Part shown: positions 1 through 64,000 of the stretch, piece after piece
How the letters are laid out: every line of letters starts with the position of its first letter
Position numbering within the stretch: the first letter of the stretch is position 1
Source: Lytechinus pictus
Lineage: Eukaryota
Direction of reading: 5' to 3'
Assembly (NCBI RefSeq): GCF_037042905.1
Contig: NC_087245.1
Location: 24,058,001-24,122,000 of the forward strand
Length of the DNA: 64,000 bases
Position numbers and translations under genes: made by a program
The notes under the pieces: model-generated
What the model was told of the DNA's origin: nothing
The model's input: the letters and a program-made list of their open reading frames with translations, nothing else
The model's database searches: none

Positions 1-229
1 ATGTGTTTTTAAGAATAACATTTCGGAATTTCTTTAACTTCTACCCCCTCCCCATTTTATTTTTATTTTTTATCTTGGCGCCCTCTACAAAAGTTCAACA
101 AGCCCCCCCCCCCCCCCCCCCGTGCAACCCTGCTGAATAAATCACAGCTTCGCCACTGATGAGGAGATTGAGTCGATTGCTTCGAGATTGCATTATTCCC
201 AAGAGGTTATCATTGATATTATTGAAGGC

Positions 230-538
230 CACTAGCGTACCTACGGGGGGGGGGGCAGTCTGCCCCCCTGACGAGCCACAACCCATGCAAAGGACGTATC
301 CCTGCCCCCCCTGACGAGCTTGAAATACCTTTTTTGCCCCCCCCCCCTGACGAGCTTGAAGACCTTTATTGCCCCCCCCCCCTGACGAGCTTGAAGCTCT
401 TTTTTTGTGTGTGCTTGTCAATTTCTTTTCTGGTACGAAATCCTTCATTTGTGATTGAAGACCTTTTTTTTTTTTTGCTTGTCAATTTTTTGGCGGACGG
501 TTTTGACCCCCCTGTGGAAAATCCTAGGTACGCCACTG
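230..538. mobile_element. Non-autonomous hAT-like MITE, family A copy 1
   Basis: Imperfect TIRs CACTAGCGTACCTACG / CCTAGGTACGCCACTG; perfect 8-bp TSD TTGAAGGC (222-229, 539-546); internal CCCCTGACGAGCTTGAA repeats; near-identical copies at 35195 and 56962. Confidence 0.88.
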
Positions 539-1334
539 TTGAAGGCTATTCTAAACAACTAGTAAGGAAACTACAGCTCCCGTTCACACAATATTCTAGT
601 AGGGCCTACTCTGGGAGAAGTTAAACCAAATTGAGACCCCCAAAAATCGCTCGCGCTTCGTGCTCCCATTGATGTTATTTTATATATTCATGGATTTTTT
701 TTCAAGAACACATTAAAAAAGTGGTCTTTAATTGCCTTTTTTTTAAATGTGATTATGTAATAAGATAATTCAAAATACATTTAAGGCATTTAAGTTACAT
801 TTAAGTTAGCTTGGCCGGGAGGGAGGGGGCGCCATTTTTCGAAAAGTACACATGGGCGCCAAAAATCAGGTCAAACTTGGGCCCCCCTCCCCACGAAATC
901 TTGGATCCGCGCCTGACTAAAAGTGCAAGGGAAATGTATGAGAAATGTTTCGCAGGGTAAGTTTGATTACGCCCTTTCCCCTTGACACCGCGTGAAAACG
1001 CGCATTTCTGCGCAAACAGATTTCTGTGAGCTTTACAAAAATGGACAGTGCTCACTCAAGTGTAACATTCTGTCAAAACTTTTATTTTCATTTTATAGAT
1101 GAGACCCAAACCCAAAATTATATGTGAAAAAATTATCCACATGTTGTAACATGTAACATGGTGTAAACTTTTTTTTGATACGCACTGTATAACTAGTCAA
1201 AACTGATCAACATATCACACACATGGCCCTGGGAACGATTTTTAAATAGGGTATGCTTATGCTGTGCTGGGAATTTTGTTCATGGGGTTGTCGTCAGAAT
1301 AAAGAGACAAGCCCCCCCCCCAAAAAAAAAAAAA

Positions 1335-1368
<34 letters not shown>

Positions 1369-4300
1369 AAAAGAAAACCGTTTCCCAGTGCCATGGCAAA
1401 TACTCGATTTAATAAAGAAAAAAAAAATAGTGAAACTAAGTAGAAAACAGGGTTCAGGGTTCGCTGAAACATGATATAGGCACGCTGTATAATCTCGGTG
1501 TAACTTCTAAGCAGTCCGGAAAAGAAGTGTAAAAAAAGTTATGTATATCTCGCCTTAATTTTACTTTACTACTTCCAATTCTGGCAGTATGAACAATAAC
1601 TAGGCCTACTCTTTTTACTTCTTAAAGGTCACATTTTTCTGTTACAGCTATTTACAGTGAACTTGCCACCATGCGGTGGTTTGGCCAGTCATTGTTGGTT
1701 TGGGGGTAGCTGATTACAATGTATGATCACCATCATGATCACATTATGACAAGGATGATCACGAGTAAGGAGAAGGAGTAGAAGATAATGATGATCATTG
1801 GTACTAATGATTTGCTTTCTCTCTCGTAATTTTCTGATGTTTATTATTGAACGACAACATTCCTTTCAGAATTTGGCAGAAACAAATGGATGGAGAAACA
1901 AAATAATGACTCCAGGATGAAATAGAATGAATATTCATGTTCATGGTTTCTTACATGACACAACATTAATGTAAAACTGTACCCCTCCTGCATCTAAGCG
2001 CATTGGATCGATGTGCCCAATTTATTTTACCACCCTTTTGATTATCACTGCATTTTTCGTCAGTAGGCTATACTTCAAGCTTATTCAAACTTATGATGTA
2101 CAATAAGTGGAGGATATACAAAAGTAATGAGAATTGAAATTGAAAATTGAAATTTTCAGGTCAATATTAAGCTCACGCCTATAACGCGTCTTGTTTTAAA
2201 AATAAATCTAACGTGTCCTTGAAATTTTAGTCTTATATGTGGACTTCCCCCTTCTAAACTATAAAAAACATCTTTCTGGTTTTCATGCAGCCACTTGAAT
2301 GTATATGAAGTTTCTTCCTTGTCATTTTCTTCTTCTTTTGTCGCTATAATAGCACATCTTTGTGTGATATTGTGGGTTTTCCCCACTAACCTTCAGTGGT
2401 TTTCCCCAACAAGATTTTATGAACATCGATCGGACAAGGAATAACACCGGGGAATACCATGACATGTAAAATATATGCATTATTTCGGTAAAACAGTTGT
2501 CTGCATTTCTTCATGAATATTCATGGGCGAATTGATGATGTCATATCCCCACTTATTCTTCTGTATGTTATTATATGATATTATGTTTATTCAAATTTGT
2601 CCTCCAAGAAGCGAAAATGAATATCATTGGTTCGTAAAATTGAAATACCGATCAGTTTGTGAAACACCCTGCATCCGTACAAATGAAATGGTGTCCGAGA
2701 ATGGTGCTTACTTCAAAATGACAAGCGTTTCATTGTGTTACCTTATAACAAAAATGGAATAAAAAATTTGTGGGTTTCCCCTCACCATGAACAGTTCTAA
2801 CTACTATCGATTATGTTCAAAATACTGATAGTCAACTTCCTCTTTCGAAATAATCTTTTCCGTTAGTTAATAGGTGTTTTGAAGAAAGAAATAGCCTACA
2901 ATTCAAATTTAAATGCAGACGCTATATTCTTTAAGGTAATTTCGGATGGGGGATTCTACAATCCGAACCAATAATAAGTGCTTATTGTAAGTCACCTGAA
3001 GCAAAAATGAATATTGGTGTTTTTTTAAGCGCAATGAATCATGGTATTAAAAAAACCCTGCAAATACCACTATGACTTTTTTGTTGAATCATTAACTAAA
3101 AATAAACACAGCAAGATAAAAATCAAAAGTTTTTTTTTTCAATTAGAGGAAGGTGATGACTGATAATGGATAATGATATGTGACCCCGTGATAAATCAAT
3201 CAAAATGCATGATACAAACCCTATACTGCTTCTTCGATATGCTATATTAACGCGTGTATCATTAGCGATAAAATACACGACTTACTATAACAAACCCTGT
3301 TGTAATCCGTTAAAACAGGGAAAGAAAAGGGGGTTAAAATAGAGATTAAAGCCGAAAATCATCGAGAGATAAATTGGTATGAACCTGCTTGTTTCCCTTT
3401 CTAGCATTTCGAATTTTTTTATGTTTGTCTCTTGTCTCTTGCAACTTGCAACACTCATGTTCTTGTTGAAACAATGTATTCTTTCAAGTATATTTTGTAC
3501 CCGCTTTTTAGGGGACAAGGGGATCAAAATTAAAGAAACAAGTATACAAAACGTTGTGTTTTTTAGATTGACTTTAGGAAATGGCACTTACTTTTGCTTT
3601 CATGCTCGAAACCCATTATCATTACCCTATTTCAGACTATACTTTTTGACAAAAAATAACACCAGGACAAGCCAGTATCATACCTTGTTTTTATTTTAAA
3701 TTAAAGATAACTGATCCTCGTAATTGAGAAATATATACATCGCCTAACCCATTTTATTTATTTTCATATTTATCATAACTATTACGATATATTATCTATA
3801 GAGCCTTTCGTCGAAAATATATTTCGATGAAGATGTAATATCAGCATGTTTTCTTTCTTCCTTCCATCTCATTCCAATTATCCCTCACTTATCTATCTAC
3901 CCACCCCCTCTCTTTTTGTTTCTTTGTCATTATGTCCCTTTCTCGGCTTATGATGAAATCATACTAAAATTATAACTTAATAGTTATTCAATTAAGAATT
4001 CAGACAGTGAGTGATCGTGTATACCATCGTGTTCTAATACGGTGACGTTGATATCTTGATTAAAAAAAAAAACGAAATCAATAAGTCACATACAGGCCAA
4101 TATAGACGAGGCTTCGCCCCCCCCCCCCCCCGTGACTTAAGAAGGAAAATTGCGAAAGATTTACGATGTGCATTTTTTCCTTCTACTTCTAACATTGTAT
4201 AACAACTCTTTTTTTGGGGGGGGGGTGGCTTGTCAACGAGTTTTTCGAAGAGCACCCTTCCCTCTTCAGAAAATGACCGGGAGACCAGAGGGCTGGAGGT

Positions 4301-5875
4301 AAGCATCGCAATTACATAATTGTATCCACAAATACTTTCATTCGCTTCTTTGAATGAAAGAATGCTCTCGCCGCCAGACCACACTGAACCAATATTCGAT
4401 TGGCTTAGCAGAAAAAAAATATCTTGAACTTCCAACGTAAATTATTAATTATGTTTATTGATAATGATACTAATACAATGTATTTATATAACGCTCAATA
4501 GATGTTTCTAAGCGCTTTACAAAATAGAGTAACATTATATAATAAAATAATACATTATACCTATATTAGGCCCATGTTAAGATTTAATATTAGTCAAACT
4601 ATGAAACGTGAATAAATAAATATCTTTGATATGCATTTATCACTTTACATGTAAACAACAGAAAAAAAAAACAATTCCACCACCACAAGTCCGAATTGAG
4701 TATTGTAGATATTAATTTACAAATGTGACACCGAAACGGTCGGAGAAGTGACAACTCGTTATTCAAAGTGCGGCAGTGTATTGACATTATATGATTGAAT
4801 TAACTGTACAAATTGCAAAATAAAAGGACATCCCTTGTATTGTATTGTTTGATATATGTGTGAACCTAAAGTCCGTAGAGAAATTACATGTGAAATATGC
4901 GGTTCTAGTTTTTTTTTCTACAGCCGTTGAATATGTGTAAAAATTTTAAAGCAGAACATAATTATGTGTAACATCGAAGCTCCTTAATAGCGTTTATATC
5001 TAGCGCTCTCTCTTGGCATTTTTAGTTTTCCTTTTATATGATATTAAATACCACTGCCCACTTATAAAATTGTTAGACATGAGAAATATACGTACGATTA
5101 TCATATCCTAAATTTGTCGACCCATTTTATAGGTTAGATGTAAATGTATAAATAGGGAGATATTTTATTTTGATCGCGCATCCGGTAAAAAGTGAATTTT
5201 TCTGTAAAATCTTTTGATACATCCACTAGAACAGAAATCATTCTCATCGACATTTTACATTCCTTGGCAAGTCTGCCCCGAACAAAAAGTTTGATATGAA
5301 TAACAAGAAAAACAATACTATTGTGCTAAAAATTTCGATAAATTAGGATGTAAAATAAGAAAATTATGTCATCTTAAAATAGTCAATAGTCAATAGTCTA
5401 TGGCTACCCATATTTAAACCAACAAACAAATTTAGACCACTGTTAAATTCACAATACAAGTTTTACTTAGTGGAATTCATTGTACATTTCATTACCCAGT
5501 CAAAAAAAATCTCATGAGGTAGATAGATGTCAACTATGAAACCCCTGAACTCATCTACACTACCAATCAACACTATGAATTATTTTTTCAATCAAAGTGT
5601 AAAAATCCAACATAATATAGTTACGTTGTGTGTCTGTATGGCACGTCACACACATCAATGAGACACCTAAGTTCTATGAGGCGCCGAATGTACCAATATT
5701 ATATAGAGCAATTATTTGTTATATAATCATTATTTATTAAATAATAACTATTATTTATATATAATTTACATTTTATTTGTAAATAACTACTATTATATAA
5801 AATATCATTTCTAATTATTTATATATAATTCCAAGTAATACTTCATTATTTGTAAATAATAATAGTTCGACATTC

Positions 5876-6110
5876 CATTATTTATAAATAATGATTATTT
5901 GTTTTTCATTATTTATAAATAATGATTATTTGTTTTTCATTATTTATAAATAATGATTATTTGTTTTTCATTATTTATAAATAATGATTATTTGTTTTTC
6001 ATTATTTATAAATAATGATTATTTGTTTTCCATTATTTATAAATAATGATTATTTGTTTTTCATTATTTACAAATAATGATTATTTGTTTTTCATTATTT
6101 ATAAATAATT
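5876..6110. repeat. 31-bp tandem minisatellite in left foldback arm
   Basis: Unit CATTATTTATAAATAATGATTATTTGTTTTT, containing the 18-bp palindrome CATTATTTATAAATAATG; degenerate units continue to ~6480. Confidence 0.9.
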
Positions 6111-9107
6111 TGTTGAGTTTTCCATTATTTATAAATAATGATTATTTGTTAAATAATGAAAACGTCTACTTCATTATTTATAAATAATTTTTTCGAGTGC
6201 ACCATTATTCTCATTATTTATAAATAATCATTATTTAATGTTCGAGTTTTCCATTATTTATAAATAAAGATTATTTGTTAAATAATGAAATATCTACTTC
6301 ATTATTTATAAATAATAATTTTGTTTCAATATCCCATTATTTATCAATAATCATTATTTATAAACAATTTTTACAGTTTGCCATTATATACAAATAATCA
6401 TTATTTATATACAAATAACCATTATTTATTAAATAATGCCATTATTTATTAAATAATGCCATTATTTATTAATTAATGGAAAACTCGCTATAACATGCAA
6501 ATGTGGGACCGCCCATGATATGAATATTCATGATGCGATTTCCTTTTTCGTGATTTTTCTTCACAAATTTTTGTCCATTTCCTCTTCATAATGACATTTC
6601 TTGAAGCAATTTTCTAGGGATATGGTCTGATTGTAATATTCTTCATTTTCTATATAACTTCGTCTTCGTAGAAATATCAAAAAGTGTAATTTTATACGAT
6701 TTTTCCTACAGTTCACAATCCCCATAGGCGCGCGTGTACGGTAGGGACAACCGGTGAATCGACGGAGTGCTCTTCATCGAAATACTACGTTGGTTGGTCC
6801 CCGGAAGTGGCGGGCGGAATTTAGCCCAAATCCTCGATGGAAGTCGATCAAGTGCATATGAGCTGAGAGAGTGAAATATCAGTGTACTTGTACAGGCCCT
6901 TCTACTTTTTATAAATATTTCTTGTTGCTTTTTTTGTTAAGTTAATTTTTCCTGGTGTAGAAATAAGTTTCAGTTCTAATAATGCACTTCAAATACATTT
7001 TGGAGTGTCTGTTTGAGGCGTTTGGGGCGATTTCACCCTGGCCCCAAAATGCTCGCAACGACAATACGGGGGCATGCATGATGACCCCTAAATTTTTAAA
7101 AACTTATTTTTCTATTGAAAATTATCACAAAATTCACCAAAAGTGTGCACGAAAGCCTTCGTATTTCACTTTTAAAACTCCAAAAAGTGCCCAAATGACA
7201 AGCTTGGTCGCTTCGCTGTGTCGCTTTCAACTTGAGAACGTTTACGCGTCTGCTTCCCCCCCCCCCCTCCTCCGAAAGAAATTCTGTATACGGCCATGCT
7301 CTAAAGAGCCTGGCACATTGATTTATGTATACTTCATTTTCATTATTTTTATCTCATTATCATCATGGCCTTACGCAGAATTTTTTCCGGGGGGGGGGGT
7401 GGGGGCCGGGAGCAGGACGCGCGTAAACTTTCTCATAAAAATCTTGAGAAAGCGAAGCGACCAAGCTTGTCATTTGAGCTTGATCGCGTCGCTGTCTCGC
7501 TTTCAAGATTTTTTTGAGAAACTTTACGCGCGTCCTAGCTAGCTGCCCCCCCCCCCCGGTAAAAATTCTGTGTAAGGCCATGATGATAATGTGATAAAAA
7601 TAATGAAAATGAAAAGTACATATAAATCAATGTGCCATATGCTCTTTTGAGCATGGCTGTTCACAGAATTTCTTTCGGGGGGTGGGGGCAGACGCGTGTA
7701 AACGTTCTCAAGTTGAAAGCGAGACAGCGAAGCGACAAAGCTTGTCATTTGGGCTTGGTCCCGTGGCTGTCTCGCTTTCAAGATTTTTTTGAGAAAGTTT
7801 ACGCGCGTCATGCTCCGGCCCCGGCCCCCCTGGAAAAAATTCTGCGTAAGGCCATGTTGATAATGAGATAAAAATAATGAAAATGAAAGTATACATAAAT
7901 CAATGTGCCAGGCTCTTTAGAGCATGGCCGTATACAGAATTTCTTTCGGAGGAGGGGGGGGGGGAGCAGACGCGTAAACGTTCTCAAATTGAAAGCGGCG
8001 ACACAGCGAAGCGACCAAGCTTGTCATTTGGGCACTTTTCGGAGTTTTAAAAGTGAAATACGAAGGCTTTCGTGCACACTTTTGGTGAATTTTGTGATAA
8101 TTTTCAATAGAAAAATAAGTTTTTAAAAATTTAGGGGTCATCATGCCCCCGTATTGTCGTTGCGAGCATTTTGGGGCCAGGGTGAAATCGCCCCAAACGC
8201 CTCAAACAGACACTCCAAAATGTATTTGAAGTGCATTATTAGAACTGAAACTTATCTCTACACCAGGAAAAATTAACTTAACAAAAAAAGCAACAAGAAA
8301 TATTTATAAAAAGTAGAAGGGCCTGTACAAGTACACTGATATTTCACTCTCTCAGCTCATATGCACTTGATCGACTTCCATCGAGGATTCGGGCTAAATT
8401 CCGCCCGCCACTTCCGGGGACCAACCAACGTAGTATTTCGATGAAGAGCACTCCGTCGATTCACCGGTTGTCCCTACCGTACACGCGCGCCTATGGGGAT
8501 TGTGAACTGTAGGAAAAATCGTATAAAATTACACTTTTTGATATTTCTACGAAGACGAAGTTATATAGAAAATGAAGAATATTACAATCAGACCATATCC
8601 CTAGAAAATTGCTTCAAGAAATGTCATTATGAAGAGGAAATGGACAAAAATTTGTGAAGAAAAATCACGAAAAAGGAAATCGCATCATGAATAATCATAT
8701 CATGGGCGGTCCCACATTTGCATGTTATAGCGAGTTTTCCATTATTTAATAAATAATGGCATTATTTAATAAATAATGGCATTATTTAATAAATAATGGT
8801 TATTTGTATATAAATAATGATTATTTGTATATAATGGCAAACTGTAAAAATTGTTTATAAATAATGATAATTTATAAATAATGGGATATTGAAACAAAAT
8901 TATTATTTATAAATAATGAAGTAGATATTTCATTATTTAACAAATAATCTTTATTTATAAATAATGGAAAACTCGAACATTAAATAATGATTATTTATAA
9001 ATAATGAGAATAATGGTGCACTCGAAAAAATTATTTATAAATAATGAAGTAGACGTTTTCATTATTTAACAAATAATCATTATTTATAAATAATGGAAAA
9101 CTCAACA

Positions 9108-9375
9108 AATTATTTATAAATAATGAAAAACAAATAATCATTATTTATAAATAATGAAAAACAAATAATCATTATTTGTAAATAATGAAAAACAAATAAT
9201 CATTATTTATAAATAATGAAAAACAAATAATCATTATTTATAAATAATGAAAAACAAATAATCATTATTTATAAATAATGAAAAACAAATAATCATTATT
9301 TATAAATAATGAAAAACAAATAATCATTATTTATAAATAATGAAAAACAAATAATCATTATTTATAAATAATGGA
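9108..9375. repeat. 31-bp tandem minisatellite in right foldback arm (inverted)
   Basis: Reverse complement of the 5876-6110 array, with a slightly different copy number. Confidence 0.9.
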
Positions 9376-9675
9376 ATGTCGAACTATTATTATTTACAAA
9401 TAATGAAGTATTACTTGGAATTATATATAAATAATTAGAAATGATATTTTATATAATAGTAGTTATTTACAAATAAAATGTAAATTATATATAAATAATA
9501 GTTATTATTTAATAAATAATGATTATATAACAAATAATTGTTCTATATAATAATGGTACATTCGGCGCCTCATAAAGTTCGTCACAAATTATTTGTGTCA
9601 TTTCATACCGAAATATGTCATGGGACATGTAATATGACTCACTATTCTGAGTAATTTGACTCACATTAACCATGT

Positions 9676-9963
9676 GGAGCGTTGTGGCCCAGTGGATTAG
9701 TCTTCGGACTTTGAAACAGAGGGTCGTGTGTTCGAATCCCAGCCATGGCGTAATTTCCTTCAGCAAGAAACTGATCCACAGTGTGCTGCACTCAACCCAG
9801 GTGAGGTAAATGGGTACCGGTAGGAAGTAATTCCTTAAAAAGCTGTGTGCGCTATGAACGCCTAACTTAGCCGGGTAATATAGGAGCGCCTTGAGCACCT
9901 AACAAGGTGGATATGTGCGCAATACAAATACCCTATATTATTATTATTATTATTATTATTATT
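9676..9963 (+). mobile_element. tRNA-derived SINE with (ATT)n tail
   Basis: A box TGGCCCAGTGG, B box GTTCGAATCCC, body with CAACCCAGGTGAGGTAAATGGGTACC, (ATT)n 3' tail. Confidence 0.85.
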
Positions 9964-10547
9964 AAGATGGTCACCTGGGGCATGTGGGGGCATTTCATGA
10001 AAGTTATTGTCAGCACTGACTAACCTGTCAGCGCTTACAATTTCAGTGAAATTCTTGGTTTTTGATGAATGAAAGGCACTAAAATCTGACTATTACTATG
10101 GCAACTGTCAGAGAAAATCACCTTGTCAGTAGTGACACTTTCATGAACGGTCCCCTGAAGGCGACTTATGTACAGTAACCTACAGAACCTCTAAACCTCA
10201 CTTGACCTCGAAAAGTTCTCTGTGCAGCTATTCTCAGTGGTACACTTTAGATGGTTTGAAATGCCAAGTTTTACATTCAAAAGTAGCAAAGAAGCTTGCT
10301 AGGTTGTTATGCTCCCTAGTAGTAGGTCCATGATGAAAATAACTTGAATAATCGATTTGACGAAGATGATGTCACAAGCCCCGGGCCAATCCCGGAAGCT
10401 GTTCCCGTCCCTGCCCCCCCCCCTCCCCCGGTCTGACACAAAAAAGAAACTGGGCAGGCCATATTTGAAAACAAAATCCGCTTCTAGATATGCCCCCCCC
10501 CCCCCCCATGAGGTAGTCCTTTACCAGATACGCCACAATATGAATGT

Positions 10548-19006
<8,459 letters not shown>

Positions 19007-19403
19007 TATGGAAGCAAGCAGATGCTTTCTAATACCAATCTGACTAAATCTAAAATGATATAGGAATATAACAACACACGTTTGCCTTAATTGTCTAACG
19101 GTCTATAGCTCACACTCTACGTACGGTATACTTTACCAAATGAGAGAACAATGGGGAACGGATGCTGAAAGTGAGCTAAGATTGGACCTTGGTGTACCGT
19201 TAGCTAGAACGCTAAATTTATGGGACTATACATGCACGTTATTATAATTCAGTCGAGCATGTACAGCAGGTTAGGAATAGGCCTAGTCACAAGAAGGTGA
19301 TTTTTGTACTACACGCTAGGTCGACGAGGATTGTGTAACTTGTGTTACCTCGTTTTGTTCACAGGACCATTTTTGTTTTGTCTCAGAAACGCCTGAACAG
19401 ACA

Positions 19404-19550
19404 CAGGGGCCGCGGAACGGTTTTCAAAGTGGGGGGGGGGGGCTGACCATGCAAAAAATCACAATCCTATGGTCATTTTCACGTTTTTGTACACGGTTTT
19501 GGAAAAAAGTGGGGGCTGAAGCCCCCCCCCCCCTGCTTCCGCGGCCCCTG
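19404..19550. mobile_element. Short hAT-like MITE family B, copy 1
   Basis: TIR CAGGGGCCGCGGAA / TTCCGCGGCCCCTG; near-identical copy at 23880-24030. Confidence 0.8.
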
Positions 19551-22202
19551 AGACAGACGACCGATATAAGACTATATATTATCGTTCCCGAATGCGTGAA
19601 TTTGCTTGATCGATTTGATTGGTATGTTATGGTTCCATCGACATGATCGAATACTATTGTAGAATTTAGCCATCAAAAGAACCTTGCTGTCCTGTGAAAT
19701 CACGAGCTTGTTATCGTTAGCAAACGTCATGTTATGCTATGTATGATGTAAGTGAAATGAAAGGACATAAAGCGCCCTTTTAAGTCATGGGATTATCAAT
19801 AAAATATTCTTATGTTTTCAATACAAAGAGTGTCAAGACACATAATGTTACAATTACAAATTATGCCAATAAAGCTTACCAATTATTGATGATTCCACGT
19901 AAACCTTTTGTACTTTATGAGACTATTCAAGTCAACCCTTATACCAACAGGGACACGATCTGGATTCTTCACGCAAAAAAAAACAATCCTTGATATTATT
20001 GAGAGTTGCGTGCTTGAATAGATCTCTTTTGGATCTGATTTGTCCCTTTGTCTGGGATACATCGGTTTGACACGTCAAATGCCTACTGATTGTCACCAAT
20101 CATGCACAGTATCCAGAGTATATCAAACGCCATGTAGACTAATAGTCTATTGGGGAGTGGGAAGAAAATATTTGCAATCCTTTTTCTGTAGCCTATTATA
20201 CAATTGTTAGATCTATTTCAACTGTGGCATATCAGTGAACACTCCTTGTCGCAATCAAGAAGCAGAACGGCAATCAATATTGTAAATCAAAAACTACTTA
20301 CTATATGTCTTAGATTTGGGGACCTACCCAAAGTAGATTTGCAGTTGATTGTAAGTTTCTTATACAACGCCCCATTATTAAAGTCCACATGTTATTAGAA
20401 TATGGATGAGTTCAAATTCATGTCGTTATTATGCAGTTTACGCAACTCCTTCGCAGACGCTTTTTGGATCGTAGATCATTTATTGCCCAAATCTCTTCAT
20501 GATAGAGAAGTTTTTGTCGAAAATCGGTGAATCAGAAGATTAAATACATAATCTATTACATTGTAATAATTTGATGTATTTTTCATTGCCGAAATTAATA
20601 ATAATATTAATAATAATGATAGCTATAATGATAACAATAATAATAATAATAATGAAACTTTAACTTTAAAACTTAAAAAAAAATGTCACGAATGATTGGG
20701 GTATATATTCCAGCTGGACAAACGACATATCATTTGCAATTTTCGTCAGCTCCGAATCTTACGACGACCTGCTGTCCCGGTTCACCAATTTTCGACAAAG
20801 ACCTTTCAGCGTTTCATTGTGATTTGACGGGCATTTTCAATGCATTTAATATGTTCTTGAATCCGTTCCCATTGTAAATGCGAAAACTCGCTATTACCAA
20901 TTACAAAGGGACACCAAAAGTTAGAGAGGGAACTGAATGTCCAGTAATAGAGAGCAATGTTCAACTTGGGAAAACAAAACAATGTCGAATTTGTCCAACG
21001 GTTAAATAATACCACATATGATTTTTGGTTTCTTCTTGTACACATTTGACGACACGCCACACTCCATGCATATTCTACACAATTTATGAATAAATCATTA
21101 AAAAAGAAAAGAAATGGGCAACATTACCTTCTGGTTAAGCTTTTGATTCATGCTGATTATTTAGTGCCTTTTGGTGATGGTTAATATTAGTCACAATAAG
21201 CTTGATGTATTGCATTTCTATAAAGAAAACGAAAAGGGATGTTTACAACATCTCTCAAACCTGATACCACCAAATTGAAAGTTACAGAATCGCTTTCTAT
21301 ATCGAAAAGTGACCCTTTCTTCGCAATTATGCGTAATTTACTATGTGCTCAGTAAAATCTAAATATTTGTAAAGCCGCCAATCATCATCATCTGGACTCC
21401 AAGATATAATTTGAAATTTAATTTCCGTTCCCTACTCAATTTAAGAACGTCGTGGCAAGACTCGATCGCTTGATTAACTTTATCCCGTTTACATTCAGAT
21501 ATGATTAATGACGCGAACATGGCGAATGGATGAACAGCCCGAAAAAAAAAAAAAAATTGTGAAATGCTTAATTGCACCATATTTTCCCCAAAGTTTGTCA
21601 AGGCATACTAATAAATCAATATTAAACCCCCGATTCTTCTAGGTCATCGATCATTTAAAATCAAACGGAGGGCTTCATTCACCCAATAAATCCGCACAGT
21701 AGTTTTGAATATTAGATAACAAATAAAAGTGAAGCATTATCCTTATTAAAATCTGAATCGCAGTTGGTACCAATTAACTTGTTAAAAAGATTGATGGCTG
21801 TCTCCATGAGAGGACGTCTATTCAGAAAAAATTAATTACATATAGGATTACTGGCAGTTCTTACCAGACTGCTTAAATGCACAAGTATGCCAGTAGTAAA
21901 GTGCTTTAGGATCTACTGCCTTAGGTCATCTTTTGGAGGGCTAATACATGCAGTCCACTTACAGATCTTCCTGAAATGTTGACGATGATAAAAAAACTGT
22001 ATTTGAGACATCTCACTGCCAAAACGTAACTGTAACTAATAGATCAATTGAACAACTAAACTGCCTGGTTTTAGGTCGTCAGGGGTGATATTTTCTCTAA
22101 AGTTCATCTTCTTCCTCTATGACTTCCAGATAAAAACCTTTCTGTTAGTTGGCGTGGTTGATTGGTGGGTCTACTCAATTGCATAAAAGCAGTAAACACA
22201 AC

Positions 22203-23252
22203 ATGAATCTAACGCACGAGGCAAACAGCACATCAGTATTTGTCCGAGATGTAGAACCACTAACTATGTTAATCTATGTTGCTGTTCTCGTAACGGAAGT
22301 GGTTCTGAACATCGCCGTTCTGACTGTCATTACCCAACAGACAGAACTCCAGGAATACATGATAATCCTCTATCGAACATTGGCAACATTGGATATGCTT
22401 CTCGGTATCGTCTGGTGTACCTGGTCCTTCGTGTGGTTTTATGCCCAAAGCCTTTGGAACTGTACAGTTGCCAGTAAGGTCTTTCCGTTCCTCCAAAGAT
22501 GTCTTATCCTGAGTGCCATGGCCTGTCTTTGCGGCATCAGCTTTAATCTGTATCTCCTGATCACAAGACCACTTCGCTACCACATCGTTGTCACGAAGCA
22601 ACGATTCTTTCTTGTCCTAGCTTTAACGCTTATTGTTATCATACTGATCTGTTTGGTCTACTTACCAATACCTTACTCGTCATTTTCAGAGATCACCAAT
22701 GCAGTGATCGCCCGTTGCCTGAACCGCAGAGTTGGTATTTTAACAGATCAAACTCACGCAATCGACGCTTTGCTCATCGTTGTTCCAGTATGCATAGCCC
22801 TTGTATTTACCCTAATAATTTACGGGAAACTTCTGGTAATCGTCTACAAGAAAAGACGCGTCGATGTCAACATACGGTTGCGGCGGCAAGCGAGAGCCAT
22901 ATGGGTTCTGCAACGAAAAAACGCGAATGCGGACCATGATAATTTACCTCGTCGTCGTCCAAGTAATAACGCTCTTGAGCTCAGTGGCCAAATGGTAGAA
23001 GAACAAAACGCCGGCTTCTACAAACGATTCAAGGGAATCATCACAGTTCTCCTTCTCTATGGTTCTTTCTGTGCAGTTTGGATTCCGTATATCGTTCACT
23101 TCTCGTTGGACCAGGAGCCAAGCTGGCTTGAGATGTTCCTTGACGTGATAGCATTGAGCAACACTTGGACCCAACCCATGGTGTATCTCCTGACCAACGA
23201 AGAGGCTAGGAAATTGTGTTGTAAATTTCTCAAACGGTACTGCATATTATAG
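22203..23252 (+). CDS. Intronless rhodopsin-class (class A) 7TM GPCR, 349 aa, putative chemoreceptor-type
   Basis: Single long ORF; first ATG at 22203. N-terminal N-glycosylation sites (NLT, NST), seven hydrophobic segments, TM3 end ISFNLYLLITRPLRY, TM6 CAVWIPY, TM7 WTQPMVYLLTNEEAR. Confidence 0.9.
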   Translation: MNLTHEANSTSVFVRDVEPLTMLIYVAVLVTEVVLNIAVLTVITQQTELQEYMIILYRTLATLDMLLGIVWCTWSFVWFYAQSLWNCTVASKVFPFLQRCLILSAMACLCGISFNLYLLITRPLRYHIVVTKQRFFLVLALTLIVIILICLVYLPIPYSSFSEITNAVIARCLNRRVGILTDQTHAIDALLIVVPVCIALVFTLIIYGKLLVIVYKKRRVDVNIRLRRQARAIWVLQRKNANADHDNLPRRRPSNNALELSGQMVEEQNAGFYKRFKGIITVLLLYGSFCAVWIPYIVHFSLDQEPSWLEMFLDVIALSNTWTQPMVYLLTNEEARKLCCKFLKRYCIL

Positions 23253-23879
23253 GGCATTGAAGAATATATCAACTTGTAAAAGCAGATATAGGTCCCGTAT
23301 CATACCATAATAAGAGAGTCTCAATCGCAAAGTTGAGAAGATCTCAAGGTCGTTCTGATCAAGATTATCATTCTTTAGGTCTATCTCAAGGTTGTAATTT
23401 TTCTGAATCAAACTCTTTTAAGTCAGGGTCCAGATTTCTTATTTAGAACAGGGCGGCCCACATTTTCCCGTGTGTTTTTAGTAAAAGTTCTTCGTAAATT
23501 TTAACCACGATCAACTATACACTTGATCGGTGACCTGGTCTGGTGCAACGTGAGATCCCCTCAAATGTCCTGTATTAGCATACACGAACTGGGTTTCCTT
23601 GAAAACTATTCGATATCTAATACAAAAGTTCAGTCTACAAAATTTGGGATTAAACCCTAGCAGATCGTAGGTCTCAAAATAATTTCAAATCCGATATACC
23701 ACCTTTATCGTATAAGGGTTGTTTTACATTCATGGTAACCAAACTGTCTCATTTGACTAAAATATAGAAAATAAGTACTCTTATATACCAAAATAGGATT
23801 AATATCTTATCATGATACGTCTAACTATGCGTAAAAACACCGAATTCAGAGTGCATTTTGGCGCGCACGCACGCACACA

Positions 23880-24030
23880 CAGGGGCAGCGGAACGGTTTT
23901 CAAAGTGGGGGGGGGGGGGGCTGACCATGCATAAAATCACAATCATAATATGGTCATTTTTACATTTTTGTACACGGTTTTGGAAAAAAGTGGGGGGCTG
24001 AAGCCACCCCCCCCCCTTCCGCGGCCCCTG
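23880..24030. mobile_element. Short hAT-like MITE family B, copy 2
   Basis: Same TIRs and internal sequence as 19404-19550; inserted in a CA repeat. Confidence 0.8.
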
Positions 24031-24536
24031 ACACACACACACATACACAAAATGTTTCAGTGTTTAAATAATTGCATTTCAATTATCCCTTCTGATTGTT
24101 AAAAAAATCTGATTTCCAATAATAAACATGCGAGGACTCGAAAAAAAATGAGACAGTTATTTTGACCCCAAAAATGTAATGGTACATATGTTTTTTCAAT
24201 AATCTGATTTTTTCTTGCAGGTACCTCTAACCATGCCCTAACAGGACACAATAGCTCGCCATGTTAGATTTGATATTGAAGTACACGCATTTATTTTTAT
24301 TTACCCTGTAAACAGCTTTATGAAACTGTAGAAACACTGATCATGACCCTATGCTTTTCAGTTCTGGTAACCAGGAGTATTATCATTATATGAAGTAATT
24401 ACAACCTCTCATTTAACTGACATTCTTGGAACATTATCAACAGATTGTTGGAGATTTTACCACATCCGAAGACTTTGCTTATGATTTTTTTTTAGTTATC
24501 ATTTTTTTTCTTCCTTTAATAATGGCCAATTTGTAG

Positions 24537-24685
24537 TGGAACCGTATTGGTGTAGCGGTTCTGACTCTCCTCTTGTAATGAGAAGGTCGTGTGTTCGAAT
24601 TCCTCAGCGATTTAGCCTTGGCGTCCTTTCGCAAGGCTTCAATTCACACGTGACACTTTGCCACCCTCTTTCCGGGTGGGTGTTA
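24537..24685 (+). mobile_element. Degenerate tRNA-derived SINE fragment
   Basis: TGGTGTAGCGG A-box-like and GTTCGAATTCC B-box-like motifs followed by a SINE-like body (GCGTCCTTTCGCAAGGC). Confidence 0.5.
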
Positions 24686-25387
24686 TGATCGACTTTACGA
24701 ATGACTGGTGATCCTCTCTTAGGAGCTAATTAAACATCAATGATAATTTTATGCGCATAATATAGGCCTAACTAAAGGAAGGACCACCACGCAGTCCTTC
24801 GTAAAGTCGTTCGTAACTTTACAGCTTTATGAAATGGTGATACGACAATGCTCCTGCGATATTTGCCCCGGCCTTAATATCTAGGGTTAGAGTTTGGATT
24901 ATAATAGAGTTTTGATTCGAATAATGTAACGAACGATTGGGATTAGGGTTTCCGTCAGGGACGGATCCATGATTTTTCCGAAAGGGGGGTGACACATTTT
25001 CCCGAGGAAAAATTTGACAAGCAAAAAAAGGGCGGGGGTTAACAAAAAATGAAGGGTATTTCGTCCACGAAAAAAAAGGTATTCACTTTTAAAGGGGGAG
25101 GGGGCACACTTCTGTTTTAACGGCATTTTTACATTACGAATTTTAATTGTGCCTCTCAAAGGGATGGGGGATGGGGGTGGCACGGGCCGGCTTAGCCTTG
25201 CATTCTGTACGGGAATTCCAGGATGTTTTAAGTAAATTCTATTTTTTTTGGGGGGGGGGGAACCTTACTTTCAATTTGGACTTAAGTTGGATGCGTTAAT
25301 TAATTTCGCCAGAGATCGATAAGTGTAGTCTGTAAAATTATTTTGATTGTTTTGTTTCGTTGTATTATTCTTTATTTATGTTCATTA

Positions 25388-25668
25388 CATGGCCCTCGGA
25401 AGCGGGGTGCTGGGGCTGCTGACGCATCCACAAAAATTACATTGGGGGTGCTGCGTGTATTATTCTCCATAGGCAGCACCCCCAGGTACTCTGGGGAAAA
25501 ATGTAACCAAAACGACCTTCGTTTCGTAGTGAAATATTTTTATTTTTTTTGCTTTTCAAATTTCTGGGCAATAATTGATCTCCGTTTTGTAGTAAAAACT
25601 CCCCTTTTTTGCTCTTCAAATATAGGCCTACATCAGCACCCCACTCAAAAAATCGTTCCCAGGGCCCT
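25388..25668. mobile_element. hAT-like MITE family C (CATGGCCC..GGGCCCTG)
   Basis: Imperfect TIRs and CAGCACCCC motifs; related copies near 47951, 53416 and 57909. Confidence 0.6.
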
Positions 25669-26713
25669 GAATAATGAACTTCATTATTGATGCCAATATG
25701 ACATTTAATGTTGTTATTGGTCTTACTGGGGGCCCGTTGCAGAAAAAGTTATGATCAAACGTAACTAAAAATATATCTTGTGCAACTTGATTTTCTGCCA
25801 ATGAATCACCCGTATTCGGGACTTGCGCTTGATATTTCGACTTGCGTTTAAACGCAACTCTTTCTGCAACAAGACCCTGATCACTTCCACTTTTTATGAT
25901 TTACTATAAATATTTAAAAAGAGATGTATGTGCAGGAAATTAAACAATGACCAAGAAGTAACAAATTCTGCTACATTTAAATAATAGTCGTTCTTGAATT
26001 CGGATCATTAGTAATATCCGTTCGAGACCCTATAGGCTTAACAATTATATTGTATGTCATTTGTAAATTATGATTGTGATTAATTTGTTATGAATCGTCG
26101 AGAATTCTCGGGGGGGGGGTTAGAACGAATTATATTACGTCATATTGTACATTATGGCTTGTAATTTTTTTTTACTTTGCTAGGTTATATTCAACATAAT
26201 GTTGTACAACTGTGAAAAGGAAAATCTATCAAATCAAATCATTGTTTGTGGTTGCTTTATCACATTGTACATGTGTACAATATGTATATAAAGACTAAGT
26301 ATCAAGCCTTTCAACTTTCACATTGCTCACGTACCGCAGATTCTACGTCACCCTTGAGTTTTCTAAATAAACCTTTCGGAGATATTAAGCAGTAATCGAG
26401 ATAGCGAGGATGTATGCAAAAGCTATTCAACAAGCCCAATTATTACTTTCTGTTAAAAGCCAAACGTTTGCTTCCTTAATGCGTTCATCATGACTTTCAC
26501 CTCGCTCTTTTTATGTGTCTTATTGGCAGTTGATCAAATTATGGACGTTGAAAATGAGTGGGCCATGTTGGCAGAAAGAATCCATGTAGGCCTACATTAT
26601 GGAAATGTCAACAGTAGGTTCGTCTATAGTTTGTTTACCAGGAAATAAAGCTCCATGCATTCAGCGGCAATGATTTTGATCAGTCATTGCCAGATTTGAA
26701 GTCCATATACGAA

Positions 26714-26913
26714 CACTCTTAAAATGTTGGGCAACATACTGTCCACACAACAATTGGTTAAAAAAAAGATATCCAACTCTGGGTATAGTTTTCAACCAAT
26801 ACTGTGTAGTTTTCTTCCAAAGCACACATTATTGGATTAAAACTACCCAGCATTGGATAAAGTTTTAACCAACTGTTGTGTGGACAGTATGTTGCCCAAC
26901 ATTTTTACGAGTG
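26714..26913. mobile_element. CACT..AGTG MITE (EnSpm/CACTA-like) with ~48-bp TIRs
   Basis: CACTCTTAAAATGTTGGGCAACATACTGTCCACACAACA.TTGGTTAAAA is inverted at the right end; 2-bp flank AA on both sides. Confidence 0.75.
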
Positions 26914-27614
26914 AATGTGTTGCAAGTAATGTTGCTGTGCTACTCTCTTTCTAGGGATGTAGAAAAGCAAGAAAGTTTTCAACTTTGCACCCCAGACCCA
27001 GCACTTGTAGCATCCTTGTGGGCGCAACCCCCTCTCCTGGTACCAAAATATACCTTTTAGTTCGCATTTGAACCTCTAAGGGGTGACCTTTTTGATTATT
27101 TTGTAAAGGGATCCAAAAAGAGTGCAACATATACGTAGTTAACTGCATCTTTATAGGTGCAAAAACTGAAGAGTACAAATTTGCACCAAAAAGGTTCCCC
27201 CAGTGGTGCATTCTGATGGTTGCAAAATAGCACATTATTTTTTCTATTTTTTTTCTACTGAATTATTGAGTTAATAGTGGCGTAACTGTGAGGTGGTACG
27301 CCACTTTGAGAAATATCTTGGCTATAGAACAAACAACATCTCCTTCTTGAGTGACATGAATGGAACCGCGTTATCTGTAATACAATCATTGGGCGTTTGA
27401 TTTGACCAGGGAAGAGGGAGGTTAACCTCAAACTTCCATGATTTGATTTTGAAAGGTATTGGTCTTTCTTTTATGTAAAAAAAATCACCCCTCGATGTCA
27501 GTCATTGCCGATGTTCACGTTCTGCTTTTCTTGGCATACTAACATCCGATCACCTTGATGTATTTGCTGTATAACGATCAATGTTGGCAGTAGGGCGTAG
27601 TGAGGAAGTGCGAA

Positions 27615-28649
27615 ATGGCGAAAGGACCCACTCCAAACAGCACATTGCTGGCAGTCAGAGAAATAGATTCCGAAGTAGCAGTCATCTACGTTTTTATCAT
27701 CGTAATGAGTATTTTGTTAAACACAGCAGTTCTCGTGGTTATTCAGCAACAGAAAAGCCTGAACGAATACATGCAAATCCTATACAAAACACTGGCAATT
27801 GTTAATCTGATTCTAGGGATTGTATGGTCTTCTTGGTCTCTCATCTGGTTCTGTTTCAAGACCGAAGAAAACTGCTGCATCACCAACAAGATATTTCCTT
27901 TCTTCCATCGAACCCTTGTCCTATCGGTCATGGCTTGTATCTGTGGAATCACCTTCAATCTATATCTCCTGGTCTCGAGGCCATTGAGGTACCATAGCTT
28001 GGTGACAAGATCAAAATTCGCTATCGTCTTCGTGACAATAATGATAGCTATATTACTGGTGGGGAGTACTTATATACCTTTACCAGTTCGACCATTTTCA
28101 TTGATATCAGGTGTCTTATTGAAGCATTGTCTGGATGACGGTCTAGGTATAAGTAACGATCAAGGATCATCTATCGAAGGCTTAATACTCTTACTTCCCA
28201 TCTCCCTCGCTCTATCATTCACTTTAGGGATTTACATATATCTCCTAGCGATTGCCTGTAAGAAGAAGACGGTCGGAGTCAACTTAAAATTAGTCAATCT
28301 TCGCCAGAATGCGGTAGATGATGGCACTGATCATTCACCAACCGATCCACAAAATCAAAACGATCAGAGAAGAGATATGGAGCGACAAAGTCAGGAAGGG
28401 TTCTACAAACGGTTCAAGGGTGTGCTGACAGTTCTCCTCTTATGGGGTTCTTCTTGTATCCTTTGGATATCGTACATCCTCCAGTTTTCCCTTAATAAAA
28501 CACCACCCTGGATAAAGGTGCTTCTTGATGTTGTGGCCGTGAGTAGTACCTGGATTCAACCTATCTTGTATTTACTTACCAATGAGGAAGCAAGAGGACT
28601 GTGTCTGAGATCTATTCAGCGAAATGGAAAGGTTACTAGAAAACACTAA
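27615..28649 (+). CDS. Intronless rhodopsin-class 7TM GPCR, 344 aa, paralog of the 22203-23252 gene
   Basis: First ATG at 27615. Shares with GPCR1 FNLYLL..RPLRYH, GFYKRFKG..TVLLL.GS and W.QP..YLLTNEEAR; seven hydrophobic segments. Confidence 0.9.
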   Translation: MAKGPTPNSTLLAVREIDSEVAVIYVFIIVMSILLNTAVLVVIQQQKSLNEYMQILYKTLAIVNLILGIVWSSWSLIWFCFKTEENCCITNKIFPFFHRTLVLSVMACICGITFNLYLLVSRPLRYHSLVTRSKFAIVFVTIMIAILLVGSTYIPLPVRPFSLISGVLLKHCLDDGLGISNDQGSSIEGLILLLPISLALSFTLGIYIYLLAIACKKKTVGVNLKLVNLRQNAVDDGTDHSPTDPQNQNDQRRDMERQSQEGFYKRFKGVLTVLLLWGSSCILWISYILQFSLNKTPPWIKVLLDVVAVSSTWIQPILYLLTNEEARGLCLRSIQRNGKVTRKH

Positions 28650-30371
28650 AAATGTATTTAAAAAATATATATATTGTCAAGGTTCGTAGGCTGAATAATC
28701 AAATAGTAAATGTTTTAGGTAAATTATGGAATAACAATAAAGTAGACTGGTCATGTTTCATAATAAAAACAATTATAATTGTTAACAGTTTATACAATCA
28801 TATATGTATTACTTGAAGTGAGTTGCAAAAAATCAAAAGTCAATACTTGTGTAAAATAATATGAATTGATCTACAGACAAAGCGTACAAGAGTACGACAC
28901 CAAAGTAGAAATCCCAGGACTGTCAAATTATATTTTTTGGCATGTTCTTCTCCATTAATTACAATAGCATTTATTTCAACCATACTAATATTGACTGTAA
29001 TGTGTCATCAAACGTATAGAAGTTTAAGATTAAAAAAGAAGTAACTTATTATCATGGTGACTTAGGTTATCTTGCCAAATTAAATCCTAGAATGTTAAAA
29101 GTCGCCATGTCAAAATAATTTATTGTAATCTATGAAGCTTTACCAACCTATAATCATAATTATCATATTTCTTTCTAATCAGATTTGTTTACCTATCGTA
29201 TATACACATGCATTTTATATTAGTCATATTCTTTTTTGGAATTCAGATATTATCACAATGACTCAATATTTTTTCCAAACCATTTAATGTGATTAACTAA
29301 TATGTAATAATAATGGGTGTTGGTTAAGACTATAGGAAATTTTGATTGGCCATATATATGAATTATCAAATATCTATAATACATATTGTTTCGAAAGGAA
29401 TTTCTTTTTAAAATAATTGTATGCACAACTATTGCAAATTTGGTTCAAAGGTGTTTTGTTTAGGAAATTAACGGATGTCTAAACTATTTCTTTTTTTTCG
29501 CCTGGTTGCCCTCATATTCTAACTGACTTCCATTATTATTAATCATCAACTGGTGTTAGAATTTTTAAATGTCTTTTTTTTTCTTTGAGGTATACGCCTT
29601 TATCAATAGTAAACAGGTAATTTTGGCTAATGGATTTATATGCAAGACATATTTTCCTGTTTTAGGATTACTCTGGTATGATATCCTCCATACAGTAAGG
29701 CTGAAGGAAAATAAAATACATCTTAAGATACACTAAATTTTATGGGTCTATAACAAATACAGATCGGCTACGGTTGACCGAATATTTACTCCAGATTTTA
29801 AATTCAAACAACTGAATATTTAAAATTTAAGATTTTTATTAACATCCTTTGAGTTTTGAAAATGAATATCAAGAATTTAAATCCAGAATTTAGTTGGATT
29901 GACCGCAGTCCGTCTGGATTTTATCCCTGTGATTTAAATAAAAGATCATAACATCTTTAGTTGTAGATGTTTTCCCTCCTATTTCATACATCGACAATTT
30001 GAAATAAAGATTGTATTGTCTTTAATAATCTATTATCGCGTTTCTGTAGACCTATGAAATAAAAGCAATATGTTTTTTCTTCGTCCTTAACGGAGCAGGA
30101 TTATGAATTTTGTGTTCGTCTCCTAATTGACTATGTCCAATATATATATTATGAGTGGACAAAATAAGCCTTCACACAATCACTGCGTGATGGAAGTTCT
30201 CGTCAGGTCTGAAATTACTGTATTGACCAGTGTAATACATCATCATAGTCATACACCTATCATTCATAGAGTGGTCCCATTAGTACAGTAGGGGAATGCT
30301 GATCATTGCATTCAACGGGTTAATTGATATCATCTTGATTATTATGATGTGGCAAATTAATTGTTTTATGC

Positions 30372-33300
30372 CTAACGTATTAAGCTGTTCTTCTTGGATG
30401 ATCCCATGAGTGACTTGGCGAGGTTGCTGAATGGAATCTCTACCACCAGCCACAGGAAGAGAGCTGCACCGTACGACACGAGGATTATTCCCGATACTCC
30501 AAACGCCTAATTCATCAATAAAGAAAATAACAACAACAATTATGATTTTATTACTTCTACTACTACTACTACTACTACTACTAGTAATCATAAAAATAAT
30601 TATGATGATAATAATAATTGGAATAATGATAAAAATGATAATAACAATAATGATGGTAATGACAATAACAATAATAAAATTAATAATAATGATAAGAAGA
30701 AAAAGGAGAAGAATATTCTTTTAAGTTTGTTGGAGATATAGCCAACTTTGAGAGAAATGGATGTGATGTAATAGAAAATTGTGACATGCTTAAGGCCCGG
30801 TCACACCGCCCGAACTTTGTTGCAGCATTTCTTGAAAGGTAGGGGGAGAGGGGGCCGAATTTCGACAACGCTTGTCAACGCGCACAAAATGGAAAAAAGT
30901 AATCGAAAACACGGGTGTTGCCATAGCGGTGCACCGCTGAAGCCGGCGTTGCTTTAGCGTTGGTTTAACGGTAGCGAACGGTAGCGAGCGTTGGTTAAGC
31001 GGTGACGCAAGCGTTAAACGCCAAACCAAAGTTCATCACCGCAATGCTATTCAACAACCGACACCAATCCAGCAATCCCGAGTCCACTCGTACAACGCTT
31101 GCAACCGCTCCATCAAGTTTGTGCAACGTTTAATCACCGCCCGTGCAAAGCTGGCGAAGCAGCGGTGGCCCAGCGTTCAATATTTATGTGTTGGCCTAGG
31201 GGCCCAAGCGTCCAAGAATTTGCGTCTAGCGGTGCCAATCTTCGACTGGGCGTTGTTGGAGCGGTGGTGAACTTTGCCGGAGCTGAAAATTGCCCGCTCT
31301 CACCGCTCGCAATATTTTGTGCAGCTCAAAACTTTCGGAGCGGTAGGAGGGGCCATTAGCGGTGGCCGAGCGTATACGGCGTTGCGTTAACGGGGGCCAA
31401 CTTCTGTTAAACGGCAGTGAACGGTAACGAGCGGTGATGAATTTTTTCACCGCTCCCGGAACGCTCCAGCAAAGTTCTGGCGGTGTGACCGGGCCTTAAG
31501 AAGTATGTGGGCGAATGAGTGTGTCAATATATGTGTGGGTGTGTTATAGATGACAGTATGGGGTAGGATGGGTTTGTTGGTGTGTGGGTGTAATACATGA
31601 GGGTGGGTATGATTGTGTATTAAATGGGGCACTGTTTTGTTATTGAGTGGGTGTACATTATTTGGGTCTGTGTTTAGGGGAGGGTGTGTAATAGATGGAA
31701 GAATAAATGTTTTTGTATGCGATTCAGGAAAAATGGAGGGGGTGAAGCCCCCAGGCTCCCGACTCCGTGGCCCCTAGTCAGAGCGTTATTCAGCGTCATG
31801 CCTTCTTTAAAAGAAAAGTGGGTTATATTGTATAGCTTGGGAATTCCATATTAAGGGGAGAAAATCAACAAAAGTATTTAATATTCATAATGCTATATAA
31901 AGTTAACCCTATTTCAAGAATAGCTTTCAGGATTAATGAAGGGGTAACCCACCACACTGAAGATGACCATATAAAATATATAAATACTTATTCATTTACA
32001 TCTAGAATCTTTGTTTATATATGAAATAAATGATATCCGAGGTACTCACGAACATGATGTTGGTATAAAAGTACGTGCTTCGGAAATTAAAAGTGATGAT
32101 AGTCAGTATGATGGGATGAAGTAAGTAGTTGGAATATGAGAGCCGACTGAGGGGTATCCAAAATCTCCAAGACAACAGCGAATTGACCCAGCCTTTATTC
32201 AGAGAAAGAAAGATAGGTGGATGGGGGGGGGGGGGGGTAATAGGAGAGAAAAGGTAATTAGATGAGAGAGACGGTAGGCGGGTTATACCTATGTTTCTAG
32301 GTATTAAAATTACGATACACGATACACAAAACACACTGAACTCAGACATGAAAGATTTAAAAATAAAGCGTTTTGAATGAACTATAACTAGTTAACTTTG
32401 CATGCAAGACAAACTCTCTTCTGTGACAAAACTGTCATAAACAGAGTGATGAATGAGATAGAAGGTCAATATAAGGGAAATTTGTATGTATGCGTGTGTT
32501 AGGGAGAGAGAAAGGGAGAGAGATATTAAATGGCCAGATTCAAATTAACAATATACCCTCCCTCTCACCTCCGTAAAAAAAAGTTGGTCTTGAACATCTC
32601 AGTTAATAATTATAAGAATAACGAAAGATACAAACAAATATAAAACAGTTAAAAAGGAAAGAAAAACCCTATATTTGCTTTATCAAAGGTCACGTCTACC
32701 CATAAGAATGTTGGTTTGAATAAATAGAGAAAAATCGAACTAGCATAATGCTAAAAATTTCATTAAAATCGGATGTAAAATAAGAAAGTTATGACATTTT
32801 AAATTTTCGCTTATCTTTCACACCTAAGTGACATGCAAATGACTGAAATGACCCAGTCGATGATGTCCCTCACTCACTACTCCTATTGTTTTTTACTGTT
32901 TGAATTAAACAATATTTCGTTTTTTACAAATTTGATGATAAGGAACAACTTGACTAAACCATATAATATTAAACAATACTAATTCTACATGTTAAGAGAG
33001 GAATTAATCGTTGTTTTACTTGACAATGAGGATAAAATGGGAATATTTCATATTTCATGTAATAATATACAAAATTAATAGTGAGTGGATAACGTCATCA
33101 GTCTCCTCATTTGCATACCGACCAGGATATGCATATAACTGTTTTGTGAAATTAAGCGAAACTATCATAACTTTCTTATTTTACATCCAATTTTGATGAA
33201 ATTTCAGTGTTATGCTTATTGGATGTTTTCTCTTTTTCTTCAAATTCACTTTTTGTTGGGGGTGGACTTGTCCTTTAAGGGGAAACCGGATTTAATTAAA

Positions 33301-34865
33301 CGTAGGTCTATATTGTGATCTTACCTCCATATCCATGGTGACAAGCGATAACAACCCAGGCCACGCTGACAGCCCAAGCAAACTTCGACAACGCCATGTA
33401 CATGACGAAATACCTCCATTTGAAAGGGGTATACCCCAAATCGTTTTCACCAATTCTCTTCTCCAACCACTATAATCCCGATCTGCCCCCAAGCAAGAAA
33501 TTTAAGTATCAAAACACCTATTTCTTGACCTCGCTCTGAAGATAACTCGACAGCCCAGCACAGCAGGGGGTCACACACGATGGATTGCAACTTGTCTAAG
33601 AGCCTGCTATGGAGTTCCGTGTATACACGCGGTGAATGCATCGTGTGCGCAGCGCTTTAAGGGCAGTCCCTGCATGCAAAGCATAACCTAATTTTTATTC
33701 GCTTATTTTCCTTATTTCGAGGTCGATTTTCTTCGTTCGAAATTGAAAAAGGACTAATATTGGATGTCTGAATACAATATGCCTTTGAAAACGTGATTAA
33801 ATATCGAAGACAATAATTTAATTCCGAAGTTCCTTCTTCAGGCAGAGAAGTCTTACGTAATAGCACAGCTGTTGTTTATCATTTCGTCCTTGGCTTTACT
33901 GGCCTGTGGAGGTGAAATTGAGACAACGGGGATTACATGGCCAAGATGGGTTTATCGGGGCTTGGAAATGTTCAAATGAGAAATGAGAGTTTCAAACGAA
34001 TTTTGGGGTATATTACCGCAGTTTGCGACCCCAACAGCGGTGGAACTCCAAATGGGCTATTTTCGTAATGTAGGCCGCGCTGTCAGCAGTAGATAATTCG
34101 TTACCATGGTAACTTGGGTAGAAACCATACACACACGCCATCCCTATGGCAGATGTAGCTATCCAACCAAAAACAGCCATTATCTTTAGAGAAATCAATA
34201 AGTATATACGAAAATATGATTTTACATAGTGGAGAGCTTCTTGTCATGTACATGGATAATAATAAGTTACACCTTGCGAAACGGCGACCCATTTTTTTTA
34301 AGAAATCGAAAATAAGATATATACAGTATCACCCTTAAAACAGGTGTGGAAATGTAGCAGGTACGATGAAATTATATTAATCAATAACTCATAGGTACAC
34401 AAAGTACTAGTATAAATTTTACCTTAAAATTCAGATTCTTTATGTGGGGTGAGAAGAAAAAATGTGTTGCAGGTTTTTTTTTTTAAAGGTGAAAGTTGTT
34501 GATGACTTTCGAACAAAAATGGTGAAAGTCAAATGGCTTACTTTGCCAGCTTGAAAATGTAGATTAAGCTGACAACTAATTACAGCTGGAAAATCTACGT
34601 ACTGATATCTTCATGTGGGTTCTTGAAATTGTATAAATACATAATCATACATTGTTACAGTTCTGATAAAAATCGCAATCCTACATTATGCATAGTTGCT
34701 CCAAATAAGGATCGTTCAAAACACCATCAACATCTTTTGGGGGAAAAAAGAATAAATGTTGACTTTTAAAAATCCCTTATCGTATTTAATCAATATGACG
34801 TTTAGCAGTACACATTTCTACATAATTCTTTTTTTTATACATTACTACTACTACTAGTAGTACTG

Positions 34866-34961
<96 letters not shown>

Positions 34962-35090
34962 TTACTACTACTACTACTACTACTATTACTACTACCACCA
35001 CTACTACTAATACTCCTACTACTCCTACTACTACTACTACTACTACAACTACTACTACTACTAATACTACTACTACTACCACCACTACCA

Positions 35091-35143
<53 letters not shown>

Positions 35144-36616
35144 GCTACTACTGCTACTACTACTACTACTGCTACTACCACTACTGCCACTACTCACTAG
35201 TGTACCTACGGGGGGGGGGGCAGTCTGCCCCCCCCCCTGACGAGCCACAACCCATGCAAAGGACGTATCCCTGCCCCCCGGACGAGCTTGAAAGACCTTT
35301 TTTGCCCCCCCCCCCCTGACGAGCTCGAAGACCTTTTTTTTTTTTTTTTTTTTTTTTTTGCTTGTCAAAATTTTTGGCGGACGGTTTGGCCCCCCCTGTG
35401 GAAAATCCTAGGTACGCCACCGCCACTACTGCTATACTACTACTACTACTACTACTATATACTACTTAAGTTCTACCACTACTGCTACTACTACTACTAC
35501 TACTACTACCACTACTACCACTACTACCACTGCTGCTACTACTACTACTACTACTACACACAAAAAACAGAAACTTGCATGTGTTAGTAATCGTACTCAA
35601 ATGTCAAAATAATTTTGACACTATAGCGACATACTTTGATGAGTACTTTCACTCAATGAAGGTACTTTGAAAACTCATCTTGTCGAGTATATTTCATTTG
35701 ACACTATAGTGACACATCAAGTGAGTAAATTTGAATAACTCAATCTAATGAGTAACTTAACCCAGTGTAATGAGTATGTTTAAAGTATATTTACTGATTT
35801 TTTGAGTATGTGAGCATATTACACACTTGATTAGTTTTAGCGATAATCTGACGATTAACTGCGCTGAGAAAATGAGTAGTATATGACTCTTGTATGTGAG
35901 TTTTGGGGTGTTGAGATCATGCATCCAAGTAATTTTACTCGGATCTCGCGTTAATTGCTTGCGCGCACACGTGATACCGGCCAAATGTGCAGAGCATGAA
36001 GACTTTTCTGGTAAGTTCTACATGTCTTTTTATTTATTTTCCCCCTTTTCTTCTATAATTACTTTTCTTGACAATAATAGCTTAGACCTACATGTATGGG
36101 GCAAACATAAATGCTATTTATGGTGACAACAGGGTGCATTGATCTACATTCTCATCCATCCGAGGCTCACGCCTCTCGGTTTGGGTAACCACCAACGAAT
36201 TATATTTCTGTGGTAACCACACACCAGCCTGTTGTTGCGCCGCTACCCCGGGGCCAGAAGGGAGTGAAGGCCAGTGTGCCGCTACGATTGCTGGAGTCAT
36301 TTATGAGGAGGGCAAATAAGTGACATCGTCCATGATTACATAAATCATGGACGATGTCACTTATGTTCTGCTATCATACCTTACAAACTTGAAGAAAAAC
36401 TCATTTGTACGGATTGTTTTACATACTTTCACTGACAGGGATACTCAAGAAAAGTAGTTAATAAGTAATGTCCTTGAAAAAAAGATCAGGTGTAACAGAA
36501 ACCCAGATTCTCGAGTAAAAACACATACGTTACGAATTTTTGCACTTAATTCTTTATGTAAAAAACAATTTTACTCATGGAAAATAGTTCTCGTTTTTTG
36601 TGTGTACTACTACTAT

Positions 36617-36649
<33 letters not shown>

Positions 36650-39600
36650 CACTACTACTACTACTACCACTGCTACTACTACTACTGCTGCTGCTGTTGC
36701 TACAACTAATACCACCGCCAACACCAACACCACTACTACTACAACTCCTACTACTACTGCTATTAATATCAAAGTTTCTGTCTCTTTTTAGAAGGCAGAA
36801 GGGGAAAAAAGAAAAGAAAGACAGATAGAACAAGGGGAGTTTGAATGATGGCTTACTGGATGCATGGAGATTCTTTTATCTCGGTTCATGTGAAGAAGAT
36901 ACCCCACAGCCATACCGACCAGATAGGGTGGGATGCGACAGTATGGCTTCACGTATATCATCTGTTGAAATTCGGCGGCATTTGAATTTAGGTCCAGCAT
37001 ACCGCTATTTGAAATAATTGGATATATAGTTATGATAGTTTACAGAGAGCGATATTTACATGCTTATCATTTGCATGTGTACATACATGATTATTGTTAT
37101 AATGATGATGATGATGATAACGACGATAGTGGTGATCATGATGACGATGATGATAATTATGAACATCATCTTTATCATCACAATCATAATTGAAAATTAT
37201 GATCATCTTGATAATGATGATGATTATTACGATGATAATAACAATAATAATACTTATTATCATTAAATGATAAACAATTGAAATCAATGGTAAAAAAACG
37301 ACAATACCGAACAATATTCGTATAGTTCATAATAATAGAAAACAAAATGTACATATATTTTAACAAATATGGTTGTTTTATTATGTCATGCGCCGTAACG
37401 AAATCTCGCGATATATGACGACAGTGCATTTTGTTTATGGTTAACACGTTCAATTTTTAATTGCTTATCATTTAAAAGTTCAGTAAAACAGTATCTGCTG
37501 AATCAACATGATCAATAAGTTTAAGTATCATTTCAGTCATTTACAAAAGAACTATTTGTTTGTGTATTTGTTTTTATTTCCATATAAAAATCATAAATGA
37601 AATAGATGAAACTCAAGAAAAGTATTTGCAATGGAAGATGGCCCATTTCAGTGATATTTACTAAATGTCACTTTTCTTCCATGGGGTCCTAATTAAAAGA
37701 AAGTAACTTCAAATATGTAAGGTTGAAATTTAAACAAGAAATAAAGCACAAAATAATAATTAGCACAGCATTGACCAACATAAAGTCATGTGTCGTAATT
37801 AAGTCACATGATATAAGACGACGATGACTGTATCAACATACTTTAGACGAGCGTTGAAATCATTGATGACCATCAAAACAGTAGTGGTTGTAACACTTGC
37901 TACGCATGTGACTATCAGAGCTCCAAAGCCAATCCTAGGTTTCCTTTGAAAACAACCATATAGAATGATTATTTACTAAAAACAAGCAATATCTTCGACA
38001 ACAGTTACGTGATGTTTCAGAAACTTGATTAATTAACTGCAAAAACTTCCATTGGAGGATACTAATTAAAATGATCACTGTATTGTAAAAAATAATTAAA
38101 GATCATTTGGCGAATTACTGTATACTTTCTTACAATGGCAATACTACTTTAATAGGTGAGAATGTTGTTCGACAATTACCTATTGTGTATATATATGTAG
38201 ATATTGCAAAAGATGTATTTTTTCTAAGTTGCAAGTGTTCAACTTTGGTTAAATTATTACCATTTTACATGGAAGAACCCGTGTTGTAGTGCCGGCCTAC
38301 TTTTTCAAAGCCTTGGCCTTGAACATTCAAGCCTTGGCCTTGGCCTTGAGGATCAAGGCATTTTCAAGGCCTTTTCAAGGCATTTTGTATTTTGTACTTT
38401 CATTTAATTTTAAATAAGTAATTATAAATGTTTCAAAAATTGTTCTGTATATTTAATTGCACTAATGGTCAATACTACCAGTCAGCAGTAGCAGTAGCAG
38501 CAGCAGTATAGTAAGTGTACTAGCAGTGCCATCAGTTGTAATTATCATCATTATCAAGAATTATCACATGCATGTATGTAATAAAGAAAACAGCAGTGAT
38601 GAAAAACAGCATTACTTGGTAATGTGTTGTAATTATGACTAATGATGATAATAACAATATTTATAAATGTGATAATAATGATAGTAATAATGATTATGAT
38701 AATGATTACAGTGATTTGATGACAGGAATAATTCTGACAGATCTGACTGCAATTATGACAACAACTTTCATAATTAAAAAATAGATAACTCTAAGAATGA
38801 TTACAAGATGGATTTCGATTCCATTAGGTTTTTCCTTGTATTATTTTTTTTAGCCAACAAGAATGTTTTGATAAGATTAGGTAAACTTGAACACATCTTC
38901 AATTTTGTCATACCCAAATGTGCTATGTCAATGGCATGATGAGCCAAAATGTTGAGGGAACAAGAATGGCATATAGAGCAAAATGTCTGCCAATAAAGTT
39001 GAAAGGGATTGAAGCGAGCGAGCGAGCATTTTTTTCACCCTCTTACTATAACAAAAGCTAATTTTGTGATAGATTGTGACAATATGTTTAGGAAAATAAT
39101 ATTACATTTATTCCCTTTCTTCTCCTTTTTCCTTCTCTAATTTTATTCTCGGTGGTGGAACTTCTCTCTCTCTCTCTCTTTTTTTTTTTGGGGGGGCTGA
39201 TATTTTTTAAGCAGGCGAGAAAGAGGAATGGGAAGAGAAAGAGAGAGAGGGGGGGAGAAGTGGGAAAACATGTGAGGGCGTAATAAAGATGGGCGGGGGT
39301 GACACATTTGCCTGGTTCTAGGCAGAATATACTGCAAAATCAGTTAATATGTTGATAGGCAGTACATCTTTTCTGTATATTTTGTTTTGGGTCTAGTGTC
39401 TCAGATTGACAAAACAAAGTAAAAAAAACATGTTTACCTCTTTTTAATCATATGGTTCGACAGTGAATTTCATTTCACTACAGTTTCAAGGAAATAAACA
39501 AAGTATTTGTTTTTGTGTGGTTTGTGATTTGTGTGTGTGTGGTTTAATTTTACTGTTTTAAGAATAAATTAATTTACCCTCCCCAACTAAGGGTATGGGT

Positions 39601-42600
39601 TGTGCCCCGTTTATTTTATATCCTTTTGCATATAACTTTATTTTGTGAGTACTGTTTATTCCGGTTTTGAGGTAAAATAAGAGTAGAAGATACAAATAAT
39701 GAAAATTTAAATTTGAAAATCGCATCAATTATTGTTTAGTACGGTACTTATCCTGTTCATGGTTATACACAAATGTTTAGAATGTCCAGTTTTCAGGTTT
39801 GGAATAGCACAAATTTTGGGCCCACGTTCTGCGCTCACATAAATTATTGTTAAGTAAGGTACTCATTATATTCCCGTTTACAAAAAAATGCTTAGAATGT
39901 ACACTTTCAGGTTGGAATATAAAAAAAAAATTGAGCTCGCGCTTTGCGCTCGCATTATTTGATTGGTAAGTTATGTATCCTATTTATGAGTCACTAAATG
40001 CAGTCCTTTTCTGGTCAGTATACTAAAAACTGAAAAATTCAGCTTGCGCTTTGCGCCTGCATTAATTCTTTATTTAGATACAAATCTTTTTCATGATTAC
40101 AAAAAAACTCGGAATATTTAATTTTCATGTTTTATTACAAGAAAAGTCCAGAAGTTTGAGCTCATGATTCGTGCTGGCAACATCTCGCAAGGATGCCCTT
40201 TTAACAGTAATTAGCGCCATAATTGACCAAAATCGAGTTTTACAACTTCAGAATTGATTTTTTTTCAAAACCGCTTGCTCGCTACGCTTTTTCGCGGAAA
40301 CGTTATGCCTAAATAAAACTAATCAATTAGAAATCACTTAAACAAGGCTTTGCTCAACTTAGTTTCTACAAAACACACAACTACTTCAATAGATGATAAG
40401 TCATTTTGAAAATATCTGTTTGCACCAAAATCCCATTTTGACATAATATAAGTGCCCTTTTTGGCTTTGACCCCCTCCCCAAACAAAAATATGTTCTGCT
40501 GCCCCTGTCCCAGGGAGTGGAGAAAGATATACGTTGAGAATGGGCATGCCAGGATCAGATGACCGTGGTAATAACAATTATTGCAATTTAATTCGCCTAG
40601 AAAAACAATGTATTAAAGTACATAGGTAACTATATATATTGTTATTTTAATATTTTTTTCTAGATCTATCATGAAACTATCTTTGTTTACGTGTACATGG
40701 TCAAAATTTTTGCTCGCTCAGTTCGCGCACTCACACCTTTTATACATTTTGCCCTGTGTGCCATGTTTGCCGCCTAAGCATTGTTGGCTCATTGTTCCAA
40801 ATATCGAAAGTTTGAAATGCCTTGGCCTTGAGGTTTTCAGGCCTTGGCCTTGGGTATTGAAGCCTTGGCCTTGGGTATTAAAGCCTTGGCCTAGGAGGTT
40901 TGAGCCTTGACTACAACACTGAGAAGAGCTGTGAGATATATCAGTGTCGTGATGCACAGCTTATATCAGTATGTCATTTCGTATAAGTTGTCATTCTTAT
41001 TGATTTGTATACTTACTTGTATAACAGAAGTATGAAAATGGGGCTGATAACGAAGAACTGGAAGTCATTTGCCAGATACCAAACCCAACTGATACACTAT
41101 AGCAGAGAGAGAGACAGAGACAGACATACAGAGAGGGGAATGGACAGAGAGAGAGGCAGAGACAGAGGGGGAGAGAGGGGGGGGGGGAGGGGAGAGCGAG
41201 ACAGAGAGAATGGGGTTAGATTACCTCAAATGCTAAATTATCTTGAATAAGTCAATGGATATCAATTTTCAACATATATTCATTTTACGTATAAAAAATA
41301 CAGAACTTATTCAATAAGGGTAAGGCTAGGCAGGAAAGAAAGTTTCAGGAAAAAAATTAAAAATCATGCAAACCATCTCGAAAGAATTTCATGAGTATTT
41401 ATGCAAAAATTACCAATTTAAAATAACGACGGCCATATTCGCAGCCTGGCTAAATTAGTTTGCTTATTTCTACACCATCAAACTGAAATTTGGTTAATTT
41501 TCTTTCTCAATTACCGTATCAAAATTATTGTCCACTAATTAGACTCATAAATCAAGCTCTCAATCTTACTTTGGTGGTTTGAATAAATATGTTTAAATCT
41601 CCAACCTATACGTATTATAGAGTCAAGCAAACCCTGTAATACCGAATCATGATAAGAATTACTCTCTATAGATTAAAAAACAATATTGTCCCTAATCACA
41701 GTTTTCTCAGAGTAAAACTAGAGACCAGTTCTTTTGGAGTGGATTGTATACAGTGAATGCTAGCTCCTTTGAAGCGGCTGATGTGCATTTTGGGGGACAT
41801 TTTCGCTCCAAAAGAGCTAAAATTAAATTCTTAAAAGTTGCAAATGTCAAACCAAAATGACTTTTCACTCATTTCACTCCAAGATGAATGTGATTAGGAA
41901 CCAAAATAGCTCTTTTGCATCTAGAGACTACATTTCTTCATCAAAAAAATTATTATGGGATAGGTCTTGACTTACTCTGCCGTGAACGAAATTGTTGATG
42001 TAGAGTAAGTTTGCCCACCACCCTTCGCTGCAGCCATGGTCAATGACTTGGCCTGGCCACTTTGGACCTTCTCCTAGCAGTGGTCTTATATACATCCAAA
42101 TCAACATGGAAAATGCCATCGCCGGGGTGAGTCTGAGGTTTAAAAGAGCAGTTCAATACCAAAAAGTCTACTAATTGATTTATAAAGTATTACAACTATT
42201 TTGGTTTCTTTGCCCAGGATTGTCGAAGGTTTGTCGAAGGGTTGGTGTTCGATTCCCCGCATTTGGTCTTAATTGAAAATAAAAATTCTTATTTGATCAA
42301 ATCTGTAGCTCTTTTCATTATCATGATTTTATTTCACATGTAGTAATTTCTATGACAGTTTACACTACTTTAGAGATTTTGTTTCTTTATATAATTTCAT
42401 TTCCATAAGTAATTGTATCTCTGTATTTGAACCCTACCTAAGGAAAAGTCTAGTGGGCTTATAAGAAATAAGTAATAATTACATCAACAACAAGAACAAT
42501 GATAATAATAATAATGATAATAATAATGATAACAATTATGAAAATGATGATAATAGCAAAAATTATAATAATAATGATGATAATGAAAATAATATTAATA

Positions 42601-45600
42601 TTAATGAGATAGCAATCGGTAATGCAGTAACGATAATCAATATCGGAAAATGACATAAATAATAATAATGATTACCTCCAGTAACGCTGAAAGTAGAAAC
42701 AAAACCAAGGTATATGTCCATTTGTTTTCACCATTCGTTTTAAGGTCATATACGTCACTAATAAGCCACTGCAAAGAAATGTGCATCGTTAAAACAAACT
42801 CAAATGTTATTTTTATGAAGACAATAAAGTTATGCCATCGACGGTCTATCAAGTCATTTTAGAGTCATATCGAATAAATGAAATGTAAAATGTATAAATT
42901 TGAGACGAATATCACACATCTTATGTTAATATGATGTTGTTTGCATTTTGTTCTCGCTTAGCATATGCAGATTCCAACACAGGGTTGGCACAACTCAGAA
43001 TAACCAAGGTTATCAAATCATATCATTATACAAGTTCAATGTTGTTTTTTTAATCCAAACCAGGTATTTTTTTCATATAAATGAATGTATACATCGTATT
43101 TAATTCAATCATTTTCCCCAACATTAAATATTTTCTGCAATATTAGGCCTACGTATATATGGTATAGAAAATGCTTAAATTTGACCCTGATTTAGATACA
43201 AATCTGATGATATTTTCCTCAAAGTTCTGCTTAAAGTAACGTCTTCTGTTATTTTTTTTTATTATTCTTAAATTTTCTTGAAAAATATGTTGACTGCTAA
43301 TAAACATTTTATCATGTTGATAGAAGACTACAACTCTATCTAAATAGTCTCAAAAGGTTTGCCATGTAGCCACTGTTGTATTTTAACTGAAGTGCATAAT
43401 ATATTTTTAAATAAATGTCAGGATTTAACTATTGTCACGCCGTTATTTTCCTACTTTCACCAGCTTCACATATTCATCCAATGATGTTCTCACCTTAAGA
43501 AAAAGAAACTATCGACAGCTAGATAAGCATTAACGACAACCTGGAATCCAAAATGGGTTAGCATTTCCAGAGCGAAGGGAGCGTTTGCTAAAAACAATTA
43601 GACGAGGGATAAAAATCGGTAAATCATTTTTCAAAATTTCACTAATTTTCATTTTGCTTAACAGCGATAAATTACATGTTCTTTAAATAATCCACAAGCA
43701 GAATAAACCAATTCATTCCTTCCATTTTCATTTTGCTTATCTGTAGCAGTGGCGTAGCTCCTGGGGGGCACTGGGGGTTCCTTGTTTTTTCAGGGGGGCA
43801 ACATTTTTTTTCCGGTGTGTGTGTGTTTGTGTCACAAGGGCGGATCCGACTTTCGCCAATAGGGGACGGGGCCCGAAATTATCTTCACCTATATTTTTCC
43901 CGATCAGTCACTTCTTATAGTTTTATTCTTATAAAACAACATAAACATGAAATGATCTCATAAGCCTTATAAAAAGTGCGAGCGCGAGCGATTTGTTTTT
44001 TAACTTTCATGTATTTTGTCCTGAAAATTTAATATTCTGGGCAATGTAATGTGTGATCCTGAACAAGATGCGTATGTAACTACATGATTACTGCGAACGC
44101 CAAGCGCGAGCAGAAATTTTTAATAACTGTTCTAGCATGATCGAAAAGGGACCTGTTAAGGACTGCTTACATTTACCCACTGGGCGTTGTGGCGTGCGCC
44201 TGTAATCCAAGCTATGCGGGGAAGTTACAAATTGATGTAGAGGTTCGAGGTTCGAGCCCTGGTCACGTCTTTCGGATGGTGACGTTAAAGGTCGGTCCCA
44301 GACGTAAATAATCATATCTGATTGATACACGTCTGACAAAACTCAAATACACACACCCACGAAGATGGTATATATTTTAATAATGGGAGCGCGAAGCGCA
44401 AGCAATTTTTTTTTGACATTCCGACCTAAAAAATTGTCATTCTAAGCACTTTTTGTATTCATAAATGGGATAGGTATGTAACTAAACAATTCTTGCGAGC
44501 GCGAAGCGCGAGAGGAAGAAAATTTATATTTTAGACCTAAAAGCGGGACACTCTATTCATATTTTGTAAATCATGAATAGGATATAGTTAATTGTGTATC
44601 GTTAATATAATGCGATCGTGAAGCGTGAGCAGACAATGATAATTTAAGTACATTTTAAATAAAGAACATGCAGGCTATCGCGCGTGTTTTAGATTTAGAC
44701 CTAGAATCTGGACATTCTGAATACATTTTTTTAATGGAACTTTATGGAATACACGAAGACAATAGGAACTTGGCAAATCAAACAATGTGACCACGCAGCG
44801 TGAGCTTAAAATGTTGATATGTAGACCATAAAAAAGACATTTTACAGAGCACTTAAATTTTTAAATGAAAAAAAAATAATGAAAGCTCGATGTCCGAGCT
44901 AAAATGTGTTTTGTATATTGACTTCAAAACTTGCTCCATATCAGCCTATATTGAGCAAGATATGAATCTCATCGAACAGGCAATTCTGGCGCGAAGCGCA
45001 AGCAAAATTTGTATATAGTAACATGAAAGATTTTTTTTTTGCAAGTCTTCCCCTCACATTATTTCATTCACTCGTCTTCCTCCTCTTATTTTCCTCTTCT
45101 TTTTTCTTCTGTCTTTCTCCTTCTTTTCTTTTTTTCTTTTCTTTCTCCCTTTTTTTTTTTGCTCTGTCAATTTTTTTCAGGGGAGGCACCTGGGGGGGGG
45201 GGGGGGGGCACACAAAATCTCAGGGGGGCACGTGCCCCCAGGCCCCCCCCCCCCGTAGCTACGCCACTGATATGTAGTTCCCTATTCTCATTTAGTAAGC
45301 TACTTTTCATTCGATGTAAAAAAAAAACACTATTTGACGACCAGTCTAAATATCACAGCAAATACCTATAAAATGAAAGGTAATATTGAAGGGGCTATGT
45401 CTATGATAAATTCTAGGCAAAATTATCATTATGATGCATCAATAATTTTACCATAGAGTGTATTGCCCATCAGGAAGGAGGGCACATGACCGAGTATTAT
45501 CCACGTCATGCTAAGTACCCGGATGCCATCCAAACACCGAATGGTTGCATTCGTCGTCTTGGTGTTCATCAGATTTTCTAGATTGAGGTTGAAAGCGAAG

Positions 45601-48600
45601 CTTCTAGTCACTTCTTGACATACCCGAGAAATAACTGAAATAAATCAATGCAATTAATGATTTATTTTTCATTATGATTTTTAAGGAGAAAAAGGAGAAA
45701 GGGGTGAATGAAAGGGGCTGGAATAGGGTAAGAAATAGATTTTAAAAAAGTTATATCTTCATCTGATGTGAAACAACCGGAAAGGAGCGAGGGGAGAGAG
45801 AGAGAGGGGGGGGGGGTGTCAGAGAGAGGAAAAGGAAACGGAGGGATAGCAAGAATGCGTGCATAATTGCGGCTTGGAGAGAGTTGGGTATAAGATGAAG
45901 ACGTTTGAAAATTAACCTAGTTCTGACAAAAAAAGGAGAAAAAATACAAACTACTGTGCAAAGTTAAATAAATTATTTGTGTCGCCAGGATGCCAGACCG
46001 AAAGCTTACTGTCTCTTGGAATGATAGTAAAAATGCCAAATTGTTGAAATATGCAAATCCAAATTCGGGATAAATGATTCAAGACTTGTCATCGGATGTA
46101 AAAACGAGTCAATGAAAAGAGATAAGGACACTGCGTGCATGGCCTGAGTGCGTCTTAAGGGTGTCCATAGATCTAACACTGCATCTTTAGAACATTCTTC
46201 TGAATGATAAGTAAATGAAGAGAGAATAGGAGAGAAAAAGATGGGGAATCATAATATGTACCTCGCCCAGCATACCGAATGACTCGAGATAACTGTTTAC
46301 TCTGCTCATCCGATGTTGAGTTGGAAGTATTCTTTTTTGAACTGATGTCATTATCAAGTTCCTTGCCTTTGGATTGGTCCATCGTGTTTTCGCCATCGCC
46401 GTCAATCTCCATCCTGAACCCCTCGTTGGTTAGTCCCTGATCGGTCTGTGTTCCGTTGTCTTGATTTCCCCTCACCTCTGTAAGACGTTCAACATATTAA
46501 AATAATTTTCATATTTCTCAGGTAATATTGATAACCCAATCTTATTTAACTTTCCTACCAAAATAAATTTCATATTTCTCAGGTAATATTGATAACCCAA
46601 TCTTATTTAACTTTCCTACCAAGTTGCCAGTCACTGTTATCAGTTTCAATATTACTTTTGATTAAATGAAACCATGATTATTTTGGATATTTAGGGATGA
46701 TTGTGTCATCAAATTACTCTTTTAGTTTGGGTTTGATGGCAACTCTTTTCTGGAATCGGCCATAATAGTCATGACAGAAACGACAACGGTAGTTTGTTTA
46801 GCTATGAGAAGTTGGCAAGTTGATGATTGTAATAGACTCACTGATGGACCGTTGGGTCACTCAGTGGTCATAAGGATCCTTTCTAAAAAAATTCATTTGT
46901 GAATCACCAACACAAATCAGGAGCTAAATGTTGAGGAATTTGATAAATATAACAATAATGATGGTAGGAGTATGGTGTGATGATGATGGTTTTAACTGGT
47001 GATGGTGGTGGTGGTGGTGGTGGTGGTGGTAGTTCATGGTGTTGGTCAGGGATGGATCCAGTATTCCATTTATGTGCGGTTCCATAAAAAAAATAGAGAA
47101 AGAAAATAGATCCTACTGATGATTTTAGTGATGGTGGCTCATGCGGCAGCGGTGGTGGTAGTGATGGAGATGGCGGGAATGTCATACCTACCGTAGACTT
47201 CTGTTGGCATTTCTGCAGTCGTTATGATAGTGTTTTGTGATGCAGGTACGTTCTGTGAGGGCTTTGATAAAGTTGGCCTTCCATGCCTGTCCTTAGACCG
47301 CCAAATCCGCAATTCATCTTGTAGGGCCCCGATAATCATTAGCAAGGCAAAGAAACAACTCAATGATCTGAAGAATGGAGTATAAAAAGGACAATAATCT
47401 TTAGGAATTCAGAATGATTTCGGTGTATTTTTTTTCTAAATGTGAAGCTCTTCAGATAAATTTCCAACTTAGTAAAAAGAAACTATACATCGTGCTCACA
47501 TCGCTACGATAAACGTGCATTGAATTATCTTATACAATGTTCTCATATTTCGATTTTTGAGATTAAGGTTTGATTCATTCTCTTAGTCAAAATGATTAAA
47601 AAATGATGTACCGAACTAAGACAGATATAACGTATAACGTATTTGAATATATCTGAACGATTAATGTCTTAGTTAAAATGTCAATGATAATAATGTTGAA
47701 AATATCACTTGTTTATACTTAAGTATATTGGCAGTCAATTGTATATGTTAAAAAGCGTACACTCACAGAGTTGCCCAGAAGCCTTTGGTGAACGGTGCAG
47801 GAGGTTCTTCTGAGCATTGAACCGCTGCTGCTGATATGTCGGTGTCGTTAAAAGGTGCGGATATTAGGTCTGCACGTTACCAAAAAATAACAAAACAATT
47901 CCAATTCATGACTGATACATTGTTAAGGAGAAGGAGCTAGGGAGCATGCCATGGCCCTGGGAAGCGGGGGTGTATTTTCCTGGTGGGTGCTGCATGTATT
48001 ATTCTCGATAGGCAGCACCCCCTGGAATTCTGGAAGGGGTGACAAAATGGAGATAATTGCACTAAAAATGTTACTTGGAAGAAAAATAAATATATACTTG
48101 AATTGAATTGAATACCAAAGTGATATAGTCTACAAAGGGCATGTGAACTTTAACAAAACGGCTACTTTAAATAGTTTGTTGGACATAATTACACAGTAAA
48201 AAAATAGCAGGTTATTTAAGCCTGTCACTCTAACAACAAGTTGTTTAAACTGTTTTGTAATTGTTAAAACTTTTTAAACAACTAGTTTAAAAAGTTTAAC
48301 CAGTTGATTCAAAAGTCTATACAGTATTTGTTAGAGTGACGAGCTCAAACACCGTGCTTAATTTTTAAACAGCGTTTTTACAGTGTATTAAAAGAAGAAA
48401 GGGAATCGATACTTAGCTGCACTATCTTTATGTCTTGGGAGGTTATTTGAATGATAATGTCAACGTTTGTTATTGATAACCTACCGTAAAATCGCATTAC
48501 AATTATTACAAAGATAAAACTTAACAATAATCAAATTAAACATTATACCGTCAAAATTGAATGTTTTATGTGCGTCCAATTTAGCCGGTTTGTGCCATCA

Positions 48601-51402
48601 CATCGGGTTATCGGATCGGGTAATCGCGAAACCCAACTATTCGAGAAAAGGGCTCCCTAAATTCCCAAAACGTCGGGTCCAGTTTACCCGCGACCATACG
48701 AGAATTTGGCTGTAATTCTCACGAAACATTGGGTAAATTAGACCCACCCATTCGGGAATTCGGGGGCCCTTTTCTAGAATGGTCGGGCAAACTGGACCCG
48801 ACGTTTTTAAGGGACCTTTTCTCGAATGGTTGGGTTACGCGATCACCGACGATGGCACAAGTCATTTAGCCCTGATCAGAATCAAGACAAGGGCCAGAGC
48901 CGCCACGAGTACAATGTTTGTTTATGTATTAAACAAAACATTGTTCTTTTGTCACGTGATAAGATCTTGTCAAACATACCTAACAACAAGTTGAGAGAAT
49001 TAAGAACATCAGAATTTGAGCAGCTTTCGGGAGTGCATATACCCCACTGTAAACGAATGTTCTGTATGGGAGGGAAAAAATGTAAATTAAAAACTGTGGA
49101 AAAAAATGCCCGTGCAAAATGCTCCAATCATACTGTCTATTGTACGGGAATTATTCATCAATAATATGAAAAGTTTTTTGACAGTTTGACAACGTCTTTT
49201 TCAAAGGTAGGCCCTACTTCATATCAAATTTTTGTACCAATTTCGTGTTTGACTGGATTTACGTTATAGCTGAACTCTAACAGCTAGTGCTTTTACCCCC
49301 TCTCAGTTTCACTCTATTCATTGAATCCTCGTCCTTTAAAGGTATTGTTTAACTTTGTGAGCAGCTGATTTAAAAAATTCTCAAACCAAGATGAAACATG
49401 TGTACAAGTGCATGTATTAGAACTAATAAACCCTGAAAACCACCATTATTGAGAATGAAAAGCTAAAACTACAAGGCAAACCGCGATTTTGTAAATAGGC
49501 GTCTTATAGACGCCTAAATAGTACACATAAGTGTATGGGATGAAATTAAGATGGTGTTTTCGGTCACTTTATATTTCAATTTTTGAAGCACTAAATAATT
49601 ATTTTCGAACGCAATTTTTTCTGGGCTTCATTTTTGTAACATATCACAGACACAGGTGACAAGTGTGACCTTCTTGCTCAGATTTTTTAAAAGTCAAACC
49701 AATGTTAACCAATCACTTTAACCTTCCTCCTCCAATTGCTTCTTCCACGTCTTTTTACTCACATTCATTGACAATTCACCTGAGGCTCAAACGCTTTCTA
49801 TGTGATATCACTTTGTCACCTTCAGCAATGTCATCCTGTAAGTATATCTTTTGACAGGGGCATTTCACCTTCTGGTCTAAAAGGGGGCAAAGTCGCACCC
49901 AAATACAGGCTCCAAGACCAGAAAGGAACAAAGTTGTACCTGTTTGGTCTTAAAGCATGTTAAGAACCTCTGCAGCGGAGTAGCTTGTGGCTCCTAGTGT
50001 AATAGCAAACTGTAGAATACAACCTTCAAGAACTACATGTTTAACAGAAAACCAAACATGGTACTGTACAAGACAATAGACAAACGGCATTGTGAAATCC
50101 AGAAAATGAAGGAGAACTTAAGGTAACATAAGACATGATAGGACGTCGAAATGCAAATAAGTAAAAGGAATAAAATTGAAGAGACTTACGGCGGGAACTG
50201 ATGGCAGTTTGAGACGGATGTATGATAAACAGTACCTGAAGGTATCAATGGCCATGCATTCATCAAAATGGCCCAACCACGCCCAGTTCCCAACGAGAAA
50301 ACCTGCACTCGGTTTACCTGTCGCGTCTAAAGCTAAATCCAAAACGAAATAGGGGAATTATAATGTTAAAACATTAATGAATGTAGTGGGTTTTTTGTTT
50401 TGTTTTATAATAAAACAATCCTTTTCATTCTCGAGGTATTTGTATTATTTAGGAAGAATATTTGCATTATTTTTTATATTCAAGATTTCCACTGTATAAG
50501 TAAAAAAAAAATGATGCATGTCTGGAGGCAGTTCAGGAATGACCAGTGATGGGGATGGGTACAACAAGACAAAGGATGTTTAGCCCATTTTGGAGAGCAA
50601 TCAAACTGATCCTTAGTCGGGAAGGGTCTGAAAATAATAAATCAAACTATATTAATTTGGGGGGCATTCTTTAACCCATTTTAGACCATATAGCCAGCTT
50701 GAATTGTTGCTGGGTCTATTTTAATCTAGATCATGACGTAAGAAGTTATTTGTTTGGAAAACTCTACGTCAGTCCTCTCTCTTTTCATCTTCTCCTACTA
50801 TTAGAAGGTGAAAAGAGAGGGGACTGATGAAACGGTTTTCCAAACAAATAACTACTAAAGTCCAGATCTAGACTAGGCCTATTTACTTTATAGGCATAGG
50901 ACACATATTGTATATGGTTCTTTTCTTTCTTTTCTTTTTTGTTTGTTTGTTTCAGATTGACTTTTTAATCGAATTTATTCCACATCCTTTACTCTTCGTT
51001 TTTTTTTTCTTGGTCGTGAAGCATTATTGAAGGGAGGGGCGCCGCCCAAAGGCCCCCGCCTGGCATCTGGACGCAAGTGATCATCATCACCATCATCATC
51101 ATTTTCATCATCATCATCACCGTCATCATCATCATCATCATCATCGCAATCATCATCATCATCGCAATCAATTTCTTACCAAGTGCTATTTTCCCGATGG
51201 GTTTCTGTGCAACCAGCTTGGCGAGATCTTTCCTACACTCTATCGAAACATTACTTCCCATCCTGTCTTCAAATGGAGTATAAGGAGACTCTCCGACGGC
51301 AAGCAGATCCCTGATCATCGTCGGGGTCATCATCGAATAAGATGACATGGGGAAACAAACGACGATTATGGCAACGATGAGTAAACGAATCCAAGAGGCC
51401 AT
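30372..51402 (-). CDS. NRF-6 (nose resistant to fluoxetine 6) / O-acyltransferase-like membrane protein (NRF domain + acyltransferase-3 domain), 754 aa if the exon-14 insertion is removed; this allele is disrupted
   Basis: Exons (minus): 51402-51180, 50332-50190, 49061-48980, 47869-47767, 47367-47192, 46477-46262, 45634-45452, 43587-43494, 42768-42676, 42132-41976, 41096-41017, 37943-37842, 37004-36857, 34183-33325 (interrupted at 33401-34070), 32192-32050, 30506-30372. All GT-AG with consistent phases. Motifs LDATGKP, GNWAWLGHFDEC, WGICTPESCS, CLDGIRVLSMTWIILGH, VDSFFFLSGLL, RYWRLTP, WWANLLYINN, WYLANDFQFF, YVKPYCRIPPYLVG, PLSRLSY..YLLHP, VEIPF. Confidence 0.9.
30794..31495. mobile_element. 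TIR MITE (Harbinger-like TIR sequence, flanked by TTAA)
   Basis: GGCCCGGTCACACCGCC.GAACTTTG / CAAAGTTC.GGCGGTGTGACCGGGCC with TTAA on both sides; GC-rich interior. Confidence 0.8.
32687..33274. mobile_element. Non-autonomous Kolobok-like element, copy 2 (inverted relative to 11346-11946)
   Basis: Homologous to 11346-11946; ends AGGTCACGTCTACCC / GGGGTGGACTTGTCCT, flanks TCAA / TTAA. Confidence 0.75.
33401..34070. mobile_element. 670-bp non-autonomous DNA transposon with TA TSD inserted in a coding exon
   Basis: Imperfect TIRs CATGACGAAATACCTCCATTTG / CAAATGGGCTATTTTCGTAATG; TA at 33399-33400 and 34071-34072. Removing the element and one TA restores the frame ...SAAYMALSKFAWAVSVAWVVIAC... 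Confidence 0.85.
34843..35556. repeat. (CTA)n microsatellite interrupted by a MITE
   Basis: CTA runs at 34843-35194 and 35423-35556. Confidence 0.92.
35195..35422. mobile_element. hAT-like MITE family A copy 2
   Basis: Same TIRs and body as 230-538; perfect 8-bp TSD CCACTACT (35187-35194, 35423-35430). Confidence 0.88.
36604..36760. repeat. (CTA)n-type microsatellite
   Basis: Imperfect CTA/CTG/CCA triplet run. Confidence 0.9.
38279..40921. mobile_element. 2.6-kb non-autonomous hAT-like element with GCCTTGGCCTTG subterminal repeats
   Basis: Ends CCGTGTTGTAGT / ACTACAACACTG; GCCTTGGCCTTG arrays at both ends; degenerate 8-bp flanks GGAAGAAC / AGAAGAGC. Confidence 0.7.
43747..45269. mobile_element. 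1.5-kb hAT-like non-autonomous element hosting nested insertions
   Basis: TIR CAGTGGCGTAGCT / AGCTACGCCACTG; TSD ATCTGTAG / ATATGTAG (7/8); internal GCGAGCGCGAAGCGCGAG repeats. Confidence 0.8.
44179..44354 (+). mobile_element. Putative 7SL RNA-derived SINE (7SL/Alu-like head + B box + Deu-like segment + (AC)n tail)
   Basis: 5' ACTGGGCGTTGTGGCGTGCGCCTGTAATCCAAGCTATGCGGG resembles the 7SL RNA 5' end; GGTTCGAGCCC B box ~70 nt downstream; CGTCTTTCGGATGGTGACGTTAAA matches the Deu core of the SINE at 10877; possible TSD ACCCAC. Confidence 0.7.
46501..46622. repeat. Two-copy ~61-bp tandem duplication in intron
   Basis: TTTCATATTTCTCAGGTAATATTGATAACCCAATCTTATTTAACTTTCCTACCAA repeated directly. Confidence 0.9.
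48192..48385. mobile_element. CACAG..CAGTG MITE with TA flanks
   Basis: CACAGTAAAAA / TTTTTACAGTG ends, TA on both sides, internal inverted TGTCACTCTAACAA / TTGTTAGAGTGAC. Confidence 0.6.
48588..48862. mobile_element. Foldback-type MITE
   Basis: TGTGCCATC...GATGGCACA ends with long internal inverted match (AAAACGTCGGGTCCAGTTT / AAACTGGACCCGACGTTTT; TCGAGAAAAGG / CCTTTTCTCGA). Confidence 0.65.
49340..49717. mobile_element. Kolobok-like MITE (TTAA TSD)
   Basis: TTAA flanks; imperfect TIR AGGTATTGTTTAAC / GTTAACCAATCACT. Confidence 0.6.
50722..50875. mobile_element. Hairpin MITE
   Basis: ~70-bp inverted arms (TCTAGATC..AGTTATTTGTTTGGAAAAC..TCAGTCC.CTCTCTTTTCA.CTTCT) around a short loop. Confidence 0.7.
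51078..51170. repeat. (CAT)n microsatellite
   Basis: Imperfect CAT run just inside intron 1 of the NRF-6-like gene. Confidence 0.9.
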
Positions 51403-52951
51403 CTTGTTAGGAACTCTCAACTTTCAATATTAAGGTTGTTTATGTGTTTCTTTACAAATTAGGCCCTATATACATCTTTACCAATTACGTCAACAGCCAC
51501 GAATAGACAAAGTCTTTCATGATTACAAAATTATCTTTAAACAAACATACCGCGATCGTTGCATCGAACATGTCGAAAGGTTCTCTTTACCACGATGAAC
51601 CAATTGTGATGGCGGCTCAAGTGCTTCCAAGGTCACTGAAGGTATAAAATGTCGTTACTTTTTTCTTCCACATTTTCTTCTGGGGGCGGGAGGTAATAAG
51701 CTACAACAAAATTGTATTTTCTTCTTAAATGATTTTAAGCAAAGTGAACAATTGTTTGGACAATGGAAGAATTTGGAAATGTCCTACGATCTTTTATATG
51801 AACGGGGTTGTGTTCCTATCGGTGTTTTGATATCAAGGTGATGATTTTGCAGATAAGCAAATTTGTCACCTCATTGGAATTATAAATATTATAGAACAAT
51901 ATTAGCTTATTACTAGAGGCTGTGTTTATTTTATCTAATGAGGTCATGATCATCGATCTAGTATCTCTCTTTCGATGTTGATTTATATAGACTTTTGTGG
52001 TGTTTAACTCAGTAGCCTGGGAACGATTTTTTTTCAAGAGGGATGCTCGTTTGGAAAAAATAATTGGAAAAAGGGTTTTCGCTCAAAAAAAATTTAAAAC
52101 GGGGTGATTTTGGTCAGTACAAAATTGAACAAGCAAAAAACAACAACATTAATACTTTGCCATCATGGAATCTGTTATCGATCCGTCTTGCTTGTTTCCC
52201 TAAAATCTAATATGCATGATCATTATACCCGAATGGAAAGAAAGAGTTAAGGGCGTAGGCTGGTTTGAGCATCATGGGGAGGTGGAACAAAAGTGATATG
52301 GGGATGCACATCTTGGGGAGGTGGAACTAAAGTTTGGAAAATCAGCTGTTGAATGCTGAAGAAGGGATACAAATTTCGTTTTGCTTGCCAGTCTCGGTAC
52401 TCTTCTGCCTCAGCGGGAGAGTGCTAGTGAGCCCCGTGCACCCCTCCCCCAGCCTATGTACGCCTTGACTGTGGAAGAAGGTGGAAGCATTATGATGACT
52501 CTTATCAAAGCGACAAGGGCGTGGAAAGAGACGGGGCGGTGGACTTTATAACTATTGGTTGATTGGGGGATGGATTATATTCGCCAAGTCGCCTAAACCA
52601 TGCGATTTTGTGAGATGTCTGGTCCGGGGTGGCGGGGGGGGGGGGAGTCAGGTTCCTGACTGGAATCAGAGGACAATCGCCCCTTTGATTCTTCAAATGA
52701 TTGAGGACGGGGAAAACTGAAGAAATACCAAAAGGAGGGGAAAAAATAAAAATAAAGCATTTATTATGCGCCATCTATCTAGTAAACTATTCCGAGGCGC
52801 AGGAAGGATAAGGAAGAAAACGGAATGATAGGTGCTTTCGTGTAAATATCTTAGATGCCTACTTATTTTTTACTGAGATAATGTCATTTTAGACGACCGT
52901 AGAATCCCTTCCCGGAATCTCCTATCAAAATACCGCGGCGGCCCATGATAT

Positions 52952-53232
52952 CAGGGGCGGATCCAGCTTTTTATAAAGGGGGGGGGGTTGGGGTGGTATG
53001 CGAGGGAGCGTAGCGACCGAGTCCAAGCGAGCGGAGCGAGCGAGGGGGGAGGGTGTGGGAGGGGGGTGTCCCCCCTCCCACAGTAGGGAAAAATTTTGAA
53101 AAATAAATACATAGAAATAGAATAAAATAAAATTACAAGTTTAAAAAAAAGATAAGATTTAAAAAATGGTCCCCAGATTTTTTTTTGGGAGGGTTGCAAC
53201 CCCCCCCAACCCCCCCTCTAGATCCGCTTCTG
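52952..53232. mobile_element. CAGGGGCGGATC MITE, specific to duplication unit A
   Basis: TIR CAGGGGCGGATC / GATCCGCTTCTG; absent at the paralogous site in unit B (57721-57740 GCCCATGATATATGGCC). Confidence 0.8.
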
Positions 53233-54036
53233 GATATATGACCAAATAGGGCTCAGTTTTACATCATATAATTTTGAAAAGTACATTGCACCCTTGTCTA
53301 AACTTAAAGTCAATTGGGAACTGAAAGAGATCCCCATTCGGAAATATCTTTGTACCCAATATACCTAGCGATTTCTTGGGCCGAACCCATGAGGGTAGGG
53401 CTGCCGGGGGTCACCATGGCCCTGGGAAGCGGGATGAAGCACCCCCAAGATTTTCATTGGGAGTGCTGCTATTATTCTCCATAGGCGCAGCACCCCAGGT
53501 ATTCTGGAAGGTGTGTAAAAAGAATTTTTAAAATGTAACCAGAAATTTCCTTTGTTTTTAAGTAAAACCTACTTTTTTCTTTTTCTTTTTTTTTGCTTTT
53601 CAAATTTCTTTGGGTCAAAATGACCTCGATTTTGTAATGAAAACCTTGTTGTTTTTTCTTTTCAAATAAGCATCAGCACCCCTAGTTTTAAAAAATCGCT
53701 GCCCTTTTGACAAGAGTTATGACAAACTTTTGTAAATACTATAATTATCTTTTTTTCATATTAGAAGGATGCACAAGAAAAATATTTCATAATGTATACA
53801 TCATATTGGTAATAAATATCATTATATGAGAAGTAAGATTTTCTAAATAGAGTCAATGGCGACAATAGTCAAATATGACTAATCGCCACTCAAACCAACA
53901 TAAGAAGAAGAAGTTCCCAGGGCCCTGGGGGCCATGCACCCTTGGGTCCCGGCGTGGGCCCAGCATCCGAGAGTGTGTAGCAACAACAACAAAAAGAACT
54001 CTCTTCAATATTAAGGTAATTTGTGTGTGTCTTTAC

Positions 54037-55733
54037 CACTGGCGTAAATCCGTGTTGATCGGTGGGGGGATGACTGAAATATTTTGGCTTTTTTTGCAAT
54101 CATGTTTTTAGATATGCAAGGAATTGTCATTGATATGTCCACAGTGGCGTACCGTAGGTCACGGCATTGGGGAGGGGGGCACCAGCAAAATGTTTGAATC
54201 ACTGAGCTGAGTGAGCGCACTCAGTTGCCAGTTATACTGACCTAATAGAGACATTTTCTGGACAATGTCATTAAACGGATATGTATCTCACTGATCAAAT
54301 AATGCGAGCGCGAAGCGAGAGCTGAATTTTCTTTATATTCACACCTAAAAAGAGACATTATAATCAAATTTGTGTAATCATGATAGGTACCTGTCTCGCT
54401 AAACAATACGAGCGCGAAGCGCGAGCTGAATTTTTCGTATATTTTGACCCCAAACAGCGAGATTTTGAGGAATATATTTTAGGAATCCATTAAGAGTATG
54501 CATATCTCACCATAGTCATCTAATGCGAGTGCCAAGCGCTTGCTGGTTTATAAAAATTACATCTGAACTCATGAAACACTTTTTGTAGTCATTGCAATCA
54601 TGATTATCATACGCATCTTCACTAATCAAATATTGCGAGCGCGAAGCGCGAGCTGAAAATTTATATAATTCAGACCTGAAGTGGGGCATTCTAAGGTTTC
54701 TTTGTAGGAATTAACTAGGACCATACGTATTTCAATATCCAAATGATGCGAGCGCGAAGCGCGAGCTGAAAATTTTTGATATTCAGATCAGAAGAAGGGA
54801 CATTTTAAGGACTGATTTTAAGAATTCATGAAGAGCAGACATATCACACCAATCCACTAATGCGAACGTAATCACGGACAGGAAATGTTTCATATATACG
54901 AAGACCTTAACATGGGGAAATCACTTTTTGAGTCATGAAAAAGAAGCAAATGTCACTACATAAAACAATGATAACTCAAGTGCTAGGAAATATATTTGGT
55001 TTATATTGACTTGAAAACGGGATGTTTCAGTACAACAGGATTATATATCTCGTTAACAGACAATGCAAGCACCAGGAACAATGAATAAGTAGGCCCTGGG
55101 CAAATTATGTTTCATGAAGTTATGATAAAAATGTTTCTTATGTAATGTAACATAACATAATTATAATATAACATTATAATGAATAATATTTTCTTCTTTC
55201 TCACTATACGCTTCTCTTACTTTCTCCCTCTTTTCTCATTTTCCCCATTTTTTTTGGTCAGCCAATTGGGGGGGGGGCACGTGCCCCCCATGCCCCCCCC
55301 CCCCGTAGTTACGCCATATGGCAAAAACCCCTCCAATATTATTATCTTTTTTAACCCATGATGGTTTAATGGTTTTATTAGAGAATACATTAAAAAAGAA
55401 TTGACATTGTATCTTAATCCCTTCCCAAAGACCCCAACATTGACGAATTTAAGAAACGGGAGTTCCTCTTCAATGTTATAATAAGGACATAAGTATTTCG
55501 TTTGGAAATGGTGAACTGGCTCTTTATTTGCACTTTATGATTCAATAATATTGTTTTATTTGTTAAGCGGTATTTCAGGAAGAATTTTCACCAATAAAAC
55601 AATTATCTCTTGTGATTTTTTTTTCATTTCTTTCGTGAAAAGTGGGGGGATGTTTGTACAGGCCATCCCCCCTCCTCGAAAAGTGGGGGGGATATATCCC
55701 CCCACCCCCCCCCCCCCGGGATTTACGCCAGTG
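54037..55733. mobile_element. hAT-like element with nested second element (~54142-55316), specific to unit B
   Basis: TIR CACTGGCGTAAATCC / GGATTTACGCCAGTG; perfect 8-bp TSD GTCTTTAC. Nested CAGTGGCGTA..TACGCCA element with GCGAGCGCGAAGCGCGAGCTGAA arrays. Confidence 0.85.
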
Positions 55734-56961
55734 GTCTTTACAATAATATTTAGGCCCTATATCTCTACCAACATGACCAATTACGTCAACAGCCATGAAT
55801 AGACAAAGTCTTTCATGATTACAAAATTGATTATATTTAAACAAACATTCCCATGATCGTTGCATCGAACATGTCGGAAGGTTCTCTTTACCACGATGAA
55901 CCAATTGTGATGGCGGCTCAAGTGCTTCCAAGGTCACTGAAGGTATAAAATGTCGTTACTTTTTTCTTCCACATTTTCTTCTGGGGGCGGGAGGTAATAA
56001 ACTACAACAAAATTGTATTTTCTTCTTAAATGATTTTAAGCAAAGTGAACAATTGTTTGGACAATGGAAGAATTTGGAAATGTCCTACGATCTTATATAG
56101 GAACGGGGTTGTGTTCCTATCGGTGTTTTGATATCAAGGTGATAATTTTGCAGATAAGCAAAATTAATGTGTCACCTGATTGGAAATATAAATATTATAG
56201 AACAATATTAGCTTATTACTAGAGACTGTGTTTATTTTCTCTCATGAGGTCATGATCATTGATCTAGTCTATATCTTTCGATGTTGATTTCAATTTTCTA
56301 TAGACCTATGAGGTGTTCGACTCAGTAGCATGGGAACGAGTTTTTTTTCAAGAGGGGTGCTCGTTTGGAAAAAAAATAATTGGAAAAAGGGGGGTTTTCG
56401 CTCAAAAAACTTTAAAAGGGGTGATTTTGGTCAGTCAAAGTTTGAACAAGCAAAATGGCAACAACAACAACAACAAAACGCAGAAAAATGAAGGTGATTT
56501 AGGTCAATACAGTTTAGCATACCGATTATATTTCCAGGGGGTGCTGCCCAGTGGATGCAAAGCATACGCAGCACCACTAAAAAAAATCACGCACGCTTCC
56601 CAGTGCCATATGGTTCAACTATATAATACACATTTTAGAGACTGATCTGCATTAAAAATCGCATTATATTATGCCCATTGATACTTTGCCATCATTTATG
56701 GACTCTGTTATCGATATCGTCTTGCTTTTTTCCCCGTATATGTAATATGGTCATTATACCCGAATGGAAAGAAACAATTAAGGGCGTATGCTGGTTTGAG
56801 CATCATGGGAGGTGGAACTTTAGTGGTATGGGGGATGCACATCTTGGGGAGGCGGAACTATAAGGTTTTGAAAATCAGCTGTTTAAAGCCGAAGAAAGGG
56901 TGCAAATTTCGTTTTGTTTGCCAGTGTCGGAACTCTTCTGCCTCAGCGAGAGGGTGCACCC

Positions 56962-57218
56962 CACTAGCGTACCTACGGGGGGGGGGCAGTCTGCCCCCCT
57001 GACGAGCCACAACCCATGCAAAGGACGTACCCCTGCCCCCCTGACGAGCTTGAAAGACCTTTTTTTGCCCCCCCCCCCCCCTGACGAGCTTGAAGACCTT
57101 TATTGCCCCCCTGACGAGCTTGAAGACCTTTTTTTTTTTTTTTTTTTTTTTTGCTTGTCAAATTTTTGGGCGGACGGTTTTGCCCCCCCCCCTGTGGAAA
57201 ATCCTAGGTACGCCACTG
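56962..57218. mobile_element. hAT-like MITE family A copy 3
   Basis: Perfect 8-bp TSD GTGCACCC (56954-56961, 57219-57226); empty site in unit A at 52436-52443. Confidence 0.9.
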
Positions 57219-59738
57219 GTGCACCCCTCCCCCAGCCTACTATACGCTCGGCTTGACTCTCACAGTGGAAGAAGGTGGAAGCATTATGATGATCAAAGCG
57301 ACAAGGATGAGGAAAGAGACGGGGCGATGGCTTGTAACTATTGATTGCTTGATGGATGGATTAAATTCGCCAAGTCCCCTAAACCATGCGATTTTGTGAG
57401 ATTTTTTTTGGTCCGGGGTATATAGGGGGGGAGTCGGGTTCCTAATGGAATCGGAGGGTAATCGCCCCTTCGATTCTTCAAATGATTAATTGAGGAAGGG
57501 GGAAAACTGAAGAAAAAACAAAAGGAGGAAAAATGAACAAAGCATTTATTATGCGCCATCTAAACTATTACGAGACGCAGGAAGGATAAGGAAGAAAACG
57601 GAATGATAAGTGCTTTTGTGTAGATATCTTTGACGCCTACTTATTTTTTATTGAGATAATGTCATTTTAGACGACCCTAGAATCCCTTCCCGAAATCTCC
57701 TAGCAAAATATCCTGGCGCGGCCCATGATATATGGCCAAATAAGGCTCAGTTTTACATCATATAATTTTGAAAAGTATATTGCACCCTTGTCTAAACTTA
57801 AAGTCAATTGGGAACTGAAAGAGATCCCCATTCGGAAATATCTTTGTACCCAATATACCTAGCGATTTCTTGGGCCGAACCCATGAGGAGAGGGCGGCCG
57901 GGGGTCACCATGGCCCTGGGAAGCGGGATGAAGCACCCCCAATATTTTCCTTGGGGTGCCACTTTATTATTATCTATAGGTGCAGCACCCCATATATGCT
58001 GGAAGGTGTGTAAAAATAATAAAAAATTGTAACCAAAATTTTCCTTTGTTTTTTAGTAAAACCTACTTGTTTATTTTTCATTTTATTTTATTTTTTATTT
58101 TTTGCTTTTCAAATTTCTTTGGGTCAAAATGACCTCGTTTTGTAATGAAAACCTTGTTGTTTTTTCTTTTCAAATAAGCATCAGCACCCCTAGTTAAAAA
58201 AATCATTGCCATTTTGACAAGAGTTATGAAAAACTTTTGTAAATACTATAATGATTTTTTTTTTCATATTAGAAGGATGCACAAGAAAAATATTTCATAA
58301 TGTATACATCATATTGGTAATAAATATCATTATATGAGAAGTAAGATTTTCTAAATAAAAAATAAGTCGATGGCGACAATAGTCTAATGTGACTTATCGC
58401 CACTCAAACCAACATAAGATGAAGTTCCCAGGGCCCTGGGGGCCATCCTTGGGCCCCGGCGTGGGCCCAGCATCCGAGAGTGTGTAGCAACAACAACATA
58501 AAAATTCCCACCATCTGGCATCAAGTGGGGGTGTAGTTGGAGGGTTATTTTCTTTGTTACATTATCTACATTGGTCCCCTAGGAAATGATACCAACCATC
58601 ACTCAATTCGTCATCTCAGCTATCGAGGCTCCCTGTATAGAAATTTTAATATTTCATTTTCCAAATCGGAGACACCATACTGCTTCAAGATTTTGGTGTT
58701 GCGCAATCGCCGAAGTACCTGGGTTGAATTAATTTTATTCGAAGACGAAAATGATGGCCACATGTTCATTTATTTCAAGTGATCAGGAGAAACCAACTCT
58801 AGGTTCGTTATTTTTCATCTCATTAAACAAATTATACAAACAATAAGATGCGGTCATGTAGAGCACGTAGATCTAGGGTTAATAGAATATTTACAGACTT
58901 TCTATTACTCTGAAGTGAAGAATCAAGCTGATCTGGACTGAAGAAGTCGCGGAGTCTTTGCTTTATATTAGACCCATGTATTGATTATGCTGTAGTGTAG
59001 GGCCTACTGCATCGCGGTTCCGTGGCGTGGGGCCCAGGTCCACTGCACTCTAAGCACCAAGGCTATTAATTCCTGTGTTAAAAAAGTGAGTGCACGCGAA
59101 TTAAATGTTGGACTTAAATTACTAGATCTTACCATGGAGCTCCATGACGAAATCTGTTCTTAAATTAGACTCTAGATATTACTAAATTGAAAAAATGTAC
59201 TAGGACTAGGAGTGAGTAGGACCCACTCCTAGTAGTACCACTACCAATGAGGTCCAACATTACATGTATGGACCTCATAGGCGACATCAGTAGTATTTTG
59301 TGTCAGAAATCTTTGTGAAGATGATTATTTTTGTATTTTATCAAAACTACAAGCTATCGTACTGTCTAATCATTACATTTCGATCTCACTAATTGAATAC
59401 ATTGTTAGCAATAAAAAAAATTGAAAGAAATGAAGGGGAACTTATATTTTCACGGCTTTTTCCTGATTTTCTGGGCAACTGCTCTTCTCTTCTGACTCGC
59501 GATCGAAGCTGATATGAAGATCACGTGATTCGCGTTCTCGTCAGCTGATCGGTTGGTTATTCTTTTCGTCAGACGTTAATAATATATATTTTATAATGCT
59601 AGCATTCATCGCTAATTTAGGTGAAAGAGATTGAAGTTAAACAGCGCCAGGTCGGAATCATAATTATTTTGGAAGAGTGTATTTATACACTCGATCTCAT
59701 ACCTGACGTAGACGGCGCTATTCAACAAATGCCCAATC

Positions 59739-60317
59739 TTCAATATAAAAAATAAAACAGAAAGAACGCCTTGAACACAGGCCAAAATGCCTAACGATTT
59801 CTTCGCGGCATTAACAACTATCGTAAAGGGCGCTCCATTTATTAATAAAGATGGACGTATAGCTGTCTATGGCGACAAAATTTGCCGCAAATATTTACGA
59901 AGAATTGTGAGAAATGGTCTGAAAATGCAACAAAAGAACCGGTGAGTACCGATTAAACATTATCAATTTATTTAATAGAACATATTTAATTACTACAATG
60001 TAACAATTTCTAGATAATATTGCTTAGTTCTAAGCTAGGGAGGCCCAAACGCGCGTGAGCGGAGTCCCACTTTATTAGCACGGGTAAGTATTGGGGTGTC
60101 GCCTAGAGTGCTAGGACCTATAGTACTCGCGCCTGGTCTTTTCTTGGGGTATTGAATTGAAGCCTTTTTGTCCAGAACTTGCTCAACTTTTGCGGCAAAT
60201 TTTGTCACCATAGCCTTGTGCACATTCTCGTTTAATACTGGTTGTCACGTGACACGGCAATGTCGTTAGGCTGTTTGGCCTGTACTCAAGGCGTTCTATC
60301 CGTTATGATTTTATATT
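59739..60317. mobile_element. TIR element with ~55-bp imperfect inverted repeats
   Basis: AATATAAAA..AGAACGCCTTGAACACAGGCCAAAATGCCTAACGA / TCGTTAGGCTGTTTGGCCTGTACTCAAGGCGTTCT..TTTTATATT. Confidence 0.6.
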
Positions 60318-60319
60318 AT

Positions 60320-61532
60320 AAAGTCAAAGAGGGGCCTAAGCTTTCGATCCTAGCAGAATCTTCGTCGGAGGCAAAATGACAAACATATAAAGTGGAACAA
60401 CCATAATATAGACCACAAACAAGCTACAGCAACACTAGAAACAAGGAGACAAAAGGGGCATTAGTGAGTAGAGAAGACCAATCAGGTTAGTGAAGGGGAT
60501 GAAAAAAAAGGAGTAGGCAGACACAAAGGGAAGTTAGTGTAAGTAAGGCCAAGAGGGATTAAGATAATGAGGCAGGCAACATCAAACAGGATCTGGAACA
60601 AAACAGTGATAGAGGGATGAATAACTAGAGAATTAGTGAGAGGTGGGTCAAACAGGTTACAAAGAAAGGCTTAATAAACTGGTGCATAAGAGTGGGGGGA
60701 AAAAAGAAGAAAAAGAATGGGGAACAACTGATAATGTGCAAAAGACATATAATTATATATGATAAAGCATTAAACAAACTAAGAGAAGAAGGTAAGTGTA
60801 AATATGTATCTATAAGTGATATGTATATAAATATATCCAAAAAAGAAATGTATATGAAAAAATATATAAATATATACACATATGGTGTAACTGATATGGT
60901 AATCCGCTAGGTGTGACGGGAAAAAACATAAGACTATATAGTAGGAAAGAAAAAAAAATCTGTATATGTGAAAAAGAGGAAGCAAATTGCCTAAAAAGGT
61001 AAAAGCAAATATAGAAGAGAGGGGGTGTATTATGAAGAAACCATAGTATACATGTAAATAAGCAAATGTGGTAAATCTAAAAGAGGTGAGTGGAGAAAAA
61101 ACAAATATATATATATATATATAATAATTATTATATCGCCTGAATAAGGAAGGAAAAATTGGAGCTGAGCTTGTATGAGATATGGGAGGAAAGTAGAGTA
61201 AGAAACTATAATGTAACTATTCAAAAGAGCTGAGGGGAAAAATTATATGTATATATAAATTGAAAGTGGATAGGAAAGAAAAATCAGTCGTTCCCCTCTT
61301 GGATGTTCAGGCCATGAGGTTGGGTGGTGCGAAGTCGTCTCATCCAGAGCTTCTCCCTGCTAGTACGGACTGAGTCAGGACGGGTACCTAAAGATTCGAT
61401 GCCCTGTAGCATCATGTCAGTGATGGAGTGGTTGGGGAGGTTAAAATGGCGGCCAACTGGAGTGTCCAGCTTTGCTGTGTTGACGGTGGATCTGTGCCCG
61501 TAGAATCGTTTCTTGAGTGTGGTCTTGGTTTT
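60320..61532 (-). mobile_element. 5'-truncated Penelope-like retroelement (GIY-YIG endonuclease C-terminus + long 3' UTR/pLTR)
   Basis: Minus 61532-61284 reads KTKTTLKKRFYGHRSTVNTAKLDTPVGRHFNLPNHSITDMMLQGIESLGTRPDSVRTSREKLWMRRLRTTQPHGLNIQEGND*, typical of the PLE GIY-YIG C-terminus (RF..HR, V..HF, RE..W, P.GLN). TTTTATATT occurs on both flanks. Confidence 0.85.
60334..60372 (-). ncRNA. Minimal type I hammerhead ribozyme-like motif of the Penelope-like element
   Basis: Minus strand GCCU-CCGACGA-A-GAUUCU-gcu-AGGAUC-GAAA-GC-UU-AGGC: stem I GCCU/AGGC, stem II, GAAA, palindromic AAGCUU stem III. The core has C in place of U4. Confidence 0.6.
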
Positions 61533-62599
61533 ATATTGAATGAAGCTAATTCCATCAGGTATAGGCCCCTATCAAGTCAAAATCGATACAGGGATCGAGA
61601 GGGGGGGGGGGTGTGGAGCCAAAAATTTCCCAGTCACATGGTATGAAAATGATATTTTTTATGATTGTCCACGATCATTAGGGCAAACCCGTGTGTGGCA
61701 GTACGGTAGCGTGATGAGTAAAAAAAAATAAAAATAAAAGAAAGAAAGAGGGCCAATGTAGGCATACATGGCGCGTGGGAATGAAGTTGCTTTATATGTT
61801 CCAAGCGAGTGAAGCAAGCGAGAAAAAAAACTTTTCGTGCAAATCTAAATTTGAAATAGATATCTTAACTTACATTTTTCCTTTTCTTTTCATTAATTCC
61901 CTTCATTTCTTTTTTATCTTGGTTGTAGAACTTTCGGGGGCCCCTAGGCCTAACCCTTCCATCGTGTACCCCCAGTGCAATATCAGCAGGTGGGTCTCGA
62001 TAACTCTGGATATTTAGCAATTAGACCTATTTATAGAAAAACATAACGTTAATGTTTTGACCCCTTCCCCCCCAAAAAAGGAAAAACAATTATAAACTAA
62101 GTTATATACATCCCCCTTTTCTCATTTCGCTTTTTATTTTCTCTATTCCCTCCTTATTTTTTTTTGGGGGGAGGGACCTTTTCGGGGGGCACCGCCCCTA
62201 GCTACGCGCCTACCAGATGAAGAGGCGAGCGAGCAAAACCTTTGTCACTTTTATTACAAATATCAATTTTGCAATAGATTTTGACATAACATTCGGAATT
62301 ATTCTCGCATGCATTTTTCTTTCCTTTTGCTTTTTTATGGCCTTTTATTTCTCTTCCCTTTCTCTTTCTGTCTTTCTTTCTTTCTTTCTTTTCCTTCCTT
62401 CATTCCTTTTCTCTTATCCCGTTTTTTTTTTGGTGAAATCCACTGGACCGGGGATCAAGGGCCAGCCTGCATGCCCCCGGCGGTTTACGCCTCTGCCGTG
62501 GATGTAAGCTATATATACGCATGATCTTAATCTTCATTATGATTCAAACTATATAGAGGCGCATCCAAGATTTTCCAAATTAAGTAGGGGGGGGGGCGG

Positions 62600-62823
62600 G
62601 GTGAATTTTCTCAAGTAAAATTTGACAACTCCCAAAAAAGGTTCTTACTAAAAAAAAAAAACGGTCATTGTCTCGCGTAAAGTTTGACAAGTTAAAAAAA
62701 AAATGGTCACTCAAAATGAAAGTCATTTTGTCCGTGTAATATTCGGCAAGCCCCCCCCCCCACAAAAATAAGAAAAGGGAAAGTCATTTTGTCCACGTGA
62801 TATTTGGCAACCCCCCCCCCCCC

Positions 62824-62854
<31 letters not shown>

Positions 62855-63060
62855 TTTTAACTATAGCAATGATCGAAGGTCATTTTGTCTCGCGTAAAAT
62901 TTGACAATTTTTTTATAAAGTTGTCACTAAAAAAGAAGGTCACTTTTTCCACCGTTATATTTGGCAAGCCCCCACCCCCATAAAAATTTTGTCCCTAAAA
63001 GTGATGTATAGAAAGTCATATTGTTAATTTGTTCCCAGTAAAATTTGACAAGCAAAAAAA
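62600..63060. repeat. Degenerate ~50-60-bp tandem repeats (GTCATTTTGTCC..TAAAATTTGACAAG) inside a MITE-like element
   Basis: Repeated AAGGTCATTTTGTC(C/T)(G/A)CGT(A/G)A(A/T)ATTTG(A/G)CAAG motifs separated by A/C runs. Confidence 0.65.
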
Positions 63061-63873
63061 AGGCAAAAAAGAGAAAAGAATATGAACGAAATATCCCCAT
63101 TACAAATAATGCTGTGATTCTCATAAGGGAGGGGGGGGGGGCACATAACTAGTATTAACAAAATATTTAATTCCAAAATGTTTACTATAAATCTCAAAAG
63201 GGGGAACGGGCAGAAATGCTCACCCCAACCCCCCCCCCCCCCGCCACTGATTCCAATCAATAATGACTTTTCTCTGCAATACTGATGCTTTGAAATCAAG
63301 ATACTGAAGATTGATACGCTTAACATAAATTATGAACGTCTGACAAAAAGATAACCAACCGATCACCTGACCGATCAGCTGACCAGTACGCGTATCACTT
63401 CGGAGTTGATCACTCGTCGCAGCTGTGTGGAACGCTCACCGAAAATCAACAAAAAGGGCCTGAAATGTAAGTTTAACAATAATCAATTTTAATTTCAACT
63501 ATTTTTACAACTAAATAAAGGTTTGCCGTCCGAATGAAAGGTATATCGGATAACTCTAACTTGTATTAAGGTGTACATTTACCAAAGTCTTGGGTTGGAA
63601 ATCAGAACAGCATTGTCCAACCCATAATTTGGGTAATGTCGCCTATGAGGTCCATACATGTTAATGTTTGGACCTCATTGGTACTAGGAGTGGTCCACTG
63701 GCAAAGCCTTGGAATTGGGCTTGGCCAAGGGCAAGGCTGCGGCCGAGTCAGTGGAAAAGGGTTTGGCCACTTACACTGGTGCGAGGTTAACTAGCCAGGC
63801 GGCTTCTAGAGAGTAAAATTAAAAATCATTTACTAACGTAAGGTTACTCTCATACGAACACTCCTAGTACCAA

Positions 63874-63935
63874 TGTACTTCCCCAACGTTACGCGACGCT
63901 CGCGTCCTCGCGTCGCGTAACGTTGGGGAAGTACA
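63874..63935. repeat. Perfect 26-bp inverted repeat with 10-nt loop
   Basis: TGTACTTCCCCAACGTTACGCGACGC / GCGTCGCGTAACGTTGGGGAAGTACA. Confidence 0.95.
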
Positions 63936-64000
63936 ATAAGAAACAAGATGGCGGCGTAAACATTGGGCAAGTCTCTTCCGTCTTTTCACAATATTTTTTA

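Follow-up and report, generated by a model that had tools for sequence, protein, structure and literature searches.

A young SINE family of a sea urchin with a head from the host's own 7SL RNA and a tail resembling the end of an I-group LINE

Results

The stretch of DNA analysed here, hereafter the window, is 64 kb long. An earlier note on it had supposed an echinoderm host, and this can be narrowed to a sea urchin: a Pfam Bindin match was obtained (E 1.5e-67), and we take bindin of the matched family to be a marker of echinoids. The note had also singled out a unit of about 175 bp, nested in a hAT-like element, as a candidate SINE. Such a unit is indeed present, with a length of 176 nt, and all of the four parts described there (head, B box, core and tail) lie where the note had placed them. 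The features of the locus are as follows.

43739-43746 / 45270-45277: 8-bp target duplication of the host element, 7/8 identical
43747..45269, no strand assigned: host element, non-autonomous and hAT-like, not part of the SINE (terminal inverted repeats, 8-bp target duplication)
44175..44178, + strand: left target duplication of the SINE, ACCC (empty site in other copies of the host element)
44179..44354, + strand: complete SINE copy in its 176-nt form (family size ~1,400-1,670 copies)
44179..44225, + strand: head, corresponding to host 7SL RNA nt 1-47 (L037 identity, Rfam alignment, pairing test)
44183-44192, + strand: A box within the head, nt 5-14 (read from the sequence)
44226..44247, + strand: linker, with no significant match to the 7SL body
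44240-44246, + strand: 7-nt tandem repeat in the linker, absent from 41/75 copies on contig C1
44248..44267, + strand: segment matching tRNA-His(GTG) nt 50-69, T arm and acceptor strand (18/20 identity)
44249-44259, + strand: B box, nt 71-81, inside the tRNA-His segment
44266..44299, + strand: first ~35 nt of a Deu (Nin) domain, SINE nt 88-121 (compared with window 10877-10910 and AmnSINE1)
44299..44346, + strand: LINE-derived tail with a hairpin at 44299-44335, homologous to an I-group LINE 3' end (30/35 identical)
44347..44354, + strand: short (AC)n tail (read from the sequence)
44355..44360, + strand: right target duplication of the SINE (empty-site comparison)
44375..44378, + strand: first run of four T after the unit, predicted pol III terminator (read from the sequence)

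Insertion of the SINE

All 14 of the other copies of the hAT-like element that were examined lacked the SINE and carried its insertion site once, and the SINE is therefore a later insert in the element. The same comparison contradicts the possibility, raised in the earlier note, that the unit is always an integral part of that element. Among nine other copies of the element with both ends in view, eight had a perfect 8-bp duplication. The target duplication that had been proposed for the SINE, ACCCAC, is real in that the empty sites support it, but it measures 4 bp (44175-44178 / 44355-44358) and reaches 6 bp only if the first two bases of the unit are counted as target.

Duplications in the family were examined in 136 copies, which represent independent left flanks from 175 full-length hits after repeats with the same flank and tandem followers had been dropped. 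Duplications of at least 6 bp were found in 26 of them, compared to a mean of 8.0 and a maximum of 14 in 500 shuffles, and duplications of at least 8 bp in 10 (shuffle mean 1.3); 110/136 copies had none of 6 bp or more. The base preceding the insertion was A in 35 of 47 copies on C1, against a background of 33%, which would fit priming at targets that match the (AC)n tail over a few bases. Of 36 tail-only regions, 7 had 5' truncation points that clustered at nt 86-90. Target duplication, 5' truncation and a repeat tail are thus all present as marks of retrotransposition.

Copy number and age of the family

The unit is one copy of a young, dispersed and composite SINE family. When the genome (812 Mb) was searched with it, 1,708 first-look candidates were obtained, 40 of which were scored; the best 45 matches from these had 92-100% identity and lay on 17 contigs, and seven of the best 45, the window's own copy included, were 100% identical. 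Exact genome matches of SINE 20-mers numbered 934 for the head (a count that also takes in 7SL genes), 1,051 for the core and 1,058 for the tail, whereas the reversed control 20-mers gave 0 matches each. This excludes a chance origin of the unit. The overlap of the three 20-mer lists on contig C1 led to an estimate of 1,409-1,669 copies, which is likely too low for old copies. A single-copy sequence, an outcome that the earlier note had allowed for, was looked for and the opposite was seen, namely about 1,400-1,670 dispersed copies with a shared 5' end.

On C1, 91 hits carried an exact head or tail 20-mer and 75 of these were full length. Their median divergence from the majority sequence was 1.8%, with 73/75 within 5%, in a set that leans young and takes in copies carried within larger duplications. 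Subfamilies were marked by indels of 2 nt (32 of the 75 copies) and 7 nt (41 of the 75). The copies were mostly 167-177 nt long, well under 1 kb, and interspersed over many contigs, and a minority were arranged as tandem pairs or triples. At 30 inspected loci the flanks were unrelated, the 5' end was single and the (AC)n tail was found throughout; the length of the (AC)n run ranged from 2 to 28 nt over the 136 copies. The junctions between the SINE parts were identical in every copy inspected.

SINEBase describes a SINE as a repeat shorter than 1 kb, with at least 100 copies and at least 60% identity to a tRNA, 5S or 7SL RNA over at least 60 nt (PMC3531059). The length and copy number of the sea urchin SINE fall within this description. 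Its first 60 nt matched the host 7SL gene L037 at 49/65 columns in a forced global alignment, in which the real homology stops near nt 47.

The head and the 5' Alu domain of 7SL RNA

The head of the SINE derives from the host's own 7SL RNA, and only from its 5' Alu domain, nt 1-47. The Rfam Metazoa_SRP model matched 44179-44236 with an E of 1.3e-5 and a score below gathering, and at gathering scores there was no Rfam match anywhere in the 64-kb window. Scoring of 25 out of about 6,000 candidates yielded at least seven host 7SL genes above the cut-off of Rfam. SINE nt 1-31 were identical to one of them, L037, at 31/31 positions from the first base of the gene, and the homology extended to about nt 47 (42/49 columns over nt 1-47); SINE nt 1-36 matched five other host 7SL genes at 34/36. 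The 7SL origin of the head, as proposed in the earlier note, is borne out by this identity, and the opposite outcome of a head closer to a tRNA than to the host 7SL did not occur. Because the donor was the host's own 7SL, the origin of the head is independent of Alu and of the hagfish element, which supports the note's proposal of an independent 7SL-headed SINE. Alignment of the SINE to the host 7SL genes gave no match to 7SL beyond about nt 47, its 3' segment included. The description of the unit as Alu-like thus holds for the 5' Alu domain, but the unit has neither the 7SL 3' segment nor the internal deletion of the Alu type.

In the Rfam model, the helix closing the 5' Alu domain ends at nt 47. 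Of 17 base pairs tested in the head, 16 can form, including all four loop-loop pairs. Pair 31:41 cannot form in the main family, and helix 4 is short of one pair; at pair 3:45 L037 and the SINE are in the same compensatory state. The U-turn positions and the two loops that are paired in SRP RNA are also found in the head; these positions and loop triplets are the ones named for BC200 and 7SL in the available text of PMC12265939.

According to the accessible parts of a study in HeLa cells, a 46-nt 5' Alu domain is able to bind SRP9/14 and reaches about 86% of the retrotransposition of Alu, whose 3' part is required only as carrier of the B box (Moldovan et al., PMC11760393). We lean slightly towards SRP9/14 binding, predicted here from the folding of the head, as the reason why the head was kept. 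A search of the host gave one weak exon match for SRP14 (30.6 bits) and no match for SRP9, the latter not being evidence of absence.

It is also possible, though somewhat improbable, that the 7SL head was only a donor of the A box, without SRP9/14 binding, and that its end at nt 47 was a chance template-switch point. The SINE has its own LINE-recognition hairpin, and hence the ribosome trick would be unneeded; helix 4 is weakened, and the A box falls inside the conserved stretch. However, nt 16-30, which lie outside the A box, are the same in two lineages that differ at 9/25 linker columns (one pair of lineages), and the boundary of the head is that of the experimentally defined minimal domain, as far as the text of PMC11760393 is available. 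The two lineages are the majority and that of L121, which was also recovered through its tail. In this single pair, they differ at 1/27 columns in nt 4-30, at 7/18 in nt 70-87, at 1/35 in the core and at 4/47 in the tail, and the one change in the head falls on position 4 of the U-turn triad. The persistence of such a minimal head provides a natural test between SRP9/14 binding and promoter supply as the reason for 7SL heads.

The B box and tRNA-His

The pol III B box that had been noted about 70 nt from the start is present (44249-44259), but its source is tRNA-His (18/20) and not 7SL. Judged from its sequence, the B-box arm of the SINE is that of tRNA-His: SINE nt 70-89 matched tRNA-His nt 50-69 with a score of 30, above all 2,000 shuffles, and copies of the L039 type matched at 20/20 with a score of 40. 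Five other tRNA types reached 11-12/20, in a comparison that comprised tRNA-His and these five and in which the T loop is common to all tRNAs. The His-identical variant, with 22 exact genome matches, may be a reversion. When the genome was searched, with masking, for the B-box arm in the absence of the upstream SINE bases, 68 places were found, including clusters on contigs C11, C12 and C20 that were identified as tRNA-His(GTG) by ARAGORN.

None of the seven host 7SL genes (0/7) has an internal B box. In six of the seven a B box lies 19-43 nt past the end of the gene, in a tRNA-like arm with otherwise diverged flanks; no report of a downstream B box of 7SL genes was found in the literature searched, mostly papers outside subscription. 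Because these genes are devoid of an internal B box and 6/7 have one past the terminator, a plain or centrally deleted 7SL copy would likely be silent. We infer that the downstream box drives the host 7SL genes. If so, the silence of a central-deletion copy would explain the borrowed tRNA arm, and a tRNA B box would be the way to build a 7SL SINE in the sea urchin lineage.

The downstream box opens another route, in which a deletion in a 7SL gene joined its 5' end to this box without any tRNA donor. The tRNA-like arm around the box agrees with such an event, as do three 7SL genes on C10 with a SINE copy ending about 35 nt upstream and a weak match of nt 48-90 to the 7SL flank (score 18, p 0.018). 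We nevertheless consider it very unlikely, as tRNA-His scores 30 (40 in the L039 type) and accounts for the bases 3' of the B box, and as the downstream B box is missing from L037, to which the head is closest. The 7SL 3' flank, with the score just given, and the 7SL body (score 14, p 0.54) were both rejected as sources of the B box when set against the tRNA-His score.

The Deu core and the search for a parent

The core was said to match that of a tRNA-headed SINE in the same window, and this proved correct: 44266-44299 and window 10877-10910 agree at 26/35 columns with a local score of 26, and the best of 2,000 shuffles reached 23. The core also matched, at 29/38 columns counted by eye, the beginning of the Deu domain of AmnSINE1 as shown in the PMC7245038 supplement. 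In the alignment of that supplement the Deu domain spans 130-140 nt, and only its first quarter is found in the SINE. The Deu-like domain of the earlier note is therefore genuine in its homologous start but limited to the first ~35 of the 130-140 nt; the full Deu/Nin central domain is absent.

The note had further suggested a head swap onto a DeuSINE body. Such a swap is plausible. A tRNA-headed parent was not found, however, and the DeuSINE at window 10720 differs from the 7SL-headed SINE in both head and tail. The search for such a parent covered 36 tail-only regions, 30 loci of the old type, core-only loci and the 68 places of the masked B-box search, which catches a His-headed parent only if its 19-mer is perfect. 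Neither was one found among 30 loci of the His-like variant, 28 of which had a 7SL head, one a partial head and one was a headless fragment.

The tail and its LINE partner

As had been reported, a short (AC)n tail is present (44347-44354), and comparison of the sequence before it with LINE ends, a check proposed in the note, revealed a matching hairpin of an I-group LINE. A masked genome search with the tail but without the core found 32 places, of which 30 were inspected, and each of these proved to be a piece of the SINE or an end of the I-group family. Nine of the 30 had a related end with (AAC)n, which occurred 229 times within three mismatches. When traced upstream, this end led to a LINE with endonuclease, RT, RNase H and a CCHC motif and with variable 5' truncation. 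The order endonuclease-RT-RNase H is that of I-group LINEs. The order endonuclease-RT-RNase H-CCHC, together with an ORF1 zinc knuckle, would place the partner LINE in the I group.

The SINE tail (nt 122-168) and the LINE 3' end share 30/35 bases. The five differences consist of two compensatory pairs and one wobble, and the pairing of the hairpin is kept (z of -5.6 in the SINE and -3.8 in the LINE). One copy of the partner family has an open frame of 1,125 aa. A sister family (62%), whose tail match is weaker, has copies that are 99% alike, with frames of 1,152 and 1,239 aa. The tail scores of other I-group families (43-46% and lower) were at noise level in the 1,500 bases inspected.

Four sites in host repeats were occupied at identical positions by SINE copies and by ends of both LINE families, and the repeats sharing one site may descend from a single insertion:

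Site 1: L071 with L193/L214/L220/L226/L227
Site 2: L097 with L224
Site 3: L139/L299/L405/L070 with L221 and L211
Site 4: L050/L192 with L304

SINE and LINE were also joined directly at four loci, as LINE-SINE in L146 and L298 and as SINE-LINE end in L191 and L356. There is no clear target duplication around L298 or L356, and these two junctions may therefore represent two events. The SINE-LINE junctions and the tandem SINE pairs and triple suggest end-to-end template jumps by one enzyme. It is thus very probable, from the shared tail and sites, that the SINE is mobilised by these I-group LINEs. The SINE ends in (AC)n and both LINE families in (AAC)n, so that the exact partner may be another family.

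Movement by a CR1, L2 or RTE element, with the I-group likeness as an old relic, would agree with the different tail microsatellites of SINE and LINE and with the pairing of S. purpuratus SINEs with CR1/L2 described in the available part of PMC3747384. This has little probability, however, given that all inspected tail places were SINE pieces or I-group ends and that insertion sites and junctions are shared with the latter.

Discussion

In what we consider the likely reading, the sea urchin SINE, a composite of the 5' Alu domain of 7SL, a B-box arm of tRNA-His, the start of a Deu domain and an I-group hairpin, is predicted to be targeted to ribosomes as Alu is. Its A box (nt 5-14) and B box (nt 71-81) form an internal promoter, and the unit contains no T run longer than three; in all likelihood, to judge from these elements, it is transcribed by pol III. 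A search of sequencing runs gave matches under three organism codes and weak rows in RNA sets labelled sea urchin or echinoderm metagenome, of fewer than 5 sampled words each, and these are not counted as evidence of transcription. From the parts, donors and insertion marks observed, the transcription, binding and order of assembly can be reconstructed conditionally. At its birth, a template switch probably, though with a good deal of reserve, put 7SL nt 1-47 onto a tRNA-His/Deu SINE that is now lost or too diverged to be recognised. Pol III would start at nt 1 by means of the 7SL A box and the tRNA-His B box, and transcription would run to the first flanking T run, 44375-44378 in the window copy. 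The head RNA would fold as the Alu 5' domain, bind SRP9/14 and bring the SINE RNA to ribosomes, and an I-group ORF2 would take up the tail hairpin and prime at sites ending in A/CA.

Template jumps are evident in the tandem copies and SINE-LINE junctions, and the copies might be seen as chimeras that each arose once, by retrocopying of 7SL RNA together with another element, as U6-L1 chimeras do. This is highly improbable and in effect refuted by the fixed junctions in all inspected copies and the shared subfamilies, and both promoter boxes are internal. A remnant of a tRNA, a chance match and contamination by human Alu are refuted as sources of the head. Although 7SL nt 6-15 and tRNA-His nt 29-38 have the same sequence, the head agrees at 31/31 with a host 7SL gene from the first base, and the copies are embedded in host repeats having empty-site twins.

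In the available parts of PMC7245038, PMC10886601 and PMC13023118 (2020, 2024 and 2026), 7SL-derived SINEs are given for a few mammals and hagfish only, and the 2020-2026 papers, to the same extent, state that all known ones keep the whole Alu domain through a nearly identical central deletion. The earlier note had named mainly Euarchontoglires and hagfish, to which the shrew-mole Urop has to be added according to the accessible text of PMC13023118. No report of an invertebrate 7SL-derived SINE was found in the literature searched, mostly outside subscription papers and Repbase Reports. The sea urchin SINE breaks two of the stated rules, with an invertebrate host and without a 7SL 3' segment, and its head is just the stretch that was found sufficient for Alu jumping in the part of PMC11760393 available. 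We propose tentatively, and not quite with even confidence, that it is the first 7SL SINE outside vertebrates and represents a third construction route. In this route a natural 46-nt minimal domain would have joined a tRNA-His B box because the 7SL B box sits outside the transcript, SRP9/14 would capture an I-group enzyme, and the ribosome trick of Alu would be general across LINE clades and 500 million years. This novelty is set against the literature alone, entries of Repbase, Dfam and SINEBase lying outside the comparison. The SINE also tests whether the SRP9/14 route works with a LINE other than L1, and because the family is young and the candidate partners have long open frames, this is directly testable.

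The known systems are compared here as far as the cited texts are available. The hagfish SINE1-1_EBu (Ebu1-1) is likewise an independent, young, 7SL-headed composite, with a similar copy number (2,363), a non-L1 partner and a microsatellite tail, and its proposed origin is a joining of 7SL to an older tRNA SINE (PMC7245038). However, Ebu1-1 has 7SL nt 1-96 and the 3' end (the whole Alu domain with the 7SL B box), a bipartite RTE tail and duplications of about 17 bp (PMC7245038). The sea urchin SINE has nt 1-47 only, takes its B box from tRNA-His, carries part of a Deu domain and an I-group tail, and its duplications are mostly short or lacking.

Alu, B1, Tu and Urop share with the sea urchin SINE the 7SL 5' Alu domain with the A box and a B box about 70 nt in, but they differ in a central deletion of about 183 nt, in keeping the 7SL 3' end and in the use of L1 with poly(A) (PMC13023118). 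The central-deletion architecture of Alu, B1, Urop and Ebu1-1 is not found in the sea urchin SINE; their B box is 7SL nt ~76-86, whereas its own is from tRNA-His, and it has (AC)n and an I-group hairpin instead of the poly(A) tail and L1 partner of Alu, B1 and Urop. It is thus a 7SL-headed SINE in the broad sense, outside the architecture shared by Alu, B1, Urop and the hagfish element, being Alu-like in its head, with binding predicted, and like the tail-recognised SINEs at its end. The nearest architectural parallel is found in tree-shrew Tu II/III, whose leftmost unit is described in the text available as derived from a tRNA or from both 7SL and tRNA (PMC13023118).

SA46, the engineered 46-nt minimal Alu domain, consists of the same 7SL stretch and has no B box of its own (PMC11760393). 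It binds SRP9/14 and supports retrotransposition, compared to a predicted binding in the sea urchin SINE, but it is a laboratory construct with an outside promoter that relies on L1, according to the same available text (PMC11760393). The sea urchin SINE is natural, is supplied with a tRNA B box and has a tail for an I-group LINE.

Toward the 3' end the resemblances are with other SINEs. The DeuSINEs or Nin-DC SINEs (AmnSINE1, SINE2-3_SP and the copy at 10720-11160) also have the ~35-nt Deu start directly after a tRNA piece, but the sea urchin SINE is without the other ~100 nt of the domain and has a 7SL head; the sea urchin DeuSINE SINE2-3_SP is paired with CR1 in the portion of PMC3747384 available. 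The mollusc Meta and V SINEs with Nimb (I-superfamily) tails also have homology to I-group LINE ends, over 35-61 nt, and differ in their tRNA heads and other central domains, as described in the accessible part of PMC11481361.

Candidate promoter elements at the 7SL genes

Six of the seven host 7SL genes (L031-L036) carry a B box 3' of the terminator, 19-43 nt past the gene end, and this box has been preserved although the surrounding flanks have diverged. The remaining gene, L037, which is closest to the head of the 7SL-headed SINE, has no downstream B box, and an internal B box was found in none of the seven. The downstream box is a candidate extragenic promoter, for which yeast U6 provides a parallel; a literature search for a B box downstream of 7SL genes found no earlier report. 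Each of three tandem 7SL genes is preceded by an older copy of the SINE, which ends about 35 nt short of the gene and was duplicated together with it; this copy could supply extra promoter boxes upstream.

G000 (the window's own genome), contig C10, 7.91-7.92 Mb: three tandem 7SL genes with upstream SINE (L300, L301)

Insertion sites and copy counts

Copies of the SINE and ends of the I-group LINE, its inferred partner, were repeatedly found at identical sites in host repeats (L071, L097, L139, L191, L192, L211, L221, L224 and L299). An 11-nt motif lies at most 45 nt upstream of the SINE in 10 of 247 copies, compared to 2 in a control stretch. Together, the recurrent sites and the motif hint at a target preference of the endonuclease. 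Because SINE copies, dimers and LINE ends also travel inside larger repeats that enclose them (L039-L044, L170-L176, L248), the counts of some variants are inflated.

Other elements have hit one spot of the SINE itself, nt 71-84, three or more times (L081, L101, L106, L457), with a short stretch duplicated at those insertions.

Other repeats and features

Nucleotides 6-15 of the 7SL genes are identical to nt 29-38, in the anticodon loop, of tRNA-His (L346). This 10-nt identity lies away from the SINE junction and is therefore probably due to chance. On contig C11, tRNA-His occurs in tandem arrays whose units repeat about every 160 nt (L346, L347), and these include variants in which a His body bears an Arg(GCG) anticodon. 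A second SINE-like repeat (L344, L350) has a tRNA-His-like head and a body unlike that of the 7SL-headed SINE.

The DeuSINE in the window was rejected as direct parent of the 7SL-headed SINE. It is listed here with the other features of the window.

10720-11160: tRNA-headed DeuSINE, longer Deu domain, (CAT)n tail
16006-19102 (-): cathepsin-L-like protease exons
22149-23252 (+): intronless rhodopsin-family GPCR-like frame, confirmed by Pfam
24539-24614 (+): tRNA-Tyr, called by ARAGORN
27594-28649 (+): second intronless rhodopsin-family GPCR-like frame
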